From positions 1,617-65,616 of the forward strand of contig DASPMO010000103.1 in the NCBI GenBank assembly GCA_035627015.1: 64,000 nt of DNA. Direction: 5' to 3'. This document shows, piece by piece, positions 1 to 64,000 of the stretch; position 1 is the stretch's first letter, and each line of letters starts with the position of its first letter. The translations under genes and the position numbers were made by a program. The notes below the pieces were generated by a model. The model saw only the letters and a list, made by a program, of their open reading frames with translations, made no database searches and was not told the DNA's origin. Origin of the DNA: Thermoanaerobaculia bacterium. Its GTDB lineage: Bacteria; Acidobacteriota; Thermoanaerobaculia; Gp7-AA8.

Positions 1-860
1 ATCCCGAGGATCCGCCGCCGTTCTACGCCACCTTCTTCGCGAACGCGGTCGGCTACATGTCGTCGATCGTCCTCCCGATCCGCGCTTCCGACCTGGCCCG
101 TCCCGTCCTCCTCTCTAGAAGGACCTCGCACCGTTTTTCCGGCGCCCTCGGCACGATTCTCTGCGAGCGCGTGCTCGACCTGACCAGCATCCTGACGATG
201 TTCGTCTTCTTCGCCGCGCTGCGCTGGAACGAGTTCTCGCACGATCCGGCCACCGCCGCGTGGTTCTATATCGTCCGCGCCGGGGCGATCGCGTCCGCCG
301 TGATCCTGACGGTGCTCTGGTCCTTCCTGATCGGCCTCCGCTTCTCCCGCGACACCATCCGCCGCCTGCACGAGGCCCTCGGGCGCCTGCTGCCGAAGCG
401 CATCCGTCCGTCGTGGATGCACTTCTTCGACACCTTCGCCGAGACGCTGCGCATCTCCAAATACCCCGGCGCGCTGGCGAAAGTGCTCTTTTGCACCGTG
501 CTCACCTGGACGTGCCTCACCGCGCAGTTCTGGTTCGCCACCAAGGCCGTGCACCAGCCGCTTCCCTACGACTCCAGCTTCTTCGTCACCGGCGTGACCA
601 CGGTCGGCCTGGCCATCCCCACCCCGGGCGGCATCGGCGGCTTCCACAAGGCCTGTCAGCTGGTGCTCACCCGCTTCTACGCGTTCAGTGTGGAGTCGTC
701 CGTGGCCGTGGCCGTGCTGTTTCACGTCATCGGCACGCTGCCGGTGCTGACCATCGGCCTCTTCCTGTTCGCGAAGGAAGGTGTCAGCCTCAAGCAACTC
801 CGTGGTACGGACGAAGAAGAAACCGCCAACCGCCAACCGCCAACCGCCAACCAACCGTGA
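1..860 (+). CDS. C-terminal part of a polytopic membrane protein of the lysylphosphatidylglycerol-synthase TM-region / flippase-like (UPF0104) family; the 5' end lies outside the window
   Basis: ORF 57..860 stays open in the same frame back to base 3 (PEDPPPFYATFFANAVGY...). It has multiple hydrophobic helices and the motif VTTVGLAIPTPGGIGGFHKA typical of this family. The last ~12 codons are read from a CCGCCAA heptamer repeat. Confidence 0.6.
   Translation, partial: PEDPPPFYATFFANAVGYMSSIVLPIRASDLARPVLLSRRTSHRFSGALGTILCERVLDLTSILTMFVFFAALRWNEFSHDPATAAWFYIVRAGAIASAVILTVLWSFLIGLRFSRDTIRRLHEALGRLLPKRIRPSWMHFFDTFAETLRISKYPGALAKVLFCTVLTWTCLTAQFWFATKAVHQPLPYDSSFFVTGVTTVGLAIPTPGGIGGFHKACQLVLTRFYAFSVESSVAVAVLFHVIGTLPVLTIGLFLFAKEGVSLKQLRGTDEEETANRQPPTANQP
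822..856. repeat. Tandem heptanucleotide repeat (ACCGCCA) x4 plus one degenerate unit
   Basis: Direct reading: accgcca accgcca accgcca accgcca accaacc, immediately before the TGA of the membrane-protein ORF and 17 nt before nrdR. Confidence 0.9.
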
Positions 861-872
861 TATACGGCGCCT

Positions 873-1319
873 ATGCGGTGCCCGTTCTGCGGGAATCTCG
901 AAGACCGTGTGGTGGACTCGCGCGAGAGCCGGGAAGGCGACGTCATCCGGCGGCGGCGGGCCTGCGCCGCGTGCGACCGCCGTTTTACCAGTTACGAGAA
1001 GATCGAGCTGCCCACCTTCCAGGTCGTCAAGCGCGACGAGCGCCGCGAGCCGTACGACCGCGAGAAGCTGATGCGCGGGCTGCAGATCGCCTGCCGCAAG
1101 CGGCCGGTCCCGCAGGACGAGCTGGAGCGCCTGGCCGACTCGATCGAGTCGGAGATGGCTGACGCCGGGGAGCGGGAGATCTCCTCCCAGGCCCTCGGCA
1201 CGATGGTCATGAACCGCCTGCGCGCGCTCGATCCGGTGGCGTACGTGCGGTTTGCGTCCGTCTACCGCAACTTCGAGGATGTCGATGCGTTTGTGAAAGA
1301 GCTGCACGGATTGAAATGA
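873..1319 (+). CDS. nrdR: Transcriptional repressor NrdR (zinc ribbon + ATP-cone)
   Basis: MRCPFCGNLEDRVVDSRESREGDVIRRRRACAACDRRFTSYEKIE is the canonical NrdR N-terminus with CxxC...CxxC. The 148 aa length fits. Confidence 0.95.
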   Translation: MRCPFCGNLEDRVVDSRESREGDVIRRRRACAACDRRFTSYEKIELPTFQVVKRDERREPYDREKLMRGLQIACRKRPVPQDELERLADSIESEMADAGEREISSQALGTMVMNRLRALDPVAYVRFASVYRNFEDVDAFVKELHGLK

Positions 1320-1373
1320 AGCGGGAACAGCCATTGCACGAGATCGTACGGCCCATCCCCTTCGGAGAATGAG

Positions 1374-3836
<2,463 letters not shown>

Positions 3837-3838
3837 AC

Positions 3839-3893
3839 GTAGGGCGGGCTTCAGCCCGCCTCCCCCGGGGGGGCGGGCTGAAGCCCGCCCTAC
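3839..3893. repeat. REP-type palindromic element (two inverted GTAGGGCGGGCTTCAGCCCGCC arms); likely bidirectional terminator between lon and the convergent hydrolase gene
   Basis: gtagggcgggcttcagcccgcc-tcccccgggg-ggcgggctgaagcccgccctac. Each arm is itself a GGCGGGC/GCCCGCC hairpin. The same 22-mer recurs at 16802, 24183, 28680 and 33505, with variants at 43135 and 50058. Confidence 0.85.
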
Positions 3894-5206
3894 ATCCCGC
3901 CCAGCAGCTTCTCGACCCGCGCCTTCAACCCATCCGTATCCACCCCCGTCGCGAGCGCGCGCTCGGCGAGCGTCTTCGCGCGCGCCGGATCCCGTCCGGC
4001 GATGTGCTCGGCGACGAGATAGTTGCTCCACGCGTTCATCCATTTCGGTTTCTCGCGCGTGCTGGCGGCGATCGACTCGAAGAGGGCGAGCGCGCGTGCC
4101 GAGTCGGGACCGTTGATGCGCAGCGACGGACGCACGTTGCCGTACAGCATGGCCAGGTCGAACTGGATGTGCAGGTCCTGCGGAAAGGCGGCGATGAGGC
4201 GCTCGCCCGCGGCGCGGTCGCCGTACAGGCGCATCCGGTCCTGGTCGCTGACGACGGGCTCGCCGACGTCGCCGAGCCAGGTGCGCAGGAAATCGGCGGC
4301 GATGGGATAGAGCAGGACGTTCGACGCGCCCCGCTGCGGCGAGACGAGCAGGTCGCTGTTGGCGAGCAGCACCAGCGCCAGCCCGCGCGACGGCACTTTG
4401 ACGAGGAGGCCGGAGAACGCATCCGGCCACCAGCTCGTGTGCCACACGACGCGCTCGCCGGCCACGGTCTGCGTGAACCATCCGAGACCGTAAGGGAAGC
4501 CCGGGTAGGCGGGTGTCCAGGCGCGTTCTCTGGCGGAGGCCGAAAGCAGCGTCCCGTCATCGAGGGCGATGCTGTAGCGCGCGAGGTCCGTGACCGTCGA
4601 GGAAAGCCCGGACGAGGAGTGCAGCGCCAGCGGCGGCAGCTTCGACTCCACTACCGCGCCGTTTTCGTCGATCCGATGCGGCGTCGCCAGTCCGCCAGTT
4701 TCGCCGCCGATCGTGCGGTGCAACGCCGCCGGTCTCAGCACGCGCTGGTCCAGCAGCGCCGCGAAGCTCTCCTTCGTCGCCGCCTCGACGACGTTGTCGA
4801 GCCAGTTGAAGCGGGTGCTGTACACGAAGCGCGTCCCCGGCACTCCTTCGGACGTATGCGACAGCACATGCCGGATGCGCACCTCCGCCGGCACCTGCCA
4901 GTCGACGTACGGCTGCACCGGCGCATCGAGGTCGAGCTTCCTTTCCTCCGCCAGCTGCAGCATGAGCGTGGAGGTGAAGGTCTTGGTGATCGAGCCGATC
5001 GGATAGAGCGTGTCGGCCGTCGACGTGCCGAAGCCGCGGGCCATGACCAGCCTGCCGTCGTCCACCACGGCGACGGAGAGGCCGGGGATGCGCAGCTCCG
5101 CGCGTTGCGCCTCCACGCGCCGCGCGAAGTTGTCGATGGCCGGCCGCGCGTGGCGACAGCCCGCAAGGGCGAGCAGGGCGGCGAGTGCGAGTGCGATCGG
5201 TCTCAT
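3890..5206 (-). CDS. Serine hydrolase of the beta-lactamase / penicillin-binding (class C-like) family with a helical repeat C-terminal extension; lipoprotein signal
   Basis: N-terminus MRPIALALAALLALAGC (lipobox). It has the S-x-x-K active-site motif SITKTF and YSTRFNW-type family context. Confidence 0.8.
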   Translation of the reverse strand: MRPIALALAALLALAGCRHARPAIDNFARRVEAQRAELRIPGLSVAVVDDGRLVMARGFGTSTADTLYPIGSITKTFTSTLMLQLAEERKLDLDAPVQPYVDWQVPAEVRIRHVLSHTSEGVPGTRFVYSTRFNWLDNVVEAATKESFAALLDQRVLRPAALHRTIGGETGGLATPHRIDENGAVVESKLPPLALHSSSGLSSTVTDLARYSIALDDGTLLSASARERAWTPAYPGFPYGLGWFTQTVAGERVVWHTSWWPDAFSGLLVKVPSRGLALVLLANSDLLVSPQRGASNVLLYPIAADFLRTWLGDVGEPVVSDQDRMRLYGDRAAGERLIAAFPQDLHIQFDLAMLYGNVRPSLRINGPDSARALALFESIAASTREKPKWMNAWSNYLVAEHIAGRDPARAKTLAERALATGVDTDGLKARVEKLLGGM

Positions 5207-5639
5207 ATCCTCTCATACCGCCACAGACGCCGAAAGGTTCATGTACGCTGATCCATGCGCACGTTCACGCCGTCGGCTACATCTAGGGAACGGACGGATT
5301 CCCATCGTCGAATATGCCGACGAATGTCGTCACGAACATCCTCAGTCCGCTGGCGGGACTGGAGAACTTCGAGCGCGTCGACCTGCTGCGCATCAACGAC
5401 GGGCGCGCATCCCGGCCGCGCGCTGCTCGCGTTCACCCTCGGATCGACGTGGAGCATGGCCAACGTCAGCGGCGGCATCACCGGCTCGCCCACTCCGACC
5501 GTCTCCGGCCCGCTCGTGCGCGGAACCGCCGGTGCTCTGTTCTGGTACAACGGGACGGTCTTCGCGTCGATGGGAGGATGGTTCGACTGACGGCGCGTGG
5601 GGGTAGGGATTTGCGTCTGGTGCAACACTCCTGTAGTGC

Positions 5640-6233
5640 GTGCCTCCCTTGAAGATCTTCATCAGCCACTCACACGACGAAGAATGGCTCGCCGAGATGA
5701 TCGCGGCGGAACTGCAGAAGATCGACGTCGATCCGTTTTACTACAAGCGAAACGAGACCGGCACGCCGATCACCAGCGACGTTCGCGCGAAGCTGAACGA
5801 CTGTGACGAGTTCCTGATCCTGTTGACCCCCACGTCGATCTGGAGTCACTGGGTTCTGTACGAGCTGTCGGTCGCGCACTACCTCGGCAAGGCGATTCGC
5901 CCGTTCTCGATGTATCTCAGCGAACAGGAGATCCCGCCCATGGTGCGCGATCTGGTGCGCCGGCCAATGGGGGAGATTCGCCACTACTACGACGAAGTGC
6001 GAGGACGCGTAGCGAAGGCCTTCGCTGACGGAATGGCGCTGGGGATTGCGCCCAATGCACCGCGGCCGATGCAGGTCGGCGCCGATGATCCGTCACAACT
6101 GAAAGACCAAGTCCACAAGATCGTACTTGGCGACGTGACCGCCGCCGCGGAGACGCCTCCATCACCGGAACCACGCTCGCCGAAGCCGGCGAAGCGTGGC
6201 GCCAGAAAACCATCGCGTCGCAAACCGAGATGA
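5640..6233 (+). CDS. Standalone TIR-domain protein (TIR_2-like) with a basic Pro/Lys/Arg-rich tail
   Basis: KIFISHSHDEEWLAEMIAAEL ... CDEFLILLTPTSIWSHWVLYELSVAHYLGKAIRPF matches the bacterial TIR pattern, with a conserved W-x-x-E glutamate. The start is GTG at 5640, or TTG at 5649. It has no other domain. Confidence 0.75.
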   Translation: MPPLKIFISHSHDEEWLAEMIAAELQKIDVDPFYYKRNETGTPITSDVRAKLNDCDEFLILLTPTSIWSHWVLYELSVAHYLGKAIRPFSMYLSEQEIPPMVRDLVRRPMGEIRHYYDEVRGRVAKAFADGMALGIAPNAPRPMQVGADDPSQLKDQVHKIVLGDVTAAAETPPSPEPRSPKPAKRGARKPSRRKPR

Positions 6234-6236
6234 GCC

Positions 6237-7466
6237 ATGACCCAATCCGTCGATCTTCTCCTGCGTAATCCTTCCGAGTATCCCCGCGCGGGCCTTGTGG
6301 TCCGCCAGTGGAAGCCGGTGGCGAAAGCGCTGGGCGTGCGTGGTGCACGCTCCGCGACGGTCGCCCGGCTCCTCGATCCCACCAACCCGAAGGGTGCCAC
6401 GGTGGATCTCGCCGCGCAGGTGGACCGGCTGGTTCCGCACGATCGCTCGCACGACCAGCTCGTGTTCAAACTGGACTCACCGATCCCCGGAGGTGACGAG
6501 CACTACCGGGCCGTTTCCGGGAAGGTGCGGGTGACGGCGGCGCAAAGCAATGCACAGCCGTACGGAGCAACCGTGCAGCGATACCCCACCGGTGTGAAGC
6601 TGATCAATCAGCATCTCGAAGTATGGCTCAACACGAGCGCCACGAAATACGCTCACCAGCCCCAGGACCAGTTCTACGGCGGGGCGGTCACGAGCGTGAT
6701 CCTGCAGAAGGCCTCCTTCCCGCCCTTCACCGACAGGCTCGAGTGTGTCGACGCCATCGAGTCCCGCGCCGGCTTCTGGCCTCACCCGGAAGCGCGAGCC
6801 ATGCAGATCGATCGCATTCACCTGGTGAGGCCGCCCTGGGACGAGCGGCGCAGCGTCGATTTCTTTCCCTTCCGCGAGCCGTGGACCCTCGTCAGCGACT
6901 CCACGGGTCCGGTCCGTGCAGTCGCTACCATCATGTCGGCACCGTTCGAGCTTCGGTGCAAAGAAGCCGGCGGCAAGAGCGATCACGTCTTCGAGTGCAA
7001 CGTATATCGCACCCTCAGCCTTTACGATGATGTCGACTGGATTGGCGACGAGATCTGGGTGAATGCACGCGACATCGATACTGGCAAAACGCAGCGTCTC
7101 TGGTTCACGGCTCGGTTCTTCATGATGGTGCAGTTCACCCAGGATCCGGAGCTTTTCAAATATCCCGATCACCCCGGCTGGTTCTCTCTGACTCCTCCCG
7201 ACAAACCGAGCAGCGACCCCAGGCTCGGTTACGCCTTCGCGACGGACGCGCAGTCCGGCGCGATCTGGAGTCCGCCGCTCGATTACCATGATGAGATGAC
7301 GAAACCGCGTGCGTTTTCGTGGGAGCTCGGCACGTCGCGCACCGTGCACTGCGTGCACAAGTTTCGCTGCATGACCAACGCGCTGGAAATGGGGCACGAA
7401 GCCGGGTGGCTGTGGTACGACTTGGTTTTCAAGCGCATTCGAGGCACACTGGCGGGTGAGAAGTGA
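6237..7466 (+). CDS. Hypothetical 409-aa soluble protein, second gene of the TIR cassette
   Basis: The ATG lies 3 nt after the TIR gene stop. It is a long clean ORF with no TM segments and no motif I can assign. Confidence 0.6.
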   Translation: MTQSVDLLLRNPSEYPRAGLVVRQWKPVAKALGVRGARSATVARLLDPTNPKGATVDLAAQVDRLVPHDRSHDQLVFKLDSPIPGGDEHYRAVSGKVRVTAAQSNAQPYGATVQRYPTGVKLINQHLEVWLNTSATKYAHQPQDQFYGGAVTSVILQKASFPPFTDRLECVDAIESRAGFWPHPEARAMQIDRIHLVRPPWDERRSVDFFPFREPWTLVSDSTGPVRAVATIMSAPFELRCKEAGGKSDHVFECNVYRTLSLYDDVDWIGDEIWVNARDIDTGKTQRLWFTARFFMMVQFTQDPELFKYPDHPGWFSLTPPDKPSSDPRLGYAFATDAQSGAIWSPPLDYHDEMTKPRAFSWELGTSRTVHCVHKFRCMTNALEMGHEAGWLWYDLVFKRIRGTLAGEK

Positions 7467-7945
7467 GCGCGTCCATCACGCTTCCCGACGAAATCGCACT
7501 CCCTGAGAACGTGGAGAGCCTTGCCGTGGCCGTGGTGGAGAAGGTCGGCGTCGCCGACGTTATCGCCCAGATGGCGGATCAGATCTTCGCCAAAATCGAA
7601 GCCTGCGAGGCGTTCTCCAGCGGCTCGCAGAATGCGGACGCCTTTTTCTTTGCCACCAGTCTTCCGGTCGCCAACGCGGTTATCCACCGCACGACCCCGG
7701 ATCGTCTGACGCGCGCGCTTCGCTGGTCGAGTGAACGGTGGCCGGCCGAAGACGATCCGGCCGTGCCGCTCGCCACCTGGACTCTCATCTACATCATCTC
7801 TGAGGGGTGGAAACGCTACAGCAAGATCGCGGAGAAGAAGGTGCTGTGGGATCGGATTCTCGCGCACGTGGCTGCATTGGCGGAAGAGCCGAGTCCCGCC
7901 ACCGCCGCGCAGCACGTAGTTACCGCACCAGCACCGCCGCGCTGA
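7463..7945 (+). CDS. Hypothetical 160-aa acidic protein, third gene of the TIR cassette
   Basis: The GTG start overlaps the upstream stop (GTGA), which suggests translational coupling. No recognisable motif. Confidence 0.5.
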   Translation: MSASITLPDEIALPENVESLAVAVVEKVGVADVIAQMADQIFAKIEACEAFSSGSQNADAFFFATSLPVANAVIHRTTPDRLTRALRWSSERWPAEDDPAVPLATWTLIYIISEGWKRYSKIAEKKVLWDRILAHVAALAEEPSPATAAQHVVTAPAPPR

Positions 7946-7949
7946 CCTT

Positions 7950-8330
7950 CGACACCCGCCGCCCCTCCACCCGCAGCGCGCTGATGTAGCGTCCGCAGAG
8001 GTCGCCCGCGAATTCGACGGATCGGCCGTGATGCGCGTGACGTTGCGCGCGGCGTCGTACGCGGCGTAGAAGACGCGCGGCGTCAGCGGAACGCCGGCGT
8101 CGGATGAAGGTCCGTCCAGTCCCCATTCGATGTCGCCGGCGCGGTTGCCGGTCAGGATGGCGTTGTCGAGGGTGACCGTGGCGCGGCGATGAGCGAGCTG
8201 CGCACGGTGAGGTCGCCGCCGGTGGGGCCGATGAAGATCCCGCTCGCCCCGACAGGCAGCGACCGGACGGGCGGACCACCGAACGGATCGTCAGCGCGCA
8301 GGCGGTGATGACCGGCAGTGGAGAACGTCG
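7950..8330 (-). pseudogene. Possible remnant of a parallel beta-helix repeat protein gene (frameshifted fragments)
   Basis: Two different minus-strand frames give beta-helix-like peptides: GIFIGPTGGDLTVRSSLIA and ATVTLDNAILTGNRAGDIEWG. No intact ORF with a plausible start exists. Confidence 0.25.
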
Positions 8331-8912
8331 TCAGATGCGCGCGACGAGCTTCTGCGCCGTCGGCAGGAGCATCGCGCCGAGCGCGACTTTGATCGCGTCG
8401 GCGAGGACGAACGGCGCCACGCCGGCGGTGAATGCGTACGCGGGCGTCGTCAGGATGGCCAGCCACGACCAGCCGCCGAGGTAGATCACGCCGAGGGCCA
8501 GGAGCATGCCGCTGGTCGCGCGGAGGATCGTCGATCCCCAGCCGCGCTCGGAGACGAAGCCCGCCACCCAGGCAGCGAACGGATACGAGTAGAGGTAGCC
8601 GGCGGTCGCGCCGAGGAGCCAGGCCGGGCCGCCGTGGCCCTGCGCGAAGACCGGCAGTCCGCTGAAGCCTTCGAGGAGATAAAGCGCCGCGGCGGCCGCG
8701 CCCCGCGTCGAGCCGAGACACACCCCGACGAGGATCACGGCCAGCGGCTGCAGCGTCAGCGGCACCGGCGTGAACGGCATCGGGATGGCAATCTGTGCGG
8801 CGATGGCAATGAACAGACTCGCCCCGATCACGAGCAGCATGTTCGCGGCGGCACGGCCGCGCACGAGGCGATCGAGCACGACGGCGGGAATGGTCATCGC
8901 TTTTTCTCTCAT
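8331..8912 (-). CDS. bioY: Biotin transporter BioY (ECF S-component)
   Basis: AAQIAIPMPFTPVPLTLQPLAVILVGVCLG ... GGPAWLLGATAGYLYSYPFAAWVAGF is typical BioY. The start is taken at MREKAM (8912; alternative 8897), because the longer ORF to 9056 adds a non-BioY extension. Confidence 0.85.
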   Translation of the reverse strand: MREKAMTIPAVVLDRLVRGRAAANMLLVIGASLFIAIAAQIAIPMPFTPVPLTLQPLAVILVGVCLGSTRGAAAAALYLLEGFSGLPVFAQGHGGPAWLLGATAGYLYSYPFAAWVAGFVSERGWGSTILRATSGMLLALGVIYLGGWSWLAILTTPAYAFTAGVAPFVLADAIKVALGAMLLPTAQKLVARI

Positions 8913-8943
8913 GGCGGGTGAGAAGATACCATCCGGAGAAACT

Positions 8944-9555
8944 ATGGTGAAACCGATCATTGTCGCGCTCGCCGCCGTACTCCTGTTCGGCTGCAGCAAA
9001 CCGGAGCCGCTGACCGCGGCCAAGGCGCAGGAGATCATCGGCGGCTGGTCGTTCAAGCGCGAGCCGGTGTACGCCGAGGTGCCGCAGAAGGTGTGGTGGA
9101 CGCCGAAGGCGCCGAAGGACGACTACGACGAGAAGGCGCTGCGCACCCTGCGCAATCTCGAGCGCGCGGGACTCGTGACGGTGACGGAATCGGACGTGAC
9201 CGCCGACTCGGCGACGTACGTGGCCAAGGTGACGAAGAAAGGCTTTCCGATCCTCGGCACCGCCCCCAGCGCCCGCGGCCCCGTCTACCGCGCGCGCATC
9301 TGCGAGAAGCGCTACGACGGCATCCGCAATTTCGTCCGTCACCCGACGGAGGAGACGGTCGGTCACGCGGAGCTGGTGTGGCACTACGCGAACCCGAACG
9401 AGCTCTATCCGCTGTTCGAGACGAAGATCAACAAGCCGGTGAACCAGCCCTTCGTCTCGCACGTGTCGTTCTGGTACGACAAGCACCAGTGGCGGTTCGA
9501 GGTGAACGTCAGGAAGGTCGCGTCATCCGCCGCAGCCCTTCCGCTCCCGCGATGA
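8944..9555 (+). CDS. Hypothetical lipoprotein
   Basis: MVKPIIVALAAVLLFGCSKPEP has a signal peptide and lipobox. This is an internal start of ORF 8770..9555, divergent from bioY. Confidence 0.55.
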   Translation: MVKPIIVALAAVLLFGCSKPEPLTAAKAQEIIGGWSFKREPVYAEVPQKVWWTPKAPKDDYDEKALRTLRNLERAGLVTVTESDVTADSATYVAKVTKKGFPILGTAPSARGPVYRARICEKRYDGIRNFVRHPTEETVGHAELVWHYANPNELYPLFETKINKPVNQPFVSHVSFWYDKHQWRFEVNVRKVASSAAALPLPR

Positions 9556-10186
9556 TGGCCTCCGTGGCCTCGGTCGGAAAGTAGCCCGTCTCGACGACCC
9601 CGGCGTACTCGCGGATGGCCGCGACGATGTCGCCGATGTCTTCCTCCTCGGGCACGCGCACGTCGAGGATGCGGTTGCCTTCGTCGGTGATCCGCACGGC
9701 GCCGTCGAGCATGCGCAGCGTGGGCTGCAGGCCGAGGTCCGTGAAGCGGCGCGTGAGCACGTCGAGCGCGAACGGCGTCACCTCGACGGGCAGCGTGCCG
9801 GTGCCGAGGCGCTCGACGATCTTCGACTCGTCGGCGATGACGATGAAGCGCTGGGCCTGCTGCTCGACGATCTTCTCGCGCAGCAGCGCGCCGCCGCGCC
9901 CTTTGATCAGGCGAAGTCCCGCGTCGATCTCGTCCGCGCCGTCGACGGCGAGCTGCAGCGGCGCGATCTCCGCGAGCGGGAACGTGGGGATGTGCTCCTC
10001 GCGAGCCTGTTTCTCCGTTTTCTCGGAGGTGGTGGTGCAGCGGACGTCGCGCAGCGTACCGTCGCGCAGAGCCTGGCCGAGGAGCTTCACGAACTCGAAC
10101 GCCGTCGAGCCGGTGCCGAGGCCGAGGGACATGCCGGAGCGGACTTCCTGCAGCGCGACGCGAGCCGCTTCGATCTTGAGGTTCAC
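9509..10186 (-). CDS. rpiA: Ribose-5-phosphate isomerase A
   Basis: It is the C-terminal 225 aa of ORF 9509..11764, with motifs GLGTGSTA, VDGADEID and KGRGGALLREK. The GTG start at 10186 lies 9 nt after AGGAGG. Confidence 0.9.
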   Translation of the reverse strand: MNLKIEAARVALQEVRSGMSLGLGTGSTAFEFVKLLGQALRDGTLRDVRCTTTSEKTEKQAREEHIPTFPLAEIAPLQLAVDGADEIDAGLRLIKGRGGALLREKIVEQQAQRFIVIADESKIVERLGTGTLPVEVTPFALDVLTRRFTDLGLQPTLRMLDGAVRITDEGNRILDVRVPEEEDIGDIVAAIREYAGVVETGYFPTEATEAIIAGAEGLRRMTRPS

Positions 10187-10188
10187 GT

Positions 10189-11736
10189 TCAATAGCCTCC
10201 TGCGGCGCCGCCGCGTCTCGGGTCGGCAACGGCGACGAGGCGGCCATTCTCGAACAGAATCGCGTGCACGTCGCCGATCGACTGGCGATGCGCCACGGCG
10301 TGCCCCTTCTCGTTCAGCCATTGCACGACGAGCTGCGGCGCGCTGCGCTCGACCAGCATCTCGTCGGGGGTGGCCGCGTGGTGCCAGCGCGGGGCGGCCA
10401 CGGCATCGGGGAGCGACTTGCCGTGCACGACGACATTCAGGAAGACCTGCAGGATCGTCGTCGGGATGGCCGTGCCGCCGGAACTGCCGAGGGCCAGGAA
10501 GGGGCGGCCGTCGCGCAGCACGATCGTCGGTGCGAGCGACGACGCGGCGCGCCTGCCCGGCGCGATCTCGTTCGGCTGCGCGCTGAAGTCGGCATTCGCG
10601 GTGTTGAGGAAGAAGCCGAGCGACGGGACGAGGTAGCCGCTGCCGAAGTCGTCGCCGAGCGTCGTGGTGAGCGCGGCGATGTTCCCGTGGGCGTCGACGA
10701 TGGTGAGATGCGTGGTGTGCTCTCCCTCGGCCACGAGATCGCGGGGCTCGGCGAGGCTGCTGGTGGCCGCGACGCGGTCGCCGATCGTGCCGCGCCACTG
10801 CTCGCCGCGCTTGCGCGAGAGCAGCTCGCGATATGGAATGCGCACGCCCGCGGGATCGGCGACGTAGCGGTGGCGATCGATGTACGCGCGGCGCTGCGCC
10901 TCGACGAGGAGATAGAGCGCCTTCGGCGTCTGGAAGCCGGCCGCGCGGAGGTCGTCGCCGGCGAGGATGTTCAGCGTTCCGCCGATGACCAGTCCTCCGC
11001 CCGACGGCGGCGCGACGGTGTAGATCTCGTATTCGCCGTACACGAGCTTGAGCGGCGCGCGCCACACCGGCGCATAGTCGGCGAGGTCGCGGTAGCCGAT
11101 CACGCCGCCGGCGCTCTTCGCCCCCTCCACGAGCTTCTTCGCGAGATCGCCGTGGTAGAAGTCGCGCGCCCCGTGCTCGGCGAGGCGCTGCAGTGTGGCC
11201 GCGAGCTCGGGCGGCGGAAGCTTCTCCGGCAGCTCGAGCTTGCGCAGGTTCTTCGCGTTGGCCACGTCGGCCGCGAGCTCGGCGTCGTCGCGCGGCCCTT
11301 CGCGCGCGAGCAGCAGCGCCGGCTCGGCCAGCTCTTTCCACGCGCGCTTGCCGAAGCGCTCGTGCAGCGCGTGCAGGCCGGCCACGGTGCCGGGGACGCC
11401 CGCCGCGGCGGCGCCGGTTTTCGTTTCCTTGTTGGCCAGGCGGGGCGCGGTCTCGCGGAAGTCGAGCGTCCAGACACCGCGGGTCTCGGCGTCGTAGTAC
11501 GTGGCGAAGCCGCCGCCGCCGAGGTTGCCCGATTGCGGACGCACGACCGCGAGCGCGAGCGCGACGGCCACCGCCGCATCCGCGGCAGTGCCGCCGCGCT
11601 GCAGCACGGCCAGTCCGGCTTTCGTGGCCAGGGGATGATCGGAGGAGACCGCGGCTTTCTTTGCCGTGACGCTGCCGCCCGCGTACGCGCTCGCAGCGAG
11701 GAGGAGGACTGCCGCGGCCTGCGCGGCGCGCTTCAC
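10189..11736 (-). CDS. ggt: Gamma-glutamyltransferase
   Basis: It has a signal peptide, SSDHPLATKAGLAVLQRGGTAADAAVA, an autoprocessing site around EGEHTTHLTIVD and GSSGG. Confidence 0.9.
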   Translation of the reverse strand: MKRAAQAAAVLLLAASAYAGGSVTAKKAAVSSDHPLATKAGLAVLQRGGTAADAAVAVALALAVVRPQSGNLGGGGFATYYDAETRGVWTLDFRETAPRLANKETKTGAAAAGVPGTVAGLHALHERFGKRAWKELAEPALLLAREGPRDDAELAADVANAKNLRKLELPEKLPPPELAATLQRLAEHGARDFYHGDLAKKLVEGAKSAGGVIGYRDLADYAPVWRAPLKLVYGEYEIYTVAPPSGGGLVIGGTLNILAGDDLRAAGFQTPKALYLLVEAQRRAYIDRHRYVADPAGVRIPYRELLSRKRGEQWRGTIGDRVAATSSLAEPRDLVAEGEHTTHLTIVDAHGNIAALTTTLGDDFGSGYLVPSLGFFLNTANADFSAQPNEIAPGRRAASSLAPTIVLRDGRPFLALGSSGGTAIPTTILQVFLNVVVHGKSLPDAVAAPRWHHAATPDEMLVERSAPQLVVQWLNEKGHAVAHRQSIGDVHAILFENGRLVAVADPRRGGAAGGY

Positions 11737-12512
11737 TTGCGCGTCCTCCGGCGATTCCGGTCATAGATCAGCTTCAGACCTTTGAGCGTGAGCTCGGGAT
11801 CGACGATCTCGATGTGCTCGCTGTCGTCGGCGAACTGCGACGCCAGTCCGCCGGTGGCGATGACGCGCTTGAGGTCGGGCACTTCGCGCTTGATGCGCGC
11901 CAGGATGCCGTCAACCAGGCCGAGATAGCCGAAGTAAATGCCGGACTGCATGTTCACGACGGTGTTCGTGCCGATGACGTGCTCGGGACGCCGCACGTCG
12001 ACGCGCGGCAGGCGCGCCGCCCGTGCGAACAGCGCCTCGGCGGAGATGTTCAGTCCGGGCGCGATGACGCCGCCGACGAACTCCGCGTTCGCGGTGACGA
12101 CGTCGAAGGTGGTGGCGGTGCCGAAGTCGACGATGACCGTCGGGCCGCCGTACTCGTGGTGCGCGGCGGCGCAGTTGACGATGCGGTCCGCGCCGACTTC
12201 GAGCGGGTTGTCGACGTGGATGGCAATGCCGGTCTTCACCCCCGGCTCGACGAACATCGGCTCGACGCCGAAGTACTTCTGGACCATGAAAGCCATGGCG
12301 CCGTTGAGCGGCGGGACGACCGAGGCGACGATGGCGCCCTCGAGCTGCGCGTGCAGGTCGCCGACGAGCTGCCGGGCCAGGATGCCGTATTCGTCCGCGG
12401 TGCGCTCGCGCGCCGTGGCCAGCCGCCACGAGCTCACCAGCTCCGCGCCGCGATAGACGCCGAGGACGAGGTTCGTGTTGCCGAGATCGACGACGAGGAG
12501 GTTGGACGACAT
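11733..12512 (-). CDS. coaX: Type III pantothenate kinase
   Basis: LLVVDLGNTNLVLGVY plus the ...VVDFGTATTFD... motifs, 259 aa. It overlaps the ggt start by 4 nt. Confidence 0.9.
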   Translation of the reverse strand: MSSNLLVVDLGNTNLVLGVYRGAELVSSWRLATARERTADEYGILARQLVGDLHAQLEGAIVASVVPPLNGAMAFMVQKYFGVEPMFVEPGVKTGIAIHVDNPLEVGADRIVNCAAAHHEYGGPTVIVDFGTATTFDVVTANAEFVGGVIAPGLNISAEALFARAARLPRVDVRRPEHVIGTNTVVNMQSGIYFGYLGLVDGILARIKREVPDLKRVIATGGLASQFADDSEHIEIVDPELTLKGLKLIYDRNRRRTRK

Positions 12513-12538
12513 CGCGGCGGATGTTACGCGTATGGAGT

Positions 12539-12637
12539 GCGGCAGCGCCAGCTGCCGCTCTCTATGCGGAGGCGCCAGCCTCCGCCCCCGCCGCAGCTCG
12601 CGCTGCGGCGATGGAAAGCGGCAGCTGGCGCTACCGC
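12539..12637. repeat. ~100-nt palindromic element folding as a three-way junction (long outer stem plus two 8-bp tetraloop hairpins)
   Basis: The outer arm gcggcagcgccagctgccgct (12539-12559) pairs with agcggcagctggcgctaccgc (12617-12637). Inner hairpins are gcggaggc-gcca-gcctccgc (12566-12585) and gccgcagc-tcgc-gctgcggc (12590-12609). Confidence 0.7.
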
Positions 12638-13383
12638 AGTCCAGACGCTACGCGTTCCCGCGTGAGCTGCGTGACGATCTCGCGCTGCAGTTCCTCGGGA
12701 GTCGCCTTGCCCTTCCACCGCTCGGTGTAGAACGCGGCGAAGGCGTCGCGGTAGGCGATCCAGGCGCGCTGCGCGTCGCGGAGAAGCTCGCTCCGTTCCA
12801 TGGCGCGGTAGACGCGGTTCAACTCACTGTCCGCGCGTTTCGCCTCCGCCGCGCTCGCGGCCGGGGCGCGTTCCTTCGAGAACCGCTCCAGCGCGGTCAC
12901 GAGGCGCTCCTTCTGTTCCATCTCCGCGCCGAGGGCAATGGCGGCGTAGGCGGTGCCGCCGCGGCTCAGCTCTCCGATGCGCTCGGATTCCGCGCGCACG
13001 AAGGCGAGGCCGGACTTGCGGATCGCGTCGGGAAACGCGGCCAGCCTGCGGTCGAGCTCCGGCATCACCTTCTCGTACTGCTTGTGCGCGCAGTACGACA
13101 TGCCGTAGCCGCTGGTGACGTACTGGCAGAAATCGAGCGGCTCCTTCTCCTTCCCCGCGCGCATGCGCTGCAGGTGCTCCGTCATGCCGGTGAACTCGGC
13201 CGGGGCCATGTCCTCCTCCGCGAGGCAGAGAAAATAGGCGGCGGCGTTGAAGTCGCGCTTCACGCCGTCGCCGTTGGCATACCGCTCGGCGAGCTCGCGA
13301 TGGTTCGCATCGGGGGGAACCGCGGGCGGCTTGTAGCCGAACTTCGCGCAGTCGATGGCCGCGGCCAGAAGGAGCGCGATCAT
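12631..13383 (-). CDS. DUF1311 (LprI-like) domain protein with a Sel1-like segment
   Basis: ELNRVYRAMERS...DAQRAWIAYRDAFAAFY is the DUF1311 signature, and ERYANGDGVKRDFNAAAYF is Sel1-like. It has a hydrophobic N-terminus. Confidence 0.6.
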   Translation of the reverse strand: MIALLLAAAIDCAKFGYKPPAVPPDANHRELAERYANGDGVKRDFNAAAYFLCLAEEDMAPAEFTGMTEHLQRMRAGKEKEPLDFCQYVTSGYGMSYCAHKQYEKVMPELDRRLAAFPDAIRKSGLAFVRAESERIGELSRGGTAYAAIALGAEMEQKERLVTALERFSKERAPAASAAEAKRADSELNRVYRAMERSELLRDAQRAWIAYRDAFAAFYTERWKGKATPEELQREIVTQLTRERVASGLR

Positions 13384-14137
13384 GCGAGAAAGAGGTCCCC
13401 CGCGCTGACCGCGATCTCACCCTCCGCCGTGCGCAGCTTCGCGCGGCCGTAATCGTCGATGCCGATCCACGTGCCGTCGATGGTGCGCTCGCCGAGGACG
13501 CAATGGATCGCGTCGCCCGGCTCGTGCACGGAGCGCTCGCGCCAGTCGGCGAGGATGGCCGCGCGCTCGAAGGGGCGGGAGAGATAGTCGTCGAGGGAGT
13601 GCACGAACGCGCGGGTGGCGCCTTCGATCCCGTCGAAGTCGCGCCTGGCCACCTCGCTGATGGCCACCGCGTTCGGGCGCGTGTCGTCCTGCACCGGCTC
13701 CACGTTGACACCCATGCCGATGAGCAGGAACACGCGGTCGTCCTGGATGCGCGCTTCCATGAGGATGCCGGCGATCTTGCGGCGGTCGACGAGGACGTCG
13801 TTCGGCCACTTGATGCGCGCGTCGATGCCGTACTCCCCGCGCAGCCAGGAGGCGATGAACGCGGCCATGGCCATCGGCACCAGCGGCAGCTCGCTCACGG
13901 GGCGCGTGACGAGCGCCGTCGCGTAGATCCCTTTGCCGGGAGGCGACGACCAGCGGCGGTCGTTGCGGCCGCGCCCCGCGAACTGCTCGCCGGCGATGAT
14001 GACCGCCTGCGGCAGCGAGAGCTCGTTCTCGATGCACTCCGTCACGATGCGCCGCGCGATGAGGTTGGTCGAGGCCACACGCGGAATCACCGCGACGGAT
14101 TCGATCGCCTTCAGATCGCGGACGATGCGGGTATCGA

Positions 14138-14141
<4 letters not shown>
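13380..14141 (-). CDS. birA: Biotin--[acetyl-CoA-carboxylase] ligase
   Basis: It has the GRGRNDRRWSSPPGKGIY biotin-binding loop and KWPNDVLV. There are 4-nt overlaps with both neighbours. Confidence 0.85.
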
Positions 14142-16765
<2,624 letters not shown>

Positions 16766-16801
16766 GGCTGAAACCGCGAAGGGGACGGAATGATACCGGA
16801 C

Positions 16802-16851
16802 GTAGGGCGGGCTTCAGCCCGCCCATCCCGACGGGCTGAAGCCCGTCCTAC
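16802..16851. repeat. REP-type palindromic element (same family as 3839)
   Basis: gtagggcgggcttcagcccgcc-catccc-gacgggctgaagcccgtcctac. Confidence 0.85.
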
Positions 16852-16970
16852 GTCACCCACCATATTCGTCACCCACACGTCACACCCACAACTCCCCTGA
16901 ATAGAGTATTTTGTTCCGTCAATCGACGATCGTTCTCGTCACAGTCGATCAATCCATCAGGAGGCATCAT

Positions 16971-19970
16971 TTGAAGTTCTCACGGTACCTCGCAGTCGTT
17001 GCACTCCTGCTCGTAGCGTCGCTCAGCGCGCTGGGGCAGGGCACGACCGCGACGCTGTCCGGAACCGTCACCCACCAGGGGACGGGACTGCCGGGCGTCA
17101 CGGTCACCATCTCTTCGCCCAATCTCCAGGGCGTCCGCACGACCGTCACGAACGAAGCCGGTGGCTACACGTTCCCGTCGATTCCGCCGGGACAGTACTC
17201 CGTCAAGTTCGAGATGGAAGGTATGTCGGCCATCGAGCAGTCGGTTCGCGTGAGCCTCGCCTCCACGGCGCGCGCTGATGCGGATCTCCGCCTCTCGGCA
17301 GTCACCGACGCGATCACCGTCACGGCCTCGGCCCCGGCGGTGCTCGAGACACAGGAAGTGCAGTCGAACATCACCGCCGAGGCGGTGGCAGAGCTGCCCA
17401 TCCAGCGCACGCTGCAGGCCACGACGCTGCTGGCGCCCGGTGTCAGCGTGAACGCGAACACGAACGGCATCCAGATCTCCGGCGCATACTCGTACGACAA
17501 CCTGTTCCTCGTGAACGGCGCGGTCACGAACGAGAACCTGCGCGGCCAGACGCACAACCTCTTCATCGAGGACGCGATCCAGGAGACGACGGTCATGACC
17601 GGCGCGATCTCCGCGGAGTTCGGCCGCTTCACCGGCGGCGTGGTCAGCGCGATCACGAAGTCGGGCGGCAACGAGTTCCACGGCTCGATCCGCGACTCGC
17701 TGACCAACTCGTCCTGGACCGAGACGTCGGATTTCGGCGAAGCGGATCCGGTCGACAAGATCAACTCCGTCTACGAAGGCACTCTCGGCGGCCGCATCAT
17801 CCGCGACCGTCTCTGGTTCTTCGCCGCCGGCCGTCTGTCCGAGCTGTCGACCTCGCAGACGTACACCCGCAGCACCACCAACTTCACCTTCGGCGACGAA
17901 GAGACGCGCCTCGAGGCCAAGCTCACCGGCCAGATCACGCCGAAGCACACCCTCGTCGGCTCGTACTTCGACATCAAGCGCGACCAGACCAACAACTGCT
18001 TCGTCTCCTGCTTCGAAGATACGAACATCGACCTGGCGCGCTCGCTGCCGAACAACTTCCTCACCGCCCAGTACTCGGGCGTGCTGACGAACAACTGGCT
18101 CGTCGACGCCACCTACTCGAAGAAGTACTACGCGTTCGAGGGGAGCGGCGGCGACCTGCGCGCCACCCTCGGCAGCGCTCCGATCGCCGACGTGGCCCGC
18201 GCCACCGCCGGCTGGGACGGCGCCGTCACGGGCGCGTTCTTCGGCGCGCCGGTCTTCTGCGGCACCTGCGATCCGGAAGAGCGCAACAACTACGCGTACG
18301 GCCTGAAGTCGACGTACTTCCTCGGCACCAAGTCCCTCGGCAGCCACAGCATCGTGGCCGGCTACGAGAACTGGTCCGAGCAGCGCATCGCCAACAACTT
18401 CCAGTCCGGCTCCGACTTCTTCGTCAACGTCTACAACTTCTCCCCGGAGGACGGGATGGTGAACGGACGCACGCGTCCGATCATCGAGGCCGGCGACGCC
18501 ATCGCCTGGTGGCCGATCCTGGAGTTCACCCAGGGCTCCGACTGGAAGACGAACTCGTTCTACGTCAACGACAAGTGGGACCTCAACCCGCACCTCAGCT
18601 TCAACCTCGGCGTGCGCTTCGACGCCAACGAAGGCCGCGACTCGTCGGGCAACCTCATCGCCGATGACGCGGAGTTCAGCCCGCGCCTCGGCGCGATCTA
18701 CGACCTGCGCGGCGACGGCCGCGTACGCCTGAACGCCAGCTACAGCCGCTACGTCTCCCGCATCGCCGAGACCATCGGCGGCTCGGCCGGCCGCGGCGGC
18801 AACCCGGCTGCCTTCTACTGGGAGTACGACGGCGACACCATCAACGCCGATCAGTCGCTCGACTATGTCGGCGCCTTCACGCAGCTCCTGCAGTGGTTCC
18901 AGGCCAACGGCGAAGTGACCATCCCGACCGCGTACGGCAATGTCACGGTGCCGGGCGTCGACCGCCTCTTCTTCATCGACGTCCCGGGCCTGACCTCGCA
19001 GTTCAACGGCACGCTCAAGTCGCCCTCCGTCGACGAGTTCACCGTCGGCGCCGGCTTCCAGATCGGTCCGAACGGCTTCCTCCGCGCGGACCTCATCCAC
19101 CGCGACTGGAAGAACATGTATGCCCGCCGCATCGACCAGACCACCGGCTCGGTGCTCTATGAGCCGTTCGGCCTCGACTTCGACCTCGGTCTCGTGGAGA
19201 ACACGGAGGAGCTCGAGCGCTCCTACAACGGCCTGCAGCTCCAGGGCAACTACCGCCTGACCCAGCGCTTCACCATCGGCGGCAACTACACCTACTCCCG
19301 CACCTACGGCAACACGTCCGGCGAGACCTCGGCCAACGGCCCGATTCCCGACGCGACCTTCCAGTACGGCGAGTACAAGAACTTCGCGCAGAACAGCCCC
19401 GAAGGGCTGCTGGCGGGCATCGATCAGACGCACAAGGCCCGCGTGTGGGCCTCGATCGACCTGCCGACCCCGGTCGGCGCGTTCAACTTCAGCGTCCTCC
19501 AGCGCTTCGACTCCGGCACGCCGTACGGCGCCATCGGCACCATTGACCTGCGCGAGCGCACCAGTTTCTACGCGAACGGCACCCCGGGCGGCGTCGCCAA
19601 CCCCGGCTACGTCACCCCGCCGAACCAGGTGAACTACTACTTCACCGATCGCGACGCGTTCCGCTGGGACGACGAGATCTCGACCGATCTCGGCATCAAC
19701 TACGAGCTGCCGATCCGCAGCCTCGGACTGTTCGTCCAGGCCGACATCGTCAACGTCTTCAACCAGCAGGCCGTGATCAACGGCGACACGACGGTCTACA
19801 CGCACCGCAACGATCCGGAAGGCCTCCTCGGCCGCTTCAACCCGATCGCCGGCGACGTGCCCGTCGAGGGCGTGCACTACGCGTTCGGCGAAGACTTCGG
19901 TCAGGCCGTCTCGCAGAACAGCTACCAGCTGCCGCGCACGTACCGCTTCTCGCTGGGACTGCGCTTCTAG
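16971..19970 (+). CDS. TonB-dependent receptor-like outer-membrane protein with an N-terminal carboxypeptidase-regulatory-like domain
   Basis: It has a signal peptide LKFSRYLAVVALLLVASLSALGQG. GTVTHQGTGLPGVTVTISSPN..TNEAGGYTFPSIPPGQYSV is CarboxypepD_reg. A long beta-barrel region ends in ...YRFSLGLRF. The TTG at 16971 follows AGGAGG; the ATG at 16911 is the alternative start. Confidence 0.85.
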   Translation: MKFSRYLAVVALLLVASLSALGQGTTATLSGTVTHQGTGLPGVTVTISSPNLQGVRTTVTNEAGGYTFPSIPPGQYSVKFEMEGMSAIEQSVRVSLASTARADADLRLSAVTDAITVTASAPAVLETQEVQSNITAEAVAELPIQRTLQATTLLAPGVSVNANTNGIQISGAYSYDNLFLVNGAVTNENLRGQTHNLFIEDAIQETTVMTGAISAEFGRFTGGVVSAITKSGGNEFHGSIRDSLTNSSWTETSDFGEADPVDKINSVYEGTLGGRIIRDRLWFFAAGRLSELSTSQTYTRSTTNFTFGDEETRLEAKLTGQITPKHTLVGSYFDIKRDQTNNCFVSCFEDTNIDLARSLPNNFLTAQYSGVLTNNWLVDATYSKKYYAFEGSGGDLRATLGSAPIADVARATAGWDGAVTGAFFGAPVFCGTCDPEERNNYAYGLKSTYFLGTKSLGSHSIVAGYENWSEQRIANNFQSGSDFFVNVYNFSPEDGMVNGRTRPIIEAGDAIAWWPILEFTQGSDWKTNSFYVNDKWDLNPHLSFNLGVRFDANEGRDSSGNLIADDAEFSPRLGAIYDLRGDGRVRLNASYSRYVSRIAETIGGSAGRGGNPAAFYWEYDGDTINADQSLDYVGAFTQLLQWFQANGEVTIPTAYGNVTVPGVDRLFFIDVPGLTSQFNGTLKSPSVDEFTVGAGFQIGPNGFLRADLIHRDWKNMYARRIDQTTGSVLYEPFGLDFDLGLVENTEELERSYNGLQLQGNYRLTQRFTIGGNYTYSRTYGNTSGETSANGPIPDATFQYGEYKNFAQNSPEGLLAGIDQTHKARVWASIDLPTPVGAFNFSVLQRFDSGTPYGAIGTIDLRERTSFYANGTPGGVANPGYVTPPNQVNYYFTDRDAFRWDDEISTDLGINYELPIRSLGLFVQADIVNVFNQQAVINGDTTVYTHRNDPEGLLGRFNPIAGDVPVEGVHYAFGEDFGQAVSQNSYQLPRTYRFSLGLRF

Positions 19971-20029
19971 TCCTCGTTGTTCCACAGCTGTACACGCTCC
20001 GGTCCATCCGGGCCGGAGCGTTTTCTTTT

Positions 20030-22087
20030 ATGCGCCGTTTTTCTCTTCTCTTGCTGCTTCTCGGCGTCGCCTGCTCCCGCTCGAGATCGCCGGAACATCC
20101 GTCGTCTCCGAACGCGCCGGTGATCGTGATCTCGGTCGATACCTTGCGCGCCGACCATCTCCCGGCCTACGGCTACAAGGGGGTGGAGACACCACACATC
20201 GACGCCCTGCGCCGCGATGGCGTGCTGTTCGAGCGGGCGTACTCGCACGCGCCGCTCACGCTGCCGTCCCACGTCTCGATGCTCACGGGGAAGCTGCCGT
20301 TCGAGCACGGCGTGCGCAACAACCTCGGGTTTTCGCTGGCCTCGTCGGTCCCCACACTGCCTTCGCTGTTGAAGTCCCGCGGCTATGCGACGGGCGCGGC
20401 GGTGTCGGCATACGTGCTGCGCGGTACCACGGGACTCGCTGCCTCGTTCGATGACTATGACGATGCCGTCGCCATCCGCGGAGGCGAGTCGTTCGGCGCG
20501 CAGCAGCGCCCGGGCCGCGAGACCGTGGCCGTGGCCCGCACCTGGATCGAGCGGCACAAGGGTGCGCCGTTCTTCTACATGCTGCACCTCTTCGAGCCGC
20601 ACACGCCGTACACCCCGCCCGAGCCGCACCGCAGCCGCTGGGCGCTGCCGTACGACGGCGAGATCGCAACCGCCGACGAGATCGTCGGGGAGCTCATCGC
20701 CTCGCTGAAACAGCAGGGGATCTACGACGACGCACTCATCGTCTTCCTCTCGGATCACGGTGAAGGGCTCGGCGACCACGGCGAGGCGGAGCACGGGATC
20801 TTCCTCTACCAGGAGGCGATCCGCGTCCCGCTGATCGTGAAGCTGCCGGGCAATGCGCGCGCGAACAGTTCCTCCGCCGCGCCGGTCGGCCTGACCGACG
20901 TCTTCGCGACCGTGGCGCGCACGGTAGGGGCGGAAGCCGCGGGCGTCTCGCTGTTCGACCCGCCACGGCCGCGGCGCATCTACGCGGAGTCGCTCTATCC
21001 GCGCATTCACCTCGGCTGGAGCGAGCTGCGCTCGCTCGTCGACGAGACCCATCAGTACATCGAGGCGCCGAAGCCGGAGCTGTACGACCTCGCCGCCGAT
21101 CCTTCGGAAAAGTCGAACGTCCTCTCGGAGCAGCGGCGGGTATACGCGGCATTGCGCACGGAGCTCGAGAAGCTTCCGCGCGGCGAGTCCACCACCGGCA
21201 ACATCGACCCGGAGGAGGCGAAGAAGCTGGCCGCCCTCGGCTATCTCAGCGCCACCGCGCCGTCGGGCGGCGGCCCGCTGCCCGACCCGAAAGACCGCAT
21301 CGGCGAGCTGGCTACGCTGCAGCGTGCGTCGATGCTGGTGAAGGAGCGCCGCTACGCCGAGGCCATCGCCTCGCTGCGCTCGCTCGTGGCCGCGAATCCG
21401 CGGCTGACGGACGCGTGGAGCCTGCTCGCGCGCACGCAGCAGGACGCCGGCGATTTCGACGGTGCCATCGCCACGTACCGTCAGACGCTCTCCGCGCATC
21501 CGCAGCTCGCGGGCGACCTCGGCCTCTCCGTGGCCGGCCTGTATCTCACCAAGGGCGATCTCGCGCAGGCCGAGGCGCACGCGCGCCTCGGTGAGTCCAC
21601 GAATCCTTCGCTCGCCCACCTCATGCTCGGCCGCGTGGCGATGGCCCGCGGCGACTACGACGCGGCCATGCAGCACGCGCAGTCCGTGTCGAACGAATAC
21701 GGCTATCGCGTGCAGGGACTGGTGCTCGCCGCGCAGGTCTACTCGCGCGCGCGCAACGCCGACCGCGCACTGCAACTCCTCGCCCAGGCCGATCGCGAGA
21801 TCGCGGAGCGGAAGCTCGGCGCGATCCCCCTGCTCGAGTACACACGCGGCGACGCGCTGGCGCGGCTCGAACGATTCGACGAGGCCGAGGCCGCGTTCCG
21901 CAGGGAGATCCGCGACTTTCCCGAGGATCGGGAAGCGTGGGCCAGCCTCGCCGTCATCCAGTGGCTGCGCGGCCAGCGCGATGCTTCGCGAGCCACGATG
22001 GAGCAGTACGTGCGCGCCAACCCCTCGCCCGACGCGCGTGCCTTCGCGGCCAAGACCTTCCGCGAGCTCAACGCGCCGCCGTCATAG
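20030..22087 (+). CDS. Sulfatase-like hydrolase/transferase (alkaline-phosphatase superfamily) fused to C-terminal TPR repeats
   Basis: It has a lipoprotein-like signal (LLLLGVAC), VISVDTLRADHL, SHAPLTLPSHVSMLTG and DHGEGLGDHGE. The C-terminal ~300 aa are TPR-like. Confidence 0.85.
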   Translation: MRRFSLLLLLLGVACSRSRSPEHPSSPNAPVIVISVDTLRADHLPAYGYKGVETPHIDALRRDGVLFERAYSHAPLTLPSHVSMLTGKLPFEHGVRNNLGFSLASSVPTLPSLLKSRGYATGAAVSAYVLRGTTGLAASFDDYDDAVAIRGGESFGAQQRPGRETVAVARTWIERHKGAPFFYMLHLFEPHTPYTPPEPHRSRWALPYDGEIATADEIVGELIASLKQQGIYDDALIVFLSDHGEGLGDHGEAEHGIFLYQEAIRVPLIVKLPGNARANSSSAAPVGLTDVFATVARTVGAEAAGVSLFDPPRPRRIYAESLYPRIHLGWSELRSLVDETHQYIEAPKPELYDLAADPSEKSNVLSEQRRVYAALRTELEKLPRGESTTGNIDPEEAKKLAALGYLSATAPSGGGPLPDPKDRIGELATLQRASMLVKERRYAEAIASLRSLVAANPRLTDAWSLLARTQQDAGDFDGAIATYRQTLSAHPQLAGDLGLSVAGLYLTKGDLAQAEAHARLGESTNPSLAHLMLGRVAMARGDYDAAMQHAQSVSNEYGYRVQGLVLAAQVYSRARNADRALQLLAQADREIAERKLGAIPLLEYTRGDALARLERFDEAEAAFRREIRDFPEDREAWASLAVIQWLRGQRDASRATMEQYVRANPSPDARAFAAKTFRELNAPPS

Positions 22088-22096
22088 GATGTACAC

Positions 22097-23116
22097 ATGA
22101 TCCTGGGCATCGAAACCTCCTGCGACGAGACTTCCGTGGCACTGCTCGAGAGCGACGGCCGCGTGCGCGTGAACCTCATCGCGTCGCAGATCGAGCGTCA
22201 CCAGCCGTTCGGCGGCGTCGTTCCGGAGATCGCCTCGCGCGAGCACCTCCAGCATCTCTTCCCCCTCGTCGAGCAGGCTCTCGGCGACGCGCAGGCGGAG
22301 TGGGAGAGCATCGACTCCATCGCCGTCACCGCCGGACCGGGCCTCATCGGGGCGCTGCTCGTCGGCGTGGCCGGCGCGCAGGGTCTCGCGTACGGCCTGG
22401 GCATCCCGATCGTGCCGGTGAACCATCTCGAGGGCCACATCTACTCGCCCTACCTCCAGAAGGACGGGCCGGCCACCCCGCTGCCACCCCGCTTCCTGGC
22501 GCTCGTGATCTCCGGGGGTCACTCGGCGCTGTACGACGTGCGTGGCGCGGAGGTGTTACAGATCAACCGCACCCGCGACGACGCCATCGGCGAGACCTTC
22601 GACAAAGTGGCGAAGTTCATCGGCCTCCCGTATCCCGGCGGGCCGCAGATCGAGAAGCACGCGCGGCAGGGGACGGCTGACCCGAAGCGCTTCCCCTTCC
22701 CGATGCCGCAGTTCAAGGACGAGTCGCTCGACTTTTCCTACAGCGGCATCAAGGCCGGCGCGATCCGCCTCGCGCGCGAGCACGGCATCCGCGCGGACGG
22801 CGATCCGGCCGCCCTGGCCGATTTCTGCGCCACGTTCCAGGACGCCCTTTTCGCGCAGATCTTCAATCGTTTGGATACCGTCTGGTCGAGACTCGACGAG
22901 CCGAAGCCCACCGAGATGGCCATGGCGGGGGGCGTGGCGGCGAACGGCGTCCTGCGCGAGCGCATCCTCCAGTGGGGCGAGCGGCAGGGCGTGGTCGTAC
23001 GACTGCCGGAGAAGCGTTTCTGCACCGACAACGCCGCCATGATCGCCTTTGCCGGCCTGCGGAAGGGGGGCTCGTCCGATCCGCGGCGGATCGCTGCCCG
23101 GTCACGAATCGGTTAA
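22097..23116 (+). CDS. tsaD: tRNA N6-adenosine threonylcarbamoyltransferase
   Basis: MILGIETSCDETSVALL, VNHLEGH, 339 aa. Confidence 0.95.
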   Translation: MILGIETSCDETSVALLESDGRVRVNLIASQIERHQPFGGVVPEIASREHLQHLFPLVEQALGDAQAEWESIDSIAVTAGPGLIGALLVGVAGAQGLAYGLGIPIVPVNHLEGHIYSPYLQKDGPATPLPPRFLALVISGGHSALYDVRGAEVLQINRTRDDAIGETFDKVAKFIGLPYPGGPQIEKHARQGTADPKRFPFPMPQFKDESLDFSYSGIKAGAIRLAREHGIRADGDPAALADFCATFQDALFAQIFNRLDTVWSRLDEPKPTEMAMAGGVAANGVLRERILQWGERQGVVVRLPEKRFCTDNAAMIAFAGLRKGGSSDPRRIAARSRIG

Positions 23117-23249
23117 GCCGAATTTTCGATTCAAAAAGACGAAACCTTTTCCCGTTTTCCGCGTCTGACCTAGTGAACGACGAAGACGAACGAACGAACG
23201 GACGAAACGCAACGAACTGAATCTCCTAACACTCCTCCTGAATGAAACG

Positions 23250-23284
23250 CCAACGCCGGCCCCCAGGGCCGGCGTTGGTGTTTA
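23250..23284 (+). terminator. Strong stem-loop (13-bp GC-rich stem) with a short T-rich tail, 134 nt downstream of tsaD
   Basis: ccaacgccggccc-cca-gggccggcgttgg followed by tgttta. Confidence 0.6.
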
Positions 23285-23294
23285 ATGGCGTTCC

Positions 23295-24209
23295 ATGCGC
23301 ATCGTGATTGCCGGCGGATCCGGATTTCTGGGGGAGCCCCTCGTGCGGCGCCTCCTCGCTCGGGGTGACGAGGTGGCCGTGCTCAGCCGTAATCCGGCGA
23401 ACGTGCGCGCCGGACGCGGCGTGCAGTGGGACGGGAAGACGCAGGGCGCCTGGTCGCAGGAAGTGGCGACCGCCGACGTGGTGATCAACCTCGCTGGCGA
23501 GAATGTGGGCGAGGGCCGCTGGACCGAGGAGCGTAAGCAGCAGCTCGTGGCCAGCCGTCTCGACGCCACCGGGGCCATCGTGCAGGCGCTGCGCAACGCG
23601 CCGCCGCGGGACCGCACGCTCATCAACGCCTCCGCCGTCGGCTATTACGGCCTCCGCGGGGACGAGGTGCTCGACGAGAACGGTACGCGCGGCCCCGGCT
23701 TTCTCGCCGAGCTCGTGGAAAAGTGGGAAGCCGCGGCGCGGGACGGGGAGTCGCTCGCGCGCCTGGTCCTCCTCCGCTTCGGCGTCGCGCTCGCGCCGGA
23801 TGGCGGGGCGCTGAAAAAGATGCTGCTCCCGTTCAAGCTCGGCGCCGGTGGACCGGTGGGGAGCGGGGAGCAGTGGATGTCGTGGATCGATCGTGACGAC
23901 GCGGTGCGCATCGTGGAGTGGGCCATCGACAATCCGGCTGCCCGAGGGGTTTACAACGCCACCGCACCGGAGCCGGTGCGCAACCGCGACTTCACCCGTG
24001 CCCTCGGGCGCGCCCTGCACCGCCCCGCGTTCATGCCTGCACCGGCGTTCGCGTTGAAGGTGGCCTTCGGTCAGATGGCCGAAGAGGTGCTGCTGGGTGG
24101 GCAGCGGGTGGTGCCGCGTCGCGCCGAGCGTGAGGGATTCACCTTCGAGATCCCTACGCTCGACGCGTCATTCGCCCGGCATGTAGGGCGGGCTTCAGCC
24201 CGCCGTTAG
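23295..24209 (+). CDS. TIGR01777 / YfcH-type epimerase-family protein (SDR39U1, DUF1731 C-terminus)
   Basis: MRIVIAGGSGFLGEPLVRRL (Rossmann fold), INLAGENVGEGRWTEERK and MSWIDRDD. The last 9 codons (HVGRASARR) are read from a REP arm. Confidence 0.85.
   Translation: MRIVIAGGSGFLGEPLVRRLLARGDEVAVLSRNPANVRAGRGVQWDGKTQGAWSQEVATADVVINLAGENVGEGRWTEERKQQLVASRLDATGAIVQALRNAPPRDRTLINASAVGYYGLRGDEVLDENGTRGPGFLAELVEKWEAAARDGESLARLVLLRFGVALAPDGGALKKMLLPFKLGAGGPVGSGEQWMSWIDRDDAVRIVEWAIDNPAARGVYNATAPEPVRNRDFTRALGRALHRPAFMPAPAFALKVAFGQMAEEVLLGGQRVVPRRAEREGFTFEIPTLDASFARHVGRASARR
24183..24204. repeat. Single REP arm (half element)
   Basis: It is an exact gtagggcgggcttcagcccgcc 22-mer. It lies inside the 3' end of the YfcH-like ORF and abuts the convergent XRE gene. 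Confidence 0.85.
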
Positions 24210-24646
24210 TTCCGCGACGTCAACATGTGCCACTCCGGATTCTCGCGGACGTAGCCGGGACGCTTGTCCCGCAGCGCGTTGCTGTTCACCGTCGTGTGGA
24301 CTTCCGACGCCGTCTCCAGCATGAGCTGGAACTTGTCGATCATCTTCTTCTGCACCGGCTTGGGCAGCCCGCGCAGATCCTCGACGAGCCGCTGGGCTGC
24401 CGACTCTTCTTCGTCCAGCTCCCACGGCGCGATCTGCCGCTCGACCGAGCAGCCGAAGAAATCGGCTTCGCTGAGGCCGTAGACGCCGAGGAGTTTCTTG
24501 AGCTGCGCCAGCTTCAGAGAGCCGATGCGCTGACCCGTTTCAAATGAGCTGATTGTCTTCTCGCCGACGCCCGACAGCTTGGCCACGTCTTTCTGGCTCA
24601 GGCCGCGGAGGCGGCGGATTTCGCGGAGTTTCAGTACGAGATCCAT
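24206..24646 (-). CDS. XRE-family helix-turn-helix transcriptional regulator
   Basis: LKLREIRRLRGLSQKDVAKLSGVGEKTISSFETGQR is a classic HTH_3 motif. It lies 32 nt downstream of lexA on the same strand. Confidence 0.8.
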   Translation of the reverse strand: MDLVLKLREIRRLRGLSQKDVAKLSGVGEKTISSFETGQRIGSLKLAQLKKLLGVYGLSEADFFGCSVERQIAPWELDEEESAAQRLVEDLRGLPKPVQKKMIDKFQLMLETASEVHTTVNSNALRDKRPGYVRENPEWHMLTSRN

Positions 24647-24678
24647 AGCTTCCTCACCTCTGGTTCCTTGCTTCCGGC

Positions 24679-25311
24679 TCAGAACCTGCGCATCAGTCCC
24701 ACCACCACGCCCTGCACCGCCACGTCGCGGGCAGCCGCGTAGATGGGACTCATCATGGAGTTCGCCGGTTGGAGGCGAACCCGCTCCCCTTCGCGATACA
24801 AACGTTTGAGAGTCACTTCCCCGCTGACGTTCGCCACCACCATCTCGCCGTTCGTCGCTTCCTCCCGGCGGGCGATGATCACCAGGTCGCCGTCCAGGAT
24901 TCCGTCGTCGACCATCGAGTCCCCCCGTACCTTCAGCACGTAGTTCTCGCCACGTGACGTCAGGTGCTCGGGCACGGCGATCGTTTCGTCCGAGACGTCC
25001 ACATCGAGCGGACGTCCCGCGGCGATGTATCCGAAAAGCGGCAGTTCGCGCGCGGCCGGCCGGTCCTCGCGCTTCGTGTCGTTCTTCGGCGGCTCGCGAT
25101 CGTCGACCAGCTCCACCCCCCGCTTCTGGTTCCAGTCGCGGCGGATCAGCCCCTTTTTCTCGAGCAGCGACAGATGCTTGTACACCGTGCCGTACGAGGA
25201 GAAGCCGAAGTGGTCGCAGATCTCGCGGTGGGTCGGGGCGATCCCTCGTTCCTTCTGAAAATCACGAATGAAGTTCAGGATGTCCCGTTGCCGTTCCGTC
25301 AGATATCTCAT
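24679..25311 (-). CDS. lexA: SOS repressor LexA
   Basis: It has a winged-helix N-terminus (LTERQRDILNFIRDF...GIAPTHREI), an Ala-Gly cleavage site (YIAAGRPL) and the peptidase S24 motifs GDSM and VVGLMRRF. Confidence 0.93.
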   Translation of the reverse strand: MRYLTERQRDILNFIRDFQKERGIAPTHREICDHFGFSSYGTVYKHLSLLEKKGLIRRDWNQKRGVELVDDREPPKNDTKREDRPAARELPLFGYIAAGRPLDVDVSDETIAVPEHLTSRGENYVLKVRGDSMVDDGILDGDLVIIARREEATNGEMVVANVSGEVTLKRLYREGERVRLQPANSMMSPIYAAARDVAVQGVVVGLMRRF

Positions 25312-25329
25312 TCCGCCCTCACACCACCT

Positions 25330-25358
25330 AATGTAGGCGGTAATAGGGCGAAAGTCAA
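25330..25358 (-). promoter_or_regulatory. Putative sigma70-type promoter of lexA (TTGACT-N17-TACATT on the minus strand)
   Basis: On the minus strand the sequence reads TTGACT ttcgccctattaccgcc TACATT, about 20 nt before a GAGGG RBS and the lexA ATG. A direct repeat ACTTACGC-T-ACTTACGC abuts the -35. Confidence 0.45.
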
Positions 25359-25544
25359 GCGTAAGTAGCGTAAGTTTGGTGGTGGTCCAGTCTAGCCCGG
25401 TAGTGGCTAAGCAGAACGCACTGACTCCACCAACGGAGCAGGTCGGCGCCTCTGGAGTGGCGTGGCTTCAGCACGCCAGGCTCCTGCGACGGGTGAGCTT
25501 CGATCAGCCATCGGCGTCCACGCATCTCCGGACAGCATTCGCGT

Positions 25545-25850
25545 AAATGAACCGGTGCAGATCCAAAAATGACCGCAGATCATCTGAAAAGTGACCGCAG
25601 ATCATCTGAAACATGACCGCAGGTCATCTGAAACATGACCGCAGGTCACTTGAAAGTGCTCCGCGATGACTTTCCGCGTGATCCGCGCTCACCTTGCAAA
25701 TGATTGCAGGAGGCCATGCAACTGACCCTCGGTCGACACTCAAATGACCCACGATGGGATCGACGCTCCCGGGGGTGGGATGAAGGTGCTCCACGGTCAT
25801 TAAGAAGGTGCTCCGCGGTCATTTAGACCGTGCTCCGCGGTCATTTAGAA
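25545..25850. repeat. Tandem array of ~14 degenerate 22-bp units with a palindromic core (ATGACC-N3-GGTCAT)
   Basis: The first units are aatgaccgcagatcatctgaaa / agtgaccgcagatcatctgaaa / catgaccgcaggtcatctgaaa / catgaccgcaggtcacttgaaa. Degenerate middle units follow. The last units are gtgctccacggtcattaagaag / gtgctccgcggtcatttagacc / gtgctccgcggtcatttagaaa. Confidence 0.85.
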
Positions 25851-25989
25851 AACGAAAGCCGCGAGCGGCGATGGGCTCATTCGCGGGATCTCTACCGATG
25901 GAAACGCCGGCGCCTGCGCAGTCTCCGTGCAAAAAAAGGAGCCGGCCTCGCGGCCGGCTCCTTCCCCACAATTGCTGCAGCGTCGAGAC

Positions 25990-26694
25990 TCAGTCGAGCT
26001 TGATGGCTTTCTTGGTCTTCTCGCGGCGCGAGGATTCTTTCTGGTTGTACTCGTCCATGCAGTCGCCCTGCTCGACCATCGCGCACGAGAGGTAGTCGCT
26101 GATCTCGACGATGGCGGCGCGGATGGCCTTGCCGGCCGGGGTCTTCTCGTGCTTGGAGAGGTTGCCGCCGAAGCCGCCGCGATAGAGGCCGACGTTGAGG
26201 CCACCACCCGAGGAGCGGCCCTCGACGGTGCGGACGAACTCGACTTCACCCGTGGTCGTGTCGATCACGCGGAGGTCGACCGCCAGGTAGGCGCTCTCCT
26301 TCTTGCCGCCGACGCTGATGCCGCGGAAGCTGAGACCACCACCCGTGCCCTGCACGTCCTCTTCGTACGCCGAGAGCGAGCCGGTGACGATGTACTGCGC
26401 GCCGGTGAGCTTGCCGATCTTGGCGCCGGTGCCCTTCTTGATGCGGCCGGAGTCGGCCAGGTCCTGCTCGTCCATGACCGCGGCGAGCTTCTCGCGCTCG
26501 ACGAGCTTGAACTTGCCGGTGGCCTGGAGCTCGTTGGTGAGCATGTCGGCCAGGTCGCGGCCCGCACCGCCGTACCACCAGCCCGCCGACGTTTCATTCT
26601 TGAATTCGTTCACGGCGATGACCGGCTTGTCGCCCGCCATCACGGTGCCCGCGATGAAGATCAGAAGAAAAGCAAAAAGAGTTTTCGAACGCAT
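25990..26694 (-). CDS. CsgG-family (curli production/transport component-like) lipoprotein
   Basis: It has a signal peptide, then VIAVNEFKNET...GRDLADMLTNELQATGKFKLVEREKL...AQYIVTGSL, typical of CsgG/HfaB-family proteins. Confidence 0.8.
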   Translation of the reverse strand: MRSKTLFAFLLIFIAGTVMAGDKPVIAVNEFKNETSAGWWYGGAGRDLADMLTNELQATGKFKLVEREKLAAVMDEQDLADSGRIKKGTGAKIGKLTGAQYIVTGSLSAYEEDVQGTGGGLSFRGISVGGKKESAYLAVDLRVIDTTTGEVEFVRTVEGRSSGGGLNVGLYRGGFGGNLSKHEKTPAGKAIRAAIVEISDYLSCAMVEQGDCMDEYNQKESSRREKTKKAIKLD

Positions 26695-26777
26695 TTGTCC
26701 CCCGTTTGAGATAACCGATTCGTGTGCTGCAATGTAGATTGGACGATTGACAGTGTACCGTGATCCCGCTCACGAAA

Positions 26778-27638
26778 TCAGTGGCTGACCGCCCCGCCCG
26801 GAACGTCGAACGACGAACTCCACATTTCCACTCGATTGCGCCCACGGTTCTTCGCCGCGTACAAGGCGCGGTCGGCCCGCTCGATGAGCTCGGCCGGGCT
26901 GAGCACGCCCATGTCCGGCGAATCCATCCCCGCGATCCCGATCGAGGCCGTGACCGCGACCGAGCCGTCGCCGCACGGCAGCTCGCTCGACGCCAGCCGC
27001 TGGCGGATGCGCTCCGCCACCACGGTCGTGTTGCCGGTCTTGGTCTCCGGCAGCACGATGCAGAACTCCTCGCCTCCGTAGCGGCCCGGCACGTCGTAGA
27101 CGCGGCAACTGTCGCGCAGCAGCCGGCCGATGCCCTGCAGCACCTGGTCGCCGCCGGTGTGACCGAACGTGTCGTTGATGCGCTTGAAGTGATCCAGGTC
27201 GAGCATCAGCAGCGACACCGGCGAGCCGTGCCGCATGGCGCGATTCAGCTCGCTGTCGATCTTCTCCAGCACGAACCCGCGGTTGTACAGGCCGGTGAGT
27301 GAGTCCCGCGACGACACCTCGGACAGCATCCGGTTCCGCACCGTCAGGTCGAGGTTCTCGCGCTGCAGGCCGAGCATGCGCTGCTCGAGCTCCGCGTAGC
27401 GCGACTCGCTCTCCTCCACCAGGCGCAGCACGCCGAAGATCTGCTCGATCACGCGGCGCTCGGCGTCCGTGAACGGCTGGCCGTCCGACGACACCACCGA
27501 CACGCGCGGCATCGCCAGGCGCACGGCGAAGTGGTGCGCGGATTCGGCGCTCCGGCGATCGGCCAGATGCAGGGGTTTCTGCAGGAGCTCGGAGAGCGGC
27601 GCGAGAATCCGTGAGGCAGCGGACTCGAAAGGTTCCAT
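26778..27638 (-). CDS. Diguanylate cyclase (GGDEF domain)
   Basis: LTGLYNRGF, LMLDLDHFKRINDTFGHTGGD and RYGGEEFCIVLPET. Confidence 0.9.
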   Translation of the reverse strand: MEPFESAASRILAPLSELLQKPLHLADRRSAESAHHFAVRLAMPRVSVVSSDGQPFTDAERRVIEQIFGVLRLVEESESRYAELEQRMLGLQRENLDLTVRNRMLSEVSSRDSLTGLYNRGFVLEKIDSELNRAMRHGSPVSLLMLDLDHFKRINDTFGHTGGDQVLQGIGRLLRDSCRVYDVPGRYGGEEFCIVLPETKTGNTTVVAERIRQRLASSELPCGDGSVAVTASIGIAGMDSPDMGVLSPAELIERADRALYAAKNRGRNRVEMWSSSFDVPGGAVSH

Positions 27639-27722
27639 TCGGCTTCAGTTGTACAGAGAGAGACGTGGAGTATAGCCACGCCGCCTGGACGAACCAACGC
27701 TCAATGATGGAAGAGTCAGCCG

Positions 27723-28661
27723 CTACGCGCGCTGCTCGACGCGGAAGCGGTTCATGCCGGCGGTGATCTCGTCGCCGGTCTGCACCTTCGTGTCGTGTGC
27801 GGGGAGCGTGTTGAGGAACGTGCCGTTGCGGCTGCCGAGGTCGCGGACGCGCACGTCGCCGCCCTCGTCGCGCAGCAGCTCGAAGTGGCGGCGGGAGAGG
27901 AACTCGTCCGGCACGCGCACGTGGCCCTCGCGTCCCACGACCAGCCCGCCCGGCGGCACCTCGAACTCCTGTCCCACCAGCGGACCTTCGACGCAGACCA
28001 GCACCACGCGCGAGGGCAGCGCCGCGTTGCGCGCGTGGATCTTCTTCGAGAGGGCCGACTCGTCCGTGAGGGTCGCCATGTCGATGGTGATCGGCTCGAC
28101 CGGCAGCCCGATCTGCTCGGTCGGCTCCACGCTCACCATGGCCGAGCCGACGCGCAGCAGGTGCACGCCGTCCTCGATCACCGCCTCGTCGATCTGCTGC
28201 CCGTCGAGGAACGTTCCCATGTGCGAGTCCGCGTCGCGCACGACCAGCGTGTCGCCGCGCACGAAGATCGCGCAGTGGCGCAGCGACAGCTCCGCTTCAT
28301 CCAGCTCCACGTGACACCCCTTCCGGCCGATCCAGAGCGCATGCTCGTAGATCGTGAAGACGGTGTTGACGGAGTCGTAGGCGCCACGGGCGATGATGCG
28401 CACGCTGCGCGGCCGCGACGGCGGCTCGTCCTGCACCGCGGGCGCGGCCGGCTCGGCGGCGGCCGATGCGTCGACGCGGTACGGCTTCATGTCGATCTCG
28501 CGCACCTTGTCGACGTCGACGAGGCGCGCCAGCACTGCCGCCTTGCTGCCGGAGAGCCATTCGCCGCAGTGGCAGGTGGCGATCGAGTTCGGCAGCCGCA
28601 CGGCGACCACGCCCGGCACGTCGTAGGCCTGCCCGCACTTCGGACAGCGGATCAGCGGCAT
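27723..28661 (-). CDS. Zinc-ribbon plus tandem FHA-domain protein
   Basis: The N-terminus is MPLIRCPKCGQAYDVPG...CHCGEW. Two FHA-like modules are present (WIGRKGCHVEL...SLRHCAIF...DADSHMGTFLDG and VVGREGHVRV...SRRHFELL...DLGSRNGTFLN). Confidence 0.8.
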   Translation of the reverse strand: MPLIRCPKCGQAYDVPGVVAVRLPNSIATCHCGEWLSGSKAAVLARLVDVDKVREIDMKPYRVDASAAAEPAAPAVQDEPPSRPRSVRIIARGAYDSVNTVFTIYEHALWIGRKGCHVELDEAELSLRHCAIFVRGDTLVVRDADSHMGTFLDGQQIDEAVIEDGVHLLRVGSAMVSVEPTEQIGLPVEPITIDMATLTDESALSKKIHARNAALPSRVVLVCVEGPLVGQEFEVPPGGLVVGREGHVRVPDEFLSRRHFELLRDEGGDVRVRDLGSRNGTFLNTLPAHDTKVQTGDEITAGMNRFRVEQRA

Positions 28662-28679
28662 GCGGCCGATGATAGCAAT

Positions 28680-28731
28680 GTAGGGCGGGCTTCAGCCCGC
28701 CGACTGATGGTCGGGCTTCGGCCCGACCTAC
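28680..28731. repeat. REP-type palindromic element (variant right arm)
   Basis: gtagggcgggcttcagcccgcc-gactgat-ggtcgggcttcggcccgacctac. It lies in the divergent gap between the FHA gene and the MCP gene. Confidence 0.85.
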
Positions 28732-28751
28732 GTTACACTCCCGCCGGTCCT

Positions 28752-30833
28752 ATGCTGGCAGGCAATCGGAAGGAACGCGGTGCGCGGCGCGGTCTCCGCT
28801 CGAAGATCGTCATCGCCTTCGCGTTGCAGGCCCTGGCCGTGGCCATCCCGCTGGTGATCATCCAGCAGATCCTCGTGCGGCGGGCCATGATCCGGCAGAC
28901 CGTCGAGCAGGGCTCCGCCATCGCCGACGCGATCAACACCACCGCCAATTACTACGTCGTCTTCAATCTCACCGACGACCTCCGCAAGATCGTCACGGAG
29001 ATCGAGAAGAACCCTTCCGTCGAATACGCGGAGTTCCTCGACGCGAACGGGGGCCGGCTCGCCTTCACCGGCGAGCAGCCCCAGGGACTGGCGGGACGCG
29101 TCCTCAAGAACGAGGACGATGAGTTGACGCGGCGCGGGATGCACGTCCACACGCGCGTCTTCTACGAGAAAGCCGACGACGCGGCCAGGGGGGTGAAGCC
29201 GAAAGGCTACTTCCGCATGCTGATGAACGAGTCGCAGGCGACGAACGCCATCAGCTCCCTGCTGTGGGCAAACGTCGGCGCGACGCTGTTCGTCCTCCTC
29301 GCCGCCAGCTTCCTGGCGTGGCTCGCGTCCCGCTTCATCGTCCGCCCCATCCTCTCGCTCGTCGACACGGCGGGGCAGATCGCCAAGGGCGACCTCACGC
29401 AGCGCGCAAAGGTCGAATCGACGGACGAGATCGGGGCGCTGGCCGAGGCCTTCAACGGCATGACCGCGAACCTCGAGCGGACCGTCAAGAGCCTGGTGCA
29501 GTCGCAGTCGAAGCTGAAGAACGTCATCGAGACGGTGCAGACCCGCTCGCAGCTCGTCATCGACCGCGTCGACGAGCAGCGCTCCGTCATCGACGAGACC
29601 TACAACTCCATCGACCAGCTCAACAGCGGCGTCCGGAAAATCACGGACAACGTCGAGGCGCTCTCCGCGTCGTCGGAAGAGACCTCCTCGTCGATGCTGG
29701 AGATGGTGGCCTCCATGGAAGAGGTCAGCCGCCACACCGACACGCTCTTCAACTCTGTCGAGGAGACGGCGTCGGCCACGCACGAAATGGTCTCATCCAT
29801 CAACGAGGTGGACCAGAACGTCGTCTACCTCACGAACTTCGTCACCGACACTTCCTCCTCCATGGTGGAGATGTCGGCCTCGATCGCCCAGGTCGAGGCC
29901 AACGCCGCGCGGTCGTACGACCTGGCCATCGCCGTCTCCGACGCCGCGGAGTCGGGGATGAAGGCCGTGCGCGAGACGATCGAAGGGATGGAGCAGATCC
30001 GGCAGTCGGTCATCGAGGCGAACAGCGTCGTGGCCCGGCTCGGCGACCGCTCCGTGGCCATCGGCAAGATCCTCAATGTCATCGACGACGTGGCCGAGCA
30101 GACGAACCTGCTCGCGCTCAATGCCGCCATCCTCGCCGCGCAGGCGGGGGAGTACGGCAAGGGCTTCTCCGTCGTCGCCGCCGAGATCCGCGAGCTCTCC
30201 GAGCGCACGGCCTCCTCGACGCGCGACATCACCAACCTCATCCGCGCCGTGCAGGAAGAAGTGCAGAACGCGCTGCAGGCGATGGGCTCCGGCTCCGCGC
30301 TCGTCGAGAACGGCGTGGCACTGTCGCACGAGGCGGGCAAGGCGTTGAACAACATCCTCGTCTCCGCCGCCAAAGCCTCGAGCATGGGGAAGGAGATTGC
30401 CGGCGCCACGCGCGAGCAGGCCAAGGGGAGCGAGACCGTCACGCGCGCCGTCGACCGCCTGCAGTCGATGGTCGGCCAGATCAACTCGGCGACCACGCAG
30501 CAGGCCCAGGGCTCCGATCACATCCTCAAGGCCGTCGAATCGATGCGCGAGGTGACGAAGTACGTCCGCCAGGCCCTGGTGGAACAGAAATCAGGCTCCG
30601 GCATGATCTCCGCCGCGGCCGAGCGGATGATCGAGATGATCCACGAGATCTTCCAGGTCGCCGCCGGCCAGGCCTCGGAGAGCGAGAAGATCGTGGCCAC
30701 GATGCAGCAGGTGCGCGCCATCGCCGACAACAACCGCGCCGCCGCCGGCGACATGAGCGCCGCCATCAACCTGCTCAACGAGGCCATCCGCAGCTTCGAC
30801 GAAGAGGTGCGGAAGTTCCGGGTGCGGGCGTGA
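28752..30833 (+). CDS. Methyl-accepting chemotaxis protein (TM - periplasmic/sensor region - HAMP - MCP signalling domain)
   Basis: It uses an internal start of ORF 27795..30833 at MLAGNRKERG; the upstream part of that ORF is antisense to the FHA gene. It has a HAMP segment (IVRPILSLVDTAGQIAKGDLTQR) and a conserved signalling hairpin (EQTNLLALNAAILAAQAGEYGKGFSVVAAEIRELSERT). Confidence 0.9.
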   Translation: MLAGNRKERGARRGLRSKIVIAFALQALAVAIPLVIIQQILVRRAMIRQTVEQGSAIADAINTTANYYVVFNLTDDLRKIVTEIEKNPSVEYAEFLDANGGRLAFTGEQPQGLAGRVLKNEDDELTRRGMHVHTRVFYEKADDAARGVKPKGYFRMLMNESQATNAISSLLWANVGATLFVLLAASFLAWLASRFIVRPILSLVDTAGQIAKGDLTQRAKVESTDEIGALAEAFNGMTANLERTVKSLVQSQSKLKNVIETVQTRSQLVIDRVDEQRSVIDETYNSIDQLNSGVRKITDNVEALSASSEETSSSMLEMVASMEEVSRHTDTLFNSVEETASATHEMVSSINEVDQNVVYLTNFVTDTSSSMVEMSASIAQVEANAARSYDLAIAVSDAAESGMKAVRETIEGMEQIRQSVIEANSVVARLGDRSVAIGKILNVIDDVAEQTNLLALNAAILAAQAGEYGKGFSVVAAEIRELSERTASSTRDITNLIRAVQEEVQNALQAMGSGSALVENGVALSHEAGKALNNILVSAAKASSMGKEIAGATREQAKGSETVTRAVDRLQSMVGQINSATTQQAQGSDHILKAVESMREVTKYVRQALVEQKSGSGMISAAAERMIEMIHEIFQVAAGQASESEKIVATMQQVRAIADNNRAAAGDMSAAINLLNEAIRSFDEEVRKFRVRA

Positions 30834-30838
30834 TCCCT

Positions 30839-30938
30839 GTCATCCTGGGCCCCGCAGAGGGCGAAGGACCCCCTGCGTCGGGCCCGGCCGCTGCGTTTCA
30901 GCAGGAGGTCCTTCGCCGTCTGCGCGGCTCAGGATGAC
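30839..30938. repeat. Second family of palindromic element (GTCATCCTGRGC...GCGAAGGACC arms)
   Basis: gtcatcctgggccccgcagagggcgaaggacc (30839-30870) is the inverted repeat of ggtccttcgccgtctgcgcggctcaggatgac (30907-30938). It fills the MCP-cheW gap. Confidence 0.8.
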
Positions 30939-30941
30939 ACC

Positions 30942-31427
30942 ATGCCCGACCTCCGCCTGATCACCTTTCGCGTCGGCCCCGAGACCTTCGTCCTCGACAT
31001 CATGGCCCTGCGCCAGATCGTGACGTACGCCGGCTCGACGTCGGTGCCGACGGCGCCGTCGTTCATCGAAGGGATCATCGTCCTGCGCAACGAGGTCATC
31101 CCGATCATCGACCTGCGCGAGCGGCTCTATCCCGGACGGATGGACCGCGCCGAACAGCCGCTGGTCCTGATCGCCCATACGGGCGCGGGGATGATCGGCC
31201 TGAAGGTGGACGAGGTGCGCCGCATCGTCACCCTCTCGCCCGACGTCTTCCTCCCGCCGCCGCCGCTCATCCGCGGGATCCGGGGCGAGCTGCTGATCGC
31301 GGTCGTGCCGCACGGCGAAGAGATCTATCTGCTGATCGACGTCGACAACGTCCTGACCGAGCCGGAGAAGGTGGAGCTCACTCAGGCGGATCTTCGACCG
31401 GAACATCAGCCCGCCGATCCCGCCTGA
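30942..31427 (+). CDS. cheW: Chemotaxis coupling protein CheW
   Basis: LITFRVGPETFVLDIMALRQIV...IEGIIVLRNEVIPIIDLRERL, 161 aa. Confidence 0.9.
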   Translation: MPDLRLITFRVGPETFVLDIMALRQIVTYAGSTSVPTAPSFIEGIIVLRNEVIPIIDLRERLYPGRMDRAEQPLVLIAHTGAGMIGLKVDEVRRIVTLSPDVFLPPPPLIRGIRGELLIAVVPHGEEIYLLIDVDNVLTEPEKVELTQADLRPEHQPADPA

Positions 31428-31545
31428 ACCCGTAGGGACAGTGCCGGCATCCCGACTCGCAGCAGTAGCCGCGCTCGCGGAGGAACTTCTCCGTGAAGAC
31501 GACGTACGGTCCCTCGTAATAGAAGTCTTCGCCTTCCGTCGGCAT
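31378..31545 (-). CDS. Small (55 aa) cysteine-rich protein with a CC-x2-GC-x-HCPY motif (I believe this is the DUF5522 family); not in the supplied ORF track
   Basis: Hand translation of the minus strand gives MPTEGEDFYYEGPYVVFTEKFLRERGYCCESGCRHCPYGFRRDRRADVPVEDPPE*. The ATG is at 31545 and the TGA at 31378-31380. It overlaps the cheW 3' end by 50 nt. Confidence 0.5.
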   Translation of the reverse strand: MPTEGEDFYYEGPYVVFTEKFLRERGYCCESGCRHCPYGFRRDRRADVPVEDPPE

Positions 31546-31561
31546 CGTTTATAGTCCGCCC

Positions 31562-32578
31562 GTGTTCTCCCGCTCCCGGCTCTTGCAGCTCACGGAAGCG
31601 ATGAAGGGGAAGCTGGTCGTCGTCTACGGCGACATCGTAGCGGACCGCTTCATTTACGGCACGCCGAAGCGCATCTCGCGCGAGGCGCCGGTGCTCATCC
31701 TGCGCCAGTATCGCGACGACGTCCTCCTCGGCGGCGCCGGCAACGCCATCAACAACATCTTCTCGCTCGGCGGGTTGCCCGTCCCCGTCTCGGTGCTCGG
31801 CGACGACATTCCCGGCCGCACGCTCCTGCAGCGCCTCGGCGAGCAGGGGATCGACTGCAGCGGCATCCTCCGCGCGCCGCGCTACGCCACGCCGACGAAG
31901 GTGCGCATTCTCGGCGGCATGCCGCACGCGAGCCGGCAGCAGATCGTCCGCTACGACATCGAAGACCACTTCGAGATGGCCGACGACGAGATGCAGGCGT
32001 TCGCCAATGTGCTGCGCCAGCAGATGTCGGTCTCGGACGCCGCGCTGGTGAGCGACTACGGCTACGGCACCGCGCGCCCGCGCCTCGTGGAGGCGCTGAC
32101 CTCGGCGGCCAAGGGGCGCCCGGTCACGCTCGACTCGCGCTACAACCTGCTCGACTACCCCGGCGTCACCGCCGCCACGCCGAACGAGGAGGAAGCCGCG
32201 GCCGCCGCCGGCACGTCGCTCTGGAACGGCGAGGAGGCGAAGATCGGCGAGGTCGCCCTGACGCTGCAGCAGGGGCTCGACTGCGAGGCCGTCCTCGTGA
32301 CGCGCGGCAGCCGCGGCATGGCTCTCCTCGAGCGCGACCGCCCCGAGCCGCTGCTCATCCCCGTCTGGGGCACCGATCAGGTCGCGGACGTCACGGGAGC
32401 CGGCGACACGGTCATCGCCACCTTCACCCTGGCCCTCGCCGCCGGTGGCTCGTTCGCCGAGGCGGCCAAGCTTGCGAATTACGCGGGCGGGATCGTGGTC
32501 ATGAAGATGGGCACGGCCACGGTGTCGAACGAAGAGCTGGCCTACGCCATCGAGCGGGACGAGGAGCTGAACGCGTGA
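31562..32578 (+). CDS. D-glycero-beta-D-manno-heptose-7-phosphate kinase (RfaE domain I, PfkB family)
   Basis: [15 protein letters not shown], the PfkB motif DVTGAGDT and GTATVS, 338 aa. Confidence 0.85.
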
Positions 32579-33051
32579 TCCTCGACGAGGCGGCGCTGCG
32601 CGACGCCCTCGCGCGCGAGCGCGCCGCGGGGAAGAAGATCGCCTGGGCCAACGGCGTCTTCGACATCCTCCACGTCGGCCACATCCGCTACCTCCAGGAC
32701 GCGGCCAGGGTCGCGGACGTGCTCGTGGTCGGCGTGAACGGCGACGAGTCGGTGCGCCAGCTCAAGGGGCCGGACCGTCCGCTGATGCCGGAGCAGGAGC
32801 GCGCCGAGATCCTCGACGCCGTCAAAGGCGTCGCATACGTCACGATCTTCACGGAGAAAAGCCCCGCGCGCCTGCTGCAGCTCCTGCAGCCCGACTTTCA
32901 GTGCAAAGGGACCGACTACACCGCCGATTCCGTCCCCGAGGCCGAGATCGTGAAGGCGTACGGGGGAAGGGTCGTCATCGTGGGCGACCCGAAGGACCAC
33001 TCGACTACCGAAGTCCTCGCCCGGATGCGAGCGATGAACGATGAGAGATGA
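32575..33051 (+). CDS. D-glycero-beta-D-manno-heptose-1-phosphate adenylyltransferase (RfaE domain II, cytidylyltransferase family)
   Basis: [20 protein letters not shown] (HxGH). It overlaps the kinase gene by 4 nt. Confidence 0.85.
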
Positions 33052-33105
33052 GCGATGAACGGTCCTCCGGCTCATCGCTCATCGTTCATCGGTCATCGCT
33101 CGCGG
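33025..33105. repeat. Hairpin whose arms are tandem heptamers (GATGAGC/GATGAAC)n ... (GCTCATC/GTTCATC)n
   Basis: The left arm is gcgagc gatgaac gatgaga gatgagc gatgaac, the loop is ggtcctccgg, and the right arm is ctcatcg ctcatcg ttcatcg gtcatcg ctcgc. It spans the stop of the adenylyltransferase gene and the region before the GT9 gene. Confidence 0.85.
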
Positions 33106-34005
33106 TTGCTCGTCCTGCGTCTCTCCGCCCTCGGCGACGTCATTCACACCATCCCGGCCGTGGTCGGGCTGAAAGAGCACTACGACATCACCTGGGTCGT
33201 CGAGGCGCCGTACCGCGAGCTGGTGGAGATCGTCGCCGGCGTGCAGACCATCCCCGTGCGGCTGAAGAAGGAGCCGATGCGTGCGTTTCGCGCGATCAAA
33301 GAGATGCGCGGCTTCGACGTCTCGATCGACTTTCAGGGGCTGATCAAGTCCGCCATGCTGCCGTGGGCGGCGCGGGTGAAGGAGCGCATCGGCTTCGACA
33401 GGGAGGCAATCCGCGAGAAACCTGCACTGTGGTTTACGAACCACAAGGTCCACGTCGACACGAGCAAACACGTGATCGACCAGAATCTCGAGCTCGCGCT
33501 GAATGTAGGGCGGGCTTCAGCCCGCCTCCCGGGCGGGGAGGGACGGGCTGAAGCCCGTCCTACGTGGAGCGCGTTTCCGGAGCCCATCGAAGCCAGAGGC
33601 GAGATCGTCCTCCTCCCCGGCGCCGGCAAGCCGAACAAGATCTGGCCGCACTTTGCCGGGCTGGCCAAAGAGCTCGGCCCGAGGGCCCTCGTCGTCTGGG
33701 GGCCCGGCGAGCAGGTTCTGGCCCAGGCCATCGGCGCGCGCACGGCGCCCCCCACCAACCTGCGCGAGCTCGCGTATCTCCTGCAAAAGGCCGAGGTCGT
33801 CATCGGTGGCGATACCGGCCCCCTCCACCTCGCCGCCGCCCTCGGCACGAAGGTCATCGGCCTCTACGGTCCCACCGATCCACGCCGCAACGGGCCGTAC
33901 GGCCAGCTCGCCCGTGTCATCGATCATTTTCAGTCGACGAAATCAATGGAATCCATTTCTGTTGAAGAGGTCGTGAAAACTCTCGAAAGGGTTGCTTCGG
34001 AGTGA
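33106..34005 (+). CDS. Glycosyltransferase family 9 (LPS heptosyltransferase-like) carrying an in-frame REP insertion
   Basis: (L)LVLRLSALGDVIHTIPA is the usual GT9 N-terminus, and GGDTGPLHLAAALG is present. The TTG at 33106 is preferred over the ATG at 33055, which lies inside the heptamer hairpin. Confidence 0.8.
   Translation: MLVLRLSALGDVIHTIPAVVGLKEHYDITWVVEAPYRELVEIVAGVQTIPVRLKKEPMRAFRAIKEMRGFDVSIDFQGLIKSAMLPWAARVKERIGFDREAIREKPALWFTNHKVHVDTSKHVIDQNLELALNVGRASARLPGGEGRAEARPTWSAFPEPIEARGEIVLLPGAGKPNKIWPHFAGLAKELGPRALVVWGPGEQVLAQAIGARTAPPTNLRELAYLLQKAEVVIGGDTGPLHLAAALGTKVIGLYGPTDPRRNGPYGQLARVIDHFQSTKSMESISVEEVVKTLERVASE
33505..33563. repeat. Full REP element located inside the GT9 coding sequence
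   Basis: gtagggcgggcttcagcccgcc-tcccgggcggggag-ggacgggctgaagcccgtcctac. It is translated in frame as ..NVGRASARLPGGEGRAEARPTW... Confidence 0.85.
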
Positions 34006-34757
34006 ACTTCATCCTTGCCGCCATCATCGCGGCCCTATCCACGGTCCCGGCGCCCGTCGAGCCGATCGTGCAGCGCTTCGCCGAAGGGGAGACGCTCGAC
34101 TACACCCTCACCTGGCTCAAAGTCACGGGCGGCACGGCGCGGACGACCATCTCCCCGGGGACCGAAGCCAGCTATCGCATCACCTCGGTGGCCCGCTCCA
34201 GCCCCTCCTTTTCCCGCTTCTTCAAAGTCCGCGACGAGATCGAGACCACCGTCGCCCGCGACGACTTCTCCACGCTCCGCTACGTCAAACGCCTGGACGA
34301 GGACGGCGACAAGATCGAGGAAGTCACCGTCATCGAAGACGGCGTGGCCACCCGCACCCGCAGGAAAGTGAAGAAGACGCGCGTCCCGCGTCCGGTGTTC
34401 GACCCCATCTCCGTCATCTATCAACTGCGCACGCGCGATCTCACGCCCGGCAAGTCCCACGACTTCGAGCTGATCGCGGACGGGAAGCTGTACACCGTTC
34501 ACGCCCGCGTCGTGCGCAAAGAAAAAGTCCAGACGCCGGCCGGCACCTTCGACTGCGTGCGGGTCGAGCCCGAAATGATCAACGGAGGCGTCGTCCGCGA
34601 GGAGCGCCTCTTCATCTGGTACACGGACGACGAGCGGAAGCTCCCCGTGCGCATCCGCACCGAGATCAAAGTCGGGGCGATCACGGCCACGCTTCGCGCG
34701 TTCTCGTCCGGCGTCACATCTTCCGAGCCGCCCGTGCTGGACGAAGCCAGAAAATGA
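34002..34757 (+). CDS. DUF3108 domain protein
   Basis: It has a signal-like N-terminus, GETLDYTLTWLKVTGGTA and the LFIWYTDDERKLPVRI pattern typical of DUF3108. It overlaps the GT9 gene by 4 nt. Confidence 0.65.
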   Translation: MNFILAAIIAALSTVPAPVEPIVQRFAEGETLDYTLTWLKVTGGTARTTISPGTEASYRITSVARSSPSFSRFFKVRDEIETTVARDDFSTLRYVKRLDEDGDKIEEVTVIEDGVATRTRRKVKKTRVPRPVFDPISVIYQLRTRDLTPGKSHDFELIADGKLYTVHARVVRKEKVQTPAGTFDCVRVEPEMINGGVVREERLFIWYTDDERKLPVRIRTEIKVGAITATLRAFSSGVTSSEPPVLDEARK

Positions 34758-34782
34758 CGGGTGGTACTCTTAGAAAGCAGAT

Positions 34783-36498
<1,716 letters not shown>

Positions 36499-36500
36499 AA

Positions 36501-36589
36501 GTCAGCTGTCAGCTGTCAGCTCTCAGCTGTCAGTCCTCAGCCGCCAGAAACTCGGTTTCCTGATAGCTGACCACTGACAGCTGACAGCT
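36501..36589. repeat. Hairpin whose arms are tandem heptamers (GTCAGCT)n ... (AGCTGAC)n
   Basis: The left arm is gtcagct gtcagct gtcagct ctcagct gtcagtc ctcagcc. The loop gccagaaactcggtttcctgat contains a mini-hairpin. The right arm is agctgac cactgac agctgac agct. It fills the pilB-pilT gap exactly. Confidence 0.9.
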
Positions 36590-36599
36590 CGGAGAAAAA

Positions 36600-37724
36600 A
36601 TGGCCGTCACTCTGCACCAGCTACTGAAAACCATGGTCGAGCGCGGAGGCTCCGACCTCCACGTCACCACCAACTCGCCGCCCCAGATCCGCATCGACGG
36701 CAAGCTGGTGCCGCTGGACATGTCGCCGCTCACGGCGCCGGAGACGAAGCAGCTCGCCTACTCCGTCCTCACCGACGCGCAGAAGCACCGCTTCGAGGAG
36801 AACCTCGAGCTCGACCTCTCTTTCGGCATCAAGGGGCTGGCCCGCTTTCGCGCCAACATCTTCAACCAGCGCGGCGCCACGGCCGCCGTCTACCGGCAGA
36901 TTCCCTACGAGATCCTCGGCTTCAAGGAGCTCGGGCTTCCGCCGATCGTCGAGGAGATCTGCAACCGGCCGCGCGGCCTCGTGCTCGTCACCGGCCCCAC
37001 CGGCTCCGGCAAGTCGACCACCCTGGCCGCGATGATCGACAAGATCAACCGCGAGCGCCACGAGCACATCATCACCATCGAGGATCCGGTCGAGTTCCTC
37101 CACCAGCACAAGAACTGCATCGTCAACCAGCGCGAGCTGCATGCCGACACGCACTCGTTCGGCAACTCCCTCAAGAGCGCGCTCCGCCAGGACCCCGACG
37201 TGGTGCTCATCGGCGAGATGCGCGACCTCGAGACTATCGAGTCCGCCCTGCGCATCGCCGAGACGGGCCACCTCACCTTCGGCACGCTGCACACGAACTC
37301 CGCGGCCCAGACCATCAACCGCATCGTCGACGTCTTCCCCGCGCACCAGCAGCCGCAGATCCGCGCGCAGCTTTCGTTCGTGCTGGAGGGCATCCTCTGC
37401 CAGGCCCTGCTCCCGAAGGCGAACGGCAAGGGACGCGTGATGGCCATGGAGATCCTGGTTCCGAACGCCGCCATCCGCAACCTGATCCGCGAGGACAAGG
37501 TCCATCAGATCTACTCGATGATGCAGACCGGACAGAGCAAATACGGAATGCAGACTTTCAACCAGTCGTTGGCCACGCTGTACTTCAGAAAGCTGATCAC
37601 GCTGCAGATCGCGCTGTCGCGCTCGTCGAATCCCGACGAGCTGCAGGAGATGATTTCCCGCGGTGCCGGGTCGATCTACCCGCAGGGGGCGCCGGCCGCG
37701 GCGGCGCGTCCGCGCACCGCCTAA
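36600..37724 (+). CDS. pilT: Twitching-motility retraction ATPase PilT
   Basis: GSDLHVT, Walker A GPTGSGKSTT and AIRNLIREDKVHQI, 374 aa. Confidence 0.95.
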   Translation: MAVTLHQLLKTMVERGGSDLHVTTNSPPQIRIDGKLVPLDMSPLTAPETKQLAYSVLTDAQKHRFEENLELDLSFGIKGLARFRANIFNQRGATAAVYRQIPYEILGFKELGLPPIVEEICNRPRGLVLVTGPTGSGKSTTLAAMIDKINRERHEHIITIEDPVEFLHQHKNCIVNQRELHADTHSFGNSLKSALRQDPDVVLIGEMRDLETIESALRIAETGHLTFGTLHTNSAAQTINRIVDVFPAHQQPQIRAQLSFVLEGILCQALLPKANGKGRVMAMEILVPNAAIRNLIREDKVHQIYSMMQTGQSKYGMQTFNQSLATLYFRKLITLQIALSRSSNPDELQEMISRGAGSIYPQGAPAAAARPRTA

Positions 37725-37735
37725 GGAGCTGAACA

Positions 37736-38938
37736 ATGCCGACGTTCGAATGGAAGGGCACAGCACGGAACGGCCAGACGCAGACCGGCGTCCTGGTGGC
37801 CGATTCGAAAGACGCCGTCATCGCCATGATGCGGCGGCAGCAGGTGGTCGTCACCGCCGTCAAGGAGAAGGGCAAGGAGATCGCTTTCCCCAAGTTCGGC
37901 GGCGGCGTCTCCCCGCAATCGATCGCCATCTTCACCCGCCAGTTCTCGGTCATGATCGACGCCGGCCTGCCGCTCGTGCAGTGCCTGGAGATCCTCGGCA
38001 ACCAGCAGGAGAACAAGACCTTCAAGCGCGTCCTGATCCAGATCCGGCAGGACGTCGAGTCGGGCTCGAACCTGGCCGACTCGATGCGCAAGCATCCCAA
38101 GGTCTTCAACGACCTCTACACCAACATGGTCGCCGCCGGTGAGGCCGGCGGTATCCTCGACACCATCCTGCAGCGCCTGGCCACGTACATCGAAAAGGCC
38201 GTCAAGCTGAACGCGCAGGTGAAGTCGGCGATGATCTATCCGGTCGCCGTCATCAGCATCGCCGTCATCGTCGTGGCGGTCATTCTCTGGAAGGTCATCC
38301 CGGTCTTCGCCGCCCTCTTCGAGAGCCTCGGCGCGGAGCTGCCGCTGCCGACGCGCGTCGTCATCGCGCTCTCGAACTTCATCGCCAGCTACTGGTGGCT
38401 GATCGGCATGCTCATGGCGGCCACGTGGTTCTCGCTGAAGAAGTACCACGGCACCTACAAAGGGAAGCGCGTCATCGACGGCACGCTGCTGAGGATGCCC
38501 GTCCTGGGCATCCTCCTGCGCAAGATCGCCGTGGCCCGTTTCTGCCGCACGCTGGCCACGCTCACCTCGTCGGGCGTGCCCATCCTCGACGGCCTGCAGA
38601 TCACGGCCCGCACGGCCGGCAACTCGGTCGTGGAAGACGCCATCATGGCCACGCGCAAGTCGGTCGAGGAAGGCAAGACGATCAGCGAGCCGCTCGGCGA
38701 CACGGAAGTCTTCCCGCCGATGGTCGTGCAGATGATCGCTGTCGGCGAGCAGACCGGCGCGCTCGATACCATGCTCTCGAAGATCGCCGACTTTTACGAA
38801 GAAGAAGTCGACGTCGCGGTGGCCGGCCTGATGAAGCTGCTCGAGCCGATCCTCATCGCCTTCCTCGGCGTCTGCATCGGCGGCATCGTCATCGCCATGT
38901 ACATGCCGATGTTCTCGCTGATCAGCCAGATCGGTTAA
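37736..38938 (+). CDS. pilC: Type IV pilus platform protein PilC (GspF family)
   Basis: It has two T2SSF repeats (FTRQFSVMIDAGLPLVQCL ... FCRTLATLTSSGVPILDGL), 400 aa. Confidence 0.93.
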   Translation: MPTFEWKGTARNGQTQTGVLVADSKDAVIAMMRRQQVVVTAVKEKGKEIAFPKFGGGVSPQSIAIFTRQFSVMIDAGLPLVQCLEILGNQQENKTFKRVLIQIRQDVESGSNLADSMRKHPKVFNDLYTNMVAAGEAGGILDTILQRLATYIEKAVKLNAQVKSAMIYPVAVISIAVIVVAVILWKVIPVFAALFESLGAELPLPTRVVIALSNFIASYWWLIGMLMAATWFSLKKYHGTYKGKRVIDGTLLRMPVLGILLRKIAVARFCRTLATLTSSGVPILDGLQITARTAGNSVVEDAIMATRKSVEEGKTISEPLGDTEVFPPMVVQMIAVGEQTGALDTMLSKIADFYEEEVDVAVAGLMKLLEPILIAFLGVCIGGIVIAMYMPMFSLISQIG

Positions 38939-38940
38939 CA

Positions 38941-39015
38941 GGGACGAGGTACGAGTGACGAGGCACGAGTAGAACCTCGGGTCTCACTCGTACCTCGTAC
39001 CTCGTACCTCGTACC
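38941..39015. repeat. Hairpin whose arms are tandem heptamers (GGTACGA)n ... (TCGTACC)n
   Basis: The left arm is gggacga ggtacga gtgacga ggcacga, the loop is gtagaacctcgggtctcac, and the right arm is tcgtacc x4. It fills the gap between pilC and the kinase gene. Confidence 0.9.
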
Positions 39016-39018
39016 TTT

Positions 39019-40683
39019 ATGAGCAACGACGTTCGGATGTTGATTGCCGTCCGCGTCGTGGTCGTCACCACGCTGATCCTCGCGGCACTGATCATTCAGT
39101 ACACGATCCGCGAGGTCCTGCCCATCGACTATCTGTACGTCGCCGTGGGGGTTACGTACGCGCTCACGCTGCTCTACATCGGGCTGGCCTTCTTCGTCCC
39201 CTCGCGTACGCTCAACCTCGCCATCCAGACCGGCGGCGACCTCCTCGTCGAGACGCTGCTCGTCTACTTCACCGGCGGTCTCGACTCCCCCTTCTCGTTT
39301 CTCTATCTCGTCTCCGTCATCACCGCGTCCATGCTGCTCTATCGCCGCGGCGGCCTCCTGGCCGCGTCGGCGGCGTCGATCCTCTACGGCGTGCTGGTCG
39401 ACCTGATGTACTACGGCGTCCTGCCGATGCCGGAGCAGTCGATGTTCCTCCCCATCGCCTGGACCTCCTCGCGGCTCTACTTCAACATGGCCGCGAACTT
39501 TTCCGGCTTCTACGCCACGGCGCTCCTGACCTCCTATCTCTCCGAACAGCTCCAACGCACGTCGAAAGAGCTCGACGCGAACCGCCAGAACCTCGCCGAG
39601 CTGCGCGCCCTGAACCAGAACGTCGTCGAGTCGATCCCCTCGGGGCTGATCACGCTGACGTCGTTCGGCACCGCCTCGTTCATCAACCCGGCCGGCGCGC
39701 ACATCCTCCGCGCCGAGCCGATGTCTTTCCTCGGCCGCCACATCTCCGAGCTCGGCTTCTTCACGAACGAGCAGTGGAACGCCGCGCGCGAGGAGCTGGC
39801 CACCGGCGCCGTCGTACGGCAGGAGGTCGAGCGCACCGATGACGGCGGCAACACGCGCAGCATCGGCTTCGCCGTCAGCCCGCTCTCCACGCTCGAAGGG
39901 AAGTTCTCCGGCTACACCGTGATCTTCCAGGATCTGACCGACGTCAAAAAACTCGAGGCCGAGGTGCGGCTCAAGGACAGGATGGCGGCCGTGGGCGAGC
40001 TCTCCGCCGGCATCGCCCACGAGATCCGCAATCCGCTCGCCGCCATCGCCGGCTCCGTGCAGGTGCTGAAGAAATCGGAGTCGCTGACGCCGCAGGAGCA
40101 GCGGCTGATGTCGATCGTGCTGAAGGAATCGGAGCGGCTGAACAAGTCCATCTCCGATTTTCTCCGCTTCGTCCGCCCGCAGGAGAGGCGCACCATGGAG
40201 TTCGACGTCGCGGCCAGCCTGCACGAGACGCTCGACCTCCTCGCCAACTCCGCCGAGCTGAGCCCGGGCCACGAGATCCGCCGCGAGATCGCCCCACCGT
40301 CGTTCCAGCTCGCCGGCGACGCCGACCAGATCCGCCAGGTGTTCTGGAACCTGGCCCGCAATGCCGTCGCGGCCATGCCCAAAGGGGGCGTGCTCACCGT
40401 GCGCACGGTCGTCGAGGACGGCTCGTACAGCATCGTCTTTCACGACAGCGGCCGCGGGTTCTCGCAGGCCGACCTGCAGCGCCTCTTCCAGCCGTTCCGC
40501 ACGAATTTCCCCTCCGGCACGGGCCTCGGCATGGCCATCTCCTACCGCATCGTGCAGGAGCACGGCGGCAAGATCGACGTGACCTCCCGCGAAGGGGAGG
40601 GGACCAGCATCACCGTCACGCTGCCTTACCGCGCGGCGAACCTCACCACGAACTCGTTCGCTCCCGCGCGCACGTCCATCTGA
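39019..40683 (+). CDS. PilS-like sensor histidine kinase (multi-TM N-terminus, PAS, HisKA, HATPase_c)
   Basis: About 6 TM helices at the N-terminus, the H-box [14 protein letters not shown] and the N/G boxes NLARNAV...GTGLGMAI. Confidence 0.85.
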
Positions 40684-40813
40684 ATCGGCGGGAACATCGC
40701 TCCCGCGCAGGGGCGCGGTCAGTGCTGGGCAGCTTGCGGCGTCTCGAGCGACGCCACGAAGCGCCGGCAGAAGGAACGGGGTGTCGGCCCCGTCACCACT
40801 ACAATGGCGAACG

Positions 40814-41839
40814 GTGAACACTGATCGCATCCTCACCCCCAACGCGGAGCCCGACGACCTCCAGACCGAGCTCTCCTTACGCCCGAAACTGCTGCGCGAG
40901 TACATCGGCCAGCAGAAGGTGAAGGCCAATCTCGAGATCTCGCTGCAGGCCGCGCGCAAGCGCAACGAGGCCCTCGATCACGTGCTCCTCTTCGGCCCCC
41001 CGGGACTCGGCAAGACCACGCTCGCGAACATCGTCGCCAACGAGATGGACGCCAGCCTGCGCACCACCTCCGGCCCCGCGCTGGAGAAGCCGGGCGACCT
41101 GGTGGCCATCGTCACGAACCTCGAGGCGGGCGACGTGCTGTTCATCGACGAGATCCACCGTCTTCCCGCGATCGTCGAGGAGGTGCTCTACTCGGCGATG
41201 GAAGACTTTCACGTCGACGTCGTGATCGGGCAGGGCCCCGCGGCGCGCACGCTGAAGGTCGAGCTGCCGCGCTTCACGCTCATCGGGGCCACCACGCGCG
41301 CGGGCCTGCTCACCGCCCCGCTGCGGGCGCGCTTCGGCATCGTGCACCGCCTCGACTTCTACGACGTCGACTCGCTGGCCATCATCGTCCGCCGCTCCTC
41401 CGACATCCTCGGCATCGCCATCGAGCGCGACGCCGCAAATGAGATCGCCCGCCGCTCGCGCGGCACGCCCCGCATCGCCAACCGCCTGCTGCGCCGCGTG
41501 CGCGACTTCGCCGAGGTGCGGCACGAGGGGAAAGTGGACGTGGCCATCGCGCGCGAGGCGCTGCACATGCTGGAGGTCGACGATTACGGCCTCGACGAGA
41601 TCGATCGCAAGCTGCTGACGACCATCATCGAGCGCTTCGGTGGCGGCCCCGTCGGCGTCAACGCGCTGGCCTCGTCCGTCGGCGAGGACCGCGGCACGAT
41701 CGAGGACCTGTACGAGCCGTATCTCATCCAGATTGGCTTCCTGCAGCGCACGCCGCGCGGCCGCGTGGCCAGCCGCACCGCCCTCCAGCACCTCGGCTAT
41801 CCGCTCTCCGCCGCGCGCAATCAGCGCGACCTCTTCTAG
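40814..41839 (+). CDS. ruvB: Holliday junction branch-migration helicase RuvB
   Basis: [15 protein letters not shown], Walker [10 protein letters not shown] and DEIHRL. The GTG at 40814 gives a canonical N-terminus; the ORF track start at 40781 is the alternative. Confidence 0.95.
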
Positions 41840-41948
41840 CGACGGTTTGTCCGCGCGGGGCGACAGGTTTGCGCCTCGTTCCGACCTATTCCCTCGGGAA
41901 CGGTGTGGCAGCCCAATCGCAATCGAGACTCTTCAGGAGAGAACAACC

Positions 41949-42464
41949 ATGCGTCGCTTCGCATTCGCAGCCATCCTTCCCCTTCTCGTCATAGCCTGTG
42001 CCTCCCAACCGCAGCGGACGCAGAAAGTCAGCGGCCGCTACGCCATCGTCCTCGCGCCCGGTCTCCCCGACGAGCGCATGCAGCACGGCGCGCCGCTGCT
42101 GCACCAGTCCGTCTACGACATGCTGAAATGGCAGCTGCCGCTCGCCCCGAGCGTCGCCGAAGCCGATGCCGTGATCACCCTCAAGGCGGGACGCGAGCCC
42201 CACCTCTTCGAGTACGAGATCAGCCGCGGCGGGAAAGTCGTCTCCAGCTCCGCGCCCATCCCGGTCATGGTGATCGGCAATCAGCTCTCCATCAGCGAGC
42301 AGCAACTGCAGCAGCGGAGAACCGAGAGCTCGATGTCTCAAGCCGGCAGCGCGAACAGCGACCTGATCCTGCGGCACCGCCTGGGCCCGACCCAGTACCG
42401 GGCGCATTCGAGCGCCACGCAGCGGATCGCCCGCGCGATCGTCAACGACCTGACCAGACTCTAA
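41949..42464 (+). CDS. Hypothetical lipoprotein (paralogue 1)
   Basis: MRRFAFAAILPLLVIACASQP (lipobox) ... ends IARAIVNDLTRL. This is an internal start of ORF 41640..42464. Confidence 0.6.
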   Translation: MRRFAFAAILPLLVIACASQPQRTQKVSGRYAIVLAPGLPDERMQHGAPLLHQSVYDMLKWQLPLAPSVAEADAVITLKAGREPHLFEYEISRGGKVVSSSAPIPVMVIGNQLSISEQQLQQRRTESSMSQAGSANSDLILRHRLGPTQYRAHSSATQRIARAIVNDLTRL

Positions 42465-42471
42465 GCACAGC

Positions 42472-42569
42472 GGACCGCCGGCGTCCTCGCCGGCTGTCTC
42501 TGCGGGCGTCTCGCCCGCACAGTGGCGGCGGGACGCCGCCACAGACAGCCGGCGGGACGCCGGCGGTCC
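42472..42569. repeat. Third family of long imperfect palindrome between the two lipoprotein paralogues
   Basis: ggaccgccggcgtcctcgccggctgtctctg ... cacagacagccggcgggacgccggcggtcc. An inner gcgggcgtctcgcccgc hairpin is present. Confidence 0.75.
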
Positions 42570-42596
42570 ATGACCCAACTCCAGGAGCTTACGACC

Positions 42597-43127
42597 ATGC
42601 GCAAACTCATCCTCGCCGCGTTCCTTCCGCTGCTCGTTCTCGCCTGCGCCTCGCAGCCGCCGAAGAAGCTCACGGGCAGGTATGCCATCGATGCCGACCT
42701 GGCGTTGAAGTCGGGCCGTGCCGCCTATGACCTCGCCCTGATCCACGATCCGCTCGTGGAGGCGCTGCGCCGGCGCATTTATCTCATCGGCAACGTCGAC
42801 GAGGCCGACGCCGTGATCGTGCTCCGTCCCGGTCCGGCGCACGGCACCCTCACGTACGACATCATCCGCGGGAGTGACCTCGCCGCCTCGCGCGTCACCG
42901 CGGCGCAGACGCTCGTCCGCCACGGGGACATCCAGACGCTCGGCGAAAAGCTCGACCGCCAGCGCTGGAACGAATACGCCAGCGGCAACCGCACCATCGT
43001 CGTGAAGCGCGAGCAGATCGGCCGGGCCATCCCCAACGCGGAGCTCGAGGACGAGCGGAAGACACGCCCGCTCGCCACCGCCAACCGCATCGCCGACCAG
43101 ATCGTCCGCGACCTCGCCAGGCTGTGA
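42597..43127 (+). CDS. Hypothetical lipoprotein (paralogue 2)
   Basis: MRKLILAAFLPLLVLACASQP ... ends IADQIVRDLARL. GGAG lies 9 nt upstream. It has the same architecture as 41949..42464. Confidence 0.6.
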   Translation: MRKLILAAFLPLLVLACASQPPKKLTGRYAIDADLALKSGRAAYDLALIHDPLVEALRRRIYLIGNVDEADAVIVLRPGPAHGTLTYDIIRGSDLAASRVTAAQTLVRHGDIQTLGEKLDRQRWNEYASGNRTIVVKREQIGRAIPNAELEDERKTRPLATANRIADQIVRDLARL

Positions 43128-43134
43128 ATGCTGT

Positions 43135-43160
43135 GGGGGGCGGGCTTCAGCCCGCCCCTC
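43135..43160. repeat. Single REP-like hairpin (GGGGCGGGC-TTCA-GCCCGCCCC)
   Basis: ggggggcgggcttcagcccgcccctc lies between convergent genes. Confidence 0.75.
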
Positions 43161-43163
43161 GAT

Positions 43164-44162
43164 TCATCGCGGCGTGATGGTCGTGATGTGCTGCGTCTCG
43201 TTGTTCGTCACCGACACGAACGCCCAGATGTCCGGCGCCGGGAGCAGCGCCGAGATCGGCGGCGTGTGTACGCTGATCCAGATGTTGATGATCCCCGCCT
43301 CCGGCAGGTCGCTGATCTCCGCGTACGACGGCTCGTAAGGATTGTCGGTCGGGTTGAGCGTGACCTGGCGCCGTTCCCACTGGTTGAACGTCTCGATGTC
43401 CACGTTCAGCACTGCACCCCATTCGGGCGTGCCGTAGATGCGCAGCTTGCTGCGGAAGCGGGGGCTCGTCGGAACGCCGACGATGCCGATCTGCGACTCG
43501 TGACCGTTGGTGGCGAACTCGCTCGCCGGCACGATCGGGATCTGCGTCCCGAAGTTCTCGCGCGCCCGCGACACGTCGAACGCGCGCAGGTTCATCACCA
43601 GGTCTTTGGCTGTCCCCTTCGGCACGTAGATGAAGCGGCCGGGCTTGCCGCTCGGCTCGATGCCCTGAATCTCGCGCGTGTCGGTGTGCAGCTCGTACGG
43701 ACTGCCGTCGGGGAGGAGTCCGTAGACCGGCAGCCGCGTCTCCGAGCGGTTCAGCGCCATGCGCAGCTCCGTGCGGAACTCCGACCCGAAGGCGCCTCGG
43801 ATCGGCGGCACGTACACCGGCAGCAGCAGGCGGTCGAACGCATCCTCCGCCTCCCCCTCGAACGTGAACGTCAGTCCCGTGGCGATGCCGATGTCGTACT
43901 GGAAGATGTTCACCGGCACGGTGCCGGGGAGATGCGCCGGCGTCGTGGCCACGAGCGTGTGCGAGTCGTGCAGGACCGCCGGCACGTGCGTCTCGCCGAA
44001 GATCACGCCGTACGGCCAGGTCCCGAGGTCTTCACGGCTCGTGATGCGGATCTCCGTTCCCCCCGCGACCGGACCGCGGTTGGGGGTGATGGTGTAGTCG
44101 GGCTGCTGCGCCGCGGCGGTGCAGGCGAGGAGCGAGAACAGCAGAACGAGACGAATGCGCAA
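43164..44162 (-). CDS. Secreted IPT/TIG-domain protein (one IPT module plus a conserved C-terminal domain of unknown function)
   Basis: It has a signal peptide. ITPNRGPVAGGTEIRITS is IPT/TIG-like. The C-terminal domain shares the blocks GRFIYVPKG, NFGTQIPIV, LRIYG and WAFVSVTNNETQHITTI with the next gene. Confidence 0.7.
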   Translation of the reverse strand: MRIRLVLLFSLLACTAAAQQPDYTITPNRGPVAGGTEIRITSREDLGTWPYGVIFGETHVPAVLHDSHTLVATTPAHLPGTVPVNIFQYDIGIATGLTFTFEGEAEDAFDRLLLPVYVPPIRGAFGSEFRTELRMALNRSETRLPVYGLLPDGSPYELHTDTREIQGIEPSGKPGRFIYVPKGTAKDLVMNLRAFDVSRARENFGTQIPIVPASEFATNGHESQIGIVGVPTSPRFRSKLRIYGTPEWGAVLNVDIETFNQWERRQVTLNPTDNPYEPSYAEISDLPEAGIINIWISVHTPPISALLPAPDIWAFVSVTNNETQHITTITPR

Positions 44163-44180
44163 GGAAGGGCCTCCTGCCGG

Positions 44181-45467
44181 CTATGGCCGGATCGTGGTGA
44201 TGAACTGCGAGTCGTTGTTGGTGACGCTGATGAACGCCCAGTACGGAACGCCGAAGCCCGGCTCGCCCGCGGCCGGTGGCGTGAGGACGACGCGGATCAA
44301 ACCGGCGCCGGACGGGAAATCGCTCGACTGCGCGTACGCCGGGTCGAAGCGGTTCGCCCCGGGCCGCAGCGGAACCTGCACCGACTTCGTGCCGGCAGTG
44401 GTCTCGAAATCGACCGTGATCGTCGTGGCCGCGGTCGCGTAGATGCGGAGCGTGTTGCGGAAGTTCGGATCCGCCGGCACGCCCGGGAAAATGATCGGCT
44501 CATTGCGGAAGAGCTCCCGGTCGTGCACCACCGGCAGCTCCGTGCCGAAGTTGTGTGCCGCGCGCGTGCTGTCGTACACGCGCAGGTTCAGCCACAACCG
44601 TTCCGCGGTGCCCCCTTTCGGCACGTAGATGAATCGCCCCGGTCTGCCGTCGTAGGCGATGTCGTCCGGCTCCAGCTCGCCGCGCGGCAGAATCGTGATC
44701 GGGTTGTCCTCGAACGCCGGAGTGGGGCAGGCGCTGGTGCAGCCCGGCGCGAGGCCGAAGACCTCCGCTGGCTGGGACGTGCGCCGGTTCAGGGCGCGCA
44801 GCTCCGTGTGGAAGCGGGAGCCGAGGGCGCCGTTCGCGGGCGGCGTGAGCAGCGGCAGGAGGATGCGGTCCTGGTCGTCGCCCGGAAAGACCCGGTATTT
44901 GAAGACGATGTTCGTGTCGATGAAGACGTCGTACTCGAGGAGCGTCACCCGCACGTCGCCGCTGCCGGGAGGCGTCACCGCCACCAGCGTCGTGTCGTTG
45001 ACGCGGTACCCCGGCACCGTCGTCTCGCCGAAGAGCACCCAGTATGGCCACGAGCCGAAGGGGCCCGTGATCGTGACCACCGTTCCCCCCGACAGCGGGC
45101 CGACCCGCGGCGTCATCGTCCACGTCTCTTTCACGAAGGTGAAGCCGTTCGCCAGCCGCCCCTCGCCTTCGTCCGTGCGCACGGAGACCGTCACGGTTCC
45201 CGGCGGATGCTCCGGCGTCCACACGCGCAGTTCCGTCTCGTCTACGTAGCTGACCGACGGCGCGCGACGATCGCCGAACCATACCTGGGGGAACAGCGTG
45301 AATCCGCTGCCACGGATGACGACCTCGCCATCGCCGAGCTCCGAGCCTTCGTCGGGCGTGACCGAGGTGATGACCGGGATCGCGTACGACGAGACGGCAA
45401 ACAGGGTGAGAGCCAGCAGCATCAATCGGCGCATAACGATTTCCCTCTCGATATGGTGTCGAACCAT
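44181..45467 (-). CDS. Secreted IPT/TIG-domain protein (two IPT modules plus the same C-terminal domain); paralogue of 43164..44162
   Basis: It has a signal peptide. ITSVTPDEGSELGDGEVVIRGSGF and MTPRVGPLSGGTVVTITG are IPT-like. It also has GRFIYVPKG, NFGTELPVV, LRIYA and WAFISVTNNDSQFITTI. Confidence 0.7.
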   Translation of the reverse strand: MVRHHIEREIVMRRLMLLALTLFAVSSYAIPVITSVTPDEGSELGDGEVVIRGSGFTLFPQVWFGDRRAPSVSYVDETELRVWTPEHPPGTVTVSVRTDEGEGRLANGFTFVKETWTMTPRVGPLSGGTVVTITGPFGSWPYWVLFGETTVPGYRVNDTTLVAVTPPGSGDVRVTLLEYDVFIDTNIVFKYRVFPGDDQDRILLPLLTPPANGALGSRFHTELRALNRRTSQPAEVFGLAPGCTSACPTPAFEDNPITILPRGELEPDDIAYDGRPGRFIYVPKGGTAERLWLNLRVYDSTRAAHNFGTELPVVHDRELFRNEPIIFPGVPADPNFRNTLRIYATAATTITVDFETTAGTKSVQVPLRPGANRFDPAYAQSSDFPSGAGLIRVVLTPPAAGEPGFGVPYWAFISVTNNDSQFITTIRP

Positions 45468-45530
45468 ATCTTAAAGCCGTTATGACATATTCAGGCTGGC
45501 AACTCTCGGTGACGAGCCGGAAACAGCGGA

Positions 45531-47183
45531 TCAGTCTTTCCGGAAGTGCGCGCCGGTCGACCGCGGATTGCGGATCGCGGCCGAGGCCACGATCGAGGCC
45601 ATCTGCTGCCCGTGGAAGAGCTCCACGATCGACTTCGAGATCGTCGACTCGTGGTAGTACTTCGTGAGGCGGCTGCCGAGGTGCTGCATGTCCGCGAGCG
45701 CGCGCTTGAGACGCTCGTACGTGCGCACGATCCCGACGTAGTTCCACATCGTGTGCTGGATGGTGGTCCAGTCCTGCAGGATCAGCGCGGGATCTTCGAG
45801 GTTCTCGGTGCCGGGCGGGCGCCAGTCGGGGATCGAGCCGAGGAGCGGGTCGGGCATCGAGCCCGAGCCGGCGCCGAGGGACGAGAAGGCGCGGCGCACC
45901 TGCGGCGAGGCGCCCGACGCCGGCGCGGCCAGGCGTCCGCGGATCGACTGCGCGGCGTAGTAGCCCCAGGTCAGCCCCTCCAGGAGGGAAGTCGAGGCCA
46001 GGCGGTTCGCGCCATGCAGCCCGGAGCACGACGTCTCGCCGATGGCGTAGAGGCGCGAGAGCGTGGTCTCGCCGCTCGTGTTCACGAGCACGCCGCCGCA
46101 GAAATAGTGCGCGGCGGGGACCACCGGGATCGGGTCGCGCTCGATGTTGATGCCGAGGTCCAGGCAGGCCTTGCGGATGTTCGGGAAGCGCTCGGCGATC
46201 GGCTGCGGCCCGTGGTAATGGTTCGCGAGGTCGAGCCACACGAACTCCTCTTTGTTGCGCGTCATCTCCTCGACGATCGCGCGCGCCACCACGTCGCGCG
46301 GCGCGAGGTCTTTCAGCTCCGGCGAGTATTTCTCCATGAAGTACTCGCCGCGCTGGTTCCGCAGCCGCGCCCCCTCCCCCCGCAGCGCCTCGGAGATCAG
46401 GAAGTGATTGGCCTTCTTGTCGGCGAGCGCGGTGGGGTGGAACTGCACGTACTCGGCGTTCATGATCCGCGCGCCGGCGCGGGAGGCCATGACCACGCCG
46501 TCCCCGAGGGAGTTGCGCGTGTTCGTCGTGTGCAGGTAGATCTGGCCCAGGCCTCCCGTGGCCAGGATCGTGTAGTCGGCGAAGATCGTGTAGACCTCGT
46601 TCGAGCGGTTGTCGAGGAGGTACGCGCCGACGCACTCGTTGGTCAGGCGGTAGCGCACCTGGATGTCCAGCGGGTGGTGGTGCGTGGTGAGGAGGTCGAT
46701 GGCCGTCACTTCCGTGGCCAGGGTGATGTTCGGCTCCGAGCGGACGCGGCTCAGCAGCGACGTCTCGATGGCCCGCCCGGTGGCGTCGCCCGCGTGGATG
46801 ATGCGCGGCACCGAATGCGCCCCTTCCTGCGTCAGGTCGAGCTCTCCCTCGTCCGTCGTGGAGAAGGGGACGTGCACGTTGTCGAGCAGCAGTTGCTTGA
46901 CCACGCGCGGCCCTTCGACGGAGAGATGCCGGACCGCCTCCTCGTTCGAGATGCCGGCGCCGGCGCGGGCGATGTCGCCGATCAGCTTCGCCGGCGAGTC
47001 CCCTTCCCCCTGGTAGATGATGCCCCCCTGCGCCCACGAGGTGTTGCAGTCCGCCGGATCGGCGGCCTTCGTCACCAGCAGCACCCGGATGCCCGCGCTG
47101 GCCAGCGAGAACGCCGCCGTCAATCCGGCGATGCCGGTGCCGATGATCAGGACGGGATAGTGGGTGCGGTTCTGGAGGGGCAC
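45531..47183 (-). CDS. nadB: L-aspartate oxidase
   Basis: VLIIGTGIAGLTAA (FAD binding) and HGANRLASTSLLEGL, 550 aa. Confidence 0.9.
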   Translation of the reverse strand: MPLQNRTHYPVLIIGTGIAGLTAAFSLASAGIRVLLVTKAADPADCNTSWAQGGIIYQGEGDSPAKLIGDIARAGAGISNEEAVRHLSVEGPRVVKQLLLDNVHVPFSTTDEGELDLTQEGAHSVPRIIHAGDATGRAIETSLLSRVRSEPNITLATEVTAIDLLTTHHHPLDIQVRYRLTNECVGAYLLDNRSNEVYTIFADYTILATGGLGQIYLHTTNTRNSLGDGVVMASRAGARIMNAEYVQFHPTALADKKANHFLISEALRGEGARLRNQRGEYFMEKYSPELKDLAPRDVVARAIVEEMTRNKEEFVWLDLANHYHGPQPIAERFPNIRKACLDLGINIERDPIPVVPAAHYFCGGVLVNTSGETTLSRLYAIGETSCSGLHGANRLASTSLLEGLTWGYYAAQSIRGRLAAPASGASPQVRRAFSSLGAGSGSMPDPLLGSIPDWRPPGTENLEDPALILQDWTTIQHTMWNYVGIVRTYERLKRALADMQHLGSRLTKYYHESTISKSIVELFHGQQMASIVASAAIRNPRSTGAHFRKD

Positions 47184-47196
47184 GCCGGTGCGGGTC

Positions 47197-47952
47197 CTAC
47201 GCCGCGCTCTGCGCGAACCCCGTGATCACGTACGACCCCGACTTCGCGTCCTTCTTGATCTTGATGATGTTGTTGTTCTGCGCATCCTCGAGCAGATCGG
47301 AGAAGGTGTTGTAGCCGTAGTACTCCTCGTTGAAGGTCGGCTTCTTGCGCTGCATGGTCTGCTTGACCATCGAGCCCCAGAGGATCTCTTTGTTCTCGCG
47401 CATGAGCGCCTTGATCGAGTCGATCAGGAGCTTGAAGACCTCGGCCTGCTTCTTGTCCTTGAACGGCACCGCGGGCGCCTTCTGCACGCCGCGGACGAGG
47501 TCTTCATAGAAGATGAACTCGTCGCAGTTGTCGATCAGCAGGTCGCTCGACGAGTTCTTCACGCCGACGCCGATGACGTACTTGTCGTTCTCTTTCAGCT
47601 TCGACACGAGCGGCGAAAAGTCGGAGTCGCCCGAGGCGATGACGAAAAGGTCGATGTGCTCCTTCGACCAGCACATGTCCATCGCATCGACGGCCATGCG
47701 GATGTCGGCCGAGTTCTTTCCCGAGTAGCCGCGGCCGGGAATCTCGATCATCTCCACGGCCGCCTCGTGCAGCTCGCGCTTGTAGTCGGGGAACTTGTCC
47801 CAGTCGCAGTAGGCGCGCTTGACGACGATCTTCCCCTTCTCGAGCAGGCGCTCCAGGAGGAGGTTCACCTCGAACTTCTTGTACTTCGCGTCCGTGACCC
47901 CGATGGCGATGTTCTCGAAGTCGAAAAACAATGCGATCTTGCTGTCACTCAT
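47197..47952 (-). CDS. NYN/LabA-like domain protein with a C-terminal OST-HTH (LOTUS)-like region
   Basis: IALFFDFENI, GKNSADIRMAVDAMD and VIASGDSDFSPLVSKLKE. The start is taken at MSDSKIALFF; the ORF track GTG at 48024 is the alternative. Confidence 0.8.
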   Translation of the reverse strand: MSDSKIALFFDFENIAIGVTDAKYKKFEVNLLLERLLEKGKIVVKRAYCDWDKFPDYKRELHEAAVEMIEIPGRGYSGKNSADIRMAVDAMDMCWSKEHIDLFVIASGDSDFSPLVSKLKENDKYVIGVGVKNSSSDLLIDNCDEFIFYEDLVRGVQKAPAVPFKDKKQAEVFKLLIDSIKALMRENKEILWGSMVKQTMQRKKPTFNEEYYGYNTFSDLLEDAQNNNIIKIKKDAKSGSYVITGFAQSAA

Positions 47953-48017
47953 GCGTGTAGACGGAACGGTGCCGTAGTCACCGCTCTCGACAGGGATTTC
48001 AGAGTTGGATTTGCGTG

Positions 48018-49007
48018 ATGCCACGAGGGGAGTCTAGCATCGCCCGCTTGAATCGCTACGTCACCCTCGCCCGGCCGTTCACCCTGCTTCCCCCGCTCCT
48101 CGGCATCATTTCCGGGGCGATCTGCGCCTGGGGCTCGGCGCACAATCCCGATCCCACGCGCGCCGTGACGACCTCGGTGATCCTCACGGTGACCCTCGGC
48201 TCGCTTTGCGCGTCGTTCCTCAACGCCGCGAACAACACCCTCAATCAGATCTACGACCTCGAGATCGACCGCATCAACAAGCCCGGCCGCCCGCTCGTCA
48301 CCGGCGAGGTCTCGATCCGCGGCGCCTGGATCTACACCTGGATCATGTACGTCCTCGGCACGATTCCCACGTGGCTGGTGGTCGTCTACCCGTACAACAG
48401 CTGGACGCAGAAGCTCTTCGCGCCGCTCCAGTGGCACGAGTGCTTCTTCATCTACGTCATCGCGCTGGTCTCGACGTTCGTCTACTCCGTCCCCCTCCTC
48501 GGCCGCACGAAAGCGCACCCGATCGGCGCGAACCTGACCATCGCCATCCCGCGCGGCCTGCTCCTGAAAGTGGCCGGCTGGACGATGGTCGCCCGCGCCT
48601 ACCACGCCGAGCCATGGTTCATCGGCGCGATCTTCATGCTCTTCCTCCTCGGCGCCGCCTCGACGAAGGACTTCAGCGACATGAAAGGCGACGCCGCCGG
48701 CGGCTGCCGCACGCTGCCCATCGCCTTCGGCGTGCGCAAAGCCGCGTGGATGATCTCGCCGTTCTTCGTCCTTCCCTGGCTGCTCATGCCCCTCGGCGCC
48801 GCCACCGGCATCCTCACCGGCAACGCGACGTTCATCAGCGTGCTGGGGATCGCGCTCTCGCTCTGGGGCGCCTACACAGTCTGGCTGATCGTGCGCAATC
48901 CCGACGAGCTCACCGCCACCGAGAACCACCCGAGCTGGCGCCACATGTACCTGATGATGATGGCCGCCCAGGTAGGCTTCGCGGCGGCCTACCTGGTTCC
49001 GGGATGA
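48018..49007 (+). CDS. UbiA-family prenyltransferase (polytopic membrane protein)
   Basis: NAANNTLNQIYDLEIDRINKPGRPLVTG (first Asp-rich motif) and KDFSDMKGD (second motif). Confidence 0.85.
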   Translation: MPRGESSIARLNRYVTLARPFTLLPPLLGIISGAICAWGSAHNPDPTRAVTTSVILTVTLGSLCASFLNAANNTLNQIYDLEIDRINKPGRPLVTGEVSIRGAWIYTWIMYVLGTIPTWLVVVYPYNSWTQKLFAPLQWHECFFIYVIALVSTFVYSVPLLGRTKAHPIGANLTIAIPRGLLLKVAGWTMVARAYHAEPWFIGAIFMLFLLGAASTKDFSDMKGDAAGGCRTLPIAFGVRKAAWMISPFFVLPWLLMPLGAATGILTGNATFISVLGIALSLWGAYTVWLIVRNPDELTATENHPSWRHMYLMMMAAQVGFAAAYLVPG

Positions 49008-49120
49008 GGTACGAGGGATGAGGTACGAGGTACGAGTGCTCCGCTCCGGCATGTTCGAGGTCTGAGGCTCGTGCCTGGAGCGCGCCGTAGCGGAGCTACT
49101 CGTACCTCGTACCTCGTACC
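49002..49120. repeat. Hairpin whose arms are tandem heptamers (GGTACGA)n ... (TCGTACC)n, the same heptamer as at 38941
   Basis: The left arm is ggatga ggtacga gggatga ggtacga ggtacga g. The ~60-nt centre has its own gctccgc/gcggagc pairing. The right arm is c tcgtacc tcgtacc tcgtacc. It fills the convergent gap exactly and touches both stop codons. Confidence 0.9.
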
Positions 49121-50526
49121 TATCGAAGCTCCATCACCCGATACACCCATACCCCGGTCGGAAACTCCGTCGTGTATGCCGCCTTGTAGTGACGCGCCAG
49201 GAGCGCGTTGTACGCATCGCGCTCGGGGAAGTGAAAGTGCGTCGCATACAGCCGGTCCACGAGCGCAAACTCGTAGCGCGCCCGCGGATCGCGCTTCGTG
49301 AACGGCACGAACGGCGGCCCGCTCGCGTCGAACATGTTGTTGTCCGCCACCAGGATCTTCGCCTCCGGATGGCGCACGCGGATGGCCTCGATCACCTGCC
49401 ACACCTCGGTCCGCCCCTGCGCGTGCAGCACCGCCGGCCCGTAGAACTCCCCGATGAACCGCTCCCCGTACTGCGCCCCATAGAAGAGGTAGTTCGGAAA
49501 GAAGCGAATCACGTCGAAGAGCTGAATCGCGAACAACACGGCCACGACCACCGCTACCCGCTTCTTCCACCACGTCACGATCCCCACCGCAACAAACAAA
49601 TAGAGCAGCGGATAAAACTGCACCTGATGGTGCGGCGTCTCGTAGCCGAACACCGTCCCCTTCAGCCCGAAGTTCACCAGCAGCGCGACGAGAAACCACC
49701 GCGCCTGCCGGTGAAACGCGAACACCACCCACGCTCCCACCTTGATCAGCAGCAGGAGGAACGGAAAGAACCACGGCGCGCTCGTCGTCCCGAGGCCGAG
49801 GTAATTCCAGAACGAGTACTTGCCGCCGCCGGCCAGACAGGCGTCGATGAGCGCGCGCAGCACCGGCGGCGAGACATACACCACCGTCGTGGCGAAGAAC
49901 GTGGCCGCCGCAATCGGGAGGAACCAGAGGTCGCGCCACGAAGGACGAAACCGCGTCGCATACAGCGCCACGAGAAAGATCAGGTTGAACGCCGCCAGAA
50001 TGTGAGAAGCCCCCGCCAGCCCCGTAAACACCCCACAAGCCACGAGTGCACCCAAACGTAGGACGGGCTTCAGCCCGTCCCCCCCGTGGGCGGGCGACCC
50101 GAGCCCCGCCCCACGCATCAGCGCCAGCAACGACAACGTCGTAAAGCACGTGAACACGATCGCCGAGTGCGTCAGCACCATCCGCCCGCTCGCCAGCAGC
50201 GCGGGGGAGGTCACGTACAGCGCCGCGAACAGCGTCGCCGTCCACGTCCCGTATTCGCGGCGCGCGTACGCGTACACCGCCAGCAGCGTGATCGCGCTGA
50301 ACGCGAACGAGATCCAGTAGTGGTGCCCGAGGAGCGCGTGGATGTAGAAGGGGAGCCGCGTCTGCGAGATGTCGTCCAGGCACGCGAACGGGTCGCCCGT
50401 CCGCTGCAGGCACTCCACGATCCCCATGTCCCCCGCCTCGTCCCACGTCCACGACAGCTCCCCCATCTGATGGAGGTGCAGGAACGCGAAGATCGCCAGC
50501 AGTGCGGCGATGGGGATGTGGCGCAC
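49120..50526 (-). CDS. GT-C fold glycosyltransferase (family 39 / ArnT-PMT-like membrane protein) carrying an in-frame REP insertion
   Basis: It has more than 10 TM helices and an early-loop acidic motif WTWDEAGD. The REP-derived peptide GSPAHGGDGLKPVLRLG sits mid-protein. Confidence 0.7.
   Translation of the reverse strand: MRHIPIAALLAIFAFLHLHQMGELSWTWDEAGDMGIVECLQRTGDPFACLDDISQTRLPFYIHALLGHHYWISFAFSAITLLAVYAYARREYGTWTATLFAALYVTSPALLASGRMVLTHSAIVFTCFTTLSLLALMRGAGLGSPAHGGDGLKPVLRLGALVACGVFTGLAGASHILAAFNLIFLVALYATRFRPSWRDLWFLPIAAATFFATTVVYVSPPVLRALIDACLAGGGKYSFWNYLGLGTTSAPWFFPFLLLLIKVGAWVVFAFHRQARWFLVALLVNFGLKGTVFGYETPHHQVQFYPLLYLFVAVGIVTWWKKRVAVVVAVLFAIQLFDVIRFFPNYLFYGAQYGERFIGEFYGPAVLHAQGRTEVWQVIEAIRVRHPEAKILVADNNMFDASGPPFVPFTKRDPRARYEFALVDRLYATHFHFPERDAYNALLARHYKAAYTTEFPTGVWVYRVMELR
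50058..50113. repeat. REP element (diverged arms) located inside the GT39-like coding sequence
   Basis: gtaggacgggcttcagcccgtcc-cccccgt-gggcgggcgacccgagccccgcccc. Confidence 0.75.
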
Positions 50527-50545
50527 GGGGCGTATTCTTGCGCAA

Positions 50546-51451
50546 ATGCTTTCCCTCGAACCGGAGCTTCAGTCGCTGCGGCCCATCCTCGGCGACGCGC
50601 GCGCCGGCGCGCTCATCGCCCGCGAGCGCCGCGAGATCTTCTCCCTCCATCCCGAGCTGCGCATCGGCGCCTGGCTCGGCGCGACCCTCCTCGCCACCGC
50701 CGCGGGCATCCTCCTCAAGAACAATCTCGAGCGCCTCGGCCCGCTCGTCCTGGCCATCCTCATCGCCCTCGCCGCCGCGGCGTGCTACGCGTGGACCTGG
50801 TTCCGCCGCTCCCGCGCCTCGGTGGTCGACGACTACGTGCTCCTCCTCGGCGCGCTCCTCGTCAGCGCCGACGTCGCCTTCATCGAGGCGCAGTTCCACC
50901 TCTTCGACGGCGCGTGGCGGCGCCACCTCTTCATCCTGGCCGTCCTGCACGCCGCCGCCGCGTACGCCTACGGCTCGCGCATGGTGCTGTCGCTCTCGAT
51001 CGTCGCCTTCGCCGGATGGATCGGCTTCGACAAAGGGCGCAGGTTCGACGAGCTGTACCTCCCCGCGCTCATCACCGCCGCGCTGCTCGTCGTCTGGCGC
51101 GCGGTCGACCGCCGCTGGCGCGGCGACGCGTTCTCCCGCACCTTCGAGCACTTCGCCGCCCACATCGCCCTCACCGGCGGGATGACCTACATGATCCGCG
51201 ACGTAGTCCGCGGCGGCCTGCTCACGCTGGCCATCGCCGCCATCGTCATCGCCTGGGGCTTCCGCTCGCGCAGCGAGCCGTTCGTGCTCTACGGATTCGT
51301 CTACGCCGTGATCGCGCTCGACGCCATCCTGCTCGAGCAGTTCCTCGGCAGTACGAAAGCAGAAGCCCTGACCGTCATCGTCCTGTCGATGATCGGCGCC
51401 ATCGCGGCCCTCATCGCCCTGCACGCGCACTTCCGGGAGGTGCGGTCATGA
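50546..51451 (+). CDS. Polytopic membrane protein (DUF2157-like)
   Basis: It has multiple TM helices. The N-terminal soluble segment LSLEPELQSLRPILGDARAGALIARERREIF is followed by membrane helices. The start is chosen at M13 of ORF 50510..51451, which avoids overlap with the divergent gene. Confidence 0.5.
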   Translation: MLSLEPELQSLRPILGDARAGALIARERREIFSLHPELRIGAWLGATLLATAAGILLKNNLERLGPLVLAILIALAAAACYAWTWFRRSRASVVDDYVLLLGALLVSADVAFIEAQFHLFDGAWRRHLFILAVLHAAAAYAYGSRMVLSLSIVAFAGWIGFDKGRRFDELYLPALITAALLVVWRAVDRRWRGDAFSRTFEHFAAHIALTGGMTYMIRDVVRGGLLTLAIAAIVIAWGFRSRSEPFVLYGFVYAVIALDAILLEQFLGSTKAEALTVIVLSMIGAIAALIALHAHFREVRS

Positions 51452-52401
51452 TGAGCGTCGCGCACGAGCGCGCACTGCTGCTCCGCAAATATGCGCCGAT
51501 GGAGATTCCGTGGCGCACCCACGGCCTCCTGCTGCGCGTCGTCCTGTTCGGATTGACCGTCGCCGGTGTCGCGGCCTTCGCCTGGCTCCTCGATGAATTC
51601 GACCTGGAGTGGCCGGGCACCGTCGCCGCCGCCATCGCCCTCTCCGTAGCCGAGGTGCTCATCCACGCGCGGCGCTGGTGGTGGACGGGAGTCGAAGAGG
51701 GACTCTGGCTCGCCGCCACGTATGCGGCGGTGAGTGATCTCCCCAGCAGCGGCCGCCCCGAGGCTGCGCTCGTCCTGGCGCTGGCCGCGGCCATCCCGGG
51801 GTTGCGCATGCGCAATCCCCTCTTCGGCGCCGTGGCCGCGATCTTCATCGTGCAGTACTTCGAGCTGCGCTTCGACCTCGGCGTCCTCAGCGCGCTCGTC
51901 ATCGCCGCGCTGGCCGTGCTCGCGCTCCTGCGCACCTGGCGGCGTCCATCGACGGAGTGGCTCTGGATCGCCATCGCCATCGCGCTCCCCGTGGCCGGCC
52001 GCGTCCACGCCGACGAGGTCTGGCGCGACCTGACCATCATTCTCTATGGTGCCTTCGGGGCGGCCACGCTCTTCCTCGCCATTCGCAAGCGCCACCACGC
52101 CCTCTTTCTCAGCGGCGCCATCGCCGCGGCCATCGCCGGCGTCGACCTCTCCGAGAAGTTCCCGTTCCCCGCCGAGGCCAAGCTCGCGCTCTCCGGCGCT
52201 CTACTGCTCGTAGGTTCCTGGCTGCTCGCCCGCGCCCTCAAAGATCGCAAACAAGGCTTCGTCACCACCCCCGCGAAGCTCACCGAATTCGACGACCAGC
52301 TCGAGCTCGCCGCCACCATTTCCATCCCCCAGCAAAATTTCGAGCAGAGAATGGAAAGCGGCGGCGAATTCGGCGGAGCAGGCGCCACCGGCAAGTACTA
52401 A
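51448..52401 (+). CDS. Polytopic membrane protein, function unknown
   Basis: This is an internal start (MMSVAHERALLL) of ORF 50086..52401. ATGATGA overlaps the upstream stop. It has about 8 hydrophobic helices. Confidence 0.55.
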   Translation: MMSVAHERALLLRKYAPMEIPWRTHGLLLRVVLFGLTVAGVAAFAWLLDEFDLEWPGTVAAAIALSVAEVLIHARRWWWTGVEEGLWLAATYAAVSDLPSSGRPEAALVLALAAAIPGLRMRNPLFGAVAAIFIVQYFELRFDLGVLSALVIAALAVLALLRTWRRPSTEWLWIAIAIALPVAGRVHADEVWRDLTIILYGAFGAATLFLAIRKRHHALFLSGAIAAAIAGVDLSEKFPFPAEAKLALSGALLLVGSWLLARALKDRKQGFVTTPAKLTEFDDQLELAATISIPQQNFEQRMESGGEFGGAGATGKY

Positions 52402-52793
52402 CCGCCACCCCGCAACCGGAAAATTGTTCCACGTGCCACATTGTGTGTGCACGTCCCCTCGCGACCACTACCGCTTGTGGTGTGCTTCCTCGAAATCCCC
52501 TTTTCCGCAGATCATCGATTCCGCTTGCTTTTCGCCCTTTTTCCGGCCGGAAAAGAAACGAAAAAGCTGATGAAATTACGCCTCGATCAGCTGCTGATAA
52601 TCAGCATGGAAATAATGTGCATAACGGGAGGAGAATTCGCGGATTTGCTGAGGAATCCGTGAAAACAGCCTTGTGCAAAACCCTGTGGAATTCCTGACGA
52701 GAAGTGGCGGATAAGCGGAGGAACAGAGGCGGAAAAGCACCTCACCACATACAGCAATCTCTACCATGTAAGTTGTTGGAAATAGCGGGACTT

Positions 52794-52840
52794 ATCGAAT
52801 ATGTTGTAGGTGGTGTGCAGAACACCACAAGATGTTGTGG
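52794..52840. promoter_or_regulatory. Two candidate NrdR boxes spaced 31 bp centre-to-centre
   Basis: ccacaagatgttgtgg (52825-52840) matches the acaCwAtATaTwGtgt consensus in about 12/16 positions and is palindromic. atcgaatatgttgtag (52794-52809) matches in about 10/16. They lie upstream of nrdJ. Confidence 0.5.
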
Positions 52841-52847
52841 TCTACTC

Positions 52848-52876
52848 TTGACTTCAGGGGGTGCCGGGCGTAGCTT
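52848..52876 (+). promoter_or_regulatory. Putative sigma70-type promoter of nrdJ (TTGACT-N17-TAGCTT)
   Basis: ttgact at 52848-52853, a 17-nt spacer, then tagctt at 52871-52876, directly after NrdR box 2. This would leave a ~245-nt leader. Confidence 0.4.
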
Positions 52877-53129
52877 GTCCACCATCAATTCAACAAGCGA
52901 AGTGAGGGAGGACGGATGAAGGATTTGAAGCACGACACTCGTCCCGCGAGCTACTCTCCGGTGCGCTCGGTATCGCTGCAGATTCGTGATTACCAGGTGA
53001 CGGTGAAAGTGCGATCGACGGTGCCGCAGACATCCTCCGTGAGACCGTCCAGACCACTCTTCCGCTGATCGCAGTTGCCGTCCACGAACGCCCGGTTCGG
53101 ACGGCTGTGTTGGGGAGAAAGAGGAGCAT

Positions 53130-56006
<2,877 letters not shown>

Positions 56007-56042
56007 TACGGTGAATGGCTCGTCCCACCGATGAGCATTGAG

Positions 56043-56075
56043 GAAGGGCGGCCGCAAGGCAGCCCTTTGTATTTC
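56043..56075 (+). terminator. Rho-independent terminator of nrdJ (GNRA-looped hairpin plus T tract); left copy of a duplicated hairpin
   Basis: gaagggcggcc-gcaa-ggcagccctt followed by tgtattt. It is nearly identical to 63908..63937. Confidence 0.7.
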
Positions 56076-56087
56076 AGGCGCCGATGC

Positions 56088-56960
56088 TCAACGTGGCACC
56101 GCCGTGTACTGCGCGGGCGAGAGACTGCACGTCGCCCCGACGTCGCCGTCGAGCGAGAACATGCGCGGCGTAGACGTGAACTGGTAGACGCGGTAGAGCG
56201 AGTAGTCCGCCGCAAATTCGCGGGAGAACGCCAACTCACCCAACGTGACATAGAACGGCGTCATCGGCCCGAGCTGCGTCGTCTTCACCTCGATGAATCG
56301 CTCGCGACCGATGGATGAGTAGGACAGCACGTCGTACCCCAATCCGTCCCCGCGAGTCACGGAAACGTGCTCCACCCGATCCGCGAGCACGTCCAGCCCA
56401 AGGGAGCTCAGTCGCGCGCGCTCGTAAGAAACGACGAGTTCTTCACCGCCAGCGCCGAGCGCGTGATTGCGAGCCTCGCGAGCGAGGTAATCCACTCGAC
56501 GTGCGTGCCGGCGCTGTGCCTGCGTCGTCAATGCCAAGCGTACCGATTCCAGGATGGCCGGCGGGCCGGCCATCAGCTCGAGCACGTTTCCTACGGCCGG
56601 CGGCTCGACGTCCGCTTCTGCGAACGTAACCGCGAGCTGGCTGAGTACCGCATCTTCCTCGAGGTGCTCGAGCACCACGTCGGAAAGCAGCCCCTGATAC
56701 TGCGACAGCGGCTTGTAGCCCGGGATGTATGGGAAGCGCGCCTCCATCAGGATCGCACTGATGTTCTGGTGCTTCCGCTCGATCGACCCGTCCGAGCGAT
56801 TGCGCAGGAGTGGACGGAGGCCCTTGCGGTGCGCGGTCTTGCTGTAAGGAATCCTGCGCAGCTCCTTCTCAAGCATGGAGAAGTAGTCCGCGACGATCGC
56901 CTCGACCTCCTCGGCCGACCATGCCTCGCCCCGCAGCACGACACCAGGATAGCCGCTCAT
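56088..56960 (-). CDS. DUF3883-domain protein (restriction-endonuclease-like C-terminal domain) with an unassigned N-terminal domain
   Basis: The C-terminus is GDGLGYDVLSYSSIGRERFIEVKTTQLG...FYVTLGELAFSRE...YSLYRVY. The N-terminus is WSAEEVEAIVADYFSML...RNRSDGSIERKHQNISAIL. The start is at MSGYPG; the GTG at 57044, which overlaps the vsr stop, is the alternative. Confidence 0.7.
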   Translation of the reverse strand: MSGYPGVVLRGEAWSAEEVEAIVADYFSMLEKELRRIPYSKTAHRKGLRPLLRNRSDGSIERKHQNISAILMEARFPYIPGYKPLSQYQGLLSDVVLEHLEEDAVLSQLAVTFAEADVEPPAVGNVLELMAGPPAILESVRLALTTQAQRRHARRVDYLAREARNHALGAGGEELVVSYERARLSSLGLDVLADRVEHVSVTRGDGLGYDVLSYSSIGRERFIEVKTTQLGPMTPFYVTLGELAFSREFAADYSLYRVYQFTSTPRMFSLDGDVGATCSLSPAQYTAVPR

Positions 56961-56983
56961 GGCGCCTATCCATGTCTGTCGCC

Positions 56984-57018
56984 GCTGCAGCTGACGCGGC
57001 TTCGCCGCGCAGTTGAGC
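56984..57018. repeat. Left copy of a ~35-bp direct repeat bracketing the vsr-REase-dcm module
   Basis: gctgcagctgacgcggcttcgccgcgcagttgagc compared with gctgcagctgacgcggctgtcgccgcgcagctgagc at 60024..60059. They differ by one indel and one mismatch. Confidence 0.8.
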
Positions 57019-57040
57019 TGGGGACGCACGACCGCCAAGA

Positions 57041-57487
57041 TCACAGCGGGGCGTTGAGGGCCCTTGCCACTTTACCGGCCGCTCGTTCGAGATCGCGGAG
57101 GATATCGGTTTCCCATAGCCGGACTACCGTCCACCCCGCGGCACGAAGCATGCGGGTATTGCGGCGGTCGCGGGCGGCATTCGCAGCGATTTTCGCCGTC
57201 CAATACGGCGCGTTGGTGCCTCGCGACAATCGCTCCTGACGCTCGCGCAGACGCCGGCCGTGCCAGAAATCACCGTCACAGAAAACGACAACTCTTGCGC
57301 GACGGAACACGAGATCCGGCTTTCCCGGGAGGTCTGCCGCGTGCAGTCGGTAGCGCAGTCCGCGACGCCACAACTCCTTCCGTAACAGCAGTTCCGCCTT
57401 CGTGTCCCGCGATCGATTCCGCTGCTTGATTCGCGACGTTGTTTCTGAAGCAGGCACGAAGCTCGAGAACCGTGGGACCTTCGGCAT
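57041..57487 (-). CDS. vsr: Very-short-patch repair endonuclease
   Basis: SRDTKAELLLRKELWRRGLRYRLH...PDLVF...VVFCDGDFWHG is the Vsr signature. Confidence 0.9.
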   Translation of the reverse strand: MPKVPRFSSFVPASETTSRIKQRNRSRDTKAELLLRKELWRRGLRYRLHAADLPGKPDLVFRRARVVVFCDGDFWHGRRLRERQERLSRGTNAPYWTAKIAANAARDRRNTRMLRAAGWTVVRLWETDILRDLERAAGKVARALNAPL

Positions 57488-57527
57488 AACGTCCGCGGTA
57501 GGGTACCCTAGTGCAACACCGCGCGAG

Positions 57528-58727
57528 ATGGTCCGTCCGCCCGCTCACACGCTCCCTTACACCGTCTATGGCGTCAGCCGCAGACACCGGGAGCCGCTGC
57601 TCCGCTTCATCTGTGATGCACTCGTAGCATCCGGCTGCCGCATCATTCATACGTCGGACGCAGGACACGCGCCATTCCGCATCAGCTTCGAGACCGCAGC
57701 CGGCGAGCGCATGGGCATCATTGCGTATGCCTTCTTTGCCAACAATCGCAACACGAAGAACCGGCCCACGGACGAGTATCGCTTTCAGCTCAAATACGGC
57801 GGCAAGCAAAGCCGTAACGTCCATGAGCTCTGGCAGGATCCCTACGGCCTCTACACGACACTGCTCGTCGGCATCAGCCCTGGCGAGCGATTCTACGTCG
57901 GCTACGATCCCGTTCTTCACAGCCCGACCAAGCACTTCATCTCGCTGGAGTTCAAAGAATCCTTTGTCGAAGAGATATTCGCGAAAGGCTGGACTTGGCG
58001 GGAGCGCGAACGAAAGCGTGCGCGTCCAGAGCCGATTGAAGTCATCGTGGGCGGCACCGTGGACTCCTTCCTCGACTACATTCGCTTCGAGCGCGAAGCG
58101 CGCGGCGAAGACCAGGGCCATCGCGCCCTTCTGGCGGAGCGGCGCGGCATCGTCGTCCCAACGACTACCGTCGCTACGGCTACGGACGTTCGTCCCCAGA
58201 CAGCCTACGTTCACCAGCTCGCACGTGAGTTCGAGATGTCCGAGCCTGCCATCCTGGACCTTATTGCAGACGCACGCCGGCTCAAGATGGCCGTCCGCGG
58301 CTGGGTTGCCGAACAGCACCTCGTCGAGCAGCTCAAACAGGTTGACGGCATCACCGATTGTGAGCGGATTGAAGCCGAGAACAGCCCCGACATCCAGCTC
58401 CGGTATGAAGGCAGCGATCTACTATTTGTGGAGTGCAAGAACGTTCTGCGCACACCCGCCAGAGACGGTGCGGCACGCGTCGACTTCCAGCGTACCCGCG
58501 CCTCCAAGGCGGACCCGTGCTCGCGCTACTACACGCCCGATGATTTCGACGTGCTCGCAGCTTGCCTGCATGCTCGTACGGAGCGTTGGGAGTACTCATT
58601 CGCGCTGACACACGATCTCGATTCGCATCGGAAGTGTGCTGGCAGATTGTCGAGCAATGTAGTTGTGGATTCTCGCTGGCGCGAAGACATCCGAGGTATC
58701 CTCGGCGCAGCAGTACGTGCCAGGTAA
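57528..58727 (+). CDS. Putative type II restriction endonuclease (PD-(D/E)xK C-terminal domain)
   Basis: It is divergent from vsr and abuts dcm (TAA then ATG). The candidate catalytic motif is SPDIQL...LLFVECKNV. The start is at M43 of ORF 57402..58727, which avoids overlap with vsr. The family was not recognised. Confidence 0.55.
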   Translation: MVRPPAHTLPYTVYGVSRRHREPLLRFICDALVASGCRIIHTSDAGHAPFRISFETAAGERMGIIAYAFFANNRNTKNRPTDEYRFQLKYGGKQSRNVHELWQDPYGLYTTLLVGISPGERFYVGYDPVLHSPTKHFISLEFKESFVEEIFAKGWTWRERERKRARPEPIEVIVGGTVDSFLDYIRFEREARGEDQGHRALLAERRGIVVPTTTVATATDVRPQTAYVHQLAREFEMSEPAILDLIADARRLKMAVRGWVAEQHLVEQLKQVDGITDCERIEAENSPDIQLRYEGSDLLFVECKNVLRTPARDGAARVDFQRTRASKADPCSRYYTPDDFDVLAACLHARTERWEYSFALTHDLDSHRKCAGRLSSNVVVDSRWREDIRGILGAAVRAR

Positions 58728-59987
58728 ATGACACCGATGAGCGTCCGGAAACCCCAGCCGAAAGTGATCAGCCTCTACTCCGGCGCGGGCGGTCTTGACT
58801 ACGGTTTCGAGGCCGCTGGTTTCGAGACCGTTTTCACTAACGATTTCGACCACGACTCCTGCGAGACCCTTCGGCTGAATCGCAAATGGCCGGTCGTCGA
58901 GCGGAGCATCTTCGATGTTCCGACGGAGGAGATCCTCACGATCGCAGGTGCCGACGTCGGCGAGATCGATGTCCTGATCGGTGGACCGCCGTGCCAGCCG
59001 TTCTCGAAATCGAGCTACTGGGCTCGCGGCGATGCTGCGCGGTTGAGCGATCCGCGGGCCGCGACGCTCGATGCTTACCTCCGTGTACTTGAGGAGGTGC
59101 AGCCGCTCGCGTTCCTACTCGAGAACGTTTACGGCATCGCGTATTCGGAAAAGAGTGAGGGACTGCAACTCCTGCTCAACAAGATCGCCGAGATCAATCG
59201 GCGCACCGGCACACGTTACAAGCCGAAGTTCGCGGTGCTCAACGCAGCCTGGTTCGGGGTCCCGCAGCTGCGCGAGCGGTTCTTCCTCATCGCTGCGCGT
59301 GACGGATCCCTCTTCGATTTCCCGAAAGCCGCGTTCGCGGCACCACCGGGCGAGCAGCAGCCCCTCGGTACGTTGCCGTCGTATCGCACGGCATGGGACG
59401 CGCTCGCTGACGTTCGGCCATCGCCGGACGAAGACCTGGAGCTCCGCGGGAAGTGGGCCGGTCTGCTGCCGTCCATCCCCGAAGGGCAGAACTATCTCCA
59501 TCACACCGAGCGCGGCGATGGCATGCCGCTCTTCGGGTGGCGCCGGCGCTACTGGAACTTTCTGCTGAAGCTCGCGAAGCGATTGCCGTCGTGGACCATT
59601 CAGGCCCAGCCGGGTCCGTCTGTCGGCCCCTTTCATTGGGAGAACCGCCGCCTCAGCCACCGTGAGCTCTGCCGCCTGCAGACCTTTCCTGACGACGTGC
59701 ACGTATCCGGCAACCGGATGTCCATCCAGCGCCAGACAGGGAACGCCGTGCCGTCACTGCTTGCGGAGGTGCTGGCACGCGAGATCAAGACTCAGCTCCT
59801 CGGCTATCGACGGACGAATGAGCCACTGCGACTCCTGCCGCCGGATCGCTCGCCCGCGCCGCCACCCGAGCGTGTGCGTGCGGTCCCTGCCGAGTACCAG
59901 AAGCTTGCCGGGCGACATCAGGCGCACCCGGGCACGGGTAAGGGACCACGATCGGTGCAGCAGCGTGCCGATGAGCTCTTCGTTTAA
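58728..59987 (+). CDS. dcm: DNA (cytosine-5)-methyltransferase
   Basis: Motif I LYSGAGGLDYGF, motif IV GGPPCQPFS, motif VI LLENV and motif X QTGNAVP. Confidence 0.93.
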   Translation: MTPMSVRKPQPKVISLYSGAGGLDYGFEAAGFETVFTNDFDHDSCETLRLNRKWPVVERSIFDVPTEEILTIAGADVGEIDVLIGGPPCQPFSKSSYWARGDAARLSDPRAATLDAYLRVLEEVQPLAFLLENVYGIAYSEKSEGLQLLLNKIAEINRRTGTRYKPKFAVLNAAWFGVPQLRERFFLIAARDGSLFDFPKAAFAAPPGEQQPLGTLPSYRTAWDALADVRPSPDEDLELRGKWAGLLPSIPEGQNYLHHTERGDGMPLFGWRRRYWNFLLKLAKRLPSWTIQAQPGPSVGPFHWENRRLSHRELCRLQTFPDDVHVSGNRMSIQRQTGNAVPSLLAEVLAREIKTQLLGYRRTNEPLRLLPPDRSPAPPPERVRAVPAEYQKLAGRHQAHPGTGKGPRSVQQRADELFV

Positions 59988-60023
59988 TTACCGACACGCT
60001 CAGGGAGTAGCCAATTGAATAGC

Positions 60024-60059
60024 GCTGCAGCTGACGCGGCTGTCGCCGCGCAGCTGAGC
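60024..60059. repeat. Right copy of the ~35-bp direct repeat bracketing the vsr-REase-dcm module
   Basis: See 56984..57018. The sequence is itself an imperfect palindrome (gcagctgacgcggc/gccgcgcagctg). Confidence 0.8.
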
Positions 60060-60072
60060 GCCGCCTGCTTCC

Positions 60073-60309
60073 TCAATCCGTTTTCGTGTTCTCCTGAATC
60101 GCCTGTCCGGCCGTTTCCATCGCCGTCCCCGTCTCGTGGGCAGCGTCCTTCGCTGCGTCGGTCGCGGCGGCGGTGTCGACGGTGGCCGTGGAGACGGTGG
60201 TGGTCTCGGTCGTGGCGGTCGAGCTGACTTCGCGCTCAGTCGTCTGCTGGCAGGCGGCGGTCGCGAGGAGCGCCAGGATGAGGATCGTGAAGATGGCGAA
60301 TGCTTTCAT
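60073..60309 (-). CDS. Small Thr/Ala-rich lipoprotein (78 aa)
   Basis: MKAFAIFTILILALLATAAC (lipobox) followed by a low-complexity T/A/E-rich tail. This is an internal start of ORF 60073..60777. Confidence 0.55.
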   Translation of the reverse strand: MKAFAIFTILILALLATAACQQTTEREVSSTATTETTTVSTATVDTAAATDAAKDAAHETGTAMETAGQAIQENTKTD

Positions 60310-60343
60310 GTTGCTTTCCCTCGGCCACGAAGGGAGCAAAAGC

Positions 60344-60526
60344 TCAGCCATGCGGCACGTGGTCCCGCATCCTCGCCGCAAAAGCGAGCGCCTCTTCCAG
60401 CCACCGGAGCCGTTCGGAGGGTGTCGCGGCGAGGGAGATGTCCAGCCGGCGCTCCTCGGCAGACTGAAAGTCGCCGCGCCAGTCGGGGGTGGGGGAGTCT
60501 GCTGTGGGCGTGGACTCAATGGCCAT
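60344..60526 (-). CDS. Small hypothetical protein (60 aa), overlaps the upstream nucleotidyltransferase gene by 11 nt
   Basis: It is ORF 60344..60526. The helical C-terminus reads TPSERLRWLEEALAFAARMR. Confidence 0.4.
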   Translation of the reverse strand: MAIESTPTADSPTPDWRGDFQSAEERRLDISLAATPSERLRWLEEALAFAARMRDHVPHG

Positions 60527-61010
60527 GACGCTTCCGGGCGATTGCCTCGAGTTGTTGAATGTCGATGGCGTCCTGTGGACGGGCGGCGGCGCGCTTCATG
60601 CGGATCAGATCCGCGATCGAGGCGACGCGGATGTTGCGGCCGCCGAGAGGCACGATGTCGGCTCGGGACCAGAGCTCGTGAAACGGGATCGGCTCCCGGG
60701 CGAAGAGATCGACTGTCAGCAGCGGGTTCTTTGTGTCGTGCATCGAGAAAACCTGCAGGCTCCGAGTCTCGATCCATTCGCGGCGCTTCTCCTCATCCGC
60801 GAAATCAATGGCATTCACGGGAAGCAGCGGACGCAAACCGCGGGCCGTCAATACCTCGATGGTCCGCCGGACATTTGCACTGTCGAGATCGATCACCAGA
60901 TCGATGTCCGCCGTCATCCGTGCATACCCTTGAATGACGACGGCCAGCCCGCCGACGACGACGAACCTCACGTTTGCTTCATCCAGTCCGGCCAGAAACT
61001 CTTCGAACAC
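60516..61010 (-). CDS. Nucleotidyltransferase-fold protein (minimal NTase, toxin-antitoxin-like context)
   Basis: VRFVVVGGLAVVIQGYARMTADIDLVID is a G-x-x...D-x-D NTase-type pattern. The C-terminus has ADLIRMKRAAARPQDAIDIQQL. Confidence 0.6.
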   Translation of the reverse strand: MFEEFLAGLDEANVRFVVVGGLAVVIQGYARMTADIDLVIDLDSANVRRTIEVLTARGLRPLLPVNAIDFADEEKRREWIETRSLQVFSMHDTKNPLLTVDLFAREPIPFHELWSRADIVPLGGRNIRVASIADLIRMKRAAARPQDAIDIQQLEAIARKRHGH

Positions 61011-61037
61011 GGAAGGAGGATAGCAGCGTGACTCGGT

Positions 61038-62242
61038 TTATCCCGCCGCCACCCGGGCCACGCTGAACACGTCCATCGGCATCGTGCGCTGGAGTTTCCA
61101 GACGATCGCCATCGGGCGTTCGCCTGTGTGGCTCTGGTACCGCGCCGGGCCGAGAAAGGTGAAGGCCGGCGTGCGGCCGTAGGCGTCTTTGTTGGACGAG
61201 CGGACGAGCAGCATGACGTTCGAGCCGCGCTCCGCGTGGTGGAGGTAGCGCTGGCCGGTGGGGCTCTTCTCCGGCGTCGTCGATTGCGACTCCCAGTGGA
61301 ACAGCTCGGGGGAGATGGCGTAGTCGCGGTAGCGGGTCGAGGGGGAGTAGTACTTTTCGCTCTTTTGCAGGGTGATGAAGAAATAGTCGGTGCGGGTCGG
61401 CTCGTGCCACAGCGGGCCTTCGCGGTGGCTGAACGGTTTTGCCAGCGTCGAGCGGCCGATGGCGGCGAGGACTTCGTCGCGGCTGTAGCGGGCGTGAATC
61501 TCGATCCACGGCAGCGGCTCCTGGGCGTCATTCAATCTGCGGTAATCGAGTGCGGCCACGACGGTCTTGCCCGTGCCCGTCGCCGCCACGACCAGGTTCC
61601 GCCAGCGGTGGTGGCGGTAACGCTCGACGGTGAGGCGCCGAGGTCGAGCAGCTGCTCGATGGCGCTCCGTTGGGTCGACCCCGTGTACGTCGTGGTGATG
61701 ACGCGCAGCCGGCCGCCGCGCTCGACGAGCGTGCGCAGCCGCGGCGCGACGAGCCGCAGGCCGCTCCAGCGGATGAACGCGATGATCAGGTCGACCCGGT
61801 CGGCGGACTCGATCTCCTTCTCCAGCACCGTACCGATGCGCGGCTCGTCCCGGGCGTTGACGAGGAGGTCGCTCTGGCTGAGCGGAATCGCGGGCGCCGC
61901 CGGGCGCCGGGACTTCAGGGCGTCGATCGGATAGACCGCCGCGAGCCGGTGCGGCGGCTCGGCGACGTAGTCCTCGACCGCCACTTCCTTCGGGAGCGAA
62001 GCCGCGATGGCCTGCAGGAGCTCGTTGGTGAGCTGCGTCTGCCGCGCCACGCGCTCCTCCTCAGGGAGCCCGCGGAGGGCGGTCCGGGCGATCGCGGCGA
62101 GGTGGCGTGCGAGGAGGAGATGCGAGTCCGCCGGTTCCAGCGGCTCCACGTCCGCGCGGCGGTGCGGCCCGAGCTGCGCGAGCTCCTGCTGGATCGCTTG
62201 CGTGACCAGCAGGTCATACAGCCCATCCGGCAGTTTCGTCAT
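61038..62242 (-). pseudogene. Decayed PLD-nuclease / SF2-helicase / DUF3427 gene (frameshift plus two internal deletions)
   Basis: ORF 61532..62242 encodes the PLD-like N-terminus (DRVDLIIAFIRWSGLRL...GGRLRVITTTYTGST). A different frame carries helicase motif I (NLVVAATGTGKTVVAALDYRRL), which is joined directly to a DUF3427-like C-terminus (IHARYSRDEVLAAIG...FHWESQSTT...). The rest of the helicase core is absent. Confidence 0.7.
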
Positions 62243-62263
62243 CAGTCGGGATCGCCGGCGATT

Positions 62264-62836
62264 CTACCTGGCCGCGTCCTCTTCCTCTTCCTCCTCCTCG
62301 ACGCTCCGCAGCAGTCCTCCGCGGATGAGCTGCTCGGTCACCTCGGGAGGGGCGGCTTCGAGCAGCGCGGCGACGGTCTGCGCGGCGCGTTCCTCGGTGC
62401 TCTCCCGTTGTGCGGCGATTTCGCGGCGGGTGCGCTCCAGGTCTTCGCGGCTGTACCCCATTCCCTCATACAGGAACTCGTTGACACGCCGGAGGTCGCG
62501 GATTGCATCCGGGCCGGGCTTTTGCCCGTGCGCGAGAGCGGTGGCGAGGGTCTGGACCGCGGTTCCCAGCAGCGCCATCGCCGCTTCCACCGCCTGGTGC
62601 CTTTCCTCGTCGGACACCTGCCGCCGCACCGTCGCCGTGACGGCGTCCAGCGTGAACGTCTCCAGATTCGGGAGGTGCACCAGCACCTTCCGGAGCGTCG
62701 CCAGGGTGATGTTCCCCCCCGCCTCCAGCGTCGCCAGTTGCCGGCGCTGGATCCCGGCCATCTCCGAGAGCCTTTTCTGACTCAACTTCAGGTCGATGCG
62801 GGCTTTCTTGACGGCTTCATGCAGTAGCATGAACAC
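62264..62836 (-). CDS. Helix-turn-helix (XRE-like) regulator with an acidic tail
   Basis: ARIDLKLSQKRLSEMAGIQRRQLATLEAGGNITLATLRKVL; the C-terminus is EEEEEEEDAAR. Confidence 0.7.
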   Translation of the reverse strand: MFMLLHEAVKKARIDLKLSQKRLSEMAGIQRRQLATLEAGGNITLATLRKVLVHLPNLETFTLDAVTATVRRQVSDEERHQAVEAAMALLGTAVQTLATALAHGQKPGPDAIRDLRRVNEFLYEGMGYSREDLERTRREIAAQRESTEERAAQTVAALLEAAPPEVTEQLIRGGLLRSVEEEEEEEDAAR

Positions 62837-62982
62837 ACTTTAGCACAGAAAAGCTATTAAATGATACCCTTCCGGTTGACTTCGCCAGCGTGCAGGCATA
62901 CTTTGATACTCACCTATGCGCTGGAATGGCACAGAAGTCCGTCGGAAAAAGAGCCTGGAGGGCTCCTCACGGCGCCTTTTTT

Positions 62983-63234
62983 GGCGCAAAAGTATTCGTC
63001 CGGGACTTAAAAGTCTTCGCCGAGGGTGTGAAAGTCTTTCCCAGCGCTGCGAAAGTCTTCTGCCGCGCTTCAAAAGTATTTTTCCGCGACTTAAAAGTCT
63101 TTTTGGGCGCTGTGAAAGTCGTTCCCGGCGCTGTGAAAGTCGTTTTCGACGCTGTGAAAGTCGTTTTCCGGGACTTAAAAGTCGTTCCCGGCGCTGCGAA
63201 AGTCTTTTTCGGCGCTGCGAAAGTATCTTTTCGC
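62983..63234. repeat. Tandem array of 12 x 21-bp units with core GAAAGTC / palindromic GACTTAAAAGTC
   Basis: The units read ggcgcaaaagtattcgtccgg / gacttaaaagtcttcgccgag / ggtgtgaaagtctttcccagc / gctgcgaaagtcttctgccgc / ... / gctgtgaaagtcgttttcgac / ... / gctgcgaaagtatcttttcgc. The period is exactly 21 bp throughout. Confidence 0.9.
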
Positions 63235-63361
63235 CACTTTCCTCCGAGATCGCCGGTCACCTGCGGGTGATGAGAGGCCGCGCCCCGCCCATGACGCGGG
63301 ATGCCCTGCCATCTCCCGTCCACCATACAAACAAGAAAAAGAAAAAGGAAAAGTGATTCAA

Positions 63362-63904
63362 ATGTTACCGACCAAAGCACTTACGGCGCCTTCGCCGCAC
63401 ACGGATGCGGCCAAGGCGCTCATCGACAAGATTCGCGCTCTGCGGGAGGAGATCCCGCGCTTCACGACGACCGGGATGGACGACGCCCGGCTGACGAACG
63501 GCGGCGTCCTGTTGCCGGAGAAGTTCATGGAGTCGGCGAGTGTCGCCGTCCAGAATTCGGTGCGCCTCGAGCAGGCCGGCGGGGCTGATGCGAACACGCT
63601 CCGCGACGCGTACGCCTATGCCATCGCGTTCGACCCGGTCGTGGAGGAGCTCCTCGCGCTGGCCAGGTTCGTGGCCCACTCGATCCGCGTGCAGCGGGGC
63701 GCCGCCGGCGTCTGCGCGCTCGACGTCTACTCTCTCGCCAAGCGCCTCGCGCGACGCGAGGGCGGCGCCGAGCTGCGGCCGTTCGTCGACGACATGCGCC
63801 GCAAACTGAAGAAGCCCGGAAGGCCGCGGAAGGCGAGCTCGGACCCCGTCAACCCCGCGACTGTTCCTCCCTCGGCACCGCCCGAGCAGAAGTCTAACCC
63901 GTAA
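63362..63904 (+). CDS. Hypothetical protein (180 aa) with a basic Pro-rich tail
   Basis: It is ORF 63353..63904. The ATG at 63362 lies 12 nt after AAGGA. No recognisable motif. Confidence 0.5.
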   Translation: MLPTKALTAPSPHTDAAKALIDKIRALREEIPRFTTTGMDDARLTNGGVLLPEKFMESASVAVQNSVRLEQAGGADANTLRDAYAYAIAFDPVVEELLALARFVAHSIRVQRGAAGVCALDVYSLAKRLARREGGAELRPFVDDMRRKLKKPGRPRKASSDPVNPATVPPSAPPEQKSNP

Positions 63905-63907
63905 CCC

Positions 63908-63937
63908 GAAGGGCGGCCGCAAGGCCGCCCTTCATTT
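63908..63937 (+). terminator. Rho-independent terminator; right copy of the duplicated hairpin seen after nrdJ
   Basis: gaagggcggcc-gcaa-ggccgcccttc followed by attt. Confidence 0.7.
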
Positions 63938-64000
63938 CCTCCGCCCGCTCATCTCCTTCCCGTCGATCCACGCCTTCACCGTGTCGCCGCCGAACGTCAC

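What the first reader, a model, noticed from the sequence alone, without database searches (positions are those of the whole stretch)
5640..7945. Three-gene cassette led by a standalone TIR protein with two domain-less partners: candidate novel Thoeris-like defence system
Seen in the sequence: three same-strand ORFs are packed with a 3-nt gap and a GTGA start/stop overlap, so they look like one operon. Gene 1 is a ~200-aa TIR-only protein (IFISHSHDEEW ... CDEFLILLTPTS..SHWVLYELSVAHYLGKAIRPF). It retains the W-x-x-E glutamate position that is catalytic in bacterial NADase TIR domains, and it ends in a basic Pro/Lys/Arg tail. Gene 2 (409 aa, soluble) and gene 3 (160 aa, acidic) match nothing I can recognise. 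The cassette looks AT-richer than its flanks by eye. It sits between a hydrolase gene and a decayed beta-helix gene fragment, which suggests acquisition. Established knowledge: bacterial TIR proteins generate nucleotide signals or deplete NAD in Thoeris (ThsB + ThsA SIR2/Macro), SPARTA (TIR-APAZ + short pAgo), CBASS/Pycsar effectors and some Avs. None of those partner domains (SIR2, Macro, SLOG, SAVED, STING, pAgo, STAND NTPase) is visible here. Inference: this may be a ThsB-like signal producer paired with a new effector or sensor pair.
Basis: partly seen in the sequence, partly recalled or inferred. Interest (0 to 1): 0.75.

Follow-up and report, generated by a model that had tools for sequence, protein, structure and literature searches.

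The report
Swappable NADase cassette with new partners
A three-gene operon pairs a TIR (NAD-cleaving) protein with two uncharacterised proteins; related genomes swap the TIR for other killing modules and carry very different versions of the operon at one chromosomal spot, the pattern of an undescribed anti-phage or other conflict system, though no experiment has tested it.

Summary
Three tightly coupled same-strand genes lie at 5640-7945: TIR (197 aa), a 409-aa protein (g2) and a 160-aa acidic protein (g3). The cassette is AT-richer than its flanks and is bracketed by gene remnants.

- **g2:** a confident all-beta model resembling the C-terminal domains of GH38 mannosidases and galactose mutarotase. 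No Pfam, PADLOC, NCBIfam or PHROGs model matches it.
- **g3:** a helical bundle with no structural match.
- **Core pair:** g2 and g3 recur together in every related Acidobacteriota locus examined and co-vary.
- **Variable slot:** the gene upstream of g2 is TIR, DUF4062/NIR (a TIR-like NADase shown in 2026 preprints to be an anti-phage effector) or a membrane protein.
- **Fusions:** all nine of the longest g2 relatives tested carry TIR fused to g2.
- **Locus behaviour:** in Thermoanaerobaculia the cassette nearly always sits between lon and bioY. A genome with 91% identical flanks has a g2 only 42-46% identical and no TIR.

I read this as a new NADase-effector conflict module in which TIR is the effector and g2-g3 the sensor or regulator. 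It is not a Thoeris-like signal producer.

Caveats: nothing is tested experimentally, the neighbourhood is not a defence island, and cyanobacterial g2 relatives stand alone, several beside fermentation genes.

The parts
5640..6233 (+). g1: standalone TIR protein (197 aa). The TIR domain spans roughly residues 4-135; a disordered Pro/Lys/Arg-rich tail follows.
   Evidence: Pfam TIR_2 at 5.9e-10, above the gathering score. Weak ThsB and SAVED-TIR PADLOC hits. Aligns to TLR TIR domains. Only nine homologues in 5.8 billion proteins, all TIR_2.
5862..5864 (+). Codon of Glu75, the putative catalytic glutamate of the TIR NADase (W71-V-L-Y-E75).
   Evidence: Aligned to the conserved 'YEL' Glu of TIR domains. 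Conserved in the TIRs of L001, L007, L009, L012 and L016 and in all nine TIR-g2 fusions. Catalytic activity is inferred, not tested.
6057..6230 (+). Basic tail of g1 (residues 140-197, pI 10.6), lying immediately before g2.
   Evidence: An equivalent K/R/P-rich tail ends whichever protein precedes g2 in other loci (TIR, DUF4062-like, or the 147/153-aa proteins). Several TIR-g2 fusions have a basic linker in the same position. A role as tether to g2 or g3 is inferred.
6237..7466 (+). g2: 409-aa all-beta protein, the conserved core of the module. It has an N-terminal beta-sandwich followed by a galactose-mutarotase-like supersandwich. The family is uncharacterised.
   Evidence: AF2 pLDDT 91.5, pTM 0.91. 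Foldseek matches GH38 alpha-mannosidase C-terminal domains (E 2e-8), PL26 lyase, LacZ and galactose mutarotase. No sequence-family hits. 34 close relatives and 255 representative relatives.
6801..6842 (+). Most conserved g2 motif, MQIDRIHLVRPPWD (residues 189-202). Other conserved blocks: YPDHPGW 309-315, YAFATD 332-337, WxPPL 344-348.
   Evidence: Column-entropy scan of alignment A3 and its invariant columns. Q190 and R187 remain nearly invariant across the wide family. A role as a ligand or active-site pocket is inferred.
7463..7945 (+). g3: 160-aa acidic helical-bundle protein, translationally coupled to g2.
   Evidence: AF2 pLDDT 81, helices spanning residues 15-140. No PDB fold match, best E above 1. 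Homologues follow g2 in every acidobacterial locus whose sequence was compared. Its identity co-varies with that of g2 (rho 0.53, p 0.004). A g3 domain follows a g2 paralogue in Blastocatellia (hhalign 98%, E 3e-14).
5281..5587 (+). Left border scar: two fragments of a 664-aa beta-propeller gene (residues 45-97 and 605-664) that is intact in the close relative L004.
   Evidence: tblastn and blastn.
7941..8262 (-). Right border scar: three frame-shifted fragments of a 463-aa beta-helix gene (residues 308-457) that is intact in L004.
   Evidence: tblastn and blastn.

Best explanation
This is a previously undescribed three-gene conflict module, most likely anti-phage abortive infection. The TIR protein is the NAD+-cleaving effector. 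The g2-g3 pair is the conserved, co-evolving sensor/regulator core.

Proposed mechanism:
- g2 (beta-sandwich plus mutarotase-like supersandwich) and g3 (helical bundle) form a complex. This is inferred from the conserved start/stop overlap and their co-variation.
- The TIR protein is held to this complex, perhaps through its basic tail. This is inferred from the covalent TIR-g2 fusions in relatives.
- Recognition of an invader-derived cue by g2/g3 lets the TIR domains assemble into the active oligomer, and NAD+ is depleted.

Shown here: gene structure, TIR identity, fold of g2, g2-g3 linkage, TIR/NIR/membrane-protein swapping, TIR-g2 fusions, and hypervariability at a fixed locus.

Inferred: protein complexes, NADase activity, the trigger, and the defence phenotype.
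For: 1. **Module integrity.** A g2-g3 pair preceded by a variable gene recurs in every acidobacterial locus examined, usually with start/stop overlaps.
2. **Effector swapping.** The slot upstream of g2 holds one of the following:
   - TIR in about nine contexts.
   - DUF4062-like proteins in four. All four hit PF13271 (best E 3e-6). The three scanned against PADLOC hit the N-terminus of candidate PDC-S60 at 1e-33 to 1e-38.
   - Signal-peptide/transmembrane proteins in two.
   DUF4062/NIR is an experimentally shown NAD+-hydrolysing anti-phage effector (bioRxiv 10.64898/2026.05.01.722283 and 10.64898/2026.09.04.749371).
3. **Fusions.** All nine of the longest g2 relatives tested (572-622 aa) carry an N-terminal TIR (alignment). 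The TIR of P0128 matches the PADLOC 'TIR-TM' model at 6e-48. The best PADLOC hits of the L016 TIR (PDC-S66, SAVED-TIR, Aga TIR) score above its ThsB hits.
4. **Diversification decoupled from the genome.**
   - Lon is 92-100% identical among loci, but g2 only 42-69% and g3 29-60%.
   - Lon and g2 similarity are uncorrelated (rho -0.01), while g2 and g3 co-vary (rho 0.53, p 0.004).
   - The closest genome (L004) has flanks 91% identical in DNA, yet DNA homology stops at window 5594 and resumes at 7927. That span is exactly the cassette.
5. **Atypical composition.** GC3 is 0.76-0.78 against about 0.9 in the flanks.
6. **Off-locus copies.** One sits next to an integrase (L017). Another sits next to a Trypsin-AAA-TPR gene and a Trypco1 gene (L008).
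Against: - No experiment exists for any member.
- g2 and g3 match no PADLOC model.
- The neighbours in the window are housekeeping or miscellaneous genes (lon, beta-lactamase-like, bioY, rpiA, ggt), not a defence island.
- The cassette is almost always at the same chromosomal site.
- No g2 relative was found on viral contigs.
- The wider g2 family includes standalone, apparently monocistronic genes in Nostocales and other cyanobacteria. They have no TIR and no conserved neighbour, and several lie beside fermentation genes (hox hydrogenase, pflBA, thiolase/PHB esterase). So g2 can work without an NADase and may be an enzyme rather than a sensor.
- The window TIR's own best PADLOC hits are weak ThsB models, so the TIR subtype does not settle effector versus signaller.
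Confidence: 0.5

Rival explanations
1. Thoeris-like signalling. The TIR senses infection and makes an ADPR-derived signal. g2 binds the signal through its sugar-binding-type mutarotase-like domain and, with g3, acts as the effector.
For: The window TIR's best PADLOC hits are ThsB models (5.9e-7). A recent survey shows TIRs pairing with about 30 different effectors, some of unknown function (bioRxiv 10.64898/2025.12.03.692087). The g2 fold is a carbohydrate-binding type, and known TIR signals contain ribose-ribose O-glycosidic bonds (same paper). g2 has a strongly conserved polar and aromatic core.
Against: The variable element is gene 1 and the constant one is g2-g3, which is the reverse of Thoeris logic. 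DUF4062/NIR and membrane proteins replace the TIR. TIR is fused directly to g2, which is unusual for a diffusible-signal pair. Neither g2 nor g3 has a recognisable toxic domain.
Confidence: 0.15
2. The module is a lineage-specific metabolic or housekeeping unit, not immunity. g2 is a carbohydrate- or nucleotide-sugar-acting enzyme of the mutarotase-like fold. TIR or DUF4062, both members of an N-ribosyl-hydrolase superfamily, supply or process a ribosyl substrate.
For: The locus is fixed among housekeeping genes. Cyanobacterial g2 relatives are standalone and lie next to pflB/pflA, hoxUYH/hoxW, thiolase/PHB esterase and ATP-grasp/GNAT genes. One appears fused to a HoxW-like protease. g2 has enzyme-like invariant polar residues.
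Against: Housekeeping genes do not normally differ by more than 50% between genomes whose flanks are 91% identical, nor swap an NADase for a membrane protein. No neighbour is conserved in cyanobacteria; hox genes are nearby in only 2 of 13 distinct loci. GC3 is atypical. The distribution is patchy and the close family is tiny (34 close relatives in 5.8 billion proteins).
Confidence: 0.15
3. The module is a toxin-antitoxin or addiction type cassette, or another intragenomic or inter-bacterial conflict element. The TIR is the toxin and g2 and/or acidic g3 neutralise it, without a dedicated phage sensor.
For: The toxic-domain slot is swappable, a small acidic co-evolving partner is present, the genes are tightly coupled, and alleles are hypervariable at one locus.
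Against: The architecture is unlike known TA pairs: a 409-aa beta-rich protein is the most conserved member. TIR-g2 fusions would covalently link toxin to antitoxin. No secretion or polymorphic-toxin markers were seen in the family scans of g1. This rival also overlaps mechanistically with abortive-infection defence.
Confidence: 0.1

Closest known systems
Swarozyc and Vulcan (DUF4062/NIR NADase fused to an auxiliary or HEAT sensor domain; 2026 preprints)
   Same: An NADase effector of the TIR/TIR-like class is joined to a non-enzymatic sensor module. Some alleles of this cassette use DUF4062 itself in the g1 slot, and relatives fuse TIR to g2. The proposed logic is the same: sensor binding drives NADase assembly, NAD+ depletion and abortive infection.
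   Different: The window has a canonical TIR, not DUF4062. The sensor candidate is a separate beta-supersandwich protein plus a helical partner, neither of which is mentioned in those papers. This is a three-gene operon, not a single protein. No activity or trigger is known here.
Thoeris (types I-XI: ThsB TIR plus a signal-activated effector)
   Same: A standalone TIR protein in a small operon with non-TIR partners, with weak ThsB-model similarity.
   Different: No ThsA, SIR2-SLOG, Macro, caspase or other described Thoeris effector was found. The constant and variable roles are reversed. TIR is fused to its partner in relatives.
SPARTA / short pAgo (TIR-APAZ plus pAgo)
   Same: A TIR NADase effector is attached, fused or in trans, to a sensor complex of two proteins and is activated by assembly. 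The L016 cassette TIR hits Aga TIR-PNTD models (9e-11).
   Different: No APAZ, PIWI or MID domains. g2 has a GH38-C/mutarotase-like fold.
CBASS/Pycsar TIR, TIR-TM and TM effectors
   Same: The same set of interchangeable effector types is seen (TIR or a transmembrane protein). The TIR of the fusion P0128 matches the PADLOC 'TIR-TM' model at 6e-48.
   Different: No CD-NTase or pyrimidine cyclase, and no SAVED or other nucleotide-sensor domain.
GH38 alpha-mannosidase C-terminal domains / galactose mutarotase (fold of g2 only)
   Same: Best structural matches of g2 (2wyi at E 2e-8; 1snz and 4bze at about 5e-4).
   Different: 8-11% identity and TM only 0.34-0.45. No GH38 catalytic N-domain. No sequence-profile match to any solved structure. 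This is fold resemblance only and does not show shared activity.

Membership tests
TIR domain superfamily (g1) | Match to a curated TIR profile above its threshold | tested here: met
   PF13676 TIR_2 at 40.1 bits against a cut-off of 28; PF01582 at 24.0 against 21.3.
TIR domain superfamily (g1) | Conserved catalytic glutamate of NADase TIRs | tested here: met
   E75 aligns with the 'YEL' Glu and is conserved in the six cassette TIRs and the nine fusions. TLR TIRs that are not NADases also keep this Glu, so the result is permissive and not proof.
TIR domain superfamily (g1) | NAD+ cleavage activity | not testable with these tools
   Needs a biochemical assay.
Thoeris | ThsB-type TIR protein | tested here: inconclusive
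   Only weak PADLOC ThsB hits (best 5.9e-7, 27 bits). NCBIfam ThcB4 at 19.6 bits against a cut-off of 220.
Thoeris | Adjacent signal-responsive effector (SIR2-SLOG, Macro-TM, caspase-like, DUF2270, DUF6650 and others) | tested here: not met
   g2 and g3 have no Pfam, PADLOC or NCBIfam hits. The g2 fold is GH38-C/mutarotase-like and g3 is an orphan helical bundle. The full list of 18 putative effectors in Figure 1C of 10.64898/2025.12.03.692087 could not be read as text.
Thoeris | TIR produces a nucleotide signal on infection | not testable with these tools
   Needs LC-MS of infected lysates.
SPARTA / short pAgo-TIR | APAZ domain and a short pAgo partner | tested here: not met
   No APAZ, PIWI or MID hits for the window's three proteins in Pfam or PADLOC.
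CBASS / Pycsar | CD-NTase or cyclase gene in the operon | tested here: not met
   None among g1-g3 or the neighbours.
Avs / NLR-like STAND with TIR effector | STAND NTPase domain | tested here: not met
   No NTPase profile hit in g1, g2 or g3.
Swarozyc / Vulcan / Vesta (NIR systems) | DUF4062/NIR NADase domain | tested here: not met
   The window g1 is canonical TIR with no DUF4062 hit. Sister alleles in L004, L008, L017 and L018 do carry DUF4062-like proteins.
Swarozyc / Vulcan / Vesta (NIR systems) | Described partner (Swz AUX domain, HEAT repeats, or alkaline phosphatase VstB) | tested here: not met
   No HEAT or alkaline phosphatase hit.
GH38 glycoside hydrolase (g2) | N-terminal catalytic alpha/beta domain with metal site; Pfam Glyco_hydro_38 profiles | tested here: not met
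   No Pfam hit. Foldseek aligns only to the beta-rich C-terminal half of proteins of about 900 aa (TMt 0.22-0.25).
Aldose 1-epimerase (g2) | Sequence profile and catalytic His/Glu constellation | tested here: not met
   No Pfam or PDB-sequence hit. Fold match only, at E about 5e-4 and 8-9% identity.

The most novel reading that the evidence does not exclude
g2 defines a new family of mutarotase-fold proteins that bind or process ribose-linked NAD-derived molecules or glycan cues. In Acidobacteriota it has been wired to interchangeable NADase or membrane effectors as an immune sensor. In cyanobacteria the same domain works alone beside fermentation genes (hox, pfl). That would link a sugar or nucleotide-sugar sensing fold to both immunity and dark/anoxic metabolism.
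Probability: 0.12. Interest if true: 0.8.

Novelty: new variant of a known kind. Interest (0 to 1): 0.58.

Why it matters
If confirmed, this adds a new sensor/regulator pair to the growing set of NAD+-depleting immune systems. The pair consists of a mutarotase-like beta-supersandwich protein and a small helical partner.

It would also be a natural example where canonical TIR, DUF4062/NIR and membrane effectors are interchangeable on one chassis.

It comes from Acidobacteriota, a major soil phylum poorly represented in experimental work on bacterial immunity.

The lon-bioY locus would be a clean case of a chromosomal hotspot where alleles of a single system are exchanged between near-identical genomes. 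That is useful for studying how immune diversity is maintained.

The g2 family (about 255 clusters at 50% identity, with no Pfam model) would gain its first functional lead.

Tried and rejected
- **Family scans.** Pfam, PADLOC, NCBIfam and PHROGs scans of g2 and g3 found nothing.
- **PDB sequence searches.** The g2 profile and the DUF4062-like profile found nothing.
- **Structure searches.** The viral library gave nothing meaningful for g2. The PDB gave nothing for g3, best E 1.4.
- **Collection scans.**
  - The wide g2 alignments were too divergent for locus finding.
  - The viral contig scan found no relatives.
  - The metagenome scan gave only three short contigs.
- **Borders of the cassette.** I looked for bounding repeats or att-like sites and for internal promoters and terminators. 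Only short chance-level repeats and background-level terminator hits appeared.
- **A hox-hydrogenase link for g2.** Considered and rejected as a general rule. hox genes are nearby in only 2 of 13 distinct cyanobacterial loci, and no neighbour is conserved.
- **A shared C-terminal domain in all gene-1 variants.** Considered and not supported. Only a compositional basic tail is shared.
- **The small ORF downstream of some cyanobacterial g2 genes.** It is not g3-like.
- **Rfam and tRNA scans of the window.** Both empty.
- **Literature.** No paper combines TIR with a galactose-mutarotase-like or aldose-epimerase partner. The search for a described ORF between hoxH and hoxW was unproductive.
Full report
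**1. The observation**

- g1 at 5640-6233 (197 aa)
- g2 at 6237-7466 (409 aa)
- g3 at 7463-7945 (160 aa)

A 3-nt gap separates g1 from g2, and g2 and g3 share a GTGA stop/start overlap. No promoter-like site lies in 5100-8500, and terminator-like hits are at background level.

g1 passes the Pfam gathering thresholds for TIR_2 and TIR. It aligns to solved TLR TIR domains, with Glu75 in the conserved 'YEL' position. Its last 58 residues are a Pro/Lys/Arg-rich tail with pI 10.6. g3 is acidic, with pI 5.0.

g2 and g3 match nothing in Pfam, PADLOC, NCBIfam or PHROGs.

The cassette is compositionally distinct. GC is 0.61-0.64 and GC3 is 0.76-0.78, against GC3 of 0.885-0.94 in the flanking genes.

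The flank descriptions are also right:
- The upstream gene belongs to the beta-lactamase family.
- 7941-8262 (minus strand) holds three frame-shifted pieces of a beta-helix gene that is intact in a close relative.
- In addition, 5281-5587 holds two pieces of a beta-propeller gene that has lost its interior.

**2. What the partners are**

*g2.*
- With an alignment of 32 homologues, g2 gives a confident AlphaFold2 model (pLDDT 91.5, pTM 0.91). It is almost entirely beta.
- Its best matches among solved structures are the beta-rich C-terminal halves of GH38 alpha-mannosidases (E 2e-8), PL26 rhamnogalacturonan lyase, LacZ and galactose mutarotase.
- g2 is therefore a beta-sandwich followed by a mutarotase-like supersandwich, without any glycosidase catalytic domain.
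- Identity to these matches is 8-11% and TM-scores are modest. This is a fold assignment only.
- The most conserved motifs are MQIDRIHLVRPPWD (189-202), YPDHPGW, YAFATD and WxPPL. Variable segments lie at 32-56, 102-113, 137-168, 280-284 and 319-328.

*g3.* It models as a helical bundle (pLDDT 81) with no structural neighbour.

**3. Conservation and linkage**

The close families are tiny: 34 g2, 10 g3 and 9 g1 sequences in 5.8 billion proteins. Those with a source name are from Thermoanaerobaculia MAGs.

In the acidobacterial loci whose DNA could be compared, a g3 homologue follows g2, often with a 4-nt overlap. The exceptions are the two metagenome fragments cut off by contig ends.

The gene in front of g2 varies:
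- TIR in the window, L001, L007, L009, L012, L016 and the P0030 contig. The P0003 and P0007 contigs probably carry it too, judged from matching contig lengths.
- DUF4062-like proteins in L008, L017 and L018, and divergently oriented in L004.
- A signal-peptide/transmembrane protein in L002 and L006.

All four DUF4062-like proteins hit PF13271 (best E 3e-6). The three scanned against PADLOC match the N-terminus of candidate PDC-S60 at 1e-33 to 1e-38.

Whatever protein precedes g2, except the membrane type, ends in a basic K/R/P tail.

**4. The wider g2 family**

A profile search of 1.84 billion representatives found 255 relatives.
- All nine of the longest relatives tested (572-622 aa) carry an N-terminal TIR fused to g2. 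Several have a basic linker, and the catalytic Glu is conserved.
- Those that could be placed come from Blastocatellia and Pyrinomonadaceae.
- One Blastocatellia locus encodes three linked genes:
  - a g2 paralogue;
  - an overlapping 405-aa protein whose C-terminus is a g3 domain (hhalign 98%, E 3e-14);
  - a TIR-g2 fusion.
- The three components are therefore linked across classes of Acidobacteriota, by gene order and by fusion.

**5. Evolutionary behaviour**

In Thermoanaerobaculia the cassette almost always sits between lon and bioY. It evolves independently of that backbone:
- Lon is 92-100% identical among loci, while g2 is 42-69% and g3 is 29-60%.
- Lon and g2 similarities are uncorrelated (rho -0.01), while g2 and g3 co-vary (rho 0.53, p 0.004).

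The nearest genome, L004, shows this most clearly:
- Its flanks are 91% identical in DNA, and the Lon C-terminal 401 residues are identical.
- DNA homology stops at window 5594 and resumes at 7927.
- The cassette inside has a g2 only 42-46% identical.
- It has no TIR. Instead it carries a DUF4062 gene plus a 153-aa basic-tail gene.

The three-gene unit is therefore the unit of replacement, and the scars on both sides fit recombination or deletion at its borders.

Two copies lie elsewhere: one beside an integrase (L017), one beside a Trypsin-AAA-TPR gene and a Trypco1 gene (L008).

**6. Mechanism**

DUF4062/NIR was shown in 2026 preprints to be a TIR-like NADase that acts as the effector of several anti-phage systems:
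- Swarozyc, activated by phage portal through an auxiliary domain
- Vulcan, NIR fused to HEAT repeats
- Vesta
- an Avs2 protein

Three features mark gene 1 as the effector slot and g2-g3 as the sensor/regulator chassis:
- TIR, NIR and a membrane protein are interchangeable in front of a constant g2-g3.
- TIR is covalently fused to g2 in relatives.
- The fusion and L016 TIRs score best against TIR models other than ThsB: TIR-TM at 6e-48, and PDC-S66, SAVED-TIR and Aga TIR.

This is the opposite polarity to Thoeris, where the TIR is constant and effectors vary.

My best explanation is a new NAD+-depleting abortive-infection-type module, with confidence about 0.5. In it, g2-g3 recognises a cue and licenses TIR assembly. 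The complex, the activity, the trigger and the phenotype are all inferred.

**7. Reasons for caution**

- The neighbourhood is not a defence island, and no viral copy was found.
- The g2 family also includes standalone, apparently monocistronic genes in Nostocales and other cyanobacteria (about 30% identity to the window g2). They have no TIR and no conserved neighbour.
- Several of these lie beside fermentation genes:
  - between pflB and pflA (L022);
  - after hoxUYH and before hoxW (L023);
  - before hoxH (L021);
  - beside thiolase and a PHB esterase (L019, L020).
- One cyanobacterial relative appears fused to a HoxW-like protease.
- g2 can therefore function without an NADase and might be an enzyme or small-molecule binder. 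This keeps the metabolic rival and the Thoeris-like rival (g2 binding a ribose-linked signal) alive at about 0.15 each.

**8. Comparison with known systems, and novelty**

The cassette fails the defining partner tests for Thoeris, SPARTA, CBASS/Pycsar, Avs and the named NIR systems (see the membership table). It most resembles Swarozyc, Vulcan and SPARTA in logic.

Text searches found no paper linking TIR to a mutarotase-like partner. The 2025 Thoeris survey does not mention such a partner in its text, although its figure of putative effectors could not be read.

I class the cassette as a new variant of a known kind: an NADase-effector conflict system with a new sensor pair. Interest is moderate to high for the bacterial-immunity field, tempered by the lack of any functional data.

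Noticed in passing
window 5281-5587 (+): Two fragments (residues 45-97 and 605-664) of a 664-aa PLL-type beta-propeller gene that is intact in the close relative L004. The interior of the gene has been deleted just upstream of the cassette.
   Followed up: yes
L019-L032 (cyanobacterial loci), P0096/P0202: Standalone g2 homologues in Nostocales and other cyanobacteria often lie beside fermentation or anoxic-metabolism genes: between pflB and pflA (L022), after hoxUYH and before hoxW (L023), before hoxH (L021), and beside thiolase and a PHB esterase (L019, L020). One appears fused to a HoxW-like hydrogenase maturation protease. No single neighbour is conserved.
   Followed up: partly
L013 4251-8758 (Blastocatellia MAG): A compound locus: a g2 paralogue (448 aa), an overlapping 405-aa protein with an Ala/Lys-rich coiled-coil N-terminus and a C-terminal g3 domain, then a TIR-g2 fusion (585 aa). 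A second TIR-g2 fusion (P0130) is encoded elsewhere on the same 5.7-Mb contig.
   Followed up: partly
L016 4900-6004 and L004 4694-5997: Where a separate 147/153-aa protein carries the basic tail, the TIR (L016) or DUF4062 (L004) protein instead ends in an extra beta-rich region of about 60 aa that looks SH3-like. This suggests a four-gene variant of the module. The domain was not identified.
   Followed up: no
L008 1-2734 and 8940-13194; L017 4307-5200; L018 9158-10462: The two off-locus cassette copies sit beside other conflict or mobility genes: a Trypsin-AAA_22-TPR gene plus a Trypco1 gene, an 1104-aa DUF6765-like gene and an HTH-TPR-BTAD regulator (L008), and a tyrosine recombinase (L017). 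In L018, where the cassette is at the lon-bioY site, a group II intron reverse transcriptase lies just beyond bioY.
   Followed up: no
lon-bioY interval in L001, L002, L004, L007, L016: The interval between lon and bioY is a variable region beyond the cassette itself. Different genomes carry TetR regulators, glyoxalase, PhzF, DinB, M28 peptidase, MMPL, DUF6624, beta-propeller and beta-helix genes there.
   Followed up: partly
window 2309-5251 (+), 3282-4481 (-), 8152-9486 (-) and others: Very long overlapping ORFs (up to 980 aa) run across or antisense to real genes. This is typical high-GC ORF noise and not evidence of genes.
   Followed up: no
contig of P0034 (no DNA available): The most divergent close g2 homologue (31% identity) is preceded by an overlapping 407-aa protein with no Pfam hit and followed by a 130-aa gene. 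Whether the upstream gene is another g2 paralogue or a new effector could not be checked.
   Followed up: no
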